NCBI GenBank assembly: GCA_017499595.2
Contig: CM039010.1
Location: 806,001-870,000 of the forward strand
Direction: 5' to 3'
Origin: Psilocybe cubensis
Taxonomy: Eukaryota
Length of the DNA stretch: 64,000 nucleotides
Both the position numbers and the translations under genes were made by a program. Each line of letters opens with the position of its first letter. Within the stretch, counting starts at the first letter, position 1. Shown piece by piece: positions 1-64,000 of the stretch. Below the pieces are notes generated by a model. That model saw only the letters and a list, made by a program, of their open reading frames with translations, had not been told where the DNA came from and searched no databases.

Positions 1-1588
1 TACTTTTGACTGTCTACCGTCATAATCATCTTCGATAGTGAGGAAAAGTCGTTGATAGTCTCGAGATCGAATAAGTTCCCTTCGCATCTCCCAGATCATT
101 TTGAGGTCAGGATGTTCAGGTGGTTTGTCGTCGCCAAATTTATTGATCGCTTCGAACATCGCCTCTTGAATTTGTCGTTCCGTTTGAGCAGTATGGTCAA
201 TCCAGACATCCTTCAGAACCTGCAAGTCACCCGGAATTACATTTCCAGTAGTTGGATTGTACCGTTCAACGGTCCATACTCGAGGCATTCGGCCCGTAAT
301 ATTGTTGGAGCGATAGCCGGAGAGCATCTTCACAGTGCGATAGAATCGAGAATTATCTGCAGCGTTAGAGTTTGGGTTGGAATGGCAGATCTGGAAGATG
401 TATTGGCCATCGCCTTGGCGTTCCACCATTGGATCATATCCCAGCTGCTCTTCAGTTGCGAAGAGGAAAAACATAAAGATTTTAACAAGTTTTTCAGGCT
501 CCTGTGGAGTTTTTCGTTCATCGTTCAGCTTTTGGTAGGAAAAAGTATGAATATATACCTCGACGAAGCTGAATGATTGAGAAACCGCGGAATGGGATCG
601 ACAATGATACCAGAGAACTACCTGGTCTGCGTCAAAAGTCATCTACATTCGAATGAGAACAGATAATGCATGAAAATATATTGAGACGTACTCCAAATGT
701 AAACATGCGCCGGACATCGTCGTTCATGACCTGAACATTGGCGGAAAGCACCTTTTCCATATTCTACAGAGTTGTGGGAGTTAATACATTGTATTCAGTT
801 AATAGTTTAGAGAAACAGACTTACATCGAGTCGTTGTTCATTGTTGACCTTGACCTTTTGTTCAATAGATACAGCTGTTCCCCAGGTACTCAAGAAATTA
901 GCTTGATCGGATGTGAAACACGCGCCGACTTTGTGGTTCAATCCAAGTATGTCGAAGCTGATGGACGAGCATGGGACGTTTCGGTACTTGAACTTATTGC
1001 GTATGGGGGTCGGCCCTGCGAGGCCAGGCTGGTACTGGTAAGCATACTTGCCAATGTTGTTGGCAATATTGACCAGCGGTGCAAAAACTTCCATTTCGTT
1101 TTTCTTGCCTGGTACGGCCTTGTCAATAGTAGGGGTGTCGGGGAACTTTGAGAGTACAAGCTTAGATTTGTCCATGTAGGCGACGCCCGATGGAATCAGA
1201 TGCCTCTGTATGCATCTCATCACATTGTTTGTGTCGGGCACAAAAGCGAAATAATGCGACATAAAGTCGTCAATTCCGCAGGTGACAAATTCTCCATCCA
1301 TCTCGTAAGCCATGACAGTGCAATGCTGTGTAACTTTACTCGTTCCTCCTCCAGTTACGGTCTTGCGAGGTGTAATAGGCTAAGAAAGAGATAGACAAAT
1401 ATATGTATGAGTAATCACAAAAGACTCACTTGCGTTTCTGATCGGTAGGAGCAACTGAAGGTCTGCGCTGTGTCAGTAGAGCGATAATCCAAAAAAGTGC
1501 AGCACCCTTACGGCAAAGCGACATCAACAGTGGCATTAGTAGTAGAAGGTACCGGGTTGGGTGGGGTGGAAGGACGAGAAGAACTCAT
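1..1588 (-). CDS. Fungal-type protein kinase (FunK1/Pkinase_fungal family), 5' part; runs off the window start
   Basis: Spliced minus-strand translation gives family-typical motifs: MAYEMDGEFVTCGIDDFMSHY, LGYDPMV, GRMPRVW, VLKDVWID...TERQIQ. Probable ATG at 1588 (MSSSRPSTPPNP) followed by GT..AG introns. Confidence 0.8.
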
Positions 1589-2272
1589 CAGTGAGTATGG
1601 GTAAGAACATAGAATTTGGGACTAAGCTCACATTATATACCTTTACAGAACCTGGGCACCGAAGAGGCACCTACAACGCGAAGGTCAAGTCGTGTTGGTT
1701 GGCGTTCACGGGACGGTGTTCAAAAGTTCCCACGATTCAAACCCACATGGGCAACCTCCTAATCTGGCCAACATGATTTTGTTGGCATTGACATGGACAC
1801 TTTGTGCAAACGCTTCAATAATGCTTCTTGCTTTCAGCTTCCACCGTCCGTCTCAGACAGAGCCCTTAGTCCGTTCGTAGAATCCCAATCTGGTTCTCGA
1901 TTGCTGTGTGGTACGCCGTATCTATTTCTGATCATGACAGCTATGCATTGAGCTTGCAAGCACTTTTGGACGAGCGGACAACTTGACCTTGAAGGTGGGG
2001 AAGTCGGCCTGCATCTGACTCAGGCTCCCAGCCTCGAGTTCTGTTTATCAGGACGTTATCAAATTGGAGACTCGAAACTACCCAGATCGACTCGGCTCTC
2101 GAGTCTCGACATCGACACAATTTGTTCTCGCAATATCAAGTTCATTGCACCATGATAGAATCTGGATCTATGATCGAAAAAAAAAATTCGTAAAGAAACT
2201 CATTATATTTTGAATGCAAAGGGCCCAGGCTGCATTGAAAGGGATACAGAGCGTGAAATGTTTACATTCTTC

Positions 2273-4103
2273 TCAATCATCTAGTCCATCTAGTAGAAAG
2301 TTATCTGGCACGCGGTTTACCTCCTCATCGAATGGTTTATAGTACGCTTCCCGTAAGTTGAGAATCAAGCGGGGCCCCGCAATTGCTGGCCAGAATGTGA
2401 GAATCGTAAACGCAATCTGTCCACCTATAATCTAATAATGGTGCATCATCCAGCGCATCAGTTGATTGGGCTCAAGGCTCAAGCACAACATATGATAGGA
2501 TGGCTTACAGGCGAATTACGCAAAGCAAATAATGCTCCGAGTAGGACAGCCAGCGTTCTGTAATCTAAATTTCAGATACAAATCCTTTGAATCGGATGTA
2601 AGACGACTCACATAAACGGGAAGGTGATGCTGTCGCGGAATAAAATGTACGCCAATGAATGGCGGCTTGAGTTAAACGCCCATGCAATATCTGCCTGGGA
2701 CCTATAGTGTTGTATCCCTCTCAGCACAGAGAGGAACAGTAAGACCAACTCGAATAAGACGATAGGAACTGCAGAGGAAAAAATCCAACGGGAATGATGG
2801 GCCGCGATACACAGGTGAATATCGGGTGAAGGATCTGATAAAGCTATAAGCCAGAAAAAACAAGGATATCAATTTCTGTTACGGATGATGATGATAAGAA
2901 TAAAATTACGAAACGTAGTTTTGTCTCCAACAATTTTCATTGAGATCATAGATAGAATCTCGAGGGTGCAACCAATAGAAAGTATCAAAAAAATCTTGCG
3001 ACTATGCTGATACATGCTAAGGATCCGGCACATCATAATCCCTAGAGAAGCAATGCGGGTCATTTAAGGCTCAAATTTTCTGTGGCAAGAAGATATAGCA
3101 CCTTGCATAGCAAATAGAGGAACAAGGAGAACATAACCTTCTACAAGGTAAACCTGATGCCCGGTGCCTTATGTGCAGTTTAATATTTGCCAACACATGT
3201 GTTAAAAGGTAACCGTACACCTGTTAATGAAACAAACAGTGAACACATCCCTGCACAGATACAAGAAAAAGAGTAATGACACACTTATCCTTGTGCTTTC
3301 CGTATACACCAATGAATTTAAATATACAAAGCGTCCTTTCAGTGAACAGATTGAGTAGAGGGTGTGATTCACCAATACCTTAGCGACGCTGCTGTATACA
3401 ATGTGTTGGATTACCACTGATGCACTTGGTAAATTGAACCTTTCGACCTGACCAAAATACAGCAGGCGTACCGCGTACTGAGTACCTAGTCCAGCTCGCT
3501 GGTACATTGACTGTTGAAGAATTAAAGAAACAGTTATCTTACATCTGTGTTCCGTGGCCCACATATCGAGTCTGATAGAATTAATGACCACAAGTAATGA
3601 TATGAGAGGAATAATGTTTCTTACAATTAAAAACAGAATTTTTGCAAAGTTCCATCCTGGACGCTTCTGCACTTGTGTCAATACGCAGTTGCAAACAGGC
3701 CAAGCAATTTGAAACGTACCCATACTAGTTCTACCTAAACTGGAATAAGAAATTTGTATCACAGTTAGGGAGGCAACGCACCTCGTCGCACAGCGTTGTA
3801 ACTACCATATGATAAGATAAGGGGGGTGAGGATGAGTATCGGGAGAATTGTGAGCCTCGAAAAACTTTGCTTCACAATAATCGTATACCAAACACGCCGC
3901 CAACGAGACTATTCCTCACGGAAGTTAATTCGCTGACCTCCATAATGTCCACTCTGTTGCTATATATACGCACCAGTTAGATATGCATTTCCCTGATCTG
4001 CATTCAGCCACTGTACTGCCACACTGTCCATACGCTTCGACGCATCAATACCTTGAAGTATTTATGATAAAACAATGTTTAAAACGTACCAATAGCTTCT
4101 TCT
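2273..4103 (-). CDS. Multi-exon membrane protein, DUF6533-like (start not resolved)
   Basis: Short exons join to LAACLVYDYFTTLCDEVELVWKRPGWNFAKILFLI (DUF6533-type YDY.LT...EV.L.W). C-terminus reads GPRLILNLREAYY...LDD* with stop at 2273. Confidence 0.7.
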
Positions 4104-5512
4104 CTTGGAAATGAGACAAGTTTTTTTAGCAGAATAGGTGTAAGTTGGAGTGAAAGAAAGAAACGATGGCGCAGTTAGGCATCGGCCTATATGCATATTC
4201 CAAAGAATAGTAAAACATAGTGGAGTAATCAGAAACGAGGCCTCATAGACGATACGCTGGCCTGTCCCTAGAGAGATTATTAAGTAAAAGCAACGCCTCG
4301 ATGCAGCCGACCAACCTTGTTGGGCCGCAAAAAAGAAGAGTCGAAGTTGAAACGTTGAATTGCCATCGGCGAGGCGGAGTCAACACTGTCCGCCCGGATG
4401 GTCCGTCTCGCCGGAAGAAATGCCAGCCCAAGAAGCTAGTTGCATTAAGTATTCCCACACCGAAATTGACGCTCGCCTTGACCAGAATTTCCGGTGTACG
4501 TAGTGATCAGGCAAATCCAGATGTATCTAGCTTCGATAAAACAATTGATGCTGTGGCGCGAAGGAAAAAATGAGGATTTAAGGTTTCGGGCTCACAAGAT
4601 TGCAGTACCATGAGTAAGGGCATGGTTTACTAACCAGATATTTAAGTGATTCATGAGCGGTAGATGCATTGCAGTATACAAGTGCACTACATGAGCTGAC
4701 AATTTTGACTGCTGAACCTGCCATACTGAATCTACAACTTCAACTTGGTTTGGGCAATTGCATCGTGGAGCCCCTATTTGATACTAATCTTTACATCCAC
4801 CCGACAGCAGCTTCCCCATCAAGCATTCTTCTACAGGGCCTTCGAGCACCTGACATAGTTAATATGTTGATAGTAATCGAAAACTGTCCGGACACAAACA
4901 ATTATCACTCGAACGTATACATTGGAGGACTTTTCATAGTTATCTAGTTTACATAAGTGTATTGTCAAACCTTCAAACCTGTAGACTATTACATGATTGA
5001 TACTAACAGCAACGCTTTTCAATTTTCCTTGTCATCTACTGTATCACCTCCCACATCGAATGGACACTTCTCAAGCATTGAGATGCATTGCATATCTGCG
5101 ACGGAGATAGTGCAATTAAGCCATGGGTTATTATAAGTACAAGTAAACCGATAAGGATATTCCCACCACACACTTCGGCGTTACTTCGTACAGACTGCAG
5201 CTCCAGGTGCTTAGATTGTGATAATAAAGAGTGATGGACAAACATTATCTAAAGGAAATGGGGTTGAATTGTACAAATGTAAGATTACTTGATATTCCCT
5301 CAGGCAATCCAAGGCCATTGGCTTCGCCGATCAGGACTCTGAGGCAAACTGAGCAAGGGTAGTGCCTTAGACTCCATTTTATAGACGTATCGCATGTAAA
5401 CCTACGCTCATTGAATGGTATTAAGGCACCTGCGAGGTTCGCAATAGATTCATCAACCGTCAAGGGGCCAGCTGTCTCATGACAATCTAATAATAGATCA
5501 CAGATCCGTAGT

Positions 5513-7799
5513 ATGAATTACTATGAAAACCTCGCTTTCGAAGTGTCCCCTTGTTATGCCCCGTGTACAGCATCCCTCCCTTCAAGACCACCCGTTGAGA
5601 TGTACAATGGCCAAGACTCCCTTCCCAACTCCGCCATGCTTTTTACAGAGAGACACAAATCTTTTCAAAGTCCAGACGAGCCATTTCATGCGCTCGAGCC
5701 ACACGGACAAGCGACTGCTGCCCAGGCACGTGCAGCTCGCAGAGGGGTGACGCTAACAGCATGCGCAACGACCACCCTCATTGTTGGAAGCCTCTTCGCT
5801 ATGATTGGGGTTCTTCTTTCCTATCTTTGCGCCGTCAATCAATGTCAGTTATCAAAACATTCGATTATCAGTACGGCGCCTCTTGGGAAAGTGTTGACTA
5901 TAACACAAGTTACATCACACATTTCCCCCATCTCTATTCCAATTGTCATGGGATTGTTTTCTTATCTTTTATCCGCAAAGTGGCTAAGGTCAAGCGGACA
6001 AAATAGAGGGCCAGATCAGCCCACTCCAATGCAGTAAGTTTTAAGTTTCATATGTTAAAGGAGAAGCTGACTTGGTCTTAAGGCTAGGGTTGTTAATGTC
6101 CATGTGCAATGCCGCCAACCTTACAGCATTTTTCTCTTCTGCGAAATTTATGGCAACAAAGGGCGATAAACTTACACCGGCGCCTATGCTTCGACGGTCT
6201 ATTTTTGTCCTGGGATCCCTGCTGGCTGTATCTTATATTGTAGCTGCTGCAGACGCATGGCTGCATGCCAGCAGCACTGGTATAGTCATTCCGTCAATTT
6301 CTGCATACACCGGATCAGCGTTACCACAATTTGGACGAGAAATAAATGAGACAATGTGCCAAGAGGCCAGCGTCTTTGATACGGATGCCGTTGGTCATAT
6401 TACAGCAGCGTCGTGCGGAATTTTGAACCCCGGAAGTGGGGGGAGTGGAAATAAGCTTGCCGAGGGTATCAGAGTACTATCTAACAGCTCTACACTGCAG
6501 AGAGTCGTCTTTACCGACGATCAGACTGCTCTTCTAGTCCCTCAGAACCTTCCTTCAAATATAACGTACGAGGCCCAAGCCGTGGGCGTTAAATCTCAAT
6601 GCACAAGGTGCGCTCCGTTGTACCATTTACTGACACTAATACTTAATTGATTTTCCAGTATCACAAAGTATTGCATATACATCACATCCGACTATGGACC
6701 TAATGCCTTTTTGAATCTTGACTGTTCGAAAGGAGGGATTAATTATCAGAATTCTTCGGCACAGACCCAAATTCCTCCGCTATGTGCTCTTGATGGCCAG
6801 GGTGTGTGTACTATCGGAATAGACATTCCTTCTAAGTACGTGAAAAATATATGTCTCGTTATATTTCAGTGATACAACTTTATACACAAGTCCTTTTACT
6901 GCAGCGGAGGTGGTAACTTCCTTCGCCTATCTTAACCCAGGCCAGCCTCTCGATCAATGTAGGCGCCAGATATATTCTTTGTCATTAATTGCTGTACTGA
7001 CATTCGATAGTTATTGGAAATACGTATGCGCCTTTATCAACGACATCTTCCTGTTAATCCTTACCTTTTTCTCCTCAGTGGATGGTTCGTACATGGAAAT
7101 AAGGGCGCCTGGAATGTTGTATTTTGCAACATTACCGCGCTTGATGTCACCTACACATACACGTCTTCCCAATTTGTGGTACAGAAAGCTGTCCCAAAGT
7201 CTGTAACTGATACTCAACACATCATGGCCGCTGGGTTTGAAGGACAAACAACGGCAATTTCACAACAAGTCGATGGGGCCGGCTCAGACCCAAATACAGG
7301 GACCTACGAGCAAGCTTACGCCTTAGAGCTTTCTCGACAAATGTTGGCCCGTGGAGCTTTTCTGTATGAACCAAACGACGTGATCAGAATTCAGTCCGAG
7401 AAAAGCATCATCGGCTCTAATTTACAGGTGGCACCTTTAGTACTCTTTGTTGCTGCTCTGGTTTTATTCTCGTGCGTTTGTTTCCCCTATCACTTTGATT
7501 TTATAAACTTTAACTCATGAGTGATGAACGTCATCTAACCTAGTCTTCAAGTACTTTGGATTACCTTGAGGATCATCATCGCAGCTTGGAACGTTCAATT
7601 CGTTGAACTGGCTGCACTTTTCCTCAGTAACCCTTTAACTGTGGTACAAATGCTATATGGACAGCCGAATCCAGAACTCACATGGAACAAAAATGTCGAA
7701 CAAAGGTTCAAAGACGAGACTGATTTGGATAGATTGCAGGTCGGACCTGTATACACCGAGCAAGGCTCATTCTTCACGGTGACAAAGGCCAGTGTATGA
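5513..7799 (+). CDS. Hypothetical multi-exon membrane protein
   Basis: Consecutive ORFs 5513-6037, 6072-6650, 7014-7520 and 7566-7799 are separated by GT..AG introns and contain several hydrophobic segments. No family recognised. Confidence 0.65.
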
Positions 7800-8028
7800 A
7801 TCGGTATATGAATCTTGTAATCGATGCCAAAGTATAGAAGTTCACATTTACTCAATTTACCACTTTCATGCGATCTGCATGTTTAATATTATTAGAAATT
7901 GGCCGTTATAAATTAGGAATAACTCGCACCAAATTATCTGCGCCAATGTGATATCGTTGAGACCCAGAAACAAGTTGCGAAAGCCACAAAGGAGGCGTTT
8001 TGGCGTCGTTTGAATTCGCAGGTGACCC

Positions 8029-8038
8029 GTCACGTGAC
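8029..8038. promoter_or_regulatory. Palindromic GTCACGTGAC (E-box/bHLH-type site) upstream of the desaturase
   Basis: Perfect 10-bp palindrome containing CACGTG, about 640 bp 5' of the FAD2 ATG. Function is inference only. Confidence 0.2.
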
Positions 8039-8671
8039 TGTGCACGGACCAAAACAAGGAACCGTGCGCACCGGGAAGCGTGTCTTCGTTCTTCCGGCTT
8101 TCCATAGCTATAGCTAGATCAACGAGGCAACACATCCCCTTCAGCTTCAAAATTCAAAGCTTCATCAATTCATCCCCGGTGTTTGGTGAGCTTCACGGCA
8201 GCTTGTGGGCGTCTAAAAATACTCGTCGTAATTTACTGTGGGATCCTGATGTGGGATTCTCCCCTTGTACAAAACGGCCAACATTAGGGGGTTCATTGGC
8301 AATGCATTGTTCAGACTGTGTTCAAAATCAAGGCGCATTCCAGCAAGCCCTTCTATAAGCACACTAACTGGCCATCGGTGTAACTATGTATGTGGAATTA
8401 CATGTCTCACTCACTCAAACGCGACACAAGTCTATTCCCACCAAGCATTACTTACGCGCAGTCAATCACAAATCAAGAACTTTAGCCGCGGATGACTGAT
8501 TGCAGGGCAAGTAGTGACTAGCGAACACCCTTTCGGCAACGCGAGTCCGTGGTTCATATATTGGAACTGTTATTAAGCCACGAATAGAAACCCCACTGAC
8601 TATCTTGTGGGGAGGATATTATCCGGCATACATTTGCAACCTAATTTTCAATTCCCATTGTGGTCGATACG

Positions 8672-10418
8672 ATGGCGCCCAAGAACGACGACAATGTTTC
8701 AACTTCTGCTGAGCAGAGTATATACCGTGTTCCAGATATCAGCATAAAAGATTTATTGGAAGCTATTCCGTGCGTTTTCTGGTGTTCTCTTTCACCCGCT
8801 ATTCACAATTCAGCAGGGCACATTGCTTCAAGAGATCTGCACTCAAATCGTCGCTATACATGTGGGTCGTCTAAAACCTGGTAGAACGAACGTGTACTAA
8901 ATTCCCATAGTGCTTGGGACTTGCTCGTTATATTTTGCCTTCATAGGGCCATCGTTTATCTTAACTCGTATATTGATCCAGCGTACATCACCCTTCCCAG
9001 TTCTCGTCTCTACACCGCTGTTCACATCTGTCTATGGTCAGTTTACGCCTTCTGGGCCGGCTTATTTGGCACAGGTCTCTGGGTTATAGGGCATGAATGT
9101 GGACATAAAGCGTTTTCGGAATCCAAGGCGATCAACGACAGTGTTGGTTGGATTCTTCATTCAGCGTAAATTCACATATATTCTACTAGTATACGTAGAT
9201 GCTAACATTTCTACGCAGCCTCGGCGTTCCATATTACTCGTGGCGTATCTCTCATGCTCAGCACCATGCTTTAAACGCACATATGACAAAGGATCAAATT
9301 TTTGTTCCCAAGACTCGCTCGCAGGTTGGTTTGCCTCCTCTCGATATTTCTCGAGAAGATGCATTCGGGTCCCGCGTCACCGCGGAAGTCAAAAGAGAGA
9401 TGTACGAGGCGCTAGGCGACTCGCCCATTGGCGCTATTCTTAGTCCTGCCACCTACCTGGTGAACATTTACTTATGATCATCTGAGAGGTAATATTCTGA
9501 CTTGCTTTGAAGCTCGTGGGGTGGTGGGCATATATTACAACCAACGCGTCGGGTCAGCCTCATTACCCAAAGGGAACCAATCGTGGGTTCTAGCCAATCT
9601 TTTCTTTTTTTATCAAGGAAGAATTTTGATTTACATGATATTAGATTTTAACCCCAGCTCACCGATGTTTCGGCCTCATCATTACAATGAAATAATGATA
9701 TCAACTGCTGGCATTTTGTTATGGATCACTTGCATCGGTCTGGCTATCCAGCATTACGGATTTCTCAGTGTGTTCAGAACATACTTGGTCCCTTATCTTT
9801 GGTATAATTTCAACGCAGGCCGTTACTTTAACTTACTAATTAATATTTCTCGAAGGGTGAACCACTGGCTTGTACTCATAGTCTTTCTACAGCACACTGA
9901 TCCTCTTCTCCCTCATTACCGTGGTCGAGAGTTTACCTTCGCTCGTGGTGTCCTTGCTACCTTGGACCGTAACCTGTTGGGCGACTTTGGCAGCGTTATA
10001 TCCTGGATTGGATGTCATGCTACGCATGGCATCTCGGAGACCCATGTAGTGCATCACGTTTGCAGCAAAATACCGCATTACAACGCGTGAGTTGAAGCAA
10101 ATGCCAGAAAGTTATAGATTATTGATTAAAGGGGTTCTCAGATGGGAGGCGAGTGCTGCGGTCAAGAAGAAGCTTTCTGAAGCTGGAGTTCGTATCCCTA
10201 TCCAGGGCGCTCCTGGTGGATGGAGCGAACTCTTCCGTGTATACAAGGAATGCAAGTTCGTGGAGGACGAAGGAGATATCGTTTTCTACAAAAATGCATA
10301 TGGTCTCGCTCAGATGAGACCGGAGATGCCTTCAAGAGATATTAGCGATTCAGGTGTCGAGGTAGACTCAAAGTTACGTAGATGCTGTTGTGATAATACA
10401 AACGCACGAGCGTTTTAG
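8672..10418 (+). CDS. FAD2: Delta-12 fatty acid desaturase (FAD2 family), multi-exon
   Basis: Three His boxes HECGH, HAQHH and HVVHH; also FLQHTDP.LPHY, KIPHYNA and ECKFVED motifs. Confidence 0.9.
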
Positions 10419-10586
10419 CTCAGCTCGTTAGACCGACAAACGTCCATGATGGGATAAATGAGTGATTTGTTGAAGTGTCTATTATAGAACTTGAAAATCA
10501 TAGGTGCAGATTTTATTTAACATATTGGCATCATACGACATATTATTTCTTACGATAAGCATAATTGGAAACACCTCATAGTCATT

Positions 10587-12353
10587 CTACGCCGCCGCTC
10601 GTTTTTTGACCAGGCGAGATGATCTTCTCAGAGGCACCGCTGAACGAGGTATCATGGAGGCTTCCCGCGCCTTCTTTCTTCTAAGAGTGTGAGCTGATTT
10701 TCCATTTTGTACACTCACCCGAGTGAAAGACGAGCGGCCAGGACCCTTAACTTTCGCCTTCTCTCTAAGACGTGGTGATTTACGAATGCCCCCAAGTTGT
10801 GTCTCCAGAATCCTACGTCCTCTCTTCTTTGCCTTTGCTGTCGACTGACGAGAAACTGGAGGTTTTACAACAACGGCCATAGACCTCGGAATCTTTCTGC
10901 AGTCTAGGTTTTGGAACCATGGGTGTCTCATGGCACGGTCCATGGTAAGCCGGGAGGCAGGCGCACGCTCGAGAAGAGAACGCACAAAATCATGACCTAG
11001 AAAAGGAAAATTCAGCATAACAATTTCACCCGACACCAAGGAATAAATAACATGCCGTTTGGGTGAATGTGATCCTTCATCGCATTGAAGACATCCCAGT
11101 TAATTTCATGTGCTGCAATGACCTCCTCATTTAGCAGGTCTAAACCCTTAGGCAGGGGCATTAGGTGGGAATGGCCAGTGAGCCTAATAGATAATCCTTT
11201 CATTAGAACGCAAGAACGCAAAGTAAGTACAAGACAAAAAAGAACTGACATACATTTTAAAGGTAATGGCACCAACACTCCAACAATCGGCGCGATGGTC
11301 GAAACCTCCATTGGCTTTCGTAGGCCATGCACGTTCCGGAGCCATGTATTCCACAGTGCCAAAATTTTCCTCTTTCTAATGGTTATAGCAAATTAATATG
11401 AGTGTCAAACAAGATCAGAAAGTTCACCAACTCACCGTCAAAAACCCGGAACTACCAACCCCATAAGCCGAACCGAAGTCAGAAATCTTTGCTACAGGCG
11501 GCGTATCCGATGTAAGAAGAATGTTCTGCAAATAGTGCCCAGGTTTAGAATATCACTACCAGTGAAGTTGATGGGAGGCATACCTCAGGTTTTATGTCGC
11601 AGTGAACAATGTTTTGAGAATGAATATACTGAATAACCAACGTCGATTTAAAGTTTACAAGTAGAGGCGCAAGGATCATTACTTACCTCCAGCCCATTAC
11701 ACACTTGGAAGATAATTTGCCGTGAGTCCAGCTCAACGTCAAGGAGGGCTTTGAAAAAAACTTTTAACAATGCGCGAGCAAAGTCATATAATTGATGACT
11801 CACGATTCCATTTCAATCTATTCGAAAGGTACAATTGCAAAGATCCTTGTGAAGCCAGCTCCATTACGATACCTGTTTTAAGATTAGTGAGAAACAATAG
11901 TATACGATAAAACAGAGCGAACACACTGATAGAATTGAAGTTGGGTTCAAAAAACGCTCTCTTGATCGAAATGATGTTGCGGTGATTGACTAAGCGTTCC
12001 ATAATTTTTACCTCATACGATATTCTGCGATGGGATTCGGACAGAAGAAGGTGAGGCTTCGTGTAGGTTATCTTGACCGCGAAAACCTTTCCGGTTTTTC
12101 TATGACAACAGATGTTGACCATCGACAAATTACCTTCGCCTAACCGGGCACGCCCAAGCCTGTATTCATCTTCGAAAACGCCTGCAGACTGTACACTGCG
12201 AGGGGGGAAGTCAGATTCCGGAACCGGATTCAACAAAGCATCCAGCAGTCTCTGTTGATCAGATCCATCAAAGGTAGTGTAGTTCCCGATGGTCTTACGA
12301 ATGACGGTGTAGAGGCTATGACGGGAAGCATTAGTATCAGCAGGCTCAGCCAT
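10587..12353 (-). CDS. Ser/Thr protein kinase (CAMK-like) with basic C-terminal tail, multi-exon
   Basis: LGEGNLSMV, FAVK, HCDIKPEN, KISDFG, GTVEYMAPE, DCWSVG and HPWF motifs; TATAAA about 50 nt upstream of the ATG at 12353. Confidence 0.85.
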
Positions 12354-13049
12354 TGAGGGAAAGTCGGAGGAGCTTCGAACTGATGAACGCAATAATGGCT
12401 TTATACAAGGAGATGATGAGGGTGCCACCAAGTCAGAGGGAGATTCCGTTTATATATTCGATGAAAACAATGGTCAGAAGCGGTGAGATGAGCTTATGGG
12501 CTGTGATGATGCTCTCCCCGCAGGATTTTCTGGGCTTAATTGGGCGATGAGACACCGGAAGCTTCTAGGCCAATATCTTCCAGGTAGACGCTTTGGCGAA
12601 TCCTTCAGTGTGGCCCCAGGATCAAGACGTCAAGCTTCAAGGCCCAGTGACGCTAATTCGATGTACCATTGGCCCATTCTGGGCCACCCATGGATGCCTT
12701 GCACCAGGGAAATAGACCTAAAGAGTTTTTACAGAAAGATCAAATGAAAGCAGCATAGATTGGAGCCACTCAAGATTAGCCACTAAAGAGGTTGTGAGGA
12801 GAAATTTTCAAGTTCTCTAGTATCGGCAGGCAGGTGGCAAGGTGGCGGTCGGGATTTGAAATTGACAAATTACAGCTAAATTCCCAGCACGTGCACGGAT
12901 TGCGCCCCTGTGAATAGCGCGCAAGAACAAACGATCCATGCATCGTTCTCTCTGTATATTTTCTGTTCGTTTAAATCGATAAATATAACAATAAAATGAC
13001 GACTCAAATAACAATCGGACTACAATAGAAATCAAAATAACAAGTCATG

Positions 13050-14671
13050 CTATCGTATCATGAAGCCACCAACATGACTTCCCAATCTCGAGACCTCATC
13101 CTCTCCAAAAAGCTTGACAGAGCAACACGATAAAAGAGTAGTTCTCCTCGTTCGCGGAAGTCCACTTTCCGTCCATTTTCTCTCATTGTTCTGTCTTCGC
13201 CCTCGTATCGAAAGGCTGGAGCTTCGTGAGATGGTGCTCGGAGTACCGGAGTGATAGAAGCTTATGGATGGATGGGCAGAGTTCGATCTGCTCATTGGCG
13301 ACATTGGAGAACTCCCTTTATCCTTCTCCTTGCCCTTAGAGATACTTTTAGAGACTGCATCAGGTTTTCGCAGTTTCGGTCTGATAACTTTATTGAACAT
13401 TGCTTGCATCCCTTTTGCGATAACATTAGTAGGAACGCGCGTCGGCGATCGGGTGTGGTGGGGTTTTGATCCTTCCTCTCCGTGGCCGAGAGAGCTAGGA
13501 GCATGTCGCCGAGCAGTCGTAACTTCCTTCCATGCTGTTGAGGACGATGGGAGTAAATCAGGGTATCGACCCTGCGCCACACTAATCTGAATATACAAGA
13601 TTAATGGGTATTCTGAGTTGAAAATTGTTTGCTATGAGAGGAGAAATAGACGCACAATATCGTAATATTTCTGAAACCCTTCCTTCAGGGCAAACCATCT
13701 AGTTTGCATGGTCCGCACTTCTTCTTGGGTATATGCTGAGATGGCGTTAGGCGAAGGGATTGTTGTAGGCTTTGTTGATTCCAAATCTGCTTGCATAAAT
13801 GTCCACCAATCAGATACAGACATCACGGCGCGCGCAAAGTCAGAAAGGAGATTGAGGTTGGCAACCAGTCCTGTGCCGATATCCTTCAGGTGTATTTTCA
13901 TCTTTTCAGCTGACCCAACAATGAGATCAGAAAACGAATGTAGGCCATCATACTGGTGATATACCTACCGTGATCTTTGTCCGGAGGAACAAGAACAACA
14001 AACATATTGTCCTTCGTAGCTGCTGCAATCTACCATCGCAGACATGCAAAGTATATTCTTAGCATCACACTCGATCTCTGGTAAATCTAGGGTCCTCACC
14101 TTATATGCTTCCTGTCTGACATCTCTAAAGCCTTCCATGACCTTCACGGCGTTTTCGCATCCACTACGGCACGTCTCGCGGAGCACCTCGATGTCGATGC
14201 TCACACCTGCATCCCATTCACCCAGCTCCGAATCGACGACAATGAGGGTACTTTCGCAAAGCGAAATAGCGTCCGTGGCTAATTGGTACCCGAGTTGCGC
14301 TGCAAGCATGCTCGCATCGATAAGTCGGATGAGTGCATGGATCTTTGCCGAGATCTTCGTCAGGATGGGAAGGGGGTCGGTTGCACTTCCAGATTCAGAA
14401 TGTGGTTTGTTCGGAATGAAAAAAGGAAGGACAGGTGATTATGAGAGGGATTAGAGAGATTGAATGAAATCTGGAAAATAGGGTTCTGGTACCTTTGCAT
14501 GTTAGAAAAGGAAGCCAAACGATCTAGGCTTTTACGTGTCGTTTTTGCAAGGGCGGTGAGGTCTACATTCGGTATCTGGGTTATGATCTGAGGAGACGTG
14601 GGTATGGATGTGGGTGTGGATGTAGATGTGAGTACAGTGCCGGGATCTTGTGAAGTCGAAGTCGATGCCAT
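13050..14671 (-). CDS. Hypothetical protein, multi-exon
   Basis: ORFs 14360-14671, 13965-14309, 13632-13901 and 13050-13598 can be linked through canonical introns. Helical core plus Ser-rich tail; no family recognised. Confidence 0.6.
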
Positions 14672-16937
14672 GCTTAGGCTGTCAATGGTAGGAAATCAGA
14701 TAAGAGTTTGATGTTTTTACGCCTTCCAATTTATCGCTGGAAATACTGAGAAGTATAAAAATGGAGGGTGGAATCTTTCCTCTGGGTTCTGTTGGTGTGG
14801 GCAGAGACGGACACAATTTTGGTTCTTAAGAACCCGTAGCACTTAGCGCACCATACGCTGACGCATAGTACACCGCCTTAGAGCACATTAAAGGCACGCT
14901 GATAGGATGCGGGAAGCGCGTTGCGTTGAATGATGCAAAAAGCAAAGCATTGTTGACAAACACGATGCAAAAGCGTCATTGGCGCTGAAAAAGTGGATCT
15001 TCATGAAAGAAACGGATAGCATAGCATGACTTGAATTCTGCGTTTGATGAAAACATTGGGTCGTTGTCTACGTTTTGAGTTTGTGTGACAAATGAAAAAA
15101 CAGAGATTTGTCGCGCCTCGTGGGGACTCATTGTAAACTCGTGTTTGGGAGGCGTGGAATTATGCTAGTCCACTGTACTGTAAATAGAACATCGGACCAC
15201 CTCCAACTAAATGGTGCTGTTAGTTACCGAGCCTTAGAGTCATCGTCTGGAATAGTTAAGACACATACCAGCGGGGACCAAGATTCCAGGAAGTGGAAGT
15301 GGATGCATAGTCTAGACTTGAGCAACAGGGTGCATCAGCCAATATTCGCAGTACTTCTTGGGGCATCAGAGTCGGGTAGCAAAGTATAATCCTAGACGTG
15401 ACCAAGATACAAATCCTATCGAAGTAACTTTTTCTATGGGACCCAGATGGAACCCAAAAATTGGTCAGTAGATACACTAAACCCGTTGACTCTAAACTTG
15501 TAAAGTAGTTTACTCACCTTTACATTCTTACACCTTGTTTAGTGACGCGATCTTTAGTTGAATTTTGCCAACTTCTCGCGCCTGTAATTCAGAGTATTTC
15601 GGTGCAGAAAATGATACCACAATTTTAGACGATCATCGATCACCATGTGCACGGGATTAGAATTTCTGCCGCATTTAAGCGCAAAAATCCAGGGTAGTTG
15701 GCTAAAGAAACGAAGAAGGCGCAGAACAATGTGGATGGGTTCGAAAGAGAGGACTGGAACGGGGCCAGGCGGAAGAGTTGTGGCCGGCCCGGAATCTCCG
15801 CTGATTACATATAGGGGAGGCCGGGTGAAAGACATGACGATTCCTGTCTTTTCCGACTTCTTGTGCTCGTCTTCCATCTTGTTCCTTCGCTTTGATTTTT
15901 AATATCCTCCTTGAGCCCTACGAAATGTTGGGTTTATGTTCCTGACGGATTTATCTGGTCCATTTTGATTCTATTGGCTGATATCTACCTCGGAACGGGT
16001 TCGACTTAGTTAAAACAAACGGGATGCATGGAGATTTTATTTCAGTATGTCAGACCTCTAACTACCTTTGTATTTCTGATCTTTTGTCCCTTTGTTGTAA
16101 GACTTCCAGGATTTCCACAACGTGAAAACTATGCCTTATCGCCCTACCCCAAGTCGAGTGTGCTACAGGCCTCAAAGTGTTTACGACGAGCGTACATGTG
16201 ATTTTCAAAGATGTATCTGACTTGCGAACCATCTTCTCTATCAAGTTATCCATGCACAATGTCCTTCGCCTTCTCGCCTGCAAGTTTACAGAACGCGTCG
16301 ATATATCGAACGGGTGTTGCGACATTTCTTCGGCCATATCTCTTGGTAAAAAACTTTCCGTTTGCCATGCTCTCATAAAAGTGTGTCCGGTTGGGGAGGA
16401 TACAATTTGTGGAAAATGAAGTGGTTTCATCGAAGCAATTATTGACATGTATGTATGCCAGCCGTCAACTCGTACACGCACGACCCACCCGTGGATTCGT
16501 ATCTTACTCTAGCCCTACTATTGGGGTGCATTCTGCATTCGAATGTCAGTTGTCAGTTATTCAGAACACTATGTGAATTATGAACACAAATCTATCCAGC
16601 TTCTGTATCACGGCCTCGGAAATTCCTATTGTTCTGATGTGCTAGCGCGTCTTTCCAAGCCTCGTTTTCCATTGATCATTTTTATTCGTGTCTTCTCGTA
16701 GGACAACAGGCCATTTCCAACTTGTTCATTTCGTTCGGCAATGAGCCCTATGGACTGTGGGAAAATTTAATTCCGACATCCGAAAAAGGAAATACAGCTG
16801 ATTTCGCACCGCCACAGGTTTTCGTTTTTGTAACCTCAACCCTCTGCACGCCTCACAGACGAGTTCATCTCTATGAACCCCTCCTCTAATCCTTGACCGA
16901 CGGAAGGTTCTGGCTTTGCGTTTGAGCACCCTCTTAT

Positions 16938-19307
16938 ATGTCCACGTTCACAACGTATGCGGATTCAGCACAGGGAGCAACATCTGTCATGGCTTCAACC
17001 ACTGTAAACGTAAACCTCTTAGCGGCAGATTCGCAGCCATCTTCGACCAGTGCTGGCGATGATGATGCGGGCAAGAAAAAGAAAACTACCAAGAGGAGGA
17101 AAGTCAATCATGCCTGCCTGTACTGTCGACGCAGCCATATGACTTGTGATGAAGGACGGCCTTGTCAGCGATGGTTAGTGGCATCTCAGTGTTATTTGTG
17201 TTCAACCCCGGACTGACTTCGGTTCATCTCTTTGTTTTTCACAATTTCAATTGCACACCCATTTTATCTGTTGTACATCTTTTTCAGCATCAAACGTGAA
17301 ATTGGACATCTATGCCACGACGAGCGTCGGCCCAAGGTACCTGAAAAACCTGTCGAAACTGCTGGAGTACCAGTCGTAGATATACCGAGGACGTATGCTC
17401 CAGGTATGCACTTCTAATTCCACAATCTGCGACCGACTTTCCCGTCTAATATCCACCAACCATTTTAGTGCCTGTTTATCAAGGCCAGCCCGCACAGTCG
17501 ACCTCAACGTGGCCTATGTCGGTACCGACATATATGTATACGCCAGAAACCTTCGGCAATGAGTTTTCGGTTTTAACGTACGTGCTCCACTTCGGACCGC
17601 AAATATTTTCCGTTGGTTTAAAAGCTGAGCAAAACGTCCCACTAGCGACTTCCTCGAAACGTTGGACGATGGCTCATTTTTTTCGCCTCCTGCTACAATT
17701 GCACCTTCGCTCGTATCTTCTGCTTCGTTCCCTTCGACGACCGCAAACATCCCAGCCACAAATCAAGCGGCGACTCCCACGACGACGCTGGCGACTGGTC
17801 AACTCCAGGCCGCTATCTACCCTGGAATGGTAACAATCCCTGCGACGGCGGAAGCGACAACTACGACAGCAACTGCATCCGCCACACAGTCCACCGAAAA
17901 CATTTTGCCTGCGGCGACAAAGACGGAAAAATTCCTCCTTACTGCTGCAGACCAGGAATCGGGATCCCGGGACGAGCGGTTAAATCGGGTCATCAGAAGC
18001 AAATACGAGGCAGGTCTATTAAAACCGTATAACTACGTCAAGGGTTACGCCAGGCTATCGCGATGGATGGACCGAAAGTATGTGTTTCTTCACCTTTCAC
18101 CTTTCATTCATTTGGCTGGTTGCACCACGCCCTAACCCTATTCCGTTTATCTTTGTTATTTGGAGAACGGTCATCGCCGGTCATTTGCTTACATCGAATC
18201 TGTGCAGTGTCTCTCAGGAATCAAAGCAGCAGATTCTTCAACCGTTGTCCGTCCTTCGTCCTAAATTTAGGGTAAGACAATGCTTCTCTGCTCCCTATCT
18301 ATTCTATTCTCGACTTGACATTCACTTACTTCTCTTCATCGGCAGGCTGTCGCACAATCGCTTCGTGATCTGGTATGTTGTTTATACCATAGACATTGGT
18401 GTTTGATCCACCTTCAAATTCCGCACTAAACCCCGCCCTACATGACAGGACTTGGTTTTCATAGAGGAGGCCTTTGAGCGAATGCTCCTGGACTACGACC
18501 GGGTTTTCTCGGCTATGGGTGTTCCCGCGTGCCTCTGGAGAAGAACGGGCGAGATTTACAAGGGAAATAGGGAATTCACGGAACTCGTGGGCGTTGATGG
18601 ATACATGATGCGCGATGTCAGTGATCCACTCCGTTTTAGTTCATTGTTTATTTCCTTCACGTACTCTCTACGCTTTTCGTACTTGCATCCCCGCTATCGG
18701 TGTGGGTCGTGTTACGTACGGATAAGTGGATAGAGTGCTGGAAGCAAACATACTCTCAGATGAGGGCGTGCATTACTTTATCTGTGACTAGATTCTGATC
18801 TTTTTTTATCTAGGGCCGCTTATGTATCTATGAACTCATGGCTGAGGAATCTGCTGTTAATTACTGGGAGGTACGTTTGTGGTCTTATTTGGTGCATGTA
18901 AATCTTGCTGATGTGCTTTATTGTGCAACAGAAATATGGCCACGTGGCTTTCGACTCCAGCCAGAAAGCCGTACTGACCTCCTGCGTGTTAAGATACAAG
19001 CCAGTTCTGAATACTAGCACCACGAGTCCGGTCATTAGCAAGGCGACTACCTCAGGTAAGTATTTTTTCTCTTGTGGCGCTCGCGCGGTGGTTTCGCCAA
19101 GAACCCTTTGAGCTGATTGGTTAACCACCCTTAAAAATCCCGCCAGGCACACCGAGCGCTTCTGGAACATCGGCGTTGGTCAAGAAGGAAGATGAAGAGC
19201 CTCAAGCTATGGAGGAAGGGTTCATCAACTGCTGTTTCTCGTTTACCATCCGCAGGGATAAGTGGGGTATTCCGAGCATGATAGTCGGCAACTTCATCCA
19301 GTGTTGA
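16938..19307 (+). CDS. RDS2: Zn(II)2Cys6 transcription factor, Rds2/AcuM type (gluconeogenesis regulator with C-terminal PAS-like region)
   Basis: KRRKVNHACLYCRRSHMTCDEGRPCQRCIKREIGHLCHD; GLLKPYNYVKGYARL; PACLWRRTGEI; INCCFSFTIRRD...IVGNF*. Confidence 0.88.
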
Positions 19308-19850
19308 ACGACGCGAAACGGAGAACATATCGGCCTTCCACAGCAAACCTGAGTACAAAGAAGAGAAAATCAAAAAGAAGTTAATTTGTTTGTATCAACA
19401 CCGATGAGATGAGCGATAGGAAAGCTGGCGAAGTGAAGTGATGAGACGCTATTGCGCACTATTCAGATACATTTTTTTTACTAATTGCGAAGGGATGTGG
19501 ATTTTGCTATCTATTGCCTCCAGTATTTATTGTACGTGTTATGTTTCTCGACATGCTTCGGTGAAGGAATAAAAACCTTTGGGCCCCTAACTTGATTAGC
19601 AAGTGTTGCGATGGGCGCGACGCGACGCGTCTGTAATCGGTCATCTGATACCAAGCTATTGATTATCGATTCAGATTCGGATTCTGTGTTCACCCAGTGT
19701 CACAGCCTCCATGACCTTGTCAATCAGATTCATATTAGGGGTTACTAACGGCATGAACAATTTGACGGTCACAGAGACGAACTATCAATAACTCGCAGTG
19801 ATCCCCTGCCTTGACTTCACAGTGTTGTAAGCCATTACTTCTCACCTCGG

Positions 19851-22800
19851 ATGCCTTCTCAGCACGGAGCTAAACATTGGGTACAGAGAAAAACCAAGAC
19901 TGCAGCAAGAATGTCTGTAGGAATCGTCAAAGGCTCTTTACCTAGCGCTCTCCAGAAACCAGCCCATTCGTCTCCATCGCCTCCGCTTGCCGATAACCCC
20001 TTCGTGGACGATGTCGAGATATCACAGGCGTTGCTCAAGGGCACAATGATGACAAAAATCTCCGATAAGGGCGAAAAGTCCGTGTTGTTTAGGATTGATC
20101 CTGATGAAGGTCGGATATTGTACAAGTCGAACAAAGGTGGTATAGGTGCGTCATTCATTCATCACCATTTTGCATCTGTGGGATTCCCATGTATATGTAC
20201 TTGAAATATCGCTTAATTCTAACGGCTTCGTGTTGTCTTTCCTAGTTCCCATCGAAAGTATCAAGGAACTACGTCTTGGACCCAACGCACGATATTACAG
20301 GGAACAGTTCAAGCTCCCCACCGACCTAGAAGAACGATGGATCACCATCATCTATATCCTAGACGGCACATACAAGACACTCCACATTGTTGCGGAGACA
20401 CGGGACGTGTTCCACCAGTGGAGCGTCGCTCTGCAAAAACTATACGCCGTCCGACAGGGGTTGATGACAGGCCTGGGGAATGTGGATATTCGTCAGACTG
20501 TTTGGGAGAGACAGTACTGGAAAGGTGCTGATGAGGAGGGAGATCAAGTACTGGACTTCGATGACGTCGAGAGGTTGTGTAAGAGGTTGAATGTAAATCT
20601 GACACCCGAGGCATTGCGGAAGCTGTTCGAGGTAGGTCCTCTATTTCGACAACTTTGTTATCAATCAGACTTTACTCATTAAATGCGCAGGAACTGGACA
20701 CTCAAGGACGCGGGTATCTTGATTATGCCCAATTCCAACAATTTGCAAAGATCTTGAAGAGGCGACCTGAACTGGAGAGCATATATGAGAAGATAACAAC
20801 GCGAAGCGGGGGCAAGTTCGATTTGGCTGCATTTATTAAATTCATGAAGGAGTTTCAAAAGGTGACTGTATATATTCATTGCTTCTGTCGAATACATAAT
20901 TGACTGAAATGACCATTTCGCTTATAGTCCAAACTAAATGACGATCAGTTAAAGGAACTGTTTACTAAATATGCTGGCTCATCATCAAACTTGCCCAACG
21001 AGCCTGCTGATTTTCTCTCTCTGGACGGCTTCTCAAACTTCCTCGCCTCACCTGATAACTCTGCGTTCACCGAACAGAATTTTGGTGTCTGGCAAGACAT
21101 GACAGCACCTATTTCGGACTACTACATATCATCTTCCCATAACACGTACCTCGTGGGTCATCAACTAGTTGGCGTCAGCACCATCGAGGGTTATATCAGG
21201 GCGTTGCTTCATAGCTGTAGAAGCGTTGAGTGTACGCGTTTCTCACAGCAGTCATGATTTTTTAATTACTGATATATATGCGACGACCAAAAAATTATAG
21301 TGGATATATACGATGGCGACCATGGCGAGCCTATGATTTATCATGGAAAGACATTCACTTCCAAGGTCTCCCTGCGTCATATCTGTGAAGCCATAGCAAA
21401 ATACGCGTTTATAACCTCGCCCTATCCCATCCTGATATCCGCTGAAGTACACTGTGGCGTCCAACAACAGGACAGGATTGTGGATATCATGGTTGAGGTA
21501 TTCGGCGATTCTATCATTCAGGCTCCTGTAGAGGGTCGTCCGAAACTTGCACAGCTTCCTAGCCCTGAAAGTCTGAAGGGGAAATTCCTGCTTAAAGTGT
21601 GTTTCAATTTTCCTCATTTATTCTTGCATTCTGATATTGAATGAAAATCTAGGCTAAGAACCTGTACGTCGTCGCACAGTTGGCTGCGGCACAAGCCGAA
21701 CGTCTCGCGAAGAAGGTCGCTGAAGACAAAGAAGCGACAATTGAAGCAGAATCCTCCTCCACTTCCTCAGACTCTACGGATAACGAAGCTGAGGTGCTAC
21801 TCAAGGAGGGTATTACCGACATCAAGAAAACGTGGAAGCGACTCCGCGGGAAGGGTGACCCCTCGAAGGCCTCGGATGCAAACGACAAAGAGGGAAAGCA
21901 CAGGAAGAAGATGTCTTTCCGCCTCGCTTCCCTCCTCGTGTACACGGTAGGCGTCAAGTGCCATGGTATCGCTCCGAGCATCGAGTATGCGCCTGAGCAT
22001 ATATTCTCTCTCTCTGAAAATGCGGCGAATCGGATGATGAAGGCCAGCATGCAGGATTTAGTAAAGCATAACCATACTCACCTTGTGAGGATATATCCAA
22101 AGGGGACGAGAGTAAACTCTACGAATTATGAACCGCATAGGTATTGGGCAGCCGGGTGCCAAGTTGTGGCAATCAACTGGCAGACGTTTGGTAAGTACGG
22201 TTTCCCTCCCTATTAATGTCCATTGAGAATTTTAATTTTCTGATTTGTCGCTTGTGTTCTATTCGCTTTCGCGGTGTAGATTTAGGATATGTTATCAATC
22301 AGGCCATGTTCCAGCGTAACGGAAAGTCGGGCTATGTTTTAAAACCAGAAGCCCTCCGCTGTCCTGAAAAGGACTTGCTATCGAAGCGCACTCAGCACTT
22401 CCTCGATGTTACCGTGCGTATTGTCGGCCAAACTCTTCCTTCCTTTTCGCCTCGGAGCACCATTACACTTACACACTGCCTCGTGTATAATAGCTAATCA
22501 GTATTGTTTGCAGATCATATCTGCGCAGCAGGTCCCCCGGTTGCGTAACTCCAGAGGGGAAGAAATAATCGAAAAATCTATCGTTGACCCGTTCATACAG
22601 GTGTCGCTTCACATCCCTGATTGGTCTCATTCGCCTTTCCTACCGGACTCGGCTACAACTTCAGGGGCGAAGTACACACCTTCGACAGACGCCACAACAA
22701 CCAGTGTATCATCTGCCAGGACGGTCTCGTTTAAAACGAAGGTGATTAAGGACAATGGATTTAATCCTGTATGGCAGGAGGAACTGTGCCTGCCGTTCGA

Positions 22801-23072
22801 TTGTGTGGGCGGCATGAAAGAGTTAATTTTTGTGGAGTTTGCGGTGAGGCAGGAAGGTCAAAATGATGACGATGAGCCCCTCGGTTTATATTGTGTGCCA
22901 CTGGGGTGCTTGGAGCAGGGTTAGTCTGTATTTTATGGGTTGTTCATGTGCCTTTGCTCATTTTATTGTCATGCTTCTAGGATTCCGACATCTTCCCTTG
23001 CACGACGCACAGCTTACGCAACATTTGTTTTCGACGCTGTTCATTCAGGTCAATATTCGAGACATTGACTAG
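19851..23072 (+). CDS. PLC1: Phosphoinositide-specific phospholipase C (paralog 1)
   Basis: PH-like N-terminus, EF hands, X box (YYISSSHNTYL, IYHG), Y box (RIYPKGTRVNSTNY) and C2 domain (DNGFNPVW, GFRHLPL). Start may be 19851 or 19911. Confidence 0.92.
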
Positions 23073-23838
23073 ACTTGATTCATTCATCTATTTCAACTCA
23101 CCTTCCAAACAACATATGAAATTCGATGCGTGAAATGTTCATTACCATCGCTTGGTATCTTCAATGTATTAATATCTTGTTTCTCACCACGTACCTCTAT
23201 AAGAACGACGCGCGCTCCATATGGACGCCAAAATGTACTAAAACGTTAATCGTCTATCCGACATCTATTGTATGGCAATTCAAATGTTATGCGTTCGGCT
23301 GCATGGGTGTGTTTTCCTCTGTTTTTTTTTGCTGCACGAATTGTCCTTTGCGTTCTCACGAATTCTCCATCCTCGTGCGTCAGGCTCTTGCAAGATGTTC
23401 CCTGTGTTCGGCTGATCCAGATCGACCACTCTATAACCGCTGATTAAAGACGTCATGACACCCCCCCCCGCGATATTGATTGGATTTTACTATGCAGGTA
23501 ATGATCAATTGGCGATTTTAGGTTCTGTACCGGTTATCTAGCTCATTATGTGAACTGACACCATCTCATGGCGAACATGCACAGCTGCTCGTGGTCACTG
23601 TTTCTACCCTCGGAAGTAATCTGCTTGGTAAGGACATGCCATTCAGTTCCGAGAGTGTGGCGGGGCTCCCCCTGACCTCGTGTGTGAATTTATCTCAAAC
23701 ACCTGCTCTTGCTAGCTCGTCTACGGTCTAACCGCCTGATGTCCCTGGTCCTACCAGAGCCGCAAAGTGCATAGAGAGACCGCCGGCAGATCATTGAAAG
23801 CCGTAGGGATTCTCAAGTCTCCTTTTCAAGATCTAGGG

Positions 23839-24825
23839 CAGTGGTGGCATAGTCGGCGACTTTAGTCGATAGTCGGGACCCGACTAAGTCGACTAAGTCC
23901 GACTAAGTCGTCGACTATCACCAAAAATGGAAATTTTTCCAGACTAAGTATCACGTGTAAAATAAAACTTTGATCAATCTGGGTTTCAACTAGACAGAGG
24001 CACGGCAAATCTGCGTTGACAATTTTAATAATTGTGTACACTCCAAAAACAATTCCTACAGTGTATGCCAGACAATTCAAATCTATTTTACTTACATTTT
24101 GCGTGTGATAAGTACTACAGCAGTTTGTGCGCCATCTTGAGACGTGTCGGAGTTTGATTGTGGATCAAGTAAGCGGCCCGACGGTGAATCACATCCACGG
24201 CGAGGTGATGTCCCACCCCAAACAACCTCCAACATTTTTACTTCTTCTTTATATCAGCCCAAACATCGATCTGAAATCCGGACTGTATTTAACTACGGAG
24301 GTGCAAACTCAATCAGGCCAGTCACAATCCAATCTTACTCATCTTACTCAACTAACCTCTTGCCTAATCAATGAGGAGACCCAGAAAATATTCCGGAAGA
24401 CCTGGGAACACCTAAAAGTAGGTTAACTATGAGCTGGTTTAATTTTTTACAGGATGCTATTTGGATCCCACATGCAAAGCAAAGTGAAGTTGGAAGCTTG
24501 CATGAAGAATTAGAATTGTATGACCTATTTGATCTTGATGCACATGGTGAAATGAATATGTTGATTATGGTGTTGAGGATAACATTGATAGTATATTTAC
24601 AATTTATGTGCACTCAAAGGTATTTATTCCTCTGCTACTGTACCAAAGACAAAATGTATGCAGACTACGAATCTGTGACGAAGTGCACATTTGAACGTGG
24701 GAAAGTCCCGACTATGACTTCATATCGACCTATATTTGGGAACTTAGTCTAGTCTAGTCGGAAATCCGACTAAGCCGCATAGTCATGCGACTATTCCGAC
24801 TAAGTCGCCGACTATGCCACCACTG
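23839..24825. mobile_element. Non-autonomous hAT-type DNA transposon (deletion derivative, 987 bp)
   Basis: Perfect 24-bp TIRs CAGTGGTGGCATAGTCGGCGACTT; 8-bp TSD ATCTAGGG (23831-23838 and 24826-24833); subterminal CGACTAAGT repeats; internal coding-like remnant (EELELYDLFDLDAHGE). Confidence 0.9.
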
Positions 24826-25398
24826 ATCTAGGGTGTGGTGAGTGGACATTTCATTTTATAGTTCATATCGTTGGCCCTCGAGAGGCGCTTATGTTTTTAT
24901 GCCTTTTTGAATCTTCTGTGGACAAGCCTATCTGTAGGATAATTCTAAAATTTAACGGGGGCCACCTTCGATGCGCAAATTTCAGCGCCCCAAATATTGA
25001 CAGATGTGTGCACCAAAGCAACTAATCCAGAAAAGAAGGGTGTACGTATACTTAAGGGTCCACAGATTAGGTAACTCGTTAGTCACTCTGATTTCAATTC
25101 CCCTTCTCTTCTTTTTGCTTTTTTACCCCGCATCTTCGGCGCGCGCCTTCGTTTTTTCGCCCTCCTTTCTCTTTACGACCACCATCTGCCTCTGTCTATC
25201 GTTATCATTGCTTTCGCCTCTTTCCCTTTCTCTGATCTGATTCCTGTTTGATATCTTCACCATCGGATATGATTTCATCGAGTTTTGGGAATTATCCACC
25301 CAGTGATGTGATTTTTTCATCAAGGGTGACTTTTACACAGCAAGGCCACTAATGTTATTTTTACATGGCAGGATCCATCTTTCCCCCGCGCAAAAGCT

Positions 25399-26871
25399 AT
25401 GAGTGATTCCTACGCGAGCCACAGCAACAAAGACGGAAGATACGGCCTCCACTTTTATTACGGTAATTCTTGGGATAACCGTACATCCGAACCGGCAATG
25501 GAATCTGATGTGCAAGTTCCCGCGTGTACGACGACGACGACGAGGACGTCATCGGCAATCGAATGGTCTGCGGATGCCGTCCGAAGAACGTTACCATTCA
25601 ATCAAATCCCTCTACACCGACCCCCCGAGTTCTATGAAGCCTCTATCCAGGAAACGTCTACCCTCGGTGACATCGGACGGCGGTCTGAGAATGGAGTCAG
25701 CGTACTTCCAGAGTCTTACCAGCCTTCATTACGATCAAGTGGCGACCGCGTTACTGAGCGCCATCCGATGTCATATGTGCGATTGTTTACGTAGACTTCG
25801 CTAATTTACCGACTAACGAAATTGGCGTCGTTTATACAGGTATCCCGACTGCCAACTCATGGCGCGCTACCGCATAGCGGATATGTCAGACTTAACCCGC
25901 TTCGATATGCACATCTACCCCTGTATTTACAACAAGCATTACTCTATGAACCAACAGAAGAAGAGCTGGCAGAACGCGCAGTGAGTTGTCTACCCGATTC
26001 GCAACAATTCCGTCTTTTTTGATTTTTGCTGTGTTGGTTTAACAGCACCAGCCTGTACCTCCCGAGAAACTTTCTAAATACTCCGAGCTCTCCCCACATT
26101 TGGAATTTATGCAACGGCTTAAACTCGAAGAAATGATGGAAAAGAAATCCAGAAATTTGGCTCAGTGCACTTCAACGGTAAGCCTTCATAATCTTTTTTG
26201 TCATCAGAGTTTAGTAACGATATGCGCTCAAAGGCAGCAGCAGCAGTTCTTCCATCTAATGCTCCTAGGTCACCAAATGACATCGGAGATGCTATCGCTC
26301 ATCCACGTAGCGTTTCCCAGAGCACCCATGGTACTTCTCACACATCCAACCTGACAGCAACCCCAGCGCCTCTACCCAACTTGCTAATTCCGGATGCTCC
26401 TCCCCCGAAGAAGCGCAGGCGAAGTAAGCAGGCCACTGGTAAAATGGACTCCCCATTAGACGATACAATGGAGGTTGATCAATCTTCCAATCCTGCGACT
26501 GACCTTGGTGGTCTTTTGGGAAATGGGCAGATATCTCCCATTTCAAATTCCTCCGGTGAGATCAAATACATCAAGTTGGACCCTAGGAAAGGAGCACTGG
26601 CATGTACATTCTGCCGGGAGCGTAAGATTTCATGCGGGAGGCCGCCTCCAGGGAGCCCCGACCAAACTTGCAAGTAAGTTTATTACACTCCTCTGCTCCT
26701 ATATTGACATCTCATCTCACTTTCCTTCTGTGCATTTTATGAATCAGTCAGTGTGCTCGTCGCTCGTTCAATTGCGAGTACACCGCTGACTTACCGATTG
26801 GACCCATCTCCAAAAGCACGACCCGACGACGACGCCGATCATCTGCGGGGGGCGCTTCCCCTTCTAAATAA
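25399..26871 (+). CDS. Zn(II)2Cys6 transcription factor with C-terminal cluster
   Basis: ACTFCRERKISCGRPPPGSPDQTC|NQCARRSFNCEY across an intron; NLS PKKRRR; stop at 26869-26871. Confidence 0.8.
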
Positions 26872-28004
26872 TGAAGCAATCTTTTCAGGCATGCAAATTA
26901 AGGTCACCGACTGGGACATCGACAGGTAGTTCGGTCCTCTCCCACTAACCGTGTGCTTCCATTCTCTATCTAAACCAACCAATCAACCATATTTCTACTG
27001 ACTCGCGTCTGTTGAACGTGACTTGGAATTGTCCATTCAACCTTGCCGACATCAAATTTTTCTGCTTTCTCGCTTTCTTGGTGCTCTCTCTGCATTCGTT
27101 TCCTCGTTTTCGGGAGATTTCTCTCTAAATGCTGTGGTTTCTGCTATCGCTGACATCTTGCTGTCATGGGTGTACACCACCTTTTCTACTCTATTCCTCT
27201 GCTATAATCCAAGCCCTGATTATACCTTCTCCTTTAATCACTCTTAATAATGTACATATTCATCGTATCCGACTCTGATTTCCATGTGGTTAGGAATCTA
27301 GTTCTTTGCTCTTACTCGCTCTCCACTTGACAATTTTGTTACATTTGTCCAATATCTAAGTACTCATTAACTTTAAAATGTACTATACACATCTTTAGGG
27401 TTCCTCGACATTTCAGGGATCACTTTTTGGACATCAATACCATCAATATCTTTCAGCATTACGAATGTGAACTTGAACCCATGTTAAACGACCATTGAAT
27501 GTACAATTCAGGTTCCGCGGAGGCTGTCTCTGTTGCATGACTGAGCAACTTCGGGCCGAATTGACGGGTACAGGCAATACACTGCTGGAGGCCATTGATA
27601 TATGCCAAATAAAAACGAATCAGATACACGTTCTGTATATTAACATGTTGTTTTTGTTGACTTTTTTTTCAAGAAATATGGTTCGGAATGCACTTCCGAA
27701 GTATATTTCTCTAAAAATGTCAATAAAAGGCACTCAATCAAACACATAACGTGTATCTAATCTGTTTTTATTTGACATATATGAATGGGTGCCAGCAGTG
27801 ATAGCGCCCCGACTGAACGTTGAACATTAAGACACCAACGGAAAACCACAATTTCATAATCTTGACATAATGCGGCATTCACCATATAGTGAGTTTAGTA
27901 TCAAGCTTACATTTTTTGTGCATATCTACCTCGATAGTATGTCAATCTGTTACTAGAACGTCTATTCAATATCATTGTTAGCAAATCATCTGCTGGGTAT
28001 GCAT

Positions 28005-29247
28005 TTAATTTGTGGTTGGTCTGCTTCTTTCCAATGCACTATGAACGATGGTGGAAATCAATTGGTCGTAATCAATGCCGATGCCTTCGGCAAGCATAGG
28101 AAAGTCAGATAATCCAGGTCGCAATCCTGCGAGGGGGTTGACCTATTGTTGCCAAATGAGTAATCAAAGGTATGAGAATTGATGGTGACGCTTACCTCAA
28201 TGCAGTTGGGAACAGCATTGGCATCTTTCGAATCAAAGCGGATATCCACGCGCCCTCCGTCTCTGCATCCAAGTACTTTCCAGGCCTTGACAGCAACCTC
28301 AGCCGCCCGTTGAGCTACAGGATTGCTTGAAAGGTCCATGTTAACATGTTGTGGATTGGTTCCCGCTCCCGAACGCTTCACGCTATTACTGTATACTTCC
28401 AATTCAAGTAGTTCTGGGTCTTGGTTGTCAACAATAGTGGCCGGGTCAATGGGACAATTTGGGTTGTCTTTCAAGAATACTATCTCTCGTACGCCAATGG
28501 CTCGGGCACTGGAACCTGTCCCAAGGATGCCTACCGTGAACTCACGGCCGCTCAGGAAGCGTTCGATGAGAATAGTCTGTGTCGGATACCGCAGCGAAAG
28601 GTCCTCGACTACTTTTGCAAGTTGTTCGTAATCAGTGACCTTGTTCGCCTGTTGAATGCCAACCCCGCTGCCTTCTGCACTCGGTTTAGCAAATAAAGGA
28701 AATGTTTTTAATGCCTGACTGTGCGGCGAGCTTTGGATCACGGATTCAACAGAAATCTCGTCGGCTTCGGACCATGTATTCCTGGGCGGCACACACGCAT
28801 ATGGCGCGGAAGGTACACCATAATAGTCCCAGACCATCTACATGCATAAAATTCAGTATATACTCGCTGTGCAAGTATAAATGTCAGCCGCACCTTTGTT
28901 TTTGCCTTGTCAAGGCATAACCCAAGCGTCGCCGAATCCGAAAACGTGAATGGAATGTCCCAGGCCTCCAGCAATGCTGGTACCTGAGCCTCTCGCCCCA
29001 CGCTTCCAAATCCTTCACAAATGTTGAACACAATGTCCCAGTCTGGCTTCGATTTAACAAGCACCTTTGTGAGGGCTTTCAGACCACCAACCATCTCAAC
29101 TGTCCCAAGCTTTCGCAAGGACGCTGCAATTCCCTGAATCGTGTCGTCGCCATCGAACTCCGCACATTGTTCAGCAGAATATCCTAGAGCTAGCCATTCT
29201 TCTCGGGAGTCATATGTGAACGCAATTTTAAGGACAGGGGTAGACAT
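28005..29247 (-). CDS. D-alanine--D-alanine ligase-like ATP-grasp protein (about 377 aa, 2 introns)
   Basis: FNICEG..GREAQVPALLE, LGLCLDKAKTK, FPLFAKPSAEGSGVGI, IERFLSGREFTVGILG, LGCRDGGRVDIR, IEVNPLAGL. Introns at 28838-28893 and 28143-28195. Confidence 0.85.
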
Positions 29248-29815
29248 CTTGGCTCCTTGTGCAAGCCTGGATATTGCGGCCGTTTATACCGAAAGATGCT
29301 GGGGTCCAGTGCGACTCGGAGAATAACAGCGGTTCCGTAGTGGCAACCGGAAAAAGGTTCAAAATAAAGCTTAGAGCTTAGAGGTTGAATAAACACGTTA
29401 AAGCGCGCGAATCTGCACTCGATACTACCTGGTTCTAATAGTACATAGCTGTATTTATACTGTAAATATAGGGGTTTCTTAAAGAGGCTGACAAAGTGAA
29501 GGAAAAAAGGGTACATAAACAACCACATAACATGGTGTAATAGGCCGGTTTCAAGCAGCAAGAATGCAGACTAAGGGATTAAAATGAAGAGGAGAAGCGA
29601 AAAAGATACCATTGATTTATTTATAACTATCGATAACAAATTTAAGTAACTACGAGCATCAAAAGAATTATACCTGTATGGATTAAACACGAATAGCTAC
29701 AATATGAGAACACATGAAGGCAATGTTAACGTAGTTTCAAACAGAGTAAAAAATGCAAAACTCACCAACTCGATAGCAAACAGCCAAGCAAGATCAAATG
29801 GATTTACTTTATGTG

Positions 29816-30257
29816 CTATTGGTCAGTCACACCTATCGAAATAATTTCGATTCAAGGTGCGACCTAAGCCGAGGAGCCACGACAAGGCTGCACAAGGGCG
29901 GTTCCCAACTCGGGAGCCACCCTCTCCTCGGAAAAAAAAAATCCCTCTTGAATCGCGTTCCGAATAGAACGCGAATCGAAGAGGTTGTGATCGCCATTAT
30001 CCAGCGATGGGTGGGTCTCCGTCGGAGACCCCTTTGTCGCTCTCTTGCGAGAACAACAGAGCCGGCCATCGATCGCGCTTTGCAACACGAGAGGCCTGAC
30101 CATTACCGCTCGAGCTCCCTTGCCAGCCAAGTCCTGCCCTACCCGGCAGGCTTGACTGGGGAACGGTAGTAGAGGTAGGGGCGATTTGGGGAATGGGGGA
30201 CAATGGATGGGTAGTATATTTTTGGGGGGGAAGGGAGAGGGACTCGATGTTGTATAC
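29816..30257 (-). ncRNA. Unassigned structured RNA, copy 1 (candidate ~440-nt intron)
   Basis: C-rich leader, then 8-9 helices with GNRA loops, a U tract and a terminal hairpin abutting CTGAC-CAATAG. Confidence 0.55.
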
Positions 30258-30561
30258 CTGCTTCTCACTTGGAGAAGGGTTCAACGATCGAGTAGGAGGA
30301 GGATGTGGGAATGTTTTGCATATATTGTATTTTCTTTAGAAAAAGAGTCAGCAGACAAATCATTGAAACATATGATTGACACGTACATTGGTATATTGCA
30401 TTGTGTTTCAAGCATAGCACATAAAATTCTGTGTATAAAGACAGCTAGTCAGTGCTGAATGTAGAATCATAAACAAAGAAGACTCACAAAGGTTTTTGAA
30501 GGCCGGCTGAGTCTGTTGCTCAAACCGGCCGAGGTAGTGACTAACCTTTTTAATTTATGTG

Positions 30562-30967
30562 CTATTGGTCAGTCGCATCCATCGATTTCGATGGATGCAA
30601 CCTAAGCCGAGGAGCCACGACAAGGCTGCACAAGGATGGCTCCCAACGTGGGAGCCACCCTCTCCTCGGAAAAAAATATCCCTCTTGAACCGCGTTCCTT
30701 TCGGAGCGCGGATCGAAGAGGGTTGTGGGTGGGTCTCCGTCGGAGACCCCTTTGTCGTTCTCTTGCGAGAACAACAGTGCCGGCCTTCAATCGCACTTTG
30801 CAACGCGAGAGGCCTGGCCATTACCGCTCGAGCTCCCTTGCCAGCCAAGTCCTGCCCTACCCGGCAGGCTTGACTGGGGAACGGTAGTAGGGGGTAGGGG
30901 CGATTTAGGGAATGGGGGGGCAATGGATGGGTAGTATATTTTTATGGGAGTGGGGAAGGGATTCGAT
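30562..30967 (-). ncRNA. Unassigned structured RNA, copy 2 (one hairpin and the candidate donor deleted)
   Basis: Same helices as the other copies, but lacks the ATCGCTG-loop-TGGCGAT hairpin and the CAG|GTATAC segment. Confidence 0.5.
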
Positions 30968-31223
30968 GTGGGGATATTTTTCATAGTGTGCTTTCTGTAG
31001 ACGGAGGGTCAATAGACGAATCATCAAAACACATATTGACACATACGTTTGTATATTGCATTGTTTTTTGAGCATAGCACATAAAATTCTGCGTATAAAG
31101 GCGGCTAGTCAGCGCTGAATTAGAATCATGAACAATGAAGACTTACAAAGGTTGTTGAAGGCCGGCTGTGACTATTAGTAGTCTAACCGGCCAATAGATT
31201 AACTGACCTTTTCATTTTATGTG

Positions 31224-31659
31224 CTATTGGTCAGTCGCACCCATCGATTTCGACAGGTGCGGCCTAAGCCGAGGCGCCACGACAAGGCTGCACAAGGATG
31301 GCTCCCAACGTGGGAGCCACCCTCTCCTCGGAAAAAAAATCCCTCTTGAACCGGGCTCCTTTCGGAGCACGGATCGAAGAGGTTGTGATCGCCATTATCC
31401 AGCGATGGGTGGGTCTCCGTCGGAGACCCCTTTGTCGCTCTCTTGCGAGAACAACAGAGCCGGCCATCGATCGCGCTTTGCAACACGAGAGGCCTGACCA
31501 TTACCGCTCGAGCTCCCTTGCCAGCCAAGTCCTGCCCTACCCGGCAGGCTTGACTGGGGAACGGTAGAATGGGGGTAGGGGCGATTTGGGGAATGGGGGG
31601 CAATGGATGGGTAGTATATTTTTGGGGGGGAGGGGGAGAAGGGTCTCGATGTTGTATAC
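31224..31659 (-). ncRNA. Unassigned structured RNA, copy 3
   Basis: Complete set of helices, with GCAA and GAAA tetraloops on the minus strand. Confidence 0.55.
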
Positions 31660-31960
31660 CTGCTTCTCGTTAGAGAAGGGTTCAACGATCGACGACGAGG
31701 AGGATGTGGGAGTAGTTTGTATAGTATTTTTTCTGTAGCCAAGGAGTCAATAAACGAATCAGTGAAACGAATGATTTGTGCATACATTTGTATATTGTAT
31801 TGTGTTTCGAGTATAGCACATAAAATTCTGTGTATAAAGTCGGCTAGTCAGCGTTGAATGTAGAATCATGAACGTTAAATACTCACCAAGGTTGTTGAAG
31901 GCCGGCCGAGTCTGTTGCTCTAGCCGGCCAAGAGATTAACTGACCTGTTCATTTTATGTG

Positions 31961-32395
31961 CTATTGGTCAGTCGCGCCCATCGATTTCGATAGGTGCGGC
32001 CTAAGCCGAGGCGCCACGACAAGGCTGCACAAGGATGGCTCCCAACTCGGGAGCCACCCTCTCCTCGGAAAAAAAATCCCTCTTGACCGTGTTCCTTTCG
32101 GAGCACGGATCGAAGAGGTTGTGATCGCTGTTGTCCAGCGATAGGCGAGTCTCCATCAGAGACTCCATTGTCGTTCTCTTGCGAGAACAACAGTGCCGGC
32201 CTACAATCGCGTTTTTCAACGCGAGAGGCCTGGCCATTACCGCTCGAGCTCCCTTGCCAGCCAAGTCCTGCCCTACCCGGCAGGCTTGACTGGGGAACGG
32301 TAGTAGGGGTAGGGGCGATTTGGGGAATGGGGGGCAAATGGATGGGTAGTATATTTTTTTGGGGGGAGGGGGGGAAGCGACTCGATGTTGTATAC
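31961..32395 (-). ncRNA. Unassigned structured RNA, copy 4
   Basis: Carries several substitutions relative to copies 1 and 3, mostly compensatory or pair-preserving. Confidence 0.55.
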
Positions 32396-35029
32396 CTGCT
32401 TCTCGTTAGAGAAGGGTTCAATCATCGATGGTGTGGGGGATGTGGGGATATATTGCATATTATTATTATTTTCTGTTAGTTGAGAGTCAGTATGCGAAGC
32501 GTCGAATGATATCTGAAGTTCACATACTTTGGTATTCTAGAGCGTCGTTCGATCATAGTAAATAGTTATCTGAAAGGAAGTGCTATCGATTAGCGCTGTC
32601 GAGGACATCGGAAAGGAGAGATACTCACTAAAACTTAATGCGCCGGCTGTTATTTCTACTACAGCCGGCTAAAGTATTCGATGGCCCCTTCAACGTGGGG
32701 CCATATATATCTCATCGCAGTCGTGTATTTGAGGCACACAGCAAAAGAAATCTATAAAACGATGGTAGGTCAGATCAAATCTTGGGCACATCGATGAAGA
32801 AGGAAGCACACCTTGACGCACGCATAATGTCTACTTTTGATAGTGTTGGAACCTAGCGACGTGGCGGCATAAAATGAGTATAGTTGTGTGTACGAAAGAA
32901 ATCAAGGACTTACATCTTGAGGCACACGGTTAGCCATATAATTCATTGATGTCTGAACACGATGCGGAATATATTAGCCACGAAAAGCCATCGATAAGAA
33001 CAAGAACTTACTTGACGCTTAGTGGGCCGGCGGGCAGTTGTACCGCGCCGGCCAAAGTGGTCGGAGAGACCACTGACCTCGTCGACGGCATGGAACCGTC
33101 GATCGAGCTTTGGCATCGAGCGTGTATGCTCGATGGCAGCGCCTCACGTCGCCGAAGCGACGGAGACCTTTATCGACACCGCGCTGCCGTTTGGCTGCGC
33201 GATGCCGATAGTACGATCGTTGGTGAGCGATCGTAAAGGCCTGTGTAAAGTGGAGAGTATGTTAGTACGAGTGCCACAACGAGTGGCACAGCGACGCACC
33301 TTTGTTTGCGGCCTGCTGGATGATGATTGAATCAGCGTCCTCTAAGGACGCGATGCAGTCTTCATCGCATAGCAGGCTTTGGGGGTTTGTGGAGAGAATG
33401 AACGCCAGCTGGACGGGGCTTTATACCTGGGGCATGTGCTGGTTCTTCCCAAGTTGTCCCAAGGTGCCACTCGACTTGTGTGTTGTAGATGAGTAAGAAC
33501 GGCACATCCGGCTCCGGTTTATTCACAAATCGTGACATCATGGCATCGTGGACTTCAACTAATTTCCACATCTGGATTTGAAGCTGGACGTATTCAGGAA
33601 AATTTTCCAAAGGACGTGTGCGCCCGAGGCTTCTGCGGATCGATAGCAATCAGCGACAGGTTGATAAAAGGCGATCCCCTTGTTATTGCTTGTCATTAGG
33701 AATAAAAGGGGTTTAGATGGCACTCACGGCTGTTGATAGTGCCTCGTTGTCGATGCACGTCGACACGCGTAGATGGGATTAGAAGACCTTCTTGAAAGAT
33801 ATGTTGTAAAAAAAGAGTCTATCCGCTGAGTCGGGCATCTATGGATATTTGGAGCCTTTTGTGCGGGTTTCAAAATGGATGCCAGTCTGATTGAAGCCAT
33901 ACCGTTTCTTTTATCGTTTGTTTTCGTTGAATTGCAAACCATACCTAGAATTCGAAACAGGTACCCCTTCCAAAATTTTTAAACGGTGTATTGATATTCC
34001 AGTATGGTGACCCACAGTTAGAGGCGAATCTGCTACTGCCGCTTCCCAAATAACCCACCCATGGTCGGGTCGAGGTACGCTGAGTCATTTGACGCAATCT
34101 CTTTATTCGACTTCGGATACAGCCTATCATACACTTCTTTTGACGTATACACGATAGATCACGCTATGCACAATTTATAGCGATTAGATTCGTTATAATC
34201 AGCGTGTAAACTTCAGTGGTCCTCTAGGTCGACGCGTAACTTTACTGCATTGTACGATAATTTACAAGCATTTTCTCGAACACGATGTTCGAACTCACGA
34301 ATAGACTAAACGGTACATATGTGAATGCGCCGGTGCAGCTTGTTGACCTCGTTCACTGACATCCAATATCAATACCTATATCGACCCCTAACGGAGTCTA
34401 AAAATAGCAGAAGGTCATTGTCGGAAAAAAGGAATGCATGAGCTTGGCTATTCAATGTACAATCAAATCTTTCAAGTGTGAATTTACTTCGAAGGTAATC
34501 AAATAACGACAAATTTACCAAAATATTTAGAGGCGGGTCGACTTCTTTCAACTGAAGGATAGTCGATAAAGTACCTGATCGCTACCCAGAACTGGGGATT
34601 GTCAAGTGTAGTAGGTGCTGCTTCGGACACAGTGAAAAATGATCTGGAATGAACGAAGGTGGATGCCGTGATAGATCGGGTATTCATCGTAGGTTTTTCT
34701 GAGGCTTGATGCTTGGAAAGATTGTAAAGTAGCCAACGTCACCGTCCTCTGTCTTATATGTCTTATATTTCAATGTGAAAGGGACTAGACATACTATGAA
34801 GCCACTGCGGATCTCTTTAGTGAACTATATGGTTGTCCCGAGGCCCGATAACCGTGTACAATTGCACACTAGCTTCGTAATCCTGTCAAACATGGCATGC
34901 GCAAGGAAAATGCCATAGACGCTAATTCTGGAGCTTCAAGATCGTATTATCCCGAAAGCTCGGCCTTAAGTTGAGCGGGCGGAAATAGGTGATCCTAGTA
35001 GTATGCCCTGTAGTTGCGATGTGTAGAGT

Positions 35030-35782
35030 TCATGTAATCGTTATCAGATCATTGTGGTTGCCAACGGGCCGGCCCCTATCCCCTGAGCAGACATTCTCCT
35101 TCATGCTTGGAGAGGCCAGACGGATGGTAATGAGGGTGATCCCGGCTACGAGGCTCGTGTTAGCCTTTATACCATCAGCAAACAGAACTGAGTCGGACTG
35201 ACATAGGACGCCTAACAAAAAAGCAACTGCACACGCGGAAGCTGACACGCCACACCACATCCCAGATAATCCGTCCGAGTATCCCTCACCACACTCCGCG
35301 GGAACCTGGCTAGCGATAGCTATGCCCAAGGCTAAGTATAAGCCAGTGAGCATCGTGAATGTATGCAGGTGCACAAAAGTCTGCGTGAGAGGATGCGTTG
35401 ATCCAGGCCGATTGTGATACGATAACCTGTATATAATGTAAGCAACGAGAAAATCAAGCTACAAAGATTCTGCAGAAGTGTATACGAACAGTATTCCGAC
35501 CCAAATCCAAGCACATAGAGATATTACACCCGCGAACCTCCCAAATAAACCTGTGAGTTGTATTGTTTGATTTTTTTCCGTACTATCGTTTCATTAGTAG
35601 CTACTTACGAAGATGGTGAGACCAGCCATTTGTGAACCCTGCCCACCAGCCCAAAGCAGTTTCACCCAAGGCAAAGAGAATAACGAGCCCTAAAGATCCG
35701 AAATAGAAAATTAGATATACTTGACCAGGAATATGGCTGGAAAATACTGACCGTACAATGTTGTTAGAAGTTTGAGAGGCAT
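35030..35782 (-). CDS. Small multi-exon membrane protein (MARVEL-like); 5' structure uncertain
   Basis: Spliced reading ISLCAWIWVGILLSYHNRPGSTHPLTQTFVHLHTFTMLTGLYLALGIAIA...C....WCGVSASACAVAFLLGVL. Confidence 0.45.
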
Positions 35783-36414
35783 TACAAAGTAAAGGTCGTG
35801 TTTCTGTGGAAAGATTAAGTTCGCGGGAAGAAAATTATCGTCGAGAAGGTTGCGAGAAGGCAGTGGGAGTAGTACCATGTAGTACTTACGCCTTGCTCAT
35901 ATATACCTCCACTAACTGAGCCAATTTGCGTTGAGACTGGGCACAGCCGAGCAAGGCACCGGTTGGTGCGCACATGTAAGTGTGTTTTTGAACCACAAGA
36001 AATGACAAATATATTATCCTTGGAATCAATACGGGCTTGGGCAGTGGAAGAAGTCCGCCGAGATAGACGCTCTCATTGGTGCTAATGCCATAAGACGTTC
36101 AATCAGATTGGCGCCGTGGTGTATTCGCCCGAAACAGAGATTTACGCGAGTCAACCTGTGCAGAGCTGTGCACAATGTATATAGGTTTTCGCCAAGCACA
36201 AAGGTAAAGAGATGCGTTTAGACTCGTAAACACGCGAGTCTTCTTCTGCAATTGTAAATTGTAGTGATTGCTGTAGTCAGCTGTAGTCTTTTCGTTACAC
36301 AAATCCCGCGGCCAACGCACTCAAGTGCATATGAGGCCGTGACGGATGGAAATCGTTCACCATCCGACAGAGTGCGCAGCTTAGCTGGAGGAGGAATGTA
36401 AGCTCTCATGAGAC

Positions 36415-36717
36415 TGTTCGAGTCTATAGATGATGTATCTCAGTGTCTTGATGGAAGAACAACTGTTATTATAGACACTACCTATAGATGATGTATCTAT
36501 AGAATACGAGTGAAGGAAATAAGTACTGTGTGAAGTAAACACGAACATAAAACAACATACCTCAGTGTCTTGATGGAAGAACAACTGAGGTATGTGAGAA
36601 CGAGGAAACGCTAAGTTCTACACTGGCGAGAAAGTAAATAAGGATAAACAGGGGTTGACGCGTGAAAGAGGAACATGACATGTGACGCAGAGTGAAGAGA
36701 CGAGATGAACTCCAACA
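36415..36717 (-). repeat. 3' LTR of the copia element
   Basis: TGTT..AACA ends; matches 41646-41948. Confidence 0.97.
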
Positions 36718-36724
36718 GCCCCCC

Positions 36725-39700
36725 TCAGCGAGCTGCGAGCCCGAGTCGTTCGACGTGTCCTTGAAAGACGACTCGGGCAAGGGGCTTGGTGAAAATATCA
36801 GCGGTGTTAAGAATACCAGGAATATGTAAAATGGAAAAAGAGTTTGATTCTACGTGGGAGCGAATGAAATGATAACGGATGTCAATGTGTTTTGCTTTTC
36901 CGTGATTGGAGTCGTTTTCGGCGAGTGATTTCGCACCGTTGTTGTCGGTTGAGAGGACGAGTGGTGAAGGACATGGAATGAATATTTGTTTAAAGGCTTG
37001 TTGAAGCCAGATGCCCTCTTGTACGGAGCGAGTGAGCGCGACATATTCGGCTTCGGTGGAGGACAAGGCGATGCAAGTTTGTTTCTTGGAGGACCAGGAG
37101 ATGGGGCCACCTGCCATCGACCACACGAACCCGGAGATTGAAGCACGGTCGTGTTTCTCACCTGCCCAGTCAGCATCAGAGAGGCCCGTTAAAGGGATGT
37201 TGCGATTCTTTCCACCGTAATGGAGTCGAAAGGATTTTGTCCCTTTCAGGTAGCGTAGGACGCGTTTTGCAGCGTTAAAGTGATGAGGTGAAGGATTGGA
37301 GCAGTGTTGGGATAGGAGTTGTACAGCATACGCAATATCGGGTCGAGTGTTCATCTGAAGAAACAGTAGGGAGCCGATGAGGTGTTGGTATGTTCGTTTG
37401 AGGTCGGGAATGTTGTCTAGTGTTGACGATTCGTCCCCAGAACCTAAAGGATTATCTCGATCGAGTGGAGTTTTCACGGGATTACAGTTGGTAAGATCGA
37501 ATTCAGTGAGGAGGGATTCTATGAAAGATTCTTGGTGCAACCACAATTCGCATGTAGCGCGATTGCGTTCGAAGTAGACACCGAGAAAACATCTGACAGG
37601 ACCGAGGTCCTTGATGCCAAAAGCTTTCCCTATCTCGATCTTGAGATGACTGAGGAATTCGCCGCAGTTGGAGGCACCCAGACCATCATCGACGTGCATT
37701 GCGAGAAGGCAGTGAACTCGCTTTCCGTTCCAGATGCGATTGAAGAAGAAGACAGCGTGATCTTGTTCTGAGCGAAGGAAACCAAGGGCTTCAAGGGTTT
37801 TGCGAAGGAGTTGATACCAAATGAGGCTTGCTTGTTTGAGACCGTATAACGACTTCAAGAGCTTCCAGCAATTGCCCAAGATGGAGCTGTAGCCTTTCGG
37901 AAAGCGCATATAAATGACTCGCGCAAGGTCGCCCCACAGGAAAGCACGAGTTGCATCAAAGCACTCGAGTTCCCAGTTGTTGACGGCTGCAAAGACAGCA
38001 ATCATGCGAACTGAGGGTGATTTGACGACAGGTGCGAACACCGCGTCATAATCGACCATGTGCACCTGTGAAAACCCTTGCGCAACCAGTCTTGCACGAT
38101 AAACGAGAGGGCCTCCATCGGGCGGCAATTTAAACTCGAGTACCCAACGATTCCCAATGCAGTGACAGCCTTCCGGAAGGAAAACAATCTCATAAACTCC
38201 CATTTTCTTTAGATCCTCTAATTCCTTCAGCATCACCTTCCGCCACTCCTCCGCATCGGGTCTCTTCATCGCCTCATAGAAATTTGCGGGGGGAATAGAC
38301 ATGTTATATCCCGGTGCTTTTGGATTACGTGCTGTGTCGCTTCGAACAGATAGGAAAGCCGTTTCAAAAGAGCTGTCGACGTCCCGCTGAAGATAATCGG
38401 CGACGTCCAGAGAGGCAACCATGGCTGCCAGATCATCTGTTTTCACAACAGGTTCGTTTCCTTCAACAGCTGGGAACATGTCTGGAATTTCAGCACCAAT
38501 GGCGTCTTTGCAGAGGCATACAAACTCTTCATCTTCCGCCCGAACTTCCTCCACACACATCACCTCCACCTCCGCTAGCAATGCTGCACGCTCTCGGGCT
38601 GCCTGCCGTAGAGCTCGATTTTCCCTGCATTTTTCTAGATGCGCTTTTGCCGCTTCTACCGTTTCTTTCCATCGGACGCCGCCTGAGGTAAGTTTCCGTG
38701 TTTCTCGCAGACTGGCTGCTGGTGGAGGTGCGTGACTCGCCTGTTCAGCTGGGGAGACAGCAGGTTCAGGTGACGAGGGAAGAGAGTCAGTGGATTGCGG
38801 TGAGGCCTGAATGACCGCAGGGTCTGGGGATGCTGTGGGTTCGGATGATGAAGACACGGACTTTGAGTGGCTCGCACGTTGATTACGTTGGGATGACACG
38901 CTATCGTGGACATCCTGTGGGAAAGGGAAAGAAGAGTAGTCCATTTCTTCCTCCGAAATCTGCAGTCGAGCTTTGTATGGTATGTTCTCGTCAAAATAAA
39001 CAGACCCGGAGTCGAAGAAATGATTAGTTGACAGGCAACGTACTCTGTATCCTCTTCCAGAGGGTGGATAACCCATGAAAATGCATTCGACGGATTTTGC
39101 ACCGAGTTTGGATTGAAGATCGAGCGGTACATGCGCGAAACACCTGCACCCCCACACACAAAGGTACGAAATGTTCGGCTTACGCTCTTGGAAAATTTCA
39201 AAAGGAGTGACATCTTTAGGCAGTGAAGAGATCACAGTAAGATTCCATAGGTAGGCGGCGCACAGAGCGGCTTCGCCCCAATACCAGAGTGGAAGTTGAG
39301 CAGCAGTGATCATTGCAAGCATCCGTCCTTGCAGTGTCCTCAAACAACGCTCCATTTTGCCGTTCTTCCAGTGCTCGGCACGAGGAATCACGTCTGCAAT
39401 GACGCCGTCAGCTTCTAATTGACCGAAAAAGGCTTTCGAGGTAAACTCTCCAGCAGGATCAAAACGAAGGACTTTGAGTAATTTGCCAGTCTTGCGTTCC
39501 CAGGCGCGTTTAGTGATGAGATATGCATCCAGCGCTTGTGATTTGTCGGCAAGTAAGTGGCACTTTATGGCGTCGGAGCAATCATCCATGAAGACAATCA
39601 TGTATAACTTTCCGTGTGGGGTCAACACAGGGAAAGGACCACAACCGTCGACGTAGACAATCGCTAGAAGGCAGTCCGCTTTGGGAGTTTTGGAAGAGGG

Positions 39701-41440
39701 AGCGGGGTGCCTGGCATGCTTCCCAATGATGCAAGGTTCGCATCTTTCCATTTTATCTCCTGCAGGCAAGGTAACACCTATTGTGGAGTGCACGAGGCGC
39801 CTTGTTGCAGCTTCCCCGATGTGACCCATGCGATGGTGCCACAGATCAAGGGTTTCTGGGACTTTGGCGTATAATGCAACTTCTGGCATTACAGATTCTG
39901 GCATTAGAGTTCGAGGAAGCGTAGGCAATGGAGGTAAGAACTCGACGTTGAGGAAGAAAAGATTATTGATGATGTCGTTCTTGTAGATAACGCTGTGCGG
40001 ATTTTTGCGAATGAGTGAGAAGACACCATCATCGGAGGCAAAGCCGATTTTGCTGTTCTTCGCAACAATTCGACCTAGCGACAGCAAGTTGAGCGTTGCG
40101 TCAGGTGAATGTAAGCAGTCGTTCAGTTTGACAACAGTGGAGTGAGCATTGAGGGAGACGCGCATATAGCAGGTCCCTCGTGCTTTGGTGCGAAGTACGC
40201 CGGCGTTTGCAGTTACCATATCGCGTGCAGCATCTGGCTCATAGGACCAGAAATAAGAGCGGTCTTTGATTAAGTGCGAAGTAGTGCCTGAATCAATGAT
40301 TGTGTTTGCAAGGGTTGACGCCATGGCAGTGAGATCTAAAGGTGCGTTTGAAGAGACCTCTTCAATGGTTGCACACGACAAGTCACCGAGAAAGTCGTTT
40401 GGGTAGAAAGAGGGCGAGACGTATGTTGACGTCGAAGCAGTTGGCACAACGACAGCAGCGACTTCAGTCGCAGCAGCAGCGGCGACTTCAGCCTTTAATA
40501 TTTTGTCGACGTCTTTTGCTTTCGCTCTTTCCTTCCCTTTTCCCCTTGGGCCTTGGCCCTCCATGCCACCACCTTTCGCAAAACAGTGAGCCGCGTCGTG
40601 AGACCGTAATTTGCAGACTGTGCATGCCACGCCATCCGGATTTTTATCATGTATGCGAACACCTGTTGCTTCATTGACGAGGTTGACGTACTCGGATCCC
40701 GGGCCATTTGTGCGACTGGAAGGATTCCTATAGGCCAAACGGGCACATTCAACTGTCAAACGTGAGATGGTTCTTGTCAACAAAGTGTCAGGAGGATCTG
40801 GATTTGCAGCGCTCTGTCGGGCAATATGATCCTCCATGTTCTGTGTCAGGAGCATTTGAAAATGCTGCCAGGAGCCATGATTTGGCAGGCCGCGAATAAT
40901 GCCATGAACCATTTCGTACTCGGTGTATGGTACTCCCATCTCGATGAGTTTGGATCGACCGCGTTGAAATTCACTGATGTAGTTGTCGAGATCGTTATGA
41001 TCTTTCAGCTTCAACGAGTGCAGGCGATCCTTGATGAGGAATTGACTGGCCGTGTCCTGACGCGCATATAGTAACTTAATTGCAGCCCAGACTTCGCGTG
41101 CGGTTTTGTACTTCTCGTATGGGAGAAGTGACAGGGACACAGGTGAGATTCGGTGTTCTATGAGAGAGCGTGCCTTCATGTCATTAAAACTCCATGCATT
41201 GTAGGCGTCTTCTTGTGCATTGGTTGCACCCTGGAGTGGAACGTGAGGGGCAAGTTGTTGAGCGTCGTGGTGCCTCGGATTTGGCGCTCTGGGATTTCCT
41301 TCGACGTATCCCCATAAATTGTTTGTTCGTAGGAACGTCGTCATTCCGCGACGCCAAGCATCGTAGTATGAAGCTCCAACAAGAAGTTCGATGTCGCCAA
41401 TTTTTATGGCGCTACTTCCGCCAGTAAGAGCAGCGGCCAT
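36725..41440 (-). CDS. Copia gag-pol polyprotein (1571 aa)
   Basis: Gag, CCHC knuckle CTVCKLRSHDAAHC, protease IIDSGTTSH, integrase (WHHRMGH..CEPC, D..D..E), RT (LYGLKQA, HVDD), RNase H (SDADWAG, AEYVAL, DIFTK), in copia order INT-RT-RH. Confidence 0.97.
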   Translation of the reverse strand: MAAALTGGSSAIKIGDIELLVGASYYDAWRRGMTTFLRTNNLWGYVEGNPRAPNPRHHDAQQLAPHVPLQGATNAQEDAYNAWSFNDMKARSLIEHRISPVSLSLLPYEKYKTAREVWAAIKLLYARQDTASQFLIKDRLHSLKLKDHNDLDNYISEFQRGRSKLIEMGVPYTEYEMVHGIIRGLPNHGSWQHFQMLLTQNMEDHIARQSAANPDPPDTLLTRTISRLTVECARLAYRNPSSRTNGPGSEYVNLVNEATGVRIHDKNPDGVACTVCKLRSHDAAHCFAKGGGMEGQGPRGKGKERAKAKDVDKILKAEVAAAAATEVAAVVVPTASTSTYVSPSFYPNDFLGDLSCATIEEVSSNAPLDLTAMASTLANTIIDSGTTSHLIKDRSYFWSYEPDAARDMVTANAGVLRTKARGTCYMRVSLNAHSTVVKLNDCLHSPDATLNLLSLGRIVAKNSKIGFASDDGVFSLIRKNPHSVIYKNDIINNLFFLNVEFLPPLPTLPRTLMPESVMPEVALYAKVPETLDLWHHRMGHIGEAATRRLVHSTIGVTLPAGDKMERCEPCIIGKHARHPAPSSKTPKADCLLAIVYVDGCGPFPVLTPHGKLYMIVFMDDCSDAIKCHLLADKSQALDAYLITKRAWERKTGKLLKVLRFDPAGEFTSKAFFGQLEADGVIADVIPRAEHWKNGKMERCLRTLQGRMLAMITAAQLPLWYWGEAALCAAYLWNLTVISSLPKDVTPFEIFQERKPNISYLCVWGCRCFAHVPLDLQSKLGAKSVECIFMGYPPSGRGYRVRCLSTNHFFDSGSVYFDENIPYKARLQISEEEMDYSSFPFPQDVHDSVSSQRNQRASHSKSVSSSSEPTASPDPAVIQASPQSTDSLPSSPEPAVSPAEQASHAPPPAASLRETRKLTSGGVRWKETVEAAKAHLEKCRENRALRQAARERAALLAEVEVMCVEEVRAEDEEFVCLCKDAIGAEIPDMFPAVEGNEPVVKTDDLAAMVASLDVADYLQRDVDSSFETAFLSVRSDTARNPKAPGYNMSIPPANFYEAMKRPDAEEWRKVMLKELEDLKKMGVYEIVFLPEGCHCIGNRWVLEFKLPPDGGPLVYRARLVAQGFSQVHMVDYDAVFAPVVKSPSVRMIAVFAAVNNWELECFDATRAFLWGDLARVIYMRFPKGYSSILGNCWKLLKSLYGLKQASLIWYQLLRKTLEALGFLRSEQDHAVFFFNRIWNGKRVHCLLAMHVDDGLGASNCGEFLSHLKIEIGKAFGIKDLGPVRCFLGVYFERNRATCELWLHQESFIESLLTEFDLTNCNPVKTPLDRDNPLGSGDESSTLDNIPDLKRTYQHLIGSLLFLQMNTRPDIAYAVQLLSQHCSNPSPHHFNAAKRVLRYLKGTKSFRLHYGGKNRNIPLTGLSDADWAGEKHDRASISGFVWSMAGGPISWSSKKQTCIALSSTEAEYVALTRSVQEGIWLQQAFKQIFIPCPSPLVLSTDNNGAKSLAENDSNHGKAKHIDIRYHFIRSHVESNSFSILHIPGILNTADIFTKPLARVVFQGHVERLGLAAR

Positions 41441-41645
41441 GTTTAGCAGTGACTAAGAAATATCCCAGAGTATGAGATGCAGTGCAGTGAATTTACGCGT
41501 GTTGACCCAGATACGAACCGAGTAGAGACAACGCTCAGTGAGTGATTGACAGTGTGTGTGATTTGGGTTGCTCAAGCTACGGAGAAGACCAGTATGTCTT
41601 CGAAACAGATGTGTCCGCCTTTACGTGAAGGCGGGGCCCATAACC

Positions 41646-41948
41646 TGTTCGAGTCTATAGATGATGTATCTCAGTGTCTTGATGGAAGAACAACTGTTAT
41701 TATAGACACTACCTATAGATGATGTATCTATAGAATACGAGTGAAGGAAATAAGTACTGTGTGAAGTAAACACGAACATAAAACAACATACCTCAGTGTC
41801 TTGATGGAAGAACAACTGAGGTATGTGAGAACGAGGAAACGCTAAGTTCTACACTGGCGAGAAAGTAAATAAGGATAAACAGGGGTTGACGCGTGAAAGA
41901 GGAACATGACATGTGACGCAGAGTGAAGAGACGAGATGAACTCCAACA
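41646..41948 (-). repeat. 5' LTR of the copia element
   Basis: No differences from 36415-36717 seen by eye. Confidence 0.97.
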
Positions 41949-42192
41949 GAGACTGGGCATGGTATGAGTATACGGAAGAGTCGATGATGGATCGTGGTGG
42001 TCGATTCCACGAAACCTCGCCTGGCGTTAGGGGTGTGAAATAATTACGTAACCGAAGAATGCTGTTTCTCAATTTCGTCCTTGCGGTTGATTCACGACCA
42101 CCTCCGTACGACTCTGACGACCTCTGGCGCCGTGGGCGACATATACATCCTTTATATACTACCTTTGAACGGGTAGCTCTCTCACTTCCGCG

Positions 42193-44037
42193 ATGAACAC
42201 GACTTCAGCCACTCTGGCGCCCGTGTTCACATTCCTGGAACACACTTTGACGACAGCGCAAACAACATTTAACAAGCTCCCTGGGTCGGCTGTTATCCAG
42301 CGATACGTGAAGAGCTCTCATCAGAATGACCCTGGACGTACTTTGCTGGAACTTATTCTCGTTATCTTTGCCATTCGCACTTTGCTACAATCTAGAACGA
42401 GGGCAGATAGGAATGGGAAGAATTTCATTCAGTTTAGTGAAAAGGTGCGTATTGTTATCCACATGAGACACAACCGCGTTACCAAATTTCCTTACAGGAA
42501 ATTGACGAACTTGTTGACGAATGGATTCCGGAACCTCTTGGTAATGCCTTGACTGCGAATGAGCAGTCTGACCTGGCTTCAGCACCCATAATTTCAGGGC
42601 CCAATGGACCGAAACCGAAACTGGCGGCAACTGGAAAAAATGCCCTCAACCTCGCAAGTTACAATTTCACTGGTCTTGCTGGCAACGAGCATATCAAGCA
42701 ACGCGCTATTGACACACTGCGCAAGTACGGCCTTGGAAGCTGCGGACCCCCCGGATTTTACGGCACCCTCGGTATGATTAGCTCTCACTGACTGAGTGTT
42801 GCGACCATTTATCGAATTACTTTCTAGATGTTCATATGGACCTGGAAAACGATATCGCAGACTTTTTGGGGACAGAAGCCGCCATCCTGTATTCACAGGG
42901 GTTCTCGACAATTTCATCTGTTATTCCGGCGTTTTGTAAACGCGGTGACATAATTGTAGCCGATCGCGCCGTCAACTTTGCTATTCAGAAGGGAATTCAA
43001 ATTTCGCGTTCAACTATTCGATGGTTCGACCACAATGACTTAAACAGCCTTGAGGAAGTCCTGATTGGTATTGAAAAAGAGAGGAAAAAGCGCCGTGGTC
43101 CTATGACTCGTCGTTTTATTGTTACGGAGGGCATATTCCAGAAGGACGGTGCTATGGTTGACTTGCCTAAACTTGTGCGTGAATTCTTCTATTGGGATCC
43201 GTTATTTTAATTTAAAGTACTTGCAGATTGAACTCAAGTACAAGTATAAATACCGACTCATCCTAGACGAAAGTTACTCCTTCGGATCTGTTGGCAGAAC
43301 CGGTCGTGGGCTTACTGAGTTGTATAATGTACCGGTATGTATTTTGAAAAACCAGCTAAACATTGCCCTAACCATGATTGCGCCAGGCCTCTAAAGTAGA
43401 CATGCTTCTTGGATCTTGCGCAATAGGGCTTGCTTCCGCAGGAGGTTTTTGCGCTGGGTCTCGAACTGTTGTCGACCATCAGCGCATCAATGGCCCTTCT
43501 TTCGTCTTTTCCGCGTCCATGCCTGCCCTTCTCGCTGTCAGCGCATCAGAGGGCATCAATATTCTACGCAACACGCCATCGATCTTCGAGACATTGCAGG
43601 ACAACGTTCGCGCTGCCCGGGCAATCCTCGACCGCGTTGACTGCATTACTATTCCTTCTCACCCCGCCTCACCTATCATCCACATCTACGTCCGCCAACC
43701 GCAGTCCCATCAATATCTCCAGTATCCCGCGCCGATTTCGGCATCATCATCCAGCAGCTCGGCGAAGCACCATCACTCACATCATGTCTCAGCGAAGGAT
43801 GCAGTTCGTGATGCGGAATATGAGGTCGAAGAGCGTCTTTTACAAGAGGTCGTGGAGGAGACGCTTTCTCATGGCGTCATTGTGACAAGGGCAAAGAGGC
43901 TCAAGGGGCAGGAAATTGTGGAGCCGAGACCGAGCATACGATTGACTCTTACAAGCGGACTCACTAAGAAGGAGACGGAGAAAGCTGTTAATGTGCTCAA
44001 AACGGTGCTTGTAAAGGTGTTGAGCAAGAGGCGATGA
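42193..44037 (+). CDS. LCB1: Serine palmitoyltransferase subunit 1, multi-exon
   Basis: [55 protein letters not shown]. Lacks the PLP-binding Lys, as expected for LCB1. Confidence 0.93.
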
Positions 44038-44363
44038 AGTGGCCATTTTCAGACAACATGGTCTGGTTTCCTACCTTTTTATTACTAATTGCTACTACGA
44101 TCTAGACAACTTAATGTGTTCTCCGTTTGCTTTAGCGAGACGTATTTTTATGCGCTATACCCATGTAAATGGTCCCTGACTTCTGGATAGAATGGCGACT
44201 TTGACTTAGAGTCTAATGACTAACGAGGAATTTAGCGTTGATAGATTGACAGTTAAGTGCAGTTTCAACTTCAAAATAAGGTTTTCCAAACCCAATCGAT
44301 TCACAGGTTAGGGCTCGCCAGTGTGCGGCCGGATATATTACCTTTGCACCTTCCTTACATCAA

Positions 44364-44435
44364 GCCTTCTTGGCGTAGTGGTAGCGCGTCGCACTTGTAA
44401 TGCGAAGGTCACTCGTTCAATCCGGGTAGGAGGCA
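44364..44435 (+). tRNA. tRNA-Thr (anticodon UGU), intronless
   Basis: Acceptor stem GCCTTCT/AGGAGGC; D arm GCGT-AGTGGTA-GCGC; anticodon arm TCGCA-CTTGTAA-TGCGA; T arm ACTCG-TTCAATC-CGGGT; T-rich run downstream. Confidence 0.95.
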
Positions 44436-44766
44436 ATAAATTTTGTTTATTTGCTTTTTGGAAATTAGCATATTGGACGAACACAATGTCACCAATATGG
44501 CATTTTTACCGGTCTGATGATTGCTCAAGATGCAGTTCCTCCATCAAGATATCAACTTTTTGAACTTGTCAAGATGGTAATCTCATTGTTAAAACATCGA
44601 TGCCCTTTGATTTTTCTCTGTTACTCGGAGTCCCTGTGGCATTAAAGTCGAATTTTTTATAGGCAATGGAGGGTGACGGTATAAGAAATGACATTTTATT
44701 TTCAATTTGACGATGAATCAGATAAAGTAACAAATTCATTCAATCAATGGCGAATGAATAGAGTAT

Positions 44767-47700
44767 TTAATTATATCCTCCTGTTGATATCGAAGGTGGA
44801 AGAGCGTTCTTGCCATTTCCACATCCTAGGGTGATATCGTCGGATAGCGTCAATTCTACCAGGGATCCAGTAACAAACACATCCCAATCGAGATAGCAAT
44901 TTGATTTATACGGCTTCCCGTTCACCGATACGCTCTAACACCATACACCGTTGTAATGAGATGCGATGAGTTTACGCTAATATATCAATATCGGCTTACC
45001 TTCACGAAAACGTTGCCACCTGTTCCATCGGGAGGATTGCCGGTAAAACCATGAGACACAATTGTTGTTGTCGTGTTAAACAACGGGTTGAAGAACGAAA
45101 CTTGGGGGAAATATGGTGAAGACAAAAGAATTTGTTGTGTTGCCGGTAGAGGGTACATTCCAATCAAATAGAAAGCTGCATAACTCCCCATAGCACCTGT
45201 AACAAAACGTAAGACTAGTGGATATTGATTTGATCAAACAAGTATTTTACCAGAATCTAGAAGAATATAAGTTGTTGGTTAACTCAACTATACGTGGAAA
45301 CGTACCGTCATTCCCGGGTAATCCATTTCTAGAAGTGTTAAAGAATTGAGCAATGACTTGTCTAGACCTCTGAGTGCTCAGACCAGGACGATTGGCATAG
45401 TGGTACATGAACGGCATCTGTTGAGATGGCTCATCGGTAGAGTCGAAGTAGGATTGGTTAAAAATAAAGTCCAATCGAGTTATGAAGCTTTCGACCCCGC
45501 CTTGAAGTTGTATCAACTTGGCTGTATCTTGTGGAACGTACTGGATAGAAGAAAATGATTTATTGTTTTATTCTTCTGATGTGTATATGCACGTACTTGA
45601 GAATACTGTGAGAAGAATTTCGAAGATTGTCAAACAATTGGCGAAGTCGATGAGCTTTGGACTCACAATAATGGGGGATCCTGTTCAATGAATATCTATG
45701 AGCGCCGAAATATCGCAACACTGTAGAACACTCTCATACCTTCGTAGAATCCATCACGGTCAGCTGCATTCAAGAAGCAAGTTGCTTGCGCAGGATCATG
45801 AATACTACAATGCCTAGGATCTGTGAAGTTGAAAGTCCCGTTTGCGAACCTTGGCTGAAGCAGAGCATGAAAATGGCACCTAAAAATAATCAATTCAAGG
45901 GAGATGAACCAACCTGCATCATACCAAGCACGCCAGGGCTGTCAGGGACAGTGATATTGGGGTTCCAGACATTGGCGAAGTTACCAGCTCGCTTCAAATA
46001 CTATTGCATGTGACTAGATAAGCGACATAATGGATAGCATCCACTCAAGTGAACATGCCTTTTGCTCATCAGCCGTCTTTCCAAGAGCTTTGGCCACTTG
46101 GGAGATGGCAAAGTCGTTAAAGGCGTGCTAATATCATCGTCAGCATTGGCTAGAGATATGAATAGCTTCTTTCATACCTCCAAAGTTCGAGACACTTGCT
46201 TGGTATTCGCACCTCCTGCGTCGAACTGGTCTTGAGGAATGTAACCTGTAGTATGAAATTTGTTTAATGAAATCTACTTTTGTATCCAGCGACAGTTTTT
46301 AACCTAATTGCTTCCAAAGGTCAGCTTGTCGCCCTTGTAAGTTCCAATTGGGCGACTGTATCTCGGCATCGGCGAGGAGAGCGTTGTAAAGATCTGTGGG
46401 CGACACATTCAAAGCTTCTGCCTGTTTACTAAACTTTACGAAGAATTCTCCAAGGATGGGGTCTGCGTCTGAGCACATCAAAGGAATACGTGTCTTTAAT
46501 AATTGGATTGAGGGTCAGGGATTGTTGGCTTACTAGTACCGCCTTGAATGAAATGCATTGCTGTTGCACCACGACACTCAGGTAGCCAACCTTCGTGTTT
46601 TTGAATATCGATCATTCCTCGTACAATTCTCGAGAATGTCACCGGATCATGGAGGGACATTAGTGGATAGAGGGTCCGGTAGGTATCCCACTAATGCGCA
46701 GTAGAGCATGTTTGTCTAAAATGAAACTTGGTTTCCGAGTAGGAAAACTTACATTGCAGTACAAGGAATCAAAGTACGGCTCTGTTGAATTCCATTTGGG
46801 ATTTTCTCCAGTGTCTAAAAATGAAATTGTAGTTCGATGAGTGGTAGTTCAATATACAACGAACAAGACTGCCTACAGTCTGCAGGAGAGATGTGGGTTC
46901 TGTATAACTTAACACAACTAATTCAGTCTACCATTCTAATGCGGTTTTTTGGGATTGAAATTTCTCACCGAAGAATAGAATAACTGGGTAGTCTCCAAAT
47001 CTACGCCTGTAGTATCAACCTGTACCCTAGAGAGCAGATCATTCCATTGCGCGCGATTTTCGGCATGTACTTTGTCGAAGTCGAAGTCGGGGATCTCCTC
47101 TTGAGCATTGGCGCATGCTTGAGCACTGGAGATGAACGACACGCCGACACGAGCGAGAATACTTGTTGGCCCACCAGAGGGCGCTGGGTTGAAGGTAAAC
47201 AGGGCACCCATCTCGGACACGAATCCTATCAGGTCAATTAGTGGACAGGGATATGCATTGAGAAATAATATATTCATACCGTAGTAAGTTTGTAAGAGAT
47301 TCGTTGTACCCCGAACCGGGAAATTAGACAGCCAGACTCCATATTCGGTAGGTTTACCCAGTGTGAACCCCTCTGCTTTGAAGTCCACGCATGTGAAAGC
47401 GCTGTATCTACCTGAAAACGAATTTTCGCAAATCAGATTCCGGACTTTTGTGCGCTTTTATTAATTGCACCTGGACCAAATGACGCAGAGAACTCTGCTC
47501 CTCCTTCAACTCTGGCGGTGTCTGGGTCCAGAGTCATGACTGGGTGTGTACTGCTCTTTTGACCATCGTTGGTGATATCCACAAGAAGGCGGGGATTGGT
47601 AGTCCCGGCCGGAAAGGTGTAACGATGGAGCGCTGTTCGTCGCGTCGCGGTCAACTCGACGCGAATTGAGTTGGACTTTACGTCACAGTATATTTCAATA

Positions 47701-48509
47701 CCGCTTCAATATCTCAGGAATAAAACTGACCAGGTTGGTGGAGAAATAACCCGGTGACGCAAAATCATCCGGAAGCCCTGCATTATATCGTCAATTCAGT
47801 CCTTACTCGGGTAATGAATTATCTACCGTTAGGTAACACCTTTCGAAGAATCTTTCTGTTGGCCATGGTCGTAGGGCATTTCTCAAACGAAGAACACTGT
47901 AGGAATGGAAACAGCTTGAAATTGGAAAGCGGTACGGCCTACCGGATGTCTCACGTCAGTTACTAAACAATTGTTCTTAGGGGCAAATTTACGCCACCGG
48001 TACCACTATCGTGCAGTTGCGAGAAGCCTGTTACATTGAAAGTCGGATCCCCGTCGTACCCAGCGTGCTAAGGTGAACAAAATGTCGATTAATGGTCATG
48101 ATTCTGGCGAAGCGATGGATGGATACTTACATTTCCAGGAGAATCAGTGTCCATCCCTGCCTTGATCATGCCATGGGGGAGGGTTGCACCTGTGTGCACA
48201 GATGTTGATAGCGATTAGACAAAGCCTCATAGCCCTACATACCAGGAAATACATGGCCCCCATTTGTTGTTCCGATGAACGGAATGACGAGACTGGCGGG
48301 GTCTGTTATCTTCGGGATGGGTTTCGTTGGCTTGGTCACTGCATTGCTGACCGAAGGCGAGCTGGCGCTGCTTCTACGACCACATTCCTTGTGAGTGATT
48401 CATCTGTTAGAGAAGTAACAATAAGAGTTGCTTACAGCACGCTTTGTGCTCCGACGTTGAAGAAACCAAGTCCACCGATGGCGATGGCGAGGCTCAAAAA
48501 TGTTCTCAT
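44767..48509 (-). CDS. Secreted glycoside hydrolase family 92 alpha-1,2-mannosidase, many exons
   Basis: Signal peptide MRTFLSLAIAIGGLGFFNVGA; FSQLHDSGTGG, TATRRTALHRYTFP, GWLPECRG, FYEGSPIIYSQYVPQD, DEPSQQMPFMYHY, GLPGND. Confidence 0.9.
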
Positions 48510-49679
48510 TGTTACTTTTGCATCTTTCCTTCATGGACACCTCTCGCTTTTAAAGAGCGATAACAGCAGCCTTGTTTAAAGTTGGGAATTTTCCGACGTT
48601 GAGGTTGACGGCTGTCGATAGAGGTGGTTAGGGGACATGGTCAGCTGGCCGAAGACGATCATGCTTGAGGAAGACGTCTTCCGCGCAGAAGAAGAACGAT
48701 CATGCTGGTACCTCGTAATGAATGTTCTATATGGATAAAATATTTAAATTCGGGCGCGACAGAAGGCACGGAGACGACGTTCGTGGAAGTTAAATTTGTG
48801 GGGTAGAAGCAAGGTAGAAGGTTCACGTGTGGGCAAGATTCCCAGCTCATGACGAAGCATGGTGGTTAAAAAGAGCATTGCAATTGTGAGTTATCTATCC
48901 AATATCGAGCGAGTTGGGAAACAGGGAGTAGACGGAATCGTATGGGAAGCAGAGAGCCAAGTGTACCTATACATAAAGAAGAACTGCAGGTTAATAGAAG
49001 AGTAAGATGGAGATGATTATGCTTACCTCGCACTCGTTTGCAAGGTGAGGCGGCCCGCTGTTCTGCCATCATTAAGTCCCAATCTCCGCAGAAGCAAGAT
49101 CCTAGCTGCGTAAAACTTCACTAAAGATAATGCTGGGGCCGAAAGGAGCCGTCGGTATCATAAATAGGCACTGGGGGCCGCGGAGAGGTTCGAGGAGGTC
49201 TTGAACAAGGACCGAGATAACCGTCTTATCATCATCAGATACGAACTCTCGAACGATCCATAGTACACAGTGTTAGGTTGTCTCGAAGGAACACTTTCCT
49301 GCGGTGTGCGGAATGTTGGAGGCGCATGGAGTCATTTAAGAGTCATAATAGTGCTTAGTGCTGATGCTGATAAAAGTAACATTATGGTAAGAACGGAAAG
49401 AACTTTGATGATGATCGTGATGCTTACATTTTCTGATTATCGCTTGGTGTTCATTGGGTCGTTGACCATTGAGGCCTACCAAGTGAATCCAAGAGTGGAG
49501 TTGTTGGAAGCGATGAAGGCAGATAAAGAGCATTCGCTTAGATGTGGCTATGACCAGTCCAAGAGCTGTGGTTGCCAGCCACGACCTCCTTTAGTCTGCA
49601 ACACAGCGCACCTAATTAAAGATATGGCCTCTTAACGCCCTGCATTGGTTATTCAGCGCCAATCTTCTCCACAACTTCC

Positions 49680-52600
49680 ATGACTGACCTTACTGCGCCC
49701 TTGAACCCAGCCAGGATTCTGAAAAGAGCTGGGGGATTGCGCAACAGCAACGGCCAGGTCGTTAAAGAACTTGACGATGGCCCACCGCAGCCCACCTCCA
49801 ATGGATTCAGCGCCTCTATCAAGCGGAAGTTCCATGGCTTCAAGATTCGCGCGGGCGCCCTTGCAAGGTCCAAATCCTTTAATGGGGAGACAACGCGGAC
49901 AGTGAGCGAGTCGGAGAAGAAGTTCAAAAAACCCCTTTCCAGGTCACTCACGGATGTTACAACCGTTGAAAGCCCCATCTCGCCGCGTGCACGGAGCACA
50001 CCGAGATCAAAGTCCAAGAGGTTCTCAGCACAACCGCGACTACAAACTCTTCCAAGTCTCTCCGAAGGCACATCTGTCGACCATGTCACGTCCCCTGCAA
50101 GCGCTGAAGCAGTCGAGCCAACATCGCCCATCATAGGCAACGTTCGGGTCCCGCAGCTCCTGCAACTTGGGACGCCGATGACCAAGGTTTCACTCAAAAG
50201 GCACCAAAAGTTTGTGTTTCGCCTCGACGCCGACTTAGGGCAGATCGTATGGGAGTCAAAGAAGCATAAAATAAGTTAGTAGGGAGCTATTTCTACCATG
50301 CATGTCCTTTTGACTTTTCATTGACGTCGTTCCTCTCGCGTGTCCTTCTAGTCCCCATTGAGAACATCAAGGAGATCAGGTCAGGCGATGATGCCAGGTA
50401 CTATCGCCAGCAGTTTCATCTGTCTCAAGAGTACGAAGATCGCTGGCTCACTATCATTTACCTTCTGGACGGCAACTACAAGACCTTACATCTTATCGCG
50501 GCCACTAAGGATGTTTTCCAGCTCTGGAACCGCACTCTACGGGATCTACATGCTATTCGTTTGGAGCTTATGAGGGGTTTAGGCAATGTGGAGATGCGTC
50601 AGGCGTTGTGGGAGAAGCATTATTGGAAAGGCGCTGATGAGGAACAAGACCAGAAGCTGACTTTCGACGAAGTGGAGAAACTTTGTCGGCGGTTGAACAT
50701 CAATTCAACCAATGAGGATCTGTTGAGACTATTCAAGGTGTGCTCCTTTGCTTTGCGGGCACACTTTTTTAACATTAGCTGTTAGCAAGCCGACACCCAA
50801 AACCGTGAATTCTTGGACTTTGATGACTTCCGTCGCTTCGTGAAGCTTCTTAAAGCGCGTCCAGAAATTGACAGACTGTATAAGAAGCTTCGGGCACAGA
50901 ACAACGGGGTTTTTGACTATGGGGTATTCGAAAGGTTTCTGAAAGAAGAACAACACGTATGTTCATTAGTTGATTTCAGATATTTTTTACTGAGTGTATG
51001 GGCACTTACAGTCTCAGTTGTCGGCACCAGAACTTCGTGCTTTGTTCAATAAATATTCAACGTCTTCGCCACCTGTCGTGACTCGGAGGGGAGACACATG
51101 CGAACATCCAGATTCTGCGTCTACTCCTGTCATTACTATCGATGCTTTCACTGCTTTTCTTCTCTCGCCCGACAACTCTATCTTCGCAGATCAGCATAAC
51201 GATGTTTGGCAGGATATGACGCGCCCCCTGCCTGAGTACTTTATTTCGTCATCACATAACACGTATCTTGTAGGGCACCAGTTAGTGGGGGTCAGCACCA
51301 TTGAAGGGTATATCAGGGCTTTGTTGCATAGTTGTCGGAGTGTCGAAGGTATGTTATTCTGTGTACACTTTCGCATTGAAAATATAGCTCAAGCATGCCC
51401 TTTGACAGTGGACATATACGACGGTGAACTCGAGCCCATGATCTTCCACGGAAAGACGTTTACTTCCAAAGTATCATTGAGGGAAGTATGTCAAGCGATA
51501 GCAAAGTACGGCTTTGTTGCATCACCATATCCCATCATTATTTCAGCGGAGGTGCATTGCGGACTGTCAGGGCAAGACATGATTGCAGAGATCATGTTGA
51601 AGGAGTTCGGGGATAGTTTGGTTAAAGTGCCTGTTGACGCTGAAGGCGTGATTATGAGGGAAAAGATAGAGCAGCTACCGAGTCCTGAGGAGTTGAAGGG
51701 AAAGATTTTGCTGAAGGTATGCTACAGTTTTTTTTTCATTGGGGAATCCAGACCGGTTATAACAGTTTCTAACGTTCAATTGTTCCTCAGGCAAAAAACT
51801 TTAACCTGTTGAAGTCGGATTCTGATAGTGACATTGGATACTACACTGACCCATCATCTTCCGCTTCCGATTCCGAGGCTTTTTATGACGTTTCCAAGGA
51901 ACCTAGGCCGTTTCCATCACCCAAGGAACAAAGGAAGGAAAAGTCGGGAAGGCAGTCTGATAGTTCTATGAAAGGTCAGGGTCGCAATGTTCCATGTGCA
52001 CCTTTTAATCGTTGCCTGATTTCCTCGTCGTAGACCAACTTGCTAAGGCTGGAACGAACATTCTGAAGCGCGTGAAAAGCGTGCGGCGGCGAAGCTCTGC
52101 TAATTCTACTGGCTCTTCAAAGGCAATCATTTCACAGTCTTCGCCCACTTCAGCAGTCTTTTCTCAATCGCCTCCGTCAATGTCCTTTGTTTCTCAGTCT
52201 CCTCCACCGATAGCTTCATCTACACCCTCTATGAATGCTCTTCTCAAAAGTAAGCAACCATCGGGGCCACCACCACCACAATCCATTGCTTCAAGTCTTT
52301 CCTTGCCTATACCGTCCCCTTCATCACCACGTGGCTCCAAAGCATCTCTCCCTGTTTCTCTTCCTATTCCTATACCTGGACGCCGCTCCGATGTTGGCCC
52401 AAGCGACCGCCCTAAACCTAAAATGTCTTTTGCTCTTCTCGCCTTGCTCGTCTACACAGTCGGTGTGAAATGGCGAGGTATTAACAAGAAAGAAGAGTAT
52501 GCTCCTGAGCATATGTTCTCATTGTCAGAAAATATGGCGAACAAGATATTGAGGTTTGGGATGTGGGATTTGATTAAGCATACGAAGACGCACTTGGTGC

Positions 52601-53573
52601 GCACGTACCCTAAGGGTACAAGGTTGAGCTCGACGAATTACCAACCACATCGGTTTTGGGCGTCGGGTGCGCAGTTGGTAGCCATCAATTGGCAAACATT
52701 TGGTGTGTCTTCTTTCTTTGCATCATTTCAGTACCGCCTCTTTCCTTCTTAACACACTTATATACTTACCTTTCAGATCTGGGATACATGATAAACCATG
52801 CTATGTTCCAACGTAATGGGCGTTCCGGCTACGTTTTAAAACCCGATGCCATTCGCCTCGCTCAGAAAGACCGCTTGGCAAAGCGTACAATGCATAGCTT
52901 TGATGTCACCATCATCTCAGCCCAACAGCTCCCAAGGCCGAAGGATGCCTTTGGCCACGAGGTTGAAGAGAAAGCCATCGTGGATCCTTATGTGGAGGTC
53001 ACGATACATATCCCAGACTGGCCGGTCGTCTTGAAGGACAAGGAGAAAGAGAAACATGATGGATCAGGAGGACAGTCTATTCCTACAACCAGCCCTCAAC
53101 CACATTCCGTTCTAGCCGCCCCTGCTATTGTGGCGGCCACAGAAGCTACCACATTGCTACCCGTCGCTCTCCCTGTCACAGCCGCTACAAATCAGACCCC
53201 ACTAGCTTCGACACCCGGCCGGTCGACATCTTCACGGACCTCTGCTGTCAGAAAAAATGGTTTCAATCCAGTGTGGGAAGAGACGCTACGTATCCCATTT
53301 GATTGTGTTGGGGACATGATGGACCTGATTTTTGTCAGGTTTGTTGTGCGCCAGGAAGATAAGAAGGACACCGATGAGCCGCTTGCTGTATATTGTGCTT
53401 CCTTGGGAAGTCTGCAGCAAGGTATGTGCTTCATTTGAAATATCCCTTGAAGGTAATATTGACTGTAGTATGATTCAGGGTACCGCCATCTCCCTTTGCA
53501 TGACTTGCAACTATCTCAATACCTATATTCTACCCTTTTTGTGCGCATTAACGTGAACACAGCACCAATATGA
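49680..53573 (+). CDS. PLC1: Phosphoinositide-specific phospholipase C (paralog 2, long Ser/Pro-rich N-terminus and X-Y linker)
   Basis: YFISSSHNTYL, IFHG, RTYPKGTRLSSTNY, KNGFNPVW, GYRHLPL; stop at 53571-53573. Confidence 0.92.
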
Positions 53574-54036
53574 GGAACCACGAGAACATAATACATCACC
53601 GATGCAAGAACTTTCAACAATGTCTATATTCCCGACATCATAATACTTTCTATATCCTGATCTTTTCTTATACCACCGTACCGCAACCGGAACACCGATT
53701 TATAACTCAACACGAATTCATTCCAATGTAATGGTGTACCTTTCTTGAACAATCTTGTCCTTTAATCGTCAATTGTAGAAACACCGTCCTATGTTTCAAT
53801 CCATTCGACTATTCTATACCAGACCTATTTAATTACTAGAACAACTTGATTCCGCGCGCGTCATGTCGTTTAGATATCCATATTGTATAGTATTTTTCCT
53901 GTAGCAAATATACTGGTTTATATGCCTTTTTTCCAGTCTATACTTTAGACGCAAGGGGTCCTGGTCAATCCCCGGTATTTGCCGACTGCGTCACGGGACG
54001 ACTCCTTGGTCCACTGAACTGCGTGTTCCTTGCGTG

Positions 54037-55380
54037 TAGCCTCGTGACCAGGCTGGATAAGAAAATCGTTATCCAGCCTGGTAAATCTGAGTTTGAATCC
54101 CTGTAGCGAGCAGTTGGGCCGAAAAAGGATACATGGATTTTGACCTGCCCTAAACAAAGCGGCCCGCCCCCTGCCAAATCTACCCGGTCCCTGCTTTCGT
54201 CGCGCTCGACGTGCTCTGCACAATCTCATACTTGCAGGAAAAGTTACTTTTTATACGGTCTAATTAGATTTATATTGAACTTGTTGAAAATTTCACAAAA
54301 CAAGGTCTTTGTGACAGAGGATTCTCTTTATGAAACTAGCTGGTTTTCCTTGGTGGTGAAGAGAATGGAAGGAATAGCCAAGGTTAGTCTGTGAGCTCTA
54401 CTATAGGCTTCATGCTGCGCTTAAGAGTGATCATATAAAACAAGAACGCGGGATGGAAAGCAGAATGTTGCAACAATTTTTTTATTAGTTTTAGTGCAAT
54501 GTTTGATTTGTGTTTGACATGCTTTAATTTGCTCAGGATTGAAGGGATCAACATTATCATAGACCACTAGATATTTACCAAGATTCAGCTCACCCAAAGT
54601 ATTCTATGTCAAATCTAGTTTCTGCGCCATGGAGTACTGTATTTCACTGCATTGAACGGTGGTGGGCGTGGTCGTGTGAAAGGATCGGGTAGATTTGGCA
54701 GAGGGCGGGCCGCTTGTTTAGGGCAGGTCAAAATCCATGTATCCTTTTTCGGCCCAACTGCTCGCTACAGGGATTCAAACTCAGATTTACCAGGCTGGAT
54801 ACACGGCGGGCAAAAGTGCTGACTAGTCAGCCTGGGAGTTGGTCTGACCAGTCACCTGACCAGTATGCTGACTAGTCACCTGACTAGTCATGTAGCTGTC
54901 ACGCATTTATTGTCACGCTGCTAAGTTTCTGTAATTCCGCTCATTGATTGTAGAACAGAGGATTTCTTTTCTATGCCCCAGACTTACACAGGGCGGGCGT
55001 CGTGTACCTTCTAAACAATGTCGGGTGACCGTGCACAAGTACTCTGAAAGCGTGATTAGTTATCCATTTGTTTGAATAATGACCGAATTTCAACCAAACA
55101 CAAGAAATATCCAATTCCAAGTCATTCATTGCTTTTCCTCAGTGACAGTGCTTCGGAAGACAATGGTTTATTCCCATTTAATCTTATGTTACTGAACTCA
55201 TTTACCAATACTAACCAGCGTGACAACATTTGTGTGACCTCTCCTGACTGGTCAGTTGATTCGTCACGGAACGCGTCACGATATGGTCACGTGACTGGTC
55301 AGACCAAGTCCCAGGCTGACTAGTCAGCACTTTTGCCCGCCGTGATAACGATTTTCTTATCCAGCCTGGTCACGAGGCTA
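54037..55380. mobile_element. Long-TIR MITE (Mutator-like by 9-bp TSD), right TIR interrupted by a second MITE
   Basis: TIR of about 155 bp starting TAGCCTCGTGACCAGGCTGG (54037 to about 54191); partner at about 54682-54801 plus 55348-55380; TSD CCTTGCGTG (54028-54036 and 55381-55389). Confidence 0.88.
54802..55344. mobile_element. Nested MITE, CACTA/CMC-like (543 bp)
   Basis: 54-bp TIRs CACGGCGGGCAAAAGTGCTGACTAGTCAGCC... with 1 mismatch; 3-bp TSD ATA; subterminal TGACYAGTCA repeats. Confidence 0.88.
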
Positions 55381-55489
55381 CCTTGCGTGCTTTCATCAGA
55401 TTTTGTGAGCAACGATTCGTCGAGCTCCAAAACTTGTCTCTACTCTGTAGATAACACTCCTATACAAACTTCCTATCACTATTCTTCTC

Positions 55490-56869
55490 ATGGCACCAGT
55501 CAACCAAGAAACCGCCATTGAAGCTCTGGACTATGGATCAAGCGTCACTTTCAAATCCCCTACAGAAATTGTATATTTGGATTACTTTCCATCGCAGCTT
55601 CGTGCGAAGCCACCCAGAACAGCAGAAGAGAAAGCAGACTGGACTCGGTTTGTGTGTATCAGCGATACGCATGCTCGGACGTTTGATGTCCCAGATGGTG
55701 ATGTGCTGTTGCATAGTGGAGACCTAACAAACCTGGGCACCGAGGCTGACTTTCAAAAGACAGCGGAATGGCTATATTGTCTGCCGCATAAGACGAAAAT
55801 GTGAGCTATAATGTCTTCTCTCTCCTATTTCTTTTGCCTCTAAAGCATCGACCGTTTTTGTTAGAATTATAGCAGGAAACCACGACCTAACGTTACACGC
55901 CGACTGGTACGAGAGGGAATGGCCAAAGTGGCATAGGCGACAACAAAAACAGGTTACTAAGTTTTGATGCTTTGTTTTCTGATTTATGCTGAAGATTTTC
56001 TAATTTTGCGATACTGACAAGAATCGCGACAAGATCATGGACATGCTGAAAGGAAAGAAGGCCAGAGACGCAGGACTCGTCTACCTTGAAGATGAATACT
56101 ATGAATTCAAAATCAGAGACAGTGGCCGGGTTTGGAGTGTTTATGGCTCACCGGTACGCTTCAAATTTTCTATTCATCTTTTTGGCTTTAGAGATGAACC
56201 TTACAGTGGTCGCCGTGGTTTCATAACGGGGCATTTAACTATGAGCGGGAACATGCCAAAGGTACTCTGACACCATGAATATCTTTCTTTCCTAAATATT
56301 TTTTTCCAAGAATTGGTTGCAAAGTTTCCTAAAACAGATATTCTGTGAGTTTTCTCCACGCAACATGGCAGCAGTGACGTTTCACATAAAAATTGACGAA
56401 GGTTGACACATGGTCCTGTACATCAAATCTTTGATCAAGTTATAGGCGGAGAGCAAGTCGGGTGTGAAGCACTCAGAGCCCGTATGCCTGAGCTGCGGCC
56501 CCGTCTTCACCTTGCGGGTCATATACATGAAGCACATGGTGCTTACATACATACATGGGATCCCGAAAACAACTATGAGGCCCCCACTATCCAAAATGAT
56601 GACCCCAGGGTGTTAAGTGACCTGACAACTTCGGACAATCTGCCAGATGGTGAGGCGACTGATCTCGCTGAGTCTCTAGAGACGCTGATGTAATGTATGA
56701 AACTGTAGTTAAGCATAGTAATCCTGAACGTGAACGCACTGTGTTCATAAATGCAGCCAATTGGCCGATGGGCAATAGGGCGAAGCGCAACATTACGGGA
56801 ACTTTGAATCGCAAAATTCCTTTTGGAGGCCCTGGATTTCAGGCAGTTGTCGTAGATCTCAAAGATTGA
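55490..56869 (+). CDS. Calcineurin-like metallophosphoesterase (MPPED-type), multi-exon
   Basis: RFVCISDTH, LLHSGDLT, IAGNHD, LTHGP, HLAGHIHE, TVFINAA motifs. Confidence 0.88.
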
Positions 56870-57254
56870 GCTTTACATATTGTTTATAATGCATCTTTTC
56901 AGACCTTTCTCGTTCTCTCCAGGTACTTCAACGAATCAGCACACAATTTCCATTCATTAAACAATAATGCTTCTGCAGGTCACAACGATATCGGTTCTAT
57001 TACATCATAATGCCACCTTTCCTGCCATTAGAATGTCTTCATCCACATTGGTAACACTTTTCCAAGACTACCGTAGAAATTAGCATGATATTCTTCATAT
57101 GGCATGATGCGGGCGCTTAAAACATGATTGCCCGATCGAGCCACTGCATTGGTCATTCCAGGGATCTGCCTTTGTATGGAATATTCGTGCTGTCAGATGC
57201 TGTCATCGTGATGAATTAAATCATATACACTCTTCATATTGCGCTGATTATATA

Positions 57255-58204
57255 TTACAAGGTACCAATGACCATAGCATCGGCCTCCGTCTCACGTTTC
57301 CATCTCCTGTTCCTGAGGAAGGGCCTCTGGCGCATTCTCTCCCGTATCCCGTGAACAGCCGCATGATGCAGGGTCAGAGGGTCTCTCCATCGCCAAATTG
57401 CGGCGCTGGGCCAAGTAGGTGGACCGATACTTAAGGATCAGCTTAAGAGCGGTGCGTACGGGCCAACAGTCTTCGTACTCTGACAGGGTAGGCCAGTGCT
57501 CCTCCTTAATTGCCTACGCCAGTATCCAGAGAATTAACACACTTCGCAAGAGACTTATAAGGTGAGAGAGCGCACAGTTTCGCACACACGATCAATAGCC
57601 TCCTCGTCTTGGGAGCGATAGGGCAGGGTCATGTCGAGCGTCCTCCTAGCCTCCTTCCGGATGAACGCCTACACGATGAATGTCAAAAAATGATTATTCA
57701 GATAACGACAGTCAAGAGGCATTATGGGAAACTCACCAAGAAATCTTCAACGTCGTCATCAGACCAGTTGTGGGCATCCGTTAGCACTGCCTTAAGCATG
57801 TACATTGAAGTAATTTGGTGGTTTCCTCGTGGTCCACGAACCCCAACACGAGTAGGCGACGCATTAAGGTTGAAATCAAATGTGAATCTTGAGGGCTGGC
57901 CGGAGGTGCTACATACCGGCAGATTGTAGCTCACGGTGGCCGTCGCATTGGCATTAGTAGGGTTACGATTGTTGTTGTCGGTATTATCGGGGATGTGGCG
58001 AGGCGTCGTCCAAGGTTCTGGACCGATGTGTCGAGAAGTAGCTCCAAATGAAGATTTGTTGTTCTCTTCCGGCTCAATTTTGTGGTCGTGTGGCCCATAC
58101 TCTAGCCTTGCATTAATGTTCGAGGTACTATTGAGATTGAGTTCTATTTTCACAGGTGGTATTGCTGGTGGAGGACGCTGGAAGAAACGAAGTATGCCTT
58201 CCAT
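57255..58204 (-). CDS. Hypothetical protein, multi-exon
   Basis: ORF 57722-58204 plus downstream exons (EEHWPTLSEYEDCWPVRTALKLILKY...GTL*). Confidence 0.55.
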
Positions 58205-59384
58205 TATTTTGAATAATTGCAGTGATTATTTACGCCTCGGTTTAGGTGTAGTCGAAGGCTGTGTGAGGGATGTGAAAAGGTAGGAAGAACTCAATATCAG
58301 GATCGCAACCCACCTTATACAACTTTGTTACCGCTACTCCACTCTCCCTCATCGTGATCCATAACAAAGAAAGTAGATTGTCTCTAAAACTCGGAGCGGG
58401 TTGAGGGATAAGTTCACAAAAAGATAAAGGAGAGAATGTACAAAGAATGGACAATGTTGTAGAAAGAGTTCTTAAAGGACCGTCTGGCTTGGCGATGACA
58501 ACTTTGGATGCGCCGTTTCTGCCGAGGTTTTGATGTACTCACGGTTCTTTTGTCGTGCCCGACAAGAATGCCTTTCTGTTCTGTTCTGTCATGCTCTCGA
58601 GCCTTTGGGCCCTGTTTAACTTAGAGATTGCTCAAATCACCCCACTTGAATTAACCCACTCAAAGGATAGTTGGACGGGAATCTCAGGCGCAGTATCACT
58701 CATTCGTCTTCTGGGACTAAGCGGCCTTGTACTGGGTTGATTATGTTGCCTTTGTCCTGGCATTCGAAAATGACAATTGCGAGTAATGTGGACAGAACCT
58801 TTGGCGCAAGAGCTCAAATTTCATTGTTCTCATACCCTCATTTGACCAATCCAATCGCACGACGACGGGCTGTTTCACGAATCTTTGTTGACACGTTCGA
58901 GTGAACACAAAAAAATCAATCGGGCTTTCTTCCTCACTACTCTACGAGGCCTGTCAGCGGGGTGTTGAGAGAGCAACATGGATACGTTTACCACTCAGAG
59001 CCAAGCTGTTGCAGTGGATGATATGCAGATACGCTTGGTTACCTTTCAAAGATGCTCGTGGCAACCGTCACTACAACGCCATAGTTGTCGGTTAGGGCTC
59101 AAAGCGGGTGGCATGGACGTGGATATTCGTCTCAAGTGCGATGCTTCTCAAAGCAAATTTTGCTTAATTCCGACTCTATTCCCTCTGTACATCACAGCCT
59201 ACATGGCGCTTAGTTACCCCGGTCCGTTTCTCTTTGTATCGAAAGGATCTAAAGCATATTCGCTGAATTCAGAGGAATACTGATAAAAGCTCAGAGAGTC
59301 GTGGCCTAAAGGAGGGATTCGACGGGATAATCCTGAATGAACTTCTTATACCCTGCTGTAGATATTGTATAGTAAATCCAGTCA

Positions 59385-59917
59385 CACCTGCCCTAGTTTC
59401 AGTTTTTTCCCATGTCCATAGACCTAGGGTGTAACATATACCCACCTAAGAAGACCTTTAAGTCATGATGGAGATCGTGCAGGTAGATCATACGATTCAG
59501 GAAGAAATTCAAAGGTCGCCATTCGAAGGTGTCTTTCGACTTCCTAAGACCCTGTGGAACTGCGCATGCAGCTCTGTTGAGATGCTATGGATATCTATCA
59601 CAGCTGCCTGGATTGCAACTGTGGTTATGCAAGAATCGAAGAGCATCGAAGAGTACCTACGCTCACAAAACGCACCACTATTACAATCCTTCTTCGATAA
59701 TAGGAGTCACGTTGGTGGACTCGAGTCTTGAGGGAACAGAACATGGTGTACGGCAGCACTGAGGAGCGTCATGAAAGACGTCAGACTCCCACAATACAAG
59801 TTATTAGAACAGCCAGAAGAGTCTGCCTAATAGTTCGGCATACTAATCTGCTACTGCCTTTTTGCATGGACAGATGAAGATAATTTTCAAGTCGGTATAA
59901 CTTCGAGTTTGGTTTTT
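59385..59917 (+). repeat. Dispersed direct repeat, copy 1 (partner at 63455-64000)
   Basis: 59645-59917 matches 63728-64000 (offset 4083) with 5 substitutions seen; looser similarity upstream. Confidence 0.9.
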
Positions 59918-61406
59918 GGCAGCGTCGCACGTCGTCTGTACGTATGACACTTGCTAAGTACTCGTTTATAGGGAGTCAAGTTCCGTGTAATTTTTTCGTT
60001 TGGATACTGTGAATATATAAAACTGAACGGTGGTGAGAGCACTAGCAGTAACCCCTCGAAGAGTATAAAAATAAATTGCAGTCGAACACGCTCAGGCATG
60101 ATTTGGGAATGGGGTATTTTCCAATGCCTATTATTATCAAGAAGCTGGCCATCTATTTCTCATACCAGCCAACCCAGGGTTCGAAGAAGCCCAGGGCGTC
60201 TGTCGGCATCCAAACATGATCGAGACGGCACGGAAAGAAGAAGTCGGACATGAAATCGTGACATAGGACCTATCACCTATACTGATCATATTCAGCAGAA
60301 ATAGGTTCAAGATGCATCAATCGTGCTCAGCTGACTGGATTAGAGAGTGGTTTGTTTGGCGCTCATTGTGTATAAGATTCTGCAAGGTGATAGGGGTTAG
60401 TATAGAGGACGAGTATGTAATGAGCGGACCCACCACTGTGAATTCGACGAGAAGCGAGGGTTTCGATGCAGAATGACATCTACGCTGAGGTGTAGGTGGT
60501 TCTTTAAATTTAAAATGGGCTGGTGGTCGTCGCATATTTCTGTGAAAGAGGGGTCACGCATGCAGTAGGTTGGAGTCATTCTCCGATGTCAGCCTTGTTG
60601 CTCCAATCCATACACGCATACAATGCATAGTTACTTTAGAAATCAAAATGAAACTATGTTCAATTACTGTACCCTACAGAAAGAGTTCGTTGCCATTTGG
60701 ATTCAATAAACCTTTGTTACTAGATTGACTGGAAATTAAGAAGGTGATGAAAATCTCTATATTACTAGCTGGATCTTCTTGTGTCGTCATTTTCATAAAT
60801 GACTTGACACAGAATAGCTACGATCTTATTTAAGGAGCTTACAACCTACTTATCAGCGTTGATTTTCGAAATGACCAGCTGTGGGACAAATGGTAGACCT
60901 AACCTGCCATGTAGCATGTGTCATTTAATGCATCTATTCTAGCACCCACAACGTATTCCTTCATCGGTTTTTGGTGTTCTAGTATAATCCACAAGCCTTG
61001 TACTGTACTGGAAACTGTGACACAAAAAAATCTAGGGGTGCAAATACACACTGCGCCGAAAGAAAGCTCCACAGATTTGGGGAACTTGCAATTGTGGAAG
61101 CTCAATGGAAGCTACGGATACGAAAGTGCCAAAAGAACAACAGGGGAGGTTCAAAAATAAGAACTTCTCTGAAAGCAACGTCCGAGTAGCAGGATCATGC
61201 ACTAACGTATCGGATCTCTGGGGACTTCATCCATGTCATAATCATAAGCAAATATTAATTATCTAAAAAAATGTGCATTGCAAAGAGGTATAAAGAGGAG
61301 AGTAGCATCGACATATACCTTCAGAAAGACAACAACTTTCAAAGTTCACTTGAAACCAAAAGCTCAGCTTTAGCTTCAGCACATAAACACCCGAAAAACA
61401 GCAAAC

Positions 61407-61869
61407 ATGAAGTTCACCTCCGCCATCGCTCTTGTTCTCGCTGCCCTCCCCGTCATGGTTTCCTCCGCCGCGACAGGTACCAATGCAACCGACGCGTGCA
61501 TCCAAGCCTGCTGCGACGCCGTTGTTCCTGGAGTCAGACCCTCTGGAAATGTCGGCAGTAAGTCACCATTCTCCAAAAAAAAAAACTATGTTAACCAACT
61601 GCGTTCCATTCAACTACTGACGACTTACACTATAAAATGAAATGAACGCTAATGATTATTTTTTTTTCTGAAACATAGTCAACTGCCATGCGGATAACAC
61701 AGGCGATTGTCCATTCACAGGCCAAGTCCGCGCATGCTGCACGCGCATTGTACGTTGCTTTAGTCGTTTGTATATTAACGTTTTATGCTTGGCATGTTGA
61801 CTTTGTTTGTGATTGTTTTAGGGAGGGTTTGGATCTAACAACGTCGGCACTGGCCTTGGCTGCAATTAA
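61407..61869 (+). CDS. Hydrophobin-like small secreted 8-Cys protein (89 aa, 2 introns)
   Basis: Signal peptide; exons 61407-61557, 61679-61749 and 61822-61869; C-CC-C-C-CC-C pattern; TATAAA at about 61290. Confidence 0.85.
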
Positions 61870-63454
61870 GTGGCCAGTGTGATATGATGTGAAGGCGTCC
61901 CGAGGCATCGGGGAAAATATGCGTAGTTGGAAGTTGGACATGAAAATTTTGCAGATAATGATGTTGCAACATTGAAATAAAAATAAAATGAAATGTGGTC
62001 AAAATTCAACGTGCATTCTCAATGAAAGTGTAAATTTTCTTATGTATCTAACTTCAACCCGGATGGGTGTGTCTGCTCTCAGCGAATTTTTTTTCTTTTT
62101 GAAATTCAAAGTTCGAGTTGAACCAGATTTCGGAGTTTAGAATTTATTTAGCGCCAACTTGGAGCCGCTGTGCCGGATGAGCGACTTGTTTCCCCGGACT
62201 TCATGCCGAATGTATGACTCTAAAGCGGTACTTCAAACCGGGTTTCTCCGCAAGGAGGTTGTTTTCACACGGGACTTTTAAGTTTTAATCACGGATGCCT
62301 CCGACGAACATTAGTCAGCTACCCGTTTCTGTTTCCTCTTATCCTTCCAACATGTTCCCCTGTTCGAGCCTCTTCTTAGCCTAGCAAACACACTCTTAGT
62401 CTTCGACATCCTCCTCTACAGTACATGTCCCCAAACCACCTCTTTATACCCAGCATGCTTGAATGCATTGCGTGCCACATCTTGGCCGAGACTCTGAGAG
62501 GGAATGTACATAACTGGCACTTGGGTGGCGAGAGCGACTCTGGAGTGTCCTCTCCTGTGTCCTGTTTCACACGTTTTATGATGGTGTTGTTTCTTTTTTA
62601 ATAGTCAAGAGTCCTTCTTGGCCAGGCTGTCTCCCGTCCTCTAGCATGTCTTTGTCTCACGTTTCTAGCTCCTACCTCTGAACCGGACGAAACGCTTTGG
62701 CGACCACGATAATCGCACTTTGCAATGCTGGATGCTGACGCTGGATTCTGGCTCTGGAGGGTTGCTTCTGATTTAGATATTGCTCCTTCGCCGTCACTAT
62801 TGCTGCGAGGTCAAGGACAAGTGCGAGAGCGAAGGCGGGAGGATCGCTGAGGGTGGGCGTGCATGGGCACCAAATACTTCTCCATGATAACTTACAGGTA
62901 TTTTGGGGCACTGACACGTCCATATCTGCTCAGACCTACAGTGTACACGCTCGCGTGATGATTGATGGAGATGATGATGATTATTTATTTTTGTTCTTCG
63001 CCCACCCCTGCACATCTCCTATCTTCTATCTAAATCTGACGTGGTCGTCGCAGTGGTCGCAAGAGTGGTAGTGAAGGTTTCTGTGACGGCTTCGACTGCT
63101 GTATAACGCGCGGACGTCCTTCGGTATCAACAAGGACTCTGGACGTGACTAGAGCGCGAATAGGACAAGGACGGCGGGATGCGGAGGGGGCAGGCGATCG
63201 GTGTGAAGCTTGGATTAAAATGTTGACGTTGACACTTGTCAAAGCAACTCGTCTTTGCTTATAACCACCAGCCATACTTGGCTATAACCAGCAAATTCTA
63301 CGGGTGGGTATACCCTCGCAGCATGGTATATTTCTTTGGATATGAAGAGGCTAAAGACGGTAATTGTATACGACGAAAGGAAGGGAAACGTAAAGCGTAT
63401 ACAGAGTACCGTATGTGCATGCATGTAGTGGTCCTCGAAATGCCGCCGGGATTT

Positions 63455-64000
63455 GCACCTGCCATCCTTGCGCCATGTCTATAGACTAAGTGCGCAAGAA
63501 CAATCTAGTCGTTCACGCATAGCGTGTCTGCTGATGAGTCCCACATTTATACACTTAAGAAGACCTTTAGGTCAAGATAGTGGTCGTGCAGGTAGATCGT
63601 ATGAGCCAGAAAGAAATTTGAAGGTCGACATTGTCAGACGCAGTGGAACTGCGCATACACTGAGCTCTGTTGAGATGCTACGGGTATCTATCGCAGCTGC
63701 CTCGGTTGTAACTGTGGTCATGCAATAATCGAAGAGTACCTACGCTCACAAAACGCACCACTATTACAATGCTTCTTCGATAATAGGAGTCACGTTGGTG
63801 GACTCGAGTCTTGAGGGAACAGAACATGGTGTACGGCAGCACTGAGGAGCGTCATGAAAGACGTCAGACTCCCACAATACAAGTTATTAGAACAACCAGA
63901 AGAGTCTGCCTAATAGTTCGGCATACTAATCTGCTACTGCCTTTTTGCATGGACAAATGAAGATAATTTTCAAGTTGGTATAACTTCGAGTTTGATTTTT
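63455..64000 (+). repeat. Dispersed direct repeat, copy 2 (runs off the window end)
   Basis: Matches 59385-59917. Confidence 0.9.

Follow-up and report, generated by a model that had tools for sequence, protein, structure and literature searches.

A spliced tandem array of structured RNA modules in Psilocybe cubensis as a candidate lineage-specific long non-coding RNA

What does a tandem array of strongly folding repeats encode on the minus strand of a 64-kb stretch of the Psilocybe cubensis genome (the window, 64,000 nucleotides, analysed here as a whole)? An initial annotation had described the array as four tandem copies of an unassigned ~330-nt structured RNA. Aligning the copies bore out their number and arrangement: the four are direct, head-to-tail repeats, and an nhmmer search with a unit profile recovered exactly these four in the window (E 1e-223 to 1e-268). 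The ~330 nt turned out to be the core only. Spliced contigs show introns, an exon and a leader within the unit, which is therefore larger, at 662-746 bp, with start-to-start distances of 718/680/736 or 738/662/737 bp. Because the repeat period exceeds 500, the array was not detected by TRF. Across the four units intron 1 measures 58-59 nt and intron 2 52-55 nt, and the diverged first leader still keeps lengths of 59/42/55 nt for intron 1, exon 2 and intron 2. The 19-nt tail, which contains CCAAT and an ATAAA motif, is identical in all six pairwise comparisons (Table 1).

Table 1 Features of the array and its downstream neighbour, in positions of the window.
Feature	Position	Strand	Observation
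Whole array: diverged first leader and four tandem units U4, U3, U2, U1 (5'->3' order)	29808..32720	minus	
U4 structured core: hairpin chain, U8 tract, terminal hairpin	31972..32302	minus	
U3 structured core	31235..31566	minus	RNA-like contigs span core without break
U2 structured core, without hairpin 7 (19-nt deletion)	30573..30886	minus	
U1 structured core, longer terminal hairpin, U10 tract	29827..30168	minus	
U3 exon-3 start: A-rich stretch, small hairpin, then C-rich leader	31567..31732	minus	
Counterparts of U3 exon-3 start in other units	32303-32472, 30887-30994, 30169-30333	minus	
Intron 1, U4>U3 spacer: GTGAGT...CAG, 59 nt	31828..31886	minus	Removal exact in X15 record 11, also X12 loose ends
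Intron 1 homologues	32570-32628, 31089-31146, 30429-30487	minus	
Exon 2, 42 nt	31786..31827	minus	
Exon 2 homologues, 42 nt in 4/4 units	32528-32569, 31047-31088, 30387-30428	minus	
Intron 2: GTATGC...CAG, 53 nt	31733..31785	minus	Removed in X12 records 7, 8 and X15 record 11
Intron 2 homologues	32473-32527, 30995-31046, 30334-30386	minus	
Invariant 19-nt tail CTGACCAATAGCACATAAA, 3' of each core	31953..31971; also 31216-31234, 30554-30572, 29808-29826	minus	
14-nt inverted-repeat arms, 31951-31964 with 31813-31826	31813..31964 (span)	minus	
Further arm pairs	31214-31227 with 31074-31087; 12 nt at 30554-30565 with 30414-30425	minus	
GTCAGT, possible alternative 5' splice site 13 nt past tail	31202..31207	minus	X12 record 5 diverges here
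GTGAGT, 5' splice-site-like, in tail after last unit (U1)	29760..29765	minus	Sequence only
D-Ala-D-Ala-ligase-like ATP-grasp gene, downstream neighbour	28058..29247	minus	Identical to P0123 over stretches compared

RNA-like contigs from two runs (X12 and X15) show that the minus strand is, as proposed, the transcribed and spliced one. Both GT-AG spacer introns (59 and 53 nt) are exactly removed, the core stays unspliced, and one core is joined to the next unit. A 302-nt contig (X15 record 11) extends from one core's terminal hairpin across exons 1, 2 and 3 with both introns out at the exact predicted bases; the same splice joints occur in X12 records 7, 8 and 9 and in loose ends. Leader and core are unbroken in X12 record 4 (766 nt) and X15 record 10 (760 nt), which then continue for 216-222 nt more. 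The contigs place the core inside a longer spliced transcript that enters the next unit, and do not show the free-standing RNA of ~330-440 nt first envisaged. X12 record 5 departs from the reference exactly at GTCAGT and continues as exon-2/exon-3-like sequence, a joint that is possibly an alternative 5' splice site or instead a genomic variant copy. Contig depth is 309 and 32 in the two runs, which come from one study, are RNA by predicted library type and consist of assembled contigs without RNA ends, strand or level; contigs tiling across units are no proof of a single four-module molecule.

The core is a ~315-345-nt chain of eight to nine stable hairpins that is interrupted by a U8-U10 tract; GNRA loops cap three of the hairpins. 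The RNAalifold consensus of the four cores (123 pairs in 13 helices) contains every hairpin that had been listed. It includes the GCAA and GAAA loops, the pair that copy 4 changed on both sides from G:C to A:U (columns 143/159) and, as helices 12 and 13, the terminal hairpin that varies between copies. The full hairpin set had been ascribed to each unit, but in copy 2 the 19-nt deletion has removed one hairpin from the core. The proposal that the feature belongs to minus-strand RNA agrees with the folding energies of the copy 3 core, at -166.7 kcal/mol (z -6.19 versus shuffles) on that strand and -143.7 kcal/mol (z -4.80) on the plus strand. GC-corrected z-scores of 200-nt windows within the cores range from -3.5 to -5.9, and the lowest of 121 windows outside the array is -4.05. 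Among 485 pair cells in the four cores, 99.0% can pair, a figure that falls to 34-45% once the 3' sides are shifted by 1-3 columns.

Substitutions between copies tend to preserve these pairs. We counted five two-sided changes (shuffles 1.7 +/- 1.0, with 2 of 500 reaching five). The compensatory covariation reported earlier is real, but the signal from four paralogues is small. The consensus derives from the same four sequences used for these counts, and 99 of its 123 pairs are invariant. Of 25 varying pairs, three (166/182, 167/181 and 168/180) were left out because copy 2 is misaligned at its deletion. The remaining 22 give 17 kept and 5 broken on the minus strand versus 5 kept and 17 broken on the plus strand, and one-sided changes fit the minus strand only in 14 cases and the plus strand only in two. 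Substitution rates are similar in paired (0.126) and unpaired (0.149) columns. The copies are mosaic, with U4 like U2 and U3 like U1 in the 5' half and another arrangement in the 3' half; the units thus exchange sequence, and the four paralogues are not independent. A fifth, expressed variant under the same species label keeps the pair at 16 of 21 changed paired positions and breaks it at five, and its private changes in pairs keep five of nine and break four, among the 33 of its 46 differences that are listed, so that pairing partners may be missing from these counts. Between units the core is 89-94% identical and diverges more slowly than the introns, which are 83-88% (intron 1) and 70-77% (intron 2) identical among the three internal units.

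We tentatively read the array as a lineage-specific, spliced, multi-module structured long non-coding RNA (lncRNA) of Psilocybe cubensis. The earlier view that it belongs to no known RNA family held up in Rfam 15, where no family reached its gathering score and just three sub-threshold, chance-level matches appeared at E<=10. The best snoRNA models, matching the opposite strand, reached 23.1 and 18.8 bits where 45 and 65 are required; hammerhead, twister, HDV-like and other ribozyme models gave nothing at E<=10, and neither TPP nor other riboswitch models matched. The familiar motifs of a hammerhead core, C box, Sm site and telomerase template were absent from the four units on both strands, as was CUGANGA. 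Related sequences were found in five studies, in organisms A-E only: 75 contigs from one relative's run (X8) match one unit, within 861 bases, at 80-100% identity, and three contigs from another (X10) match at 90-95%.

This narrow range and wealth of variants also suit the main rival, which we consider doubtful but worth serious weight: a structured satellite that is transcribed, or a non-autonomous mobile repeat of, say, retroelement or rolling-circle origin. Its RNA or ssDNA fold would serve the repeat's propagation or be merely inherited, and its splicing would come from chance good signals. The fifth variant, a Copia polyprotein ORF 4 kb from the array and a two-unit higher-order pattern (family D3, spacing 1399 bp, together with the variant mosaic) point the same way. 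However, the window holds a single locus of the family, and the unit is unlike the neighbouring Copia region. The sole terminal inverted repeat consists of the 14-nt arms, which are internal to the unit, and no flanking duplication beside them was seen on reading the sequence. The ribozyme and hammerhead searches likewise speak against this origin, as does the excess of one-sided changes that favour pairing on the transcribed strand, and exon and intron lengths held even in the diverged first leader look like maintained gene architecture.

An unlikely alternative is a polycistronic precursor, cut by an RNase III-type enzyme at hairpins between units or at the alternative splice site, whose functional products would be either monomers of ~450-500 nt, each a leader with its core, or small RNAs derived from the linker hairpin. 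The tail pairs over 14 nt with the first part of exon 2 in the next unit, so that removing intron 1 closes a ~95-nt hairpin. Once spliced, the three internal linkers each form a long hairpin (z -6.1 to -8.0) with a perfect 14-bp basal stem and 4-7 and 8-11 more pairs. This stem, the invariant tail as one of its arms and the departure of X12 record 5 just past that tail would all fit a cutting site. Against this, RNA ends are not visible in the contigs, the first unit is without inverted-repeat arms (linker z -3.2), and the apical loops, by reading, are not of the AGNN type carried by yeast Rnt1 substrates.

Protein coding at the array is unlikely, and we find it very improbable that the locus is a young orphan gene, JR316_0012991, whose product would be a repeat protein rich in Pro, Ser and Gly, translated in frame +2 through successive units. 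The initial annotation held that ORFs keep no common frame between copies, which is true of the ATG-ORF of 78-93 aa (open in 4/4 copies, shifting frame at indels, pN/pS 1.37) but less so of frame +2, with pN/pS 0.27 over 33 codons and a phase bias of 3/12/5 (p 0.035; 12 of 20 variable columns at the third position). Exon 2 preserves frame and carries an in-frame ATG in U2 and U1, the units that two P. cubensis annotations join into a 'hypothetical protein' (P0121, 174 aa; P0122, 188 aa). Yet these models need an intron beginning in a hairpin loop, a joint seen in none of the aligned contigs. Frame +2 stops at three different places over the four copies, no ATG opens it in U3 or U4, and indels in the C-rich leader and U tract change frames between copies. 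Three-base periodicity is weak, appearing in one of seven testable gap-free blocks (two more have too few variable columns). No Pfam family matched, and protein searches of 5.8e9 and 1.84e9 sequences returned only the species' own gene model and two low-complexity repeat proteins.

We give little credence to a neutral origin by tandem duplication of a GC-rich segment full of palindromes, in which gene conversion, transition bias and the folding program's own choice of structure would create the pairing pattern. The shared source of structure and pair counts, the many unvarying pairs and the mosaic copies allow for it, but the cores are more alike than intron 2, one-sided changes follow the transcribed strand, RNA appears in both runs, and the folding z-scores are extreme against both shuffles and the rest of the window. 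Hardest to credit is a cis-acting leader or upstream regulator of the ligase-like gene, a riboswitch-like or splicing-coupled element in four copies: array and gene share a strand, the gene's ATG follows the last tail by about 560 bp, GTGAGT is retained in the tail after U1, and a 94%-identical ligase paralogue on the same 2.3-Mb contig, with the fifth array variant, hints that array and ligase may have duplicated together, but an AATAAA at ~29611-29625 and the gene's own TATAAATA near 29455 intervene and suggest separate termination and initiation, riboswitch models are without match, independent hairpins strung over 330 nt do not resemble a ligand pocket, and no contig is placed on the array-gene junction.

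As a structured lncRNA, the array would be a non-coding RNA gene or gene array whose minus-strand transcript is processed by the spliceosome. Each unit would supply two mini-introns around the 42-nt exon, an A/C-rich leader unable to pair with itself, the core and the 19-nt tail. The exon-3 start folds more weakly on the minus strand than its GC content predicts (z +1.9 to +4.0). Loss of intron 1 would build the inter-module hairpin from the tail and the next exon 2. If all eight mini-introns were spliced out, the mature RNA would measure about 2.4 kb, and it may be further cut to monomers at these hairpins. We infer that the RNA is non-coding and joins four modules in one molecule; its putative function, in trans, is as a multivalent protein-binding scaffold or decoy, with a single-stranded C-rich platform, folded hairpins and a U tract repeated four times.

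Several known systems share parts of this design. Fungal introner-like elements are multi-copy, unusually stable introns, and the array core is likewise multi-copy, strongly folding and bounded on the spliced strand by a GT (CAG|GTATAC) and a branch-point-like CTGAC followed by AATAG. Unlike introners, the core is kept in the 760-766-nt RNA-like contigs, no aligned contig joins across it, its 5' site departs from the fungal consensus, and its copies lie in tandem at one locus instead of in unrelated genes. Ribozyme-bearing satellites and retrozymes also have tandem units of a few hundred nucleotides, multimeric transcripts and highly paired RNA, but at E<=10 no ribozyme model matched the array, and CUGANGA is absent from its units. 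The fungal TPP riboswitch controls alternative splicing; the array, too, sets structured RNA beside possible alternative 5' splice sites and ahead of an enzyme gene, but it matches no TPP model, comprises four 330-nt copies, is multi-copy in relatives and precedes a gene that seems to have its own promoter signal. Fungal polycistronic snoRNA clusters and host genes similarly carry several structured RNAs in one spliced precursor, with inter-unit hairpins as possible cut guides, whereas the array has no C/D or H/ACA boxes, its structured part is exonic rather than intronic, and its four units are the same RNA. Mammalian NORAD is a multivalent Pol II repeat-module lncRNA whose modules of several hundred nucleotides each bring together a stem-loop, a U-rich stretch and protein-binding motifs in single-stranded RNA. 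The array has no identified PUF or other known motif, and protein binding here is putative; its modules are far more structured, are parted by two spliceosomal mini-introns and occur in a single mushroom genus. Like NORAD, it consists of tandemly duplicated modules of several hundred nucleotides, each with a single-stranded part, a U tract and hairpins.

This Psilocybe cubensis locus expresses a spliced RNA made of tandem, strongly structured units; it belongs to no Rfam family and is probably non-coding. A repeat search and a profile search placed four head-to-tail units on the minus strand at 29808-32720, here called U4, U3, U2 and U1 in 5' to 3' order, with start-to-start distances of 718/680/736 and 738/662/737 bp in the repeat families. 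The unit profile matches exactly four times within the 64-kb window (E 1e-223 to 1e-268), which confirms the tandem four-copy array proposed in the initial annotation; the results below extend it. Tandem Repeats Finder, run on the window, did not report the array because its period exceeds 500 bp. We derived the plan of a unit from a whole-unit alignment and the location of splice signals, and the layout is the same in all four. The exons and introns in the first unit's leader are 46-63% identical to those of the other units, with their lengths unchanged. Upstream, at 33079-32938 on the minus strand, lies a weak spacer-like match of the profile's exon-1/intron-1 part (E 0.006), with GTAAGT at 32913; this could be a decayed additional spacer, or the array transcript could have more exons upstream.

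Features of the repeat unit and of its surroundings in the window
Feature	Position	Strand	Remarks
Exon-1-like stretch	each unit	minus	contains GGCCGGC hairpin
Intron 1	each unit	minus	59/58/59/59 nt in the four units; GTRAGT...CAG
Exon 2	each unit	minus	exactly 42 nt in 4/4 units
Intron 2	each unit	minus	55/53/52/53 nt in the four units
Exon-3 start	each unit, 3' of intron 2		A-rich, with small hairpin
C-rich leader	each unit, between exon-3 start and core
Structured core	each unit	minus	331, 332, 314, 342 nt in the four units
Tail	each unit, 3' of core		19 nt, invariant; CTGACCAATAGCACATAAA
ORF within 25330-27750	26192-26677	plus	CxxCxxxKxxC motif (ACTFCRERKISCGRPP); convergent with ATP-grasp gene
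D-Ala-D-Ala-ligase-like ATP-grasp gene	ORFs 28058-29283		PF07478, E 4e-20
TATAAATA	near 29455		between array and ATP-grasp gene; sequence reading
AATAAA	near 29611-29625		between array and ATP-grasp gene; sequence reading
Intron-like stretch	33241-33300	minus	GTGCGT...CTAAC...CAG; upstream of array
95-aa ORF	33362-33649	minus	no Pfam family; upstream of array
Ty1/Copia-type polyprotein	36725-41452	minus	uninterrupted 1575-aa ORF, 4 kb upstream of array
tRNA gene	44364-44435	plus	sole Rfam match in 64 kb, 62.8 bits

Evidence of expression comes from contigs of two sequencing runs, X12 and X15 (~18-20 million contig letters each, one study), which carry the same species label as the best-matching DNA runs. 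Among the runs listed as containing the unit, none is registered as RNA. We compared them, together with DNA runs of two relatives (X8 and X10), over window positions 31150-32010; some parts of the unit are uncovered in X12, X15 and X10. X12 and X15 were accepted as RNA because GT-AG removal is exact; the alternative origin of their spliced contigs would be processed DNA copies. X15 record 11 (302 nt) begins within the U4 core's terminal hairpin, 9 nt upstream of 31991, runs to 31888, continues over 31827-31786 and then follows the leader down to 31588. What it skips is exactly 31886-31828 and 31785-31733, two GT...AG introns of the minus strand, on which the initial annotation had placed the local splice signals. 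The first joint differs by 1 base, as in other copies, and the second has a U1-like exon-3 start. The intron-2 joint is also found in X12 records 7 and 8, and the intron-1 joint in X12 record 9 and in two loose ends.

Two further contigs, X12 record 4 (766 nt, contig depth 309) and X15 record 10 (760 nt, depth 32), are unbroken over 31692-31182. They span the exon-3 start, the leader, the entire core and the tail, and extend 31 nt upstream and 216-222 nt downstream into next-unit-like sequence. X12 record 5 departs from the reference at 31208, directly before GTCAGT, and passes into exon-2/exon-3-like sequence, which would be explained by a variant copy or by use of an alternative 5' splice site. 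The core also has intron-like bounds, CAG/GTATAC at 31659 and CTGAC..AATAG at 31224, that were not seen in use because no contig joins across the core: a joint across 31659..31224 is absent from the contigs of all four runs, among which a rare spliced form could escape. As X12 record 4 and X15 record 10 keep the core, we rejected an introner-like element; a literature search on introners in Basidiomycota found no papers. Neither RNA ends nor strand nor levels can be read from the contigs, and their tiling is no proof of a single four-module molecule. Within this one study, the array has the attributes of a spliced multi-module lncRNA, being transcribed, spliced and composed of repeated modules with no conserved ORF.

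Known families offer no home for the array. At the gathering score, Rfam 15 matched nothing in the window besides the tRNA gene, in agreement with the earlier statement that the array belongs to no known RNA family. Relaxing the scan of 29300-33100 to E<=10 gave three sub-threshold hits on the opposite strand, the best of them (23.1 bits versus 45) in a spacer. Hammerhead-type satellites and retrozymes share a conserved catalytic core, CUGANGA ... GAAA; snoRNAs have box C (RUGAUGA) and box D, or H and ACA boxes at fixed distances from hairpins; Sm-class snRNAs have an Sm site, RAU(3+)GR, and telomerase RNA has a template complementary to the telomere repeat. Scans with these motifs found no CUGANGA, RUGAUGA, Sm site or telomere-repeat template in the four units on either strand. 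The tail has an ACA 11 nt from the hairpin base, as read from the sequence, and the units have a U8-U10 tract followed by CC. On these motifs, and for snoRNAs also on the distance rule, we rejected a hammerhead-type satellite or retrozyme, a C/D or H/ACA snoRNA cluster, an Sm-class snRNA and a telomerase RNA. The initial annotation had reported no diagnostic snRNA, snoRNA or ribozyme motifs, and this stands for the Sm site, box C and the hammerhead core on both strands.

Other searches were equally unproductive. A metagenome scan with the long-hairpin pattern returned three loci, all chance matches in prokaryote-like coding sequence; scans of viral collections with 20-21-nt core motifs gave 0 matches; and a sigma-70 promoter/terminator scan, whose model is not relevant to fungi, yielded nothing useful. 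An LTR or primer-binding-site reading, a MITE reading of the 14-nt arms and a tRNA-like 3' domain were rejected on sequence grounds. An IRES ahead of an ORF was rejected because there is no conserved downstream ORF.

The units have diverged unevenly. Between units the tail is 100% identical, the core 89-94% and the C-rich leader 84-91%. When only the three internal units are compared, exon 2 is 88-90% identical, intron 1 83-88%, exon 1 76-85% and intron 2 70-77%. The copies have a mosaic make-up: over the 5' half of the core U4 is similar to U2 and U3 to U1, and the 3' half groups them differently, so between-unit identity is partly due to conversion. A fifth variant of the unit is represented by the abundant RNA contig: among the 33 of 46 differences listed, 15 differences from U3 are absent from U1, U2 and U4. 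In the relative X8, 75 contigs fall on 861 bases, with 17, 20, 22 and 16 in the identity bands 99+, 95-99, 90-95 and <90%, and X10 has three contigs at 90-95% identity. Within the 64-kb window the unit family has one locus. With copies beyond the four on one side, and this single locus and the missing hammerhead core on the other, we regard it as unlikely, though to be taken seriously, that the array is a structured satellite or a mobile repeat that is transcribed.

Removal of intron 1 changes what the spacers can form. A 14-nt part of the invariant tail pairs without mismatch with the start of exon 2 in the following unit, and when intron 1 was removed in silico, exons 1 and 2 gave a ~95-nt hairpin at the three internal spacers (z -6.1, -8.0 and -6.3). 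From base to apex, this linker hairpin comprises 12-14 basal pairs, a middle helix of 4-7 pairs and the GGCCGGC stem. The first unit's leader is without the complementary arms and has a z of -3.2. A precursor that is cut into monomers or small RNAs would be compatible with such hairpins between modules; we consider it improbable.

The fold of the core is itself strong. The U3 core (31235-31566) has a minimum free energy of -166.7 kcal/mol versus -129.2 +/- 6.1 in 100 dinucleotide shuffles (z -6.19), and its opposite strand reaches -143.7 kcal/mol (z -4.80). After GC correction, 200-nt windows inside the cores have z -3.5 to -5.9 on the minus strand; outside the array the most extreme of 121 such windows, also on the minus strand, has -4.05. 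C-rich leaders fold below GC expectation (z +1.9 to +4.0). One plus-strand window outside the array has a GC-corrected z of -3.80.

An RNAalifold consensus of the four full cores has 13 helices with 123 pairs in all, and no hairpin named in the initial annotation is missing from it. In this structure, predicted from the same four sequences in which the pairs were then counted, standard pairs occupy 99.0% of 485 cells, versus 34-45% with 3' partners shifted by 1-3 columns; 99 of the 123 pairs are invariant, and both sides change at 5 pairs (shuffles 1.7 +/- 1.0, with five reached in 2/500). From the 25 varying pairs listed we left out 166/182, 167/181 and 168/180, because they reflect only a misaligned U2 deletion. 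For the remaining 22, the minus-strand reading keeps 17 and breaks a cell in 5, and the plus-strand reading keeps 5 and breaks 17. One-sided changes fit the minus strand only in 14 cases and the plus strand only in 2 and, with the lower z of the minus-strand core, these bear out the proposed pairing of a minus-strand RNA. The fifth variant, again among the 33 of 46 differences listed, changes 21 paired positions, of which 16 keep the minus-strand pair and 5 break it; its private changes at 9 paired positions keep 5 and break 4, with partners possibly among the remaining differences. Substitution rates are similar in paired (0.126) and unpaired (0.149) columns. Weighing the many invariant pairs against the strand balance of the one-sided changes and the extreme z-scores, we give neutral duplication little chance.

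Public annotation reads the locus as protein. It places 'hypothetical proteins' here, P0121 (174 aa) and P0122 (188 aa), which join U2 and U1 in frame +2, and an orphan protein-coding gene (annotated JR316_0012991) would also draw on a pN/pS of 0.27 over 33 codons in that frame. However, the four copies end frame +2 at three different points, and in U3 and U4 no ATG leads into this frame. All four cores contain an open ATG-ORF of 78-93 aa, with its frame changing at the 19-nt deletion and the U tract; its pN/pS is 1.37 over 33 shared codons, and its second positions, which are the third positions of frame +2, hold 12 of 20 variable columns. By codon phase these columns divide 3/12/5 (p 0.035; A3 columns 429-594, for example window 31566-31401), which is a further coding hint; of the seven gap-free blocks that could be tested, one shows periodicity, and two more had too few variable columns. 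The bias is present although no frame is kept across all copies. Array ORFs match no Pfam family, and a word-based search of 5.8e9 proteins found P0121 as sole match. A phmmer search of 1.84e9 representatives with the 155-aa frame +2 ORF returned the P. cubensis model itself and two repeat proteins (1802 and 1939 aa), which we rejected as homologues because they match only a Gly/Ser-rich stretch. With no single start-codon frame kept in all copies and no homologue beyond the P. cubensis model, we set aside membership among protein-coding genes, and an orphan gene seems very unlikely. The earlier claim that the ORFs are not conserved in frame is mostly right: frames and stops differ between copies, though the ATG-ORF is open in all four and frame +2 has a low pN/pS.

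The ATP-grasp product is identical to P. cubensis protein P0123 over the compared stretches. As read from the sequence, AATAAA and TATAAATA suggest that the array and this gene are separate transcription units, and a cis-regulatory leader of the ATP-grasp gene, for which adjacency would speak, is hardly credible. P0123 has a D-Ala-D-Ala-ligase-like paralogue, P0001, which is 94% identical, lies on the same 2.3-Mb contig and is separated from it by ~131 protein accession numbers; this second paralogue could have the expressed fifth variant as its neighbour. The ORF at 26192-26677 resembles, we presume, a fungal Zn2Cys6 transcription factor. Another gene may end close to the array, near 33241-33649. 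By eye, the Copia-type ORF has gag-like, integrase-like and reverse-transcriptase-like stretches.

We tentatively favour a lineage-specific multi-module lncRNA working as a multivalent RNA-protein scaffold, a function that we infer. If the fold is functional, the locus would open a way to study RNA-based regulation in a biotechnologically interesting genus, and the public gene model calling it a protein would be corrected. Judged by titles and abstract openings, none of the Psilocybe papers retrieved dealt with non-coding RNA or a tandem repeat of the genus, and a search on Agaricomycete tandem lncRNAs brought up unrelated papers only. A 2021 screen for fungal structured RNAs covered 1371 genomes, Ascomycota only (PMC8216456), and a 2017 screen does not mention Basidiomycota (PMC5640933). 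These systematic screens appear to omit mushrooms, which makes the locus a concrete example of a large structured RNA in an Agaricomycete, one that is expressed and can readily be tested. Unusually, every repeat has spliceosomal mini-introns, and one hairpin exists only after splicing. It is doubtful, but conceivable, that the core represents a new fungal class of structured RNA, RNP-forming or catalytic, released in multiple copies from a spliced polycistronic precursor, with mini-intron removal creating the inter-module hairpin that directs release, and conserved across Psilocybe and perhaps beyond; such a biogenesis route would differ from those described for any RNA family.

Follow-up and report, generated by a model that had tools for sequence, protein, structure and literature searches.

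The block of short hairpins at positions 33012–33370 of the window (the whole 64-kb stretch of DNA analysed here) raises the question of whether it is a functional RNA domain, as originally predicted, and if so of which strand and which transcript. The window is eukaryotic and fungus-like. Besides the block and the four-unit array on its downstream side, it carries genes for a PI-PLC, a protein-kinase fragment and an ATP-grasp protein (D-Ala-D-Ala-ligase-like), as well as an intact Copia-type polyprotein ORF (36725–41452, minus strand) with 300-bp LTRs that are 100% identical. The reading that we favor, with a probability of roughly 0.6, is that the block forms the 5′ structural module of a spliced, non-coding RNA gene that is driven by a TATA box, lies on the minus strand and also includes the array.

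Folding of the block gave −179 kcal/mol on the minus strand (z = −11.0) and −176 kcal/mol on the plus strand (z = −8.0), and in neither case was any of 100 dinucleotide shuffles as good. The expectation that the region would fold far better than controls was borne out by the exon predicted at 33012–33240, which reaches −129.8 kcal/mol on the minus strand (z = −10.99, 200 dinucleotide shuffles) with 70% of its bases paired; the control at 33400–33760, about 360 nt directly upstream, has a z of −0.21. On the plus strand the same exon gives z = −6.16 (200 dinucleotide shuffles). A good plus-strand fold of this order is what any set of palindromes must give. The modelled mature exon 1 plus exon 2 (325 nt) folds to −165.9 kcal/mol (z = −10.9), with 95 of its 111 pairs spanning 45 nt or less. 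Both a sliding scan of 28–36 kb and a window-wide GC-regressed scan delimit a sharply bounded block at ~32950–33400 with unstructured flanks; nearly all the other strongly structured windows in the two scans lie in array exons, the main exception being a long inverted repeat at ~27600.

The original prediction described about ten back-to-back hairpins. All ten of the listed stems fold as described when each is folded alone, with minus-strand energies from −5.9 to −29.0 kcal/mol, and six are perfect Watson-Crick hairpins with a stem of 7 bp or more. The window contains 58 such perfect hairpins, compared to 32.9 ± 7.0 in block shuffles, and six of these fall in the bin 33001–33500, against a mean of 0.45 per 500-bp bin. 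The number in the mature RNA is smaller than ten: the stem at 33271–33289 lies inside the 59-nt intron 33241–33299 and is absent from the mature RNA, and the stems at 33335–33351 and 33350–33368 overlap by two bases, so that in context the first alone forms, lengthened by outer pairs. The mature RNA is thus predicted to form one composite hairpin in exon 1 (tip at 33335–33354) and seven hairpins in exon 2, located at 33212–33235, 33171–33210, 33143–33167, 33114–33135, 33078–33107, 33056–33074 and 33025–33053 on the minus strand, the last being a GC clamp. The longest helix in the block, at 33171–33210, has 14 bp followed by a further 3 bp past a bulge; the others are of 6–12 bp, most of them 6–8 bp. 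The loops of the exon 2 hairpins are mostly of 4–8 nt, and they have no function-bearing motif in common.

Several features of the models indicate that the strand of the structure is the minus strand. The 14+3-bp stem at 33171–33210 had been predicted to include G-U pairs valid on the minus strand only; it does need two of these, and its energy is −29.0 kcal/mol on the minus strand versus −20.9 kcal/mol on the plus strand. The loop of 33147–33162 reads UUCG on the minus strand, where the fold confirms the predicted cUUCGg loop, and loops in the array read GAAA and GCAA on this strand; we take UUCG, GAAA and GCAA here to be special tetraloop classes. In the consensus of the four array copies, 20 variable pairs interchange Watson-Crick and G-U pairing on the minus strand versus 3 that involve A-C or C-A, a count that is somewhat biased toward G-U by a structure prediction in which G-U pairs were allowed. 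Both stem transitions found in exon 2 give U-G on the minus strand.

Evidence for transcription of this strand comes from sequencing runs of two studies compared over 32200–34200, of which X1 and X2 are DNA-like and X3 and X4, from one study, are probably RNA, this label being a guess. X3 and X4 carry the same species label, and their contigs represent a version of the locus that is 90–95% alike to the window. They contain joints at 32752–32811, 32853–32913 and 32953–33011, each reading CT..AC on the plus strand and therefore GT..AG on the minus strand, and these three joints have a depth of 0 in the DNA-like X1 and X2. The joint for the 60-nt intron 4 (32752–32811) runs from 32751 to 32812, and that for the 61-nt intron 3 (32853–32913) from 32850 to 32912, with the cut shifted by +2; both occur in X3 and X4. 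The 59-nt intron 2 (32953–33011), which has the form GTAAGT..CAG, is represented in X3 by a joint from 32952 to 33017, with 5 variant letters filling 33012–33016. A fourth joint, in X4, leads from 33246 to 33321 with 22 letters between, and these letters match 33300–33318 if the RNA is spliced 33240|33300. By our own reading of the aligner output, this joint probably represents removal of 33241–33299, the aligner having run 6 bases into the intron. Intron 1 so defined (59 nt) has the form GTGCGT...TACTAAC...CAG, and the short introns of the window have the signals GTAAGT, CTRAC/TACTAAC and YAG. The spliced X3 and X4 contigs thus match exactly the borders predicted for the exon at 33012–33240, along with its transcription from the minus strand.

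The gene model begins with a candidate TATAAA box at 33420–33425 (minus strand), read from the sequence about 25–45 nt upstream of the first spliced-contig base at 33374; it is likely a promoter element, with a start near 33390. Exon 1 would occupy 33300–33395, its 5′ end being assigned from the candidate box; an X4 contig covers 33374–33321 and then runs into exon 2. Exon 2, the 229-nt hairpin-chain domain (33012–33240), is covered from 33246 to 33017 by a contig spliced at both ends. It is followed by two micro-exons with splice motifs, exon 3 of 39 nt (32914–32952) and exon 4 of 41 nt (32812–32852), and by exon 5 (32629–32751), which is covered by contigs, ends in a clamp hairpin at 32642–32669 and has a hairpin at about 32681–32706 that the other version of the locus lacks. 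A 367-nt contig spans exons 2 to 4 and extends into the first part of exon 5; another contig, which shares 29 nt with it, crosses a further intron and reaches 32439 in the first array unit. Continuity of exon 2 with the edge of the array is supported by these two contigs with their 29-nt overlap. Within 32200–34200 the X3 and X4 contigs cover the stretch between about 32439 and 33405, and they are uninformative on the transcript ends. The domain had been predicted to be part of the transcript of the array, and this is supported up to the array edge; its predicted function is supported indirectly, by the sparing of its stems and by tetraloops and G-U pairs that occur on the minus strand only.

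Four array exons can be delimited from splice motifs on the minus strand (32569–31887, 31732–31147, 30994–30488 and 30333–29766), and the spliced contig covers 32516–32439 of the first. Each consists of a C-rich single-stranded tract and a hairpin chain with a clamp, the clamp pattern being found in exons 5–8, and the introns between them, of 152–154 nt, fold like shuffles. A consensus fold of the four copies has 133 pairs, 4 of which exhibit compensatory double changes. The last array exon ends at a 5′ splice site (29765), and further exons are therefore expected after the array; an AATAAA is found at about 29620, past the plausible last acceptor.

The spliced transcript is apparently non-coding. 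In the spliced model of nine exons and 2872 nt there is no ATG-initiated ORF of more than 94 aa, and 85 stops are distributed across the three frames. The original prediction of stops in all three minus-strand frames of 33012–33240 was correct, with one stop per frame. The only ORFs of exon 1 are ATG-CGA-TGA and one of 8 codons, and the short ORFs of the array units shift frame between units after indels. A 104-codon ORF on the plus strand (33016–33330) matches no Pfam family (best E-value 0.062) and has no protein relatives among 9 candidates of near length, none of which scored. An ORF of the array likewise has none among 25 candidates of near length, none of which scored, and no Pfam match that passes threshold. 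A protein-coding exon can be rejected on the single stop in each minus-strand frame, the longest spliced ORF of 94 aa and the lack of a family or homologs. The sole match of the 64-kb window to Rfam 15 at the gathering score is a tRNA-Thr at 44364. When E-values up to 5 were admitted over 29500–33600, two box C/D matches of 23.1 and 18.8 bits appeared, against cut-offs of 45 and 65; both are plus-strand matches within the array, and neither falls in 33012–33395. A search of metagenome and viral contigs with a 24-mer of exon 2 and a 37-position pattern of the array core, which detects near-identical sequence only, returned 0 matches, and the portion of the literature reached by full-text search contained no paper on such a fungal RNA.

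Natural variation provides a further view of exon 2. The best-supported differences between the four runs include 15 substitutions and one insertion in this exon, and a further 78 differences are spread over the 2 kb. Ten of these 15 substitutions fall on unpaired bases, which make up 30% of the minus-strand fold (binomial p = 0.004); two of the others turn C-G into U-G on the minus strand, three are at helix ends, and the insertion is at a loop edge. In the hairpin at 33114–33135, four of six loop bases are changed and none of the 16 stem bases. The best 12 of the 22 X3 changes jointly cost +5.8 kcal/mol in a structure predicted from the window's own sequence, compared to +21.8 ± 5.7 kcal/mol in 400 random sets of the same changes, of which 1% were as mild. 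Over these differences natural variation spares the exon 2 stems, and under the favored reading selection would act on shape rather than on loop or primary sequence. Changes of a coarser kind are found as well. In exon 5, a joint from 32675 to 32713 reflects the replacement of 37 nt (32676–32712), holding one hairpin, by 6 letters in the other version, which is a DNA difference since it is present in all four runs. In array unit C a hairpin of 19 nt is missing, as is another block. Hairpins in this gene come and go as whole modules.

The terminal hairpin of exon 2 (33025–33053, minus strand) is of the form GCCGG..CCGGC, with 13 nt between it and the 5′ splice site. The pattern GCCGG-N(4-30)-CCGGC occurs six times in the window versus 0.62 expected, and five of the six matches are in this gene, closing exon 2 and exons 5–8 at 13–14 nt upstream of a GTRAGT donor in each case (33011, 32628, 31886, 31146 and 30487); the micro-exons are without a clamp. 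The last 42 nt of exon 2, comprising clamp and spacer, align to the end of exon 5 with a score of 27, where 200 shuffles gave 15.6 ± 2.1 and at best 27. For the exon 2 body, local alignments to the array exons score 19–24, inside the shuffle range (maximum 26–27), and the two best short matches are in opposite order. A relationship of this body to the array is rejected on these scores, so the description of the domain as unrelated to the array holds for the body of exon 2 and fails for the 3′ clamp module that it has in common with exon 5 and the array exons. The large exons of this gene appear from their sequence to be hairpin chains closed by a common clamp. A role of the clamp in keeping the 5′ splice site single-stranded found no support, as the unpaired probability of the donors is 0.08–0.52 and clamp exons are no better than the rest. 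Exon-junction complexes normally occupy a position some 24 nt upstream of the junction, which a clamp at 13–14 nt would cover. From this position we speculate that the clamp could block exon-junction-complex loading, and it might in this way control what loads on the spliced RNA.

The main alternative at the level of the DNA is that the hairpins are palindromes with no RNA role, arising by template switching or insertion and then maintained as perfect palindromes through quasi-palindrome correction, with incidental transcription. Whole hairpins do come and go, as in the replacement within exon 5 and the losses in array unit C, the plus strand also folds well, and exon 2 is rich in the self-complementary TCGA (26 per kb versus 4.9 per kb window-wide) and in CpG (observed/expected 1.51). 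The imperfect pairs are strand-biased, however, with 20 pairs varying to G-U on the minus strand versus 3 to A-C in the array; both exon 2 stem transitions yield U-G on the minus strand, the UUCG, GAAA and GCAA loops exist on the minus strand only, and the hairpins are restricted to exons, the array introns folding like shuffles. We regard this explanation as unlikely for the block as it now stands, although the gain and loss of whole hairpins suggests a palindrome-type process as the supplier of raw hairpins. Even less probable is that the block is a transposable-element or satellite fragment, the least likely of the readings considered. There is an intact Copia element at a distance of 3 kb, and the DNA-like runs contain several versions of 32200–34200 that are 90–99% alike; but these versions extend equally into untranscribed upstream DNA, in the manner of alleles or of a segmental duplicate, the limit of the Copia LTRs is at 36414, the nearby ORFs that were scanned contain no TE protein domain, and blastn (word 7) detects no second copy of 32700–34300 in the 64-kb window.

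Two other alternatives accept an RNA role and assign it differently. The block could be the long structured 5′ leader of an mRNA, encoding either the ATP-grasp protein or a short ORF such as one of 74 codons that starts from exon 2. The ATP-grasp gene (ATG at 29247) is directly downstream in the same orientation, and the 5′ splice site at 29765 that ends the last array exon implies that more exons follow. A separate TATAAA is present about 45 nt before the ATG of the ATP-grasp gene, however, with the AATAAA at about 29620 preceding it; scanning could hardly pass a ~2.9-kb leader that has several ATGs and 85 stops over the three frames, and the array-unit ORFs do not stay in frame. An mRNA leader is accordingly judged quite unlikely. 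More improbable again, though not to the degree of a mobile-element fragment, is a precursor of small RNAs, whether miRNA-like or hairpin siRNAs. It would account for a series of hairpins in one Pol II transcript, and a separate inverted repeat of about 220 nt located 5 kb downstream of the block shows that hairpin loci exist nearby. Dicer products need a duplex of roughly 20 bp and yeast RNase III uses AGNN loops; Dicer processing is unlikely here because the longest helix is of 14+3 bp, most stems being of 6–8 bp, and there is no AGNN-type loop among the exon 2 loops. A snoRNA host gene was also considered and rejected, as introns 1–4 are of 59–61 nt and the array introns fold like shuffles and match no Rfam family at threshold. 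Words such as UGAUUC and CUGAC in the 152–154-nt array introns, which might have indicated snoRNAs there, are better read as branch points.

The favored reading, a 5′ structural module of a non-coding RNA gene, places this locus among structured repeat-bearing lncRNAs, and the features found here are a TATAAA, splicing, no ORF, a z of −11 and four units. Mammalian members of that group include the hairpins of the Xist A-repeat and the repeat units of NORAD. Like these, the present gene would be a spliced Pol II non-coding RNA built of tandem units or hairpins rather than an ORF, with conserved stems. Unlike them it is found in a fungus-like host, its exon 2 hairpins are all distinct rather than copies of one motif, its exons are almost fully paired, and its large exons are closed by a GC clamp set at a constant distance from the 5′ splice site. 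Polycistronic miRNA precursors and fungal miRNA-like precursors also carry several hairpins in series on one Pol II transcript, but the stems here, at 6–14 bp, are too short for Dicer and are capped by tight tetraloops to octaloops. The snoRNA host genes (GAS5/UHG and the fungal intron clusters) resemble this gene in being multi-exon and non-coding with repeated exon-intron units; in those genes it is the introns that are conserved, whereas here the exons are conserved and structured and the 59–61-nt introns around exon 2 could not accommodate a snoRNA. End-to-end arrangement of short GC-rich hairpins with modular gain and loss is seen in the bacterial REP/BIME elements, where hairpin runs protect transcripts from exonucleases, and in mitochondrial GC clusters. 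Those elements are extragenic or mobile repeats of bacteria and organelles, present in many near-identical copies. The hairpins described here are unique sequences in nuclear spliced exons, and the likeness is one of working principle only.

Under the favored reading, exon 1, the 59-nt intron and the 229-nt exon 2 would constitute the 5′ module, which three small exons would link to the four-unit array. Exon 2 would fold during transcription into seven independent and very stable short hairpins arranged end to end, the last of them a GC clamp whose distance to the 5′ splice site, 13–14 nt, is that seen in the array exons. The target of selection would be the shape that the stems provide, rather than the loops or the primary sequence. 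Such a chain of hairpins may form a rigid rod, ribosome-proof and nuclease-resistant, or a platform for protein docking. Such a structure could prevent translation of the transcript and stabilize it, leaving the array units to carry a bound partner. Leader hairpins of about −30 kcal/mol or stronger between the cap and an ORF block scanning, and the values found in silico are −29.0 kcal/mol for 33171–33210 and −129.8 kcal/mol for exon 2. We would put forward only tentatively the larger proposal that the gene represents a kind of nuclear RNA not described before, the hairpin-chain lncRNA, in which exons of mini-hairpins are gained and lost as modules, the clamp is an exon-end signal and the chain is a scaffold selected for shape only.

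To our knowledge, clear selection on secondary structure is established for few lncRNAs in any organism, and for hardly any in fungi. The RNA described here has exons in which about 70% of bases are paired, stems spared by variation, and a clamp that recurs before five splice donors at a constant spacing. Should relatives exist elsewhere, it would be a tractable model of shape-only selection in a long RNA, and also a model for how structure at exon ends relates to splicing or to the marking of spliced RNA. If it is instead private to its lineage, it would still be an unannotated gene of a kind that gene callers would miss.

Contigs from four sequencing runs were aligned to 32200-34200, a stretch that includes the 5' part of the RNA gene, the spliced and apparently non-coding minus-strand gene. 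In all four runs, another version of the locus has 6 letters in place of a 37-nt segment of exon 5 (32676-32712) in which an entire hairpin (GGCCCC..GGGGCC) lies. The two versions differ here by the presence or absence of a whole hairpin. Across the full 2 kb, untranscribed upstream DNA included, the DNA-like runs contain several versions that are 90-99% alike, which may represent either alleles in a heterozygous or dikaryotic strain or a segmental duplicate.

Within the array of four repeated exon units, each unit opens on the minus strand with a C-rich tract of ~90 nt that is conserved and unpaired (30174-30235, 30894-30955, 31574-31635 and 32309-32370). Runs of GGGG occur at these tracts on the plus DNA strand, where G-quadruplexes could form. 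The array introns (30334-30487, 30995-31146 and 31733-31886) are 152-154 nt in length, as opposed to 59-61 nt for the five introns nearer the 5' end of the gene. With a GC content of 34-38%, the array introns are AT-rich; they fold no differently from shuffled sequence, and their conservation is lower than that of the exons.

The Copia-type retrotransposon located at 36414-41944 looks like a recent insertion; its gag-pol ORF (1575 aa) is uninterrupted, and its 300-bp LTR segments are 100% identical. Directly 3' of the RNA gene and in the same orientation lies an ATP-grasp, D-Ala-D-Ala-ligase-like gene (28058-29247; Pfam PF07478, E 4e-20), with an imperfect long inverted repeat of ~220 nt (27590-27810) just downstream of it. 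When folded, this repeat forms a single long hairpin (−110.5 kcal/mol, z −11.7). If the window contains a MITE or a hairpin that gives rise to small RNAs, this repeat is the best candidate. The ATP-grasp gene has its own TATAAA, and it is conceivable that the RNA gene exerts transcriptional interference on it.
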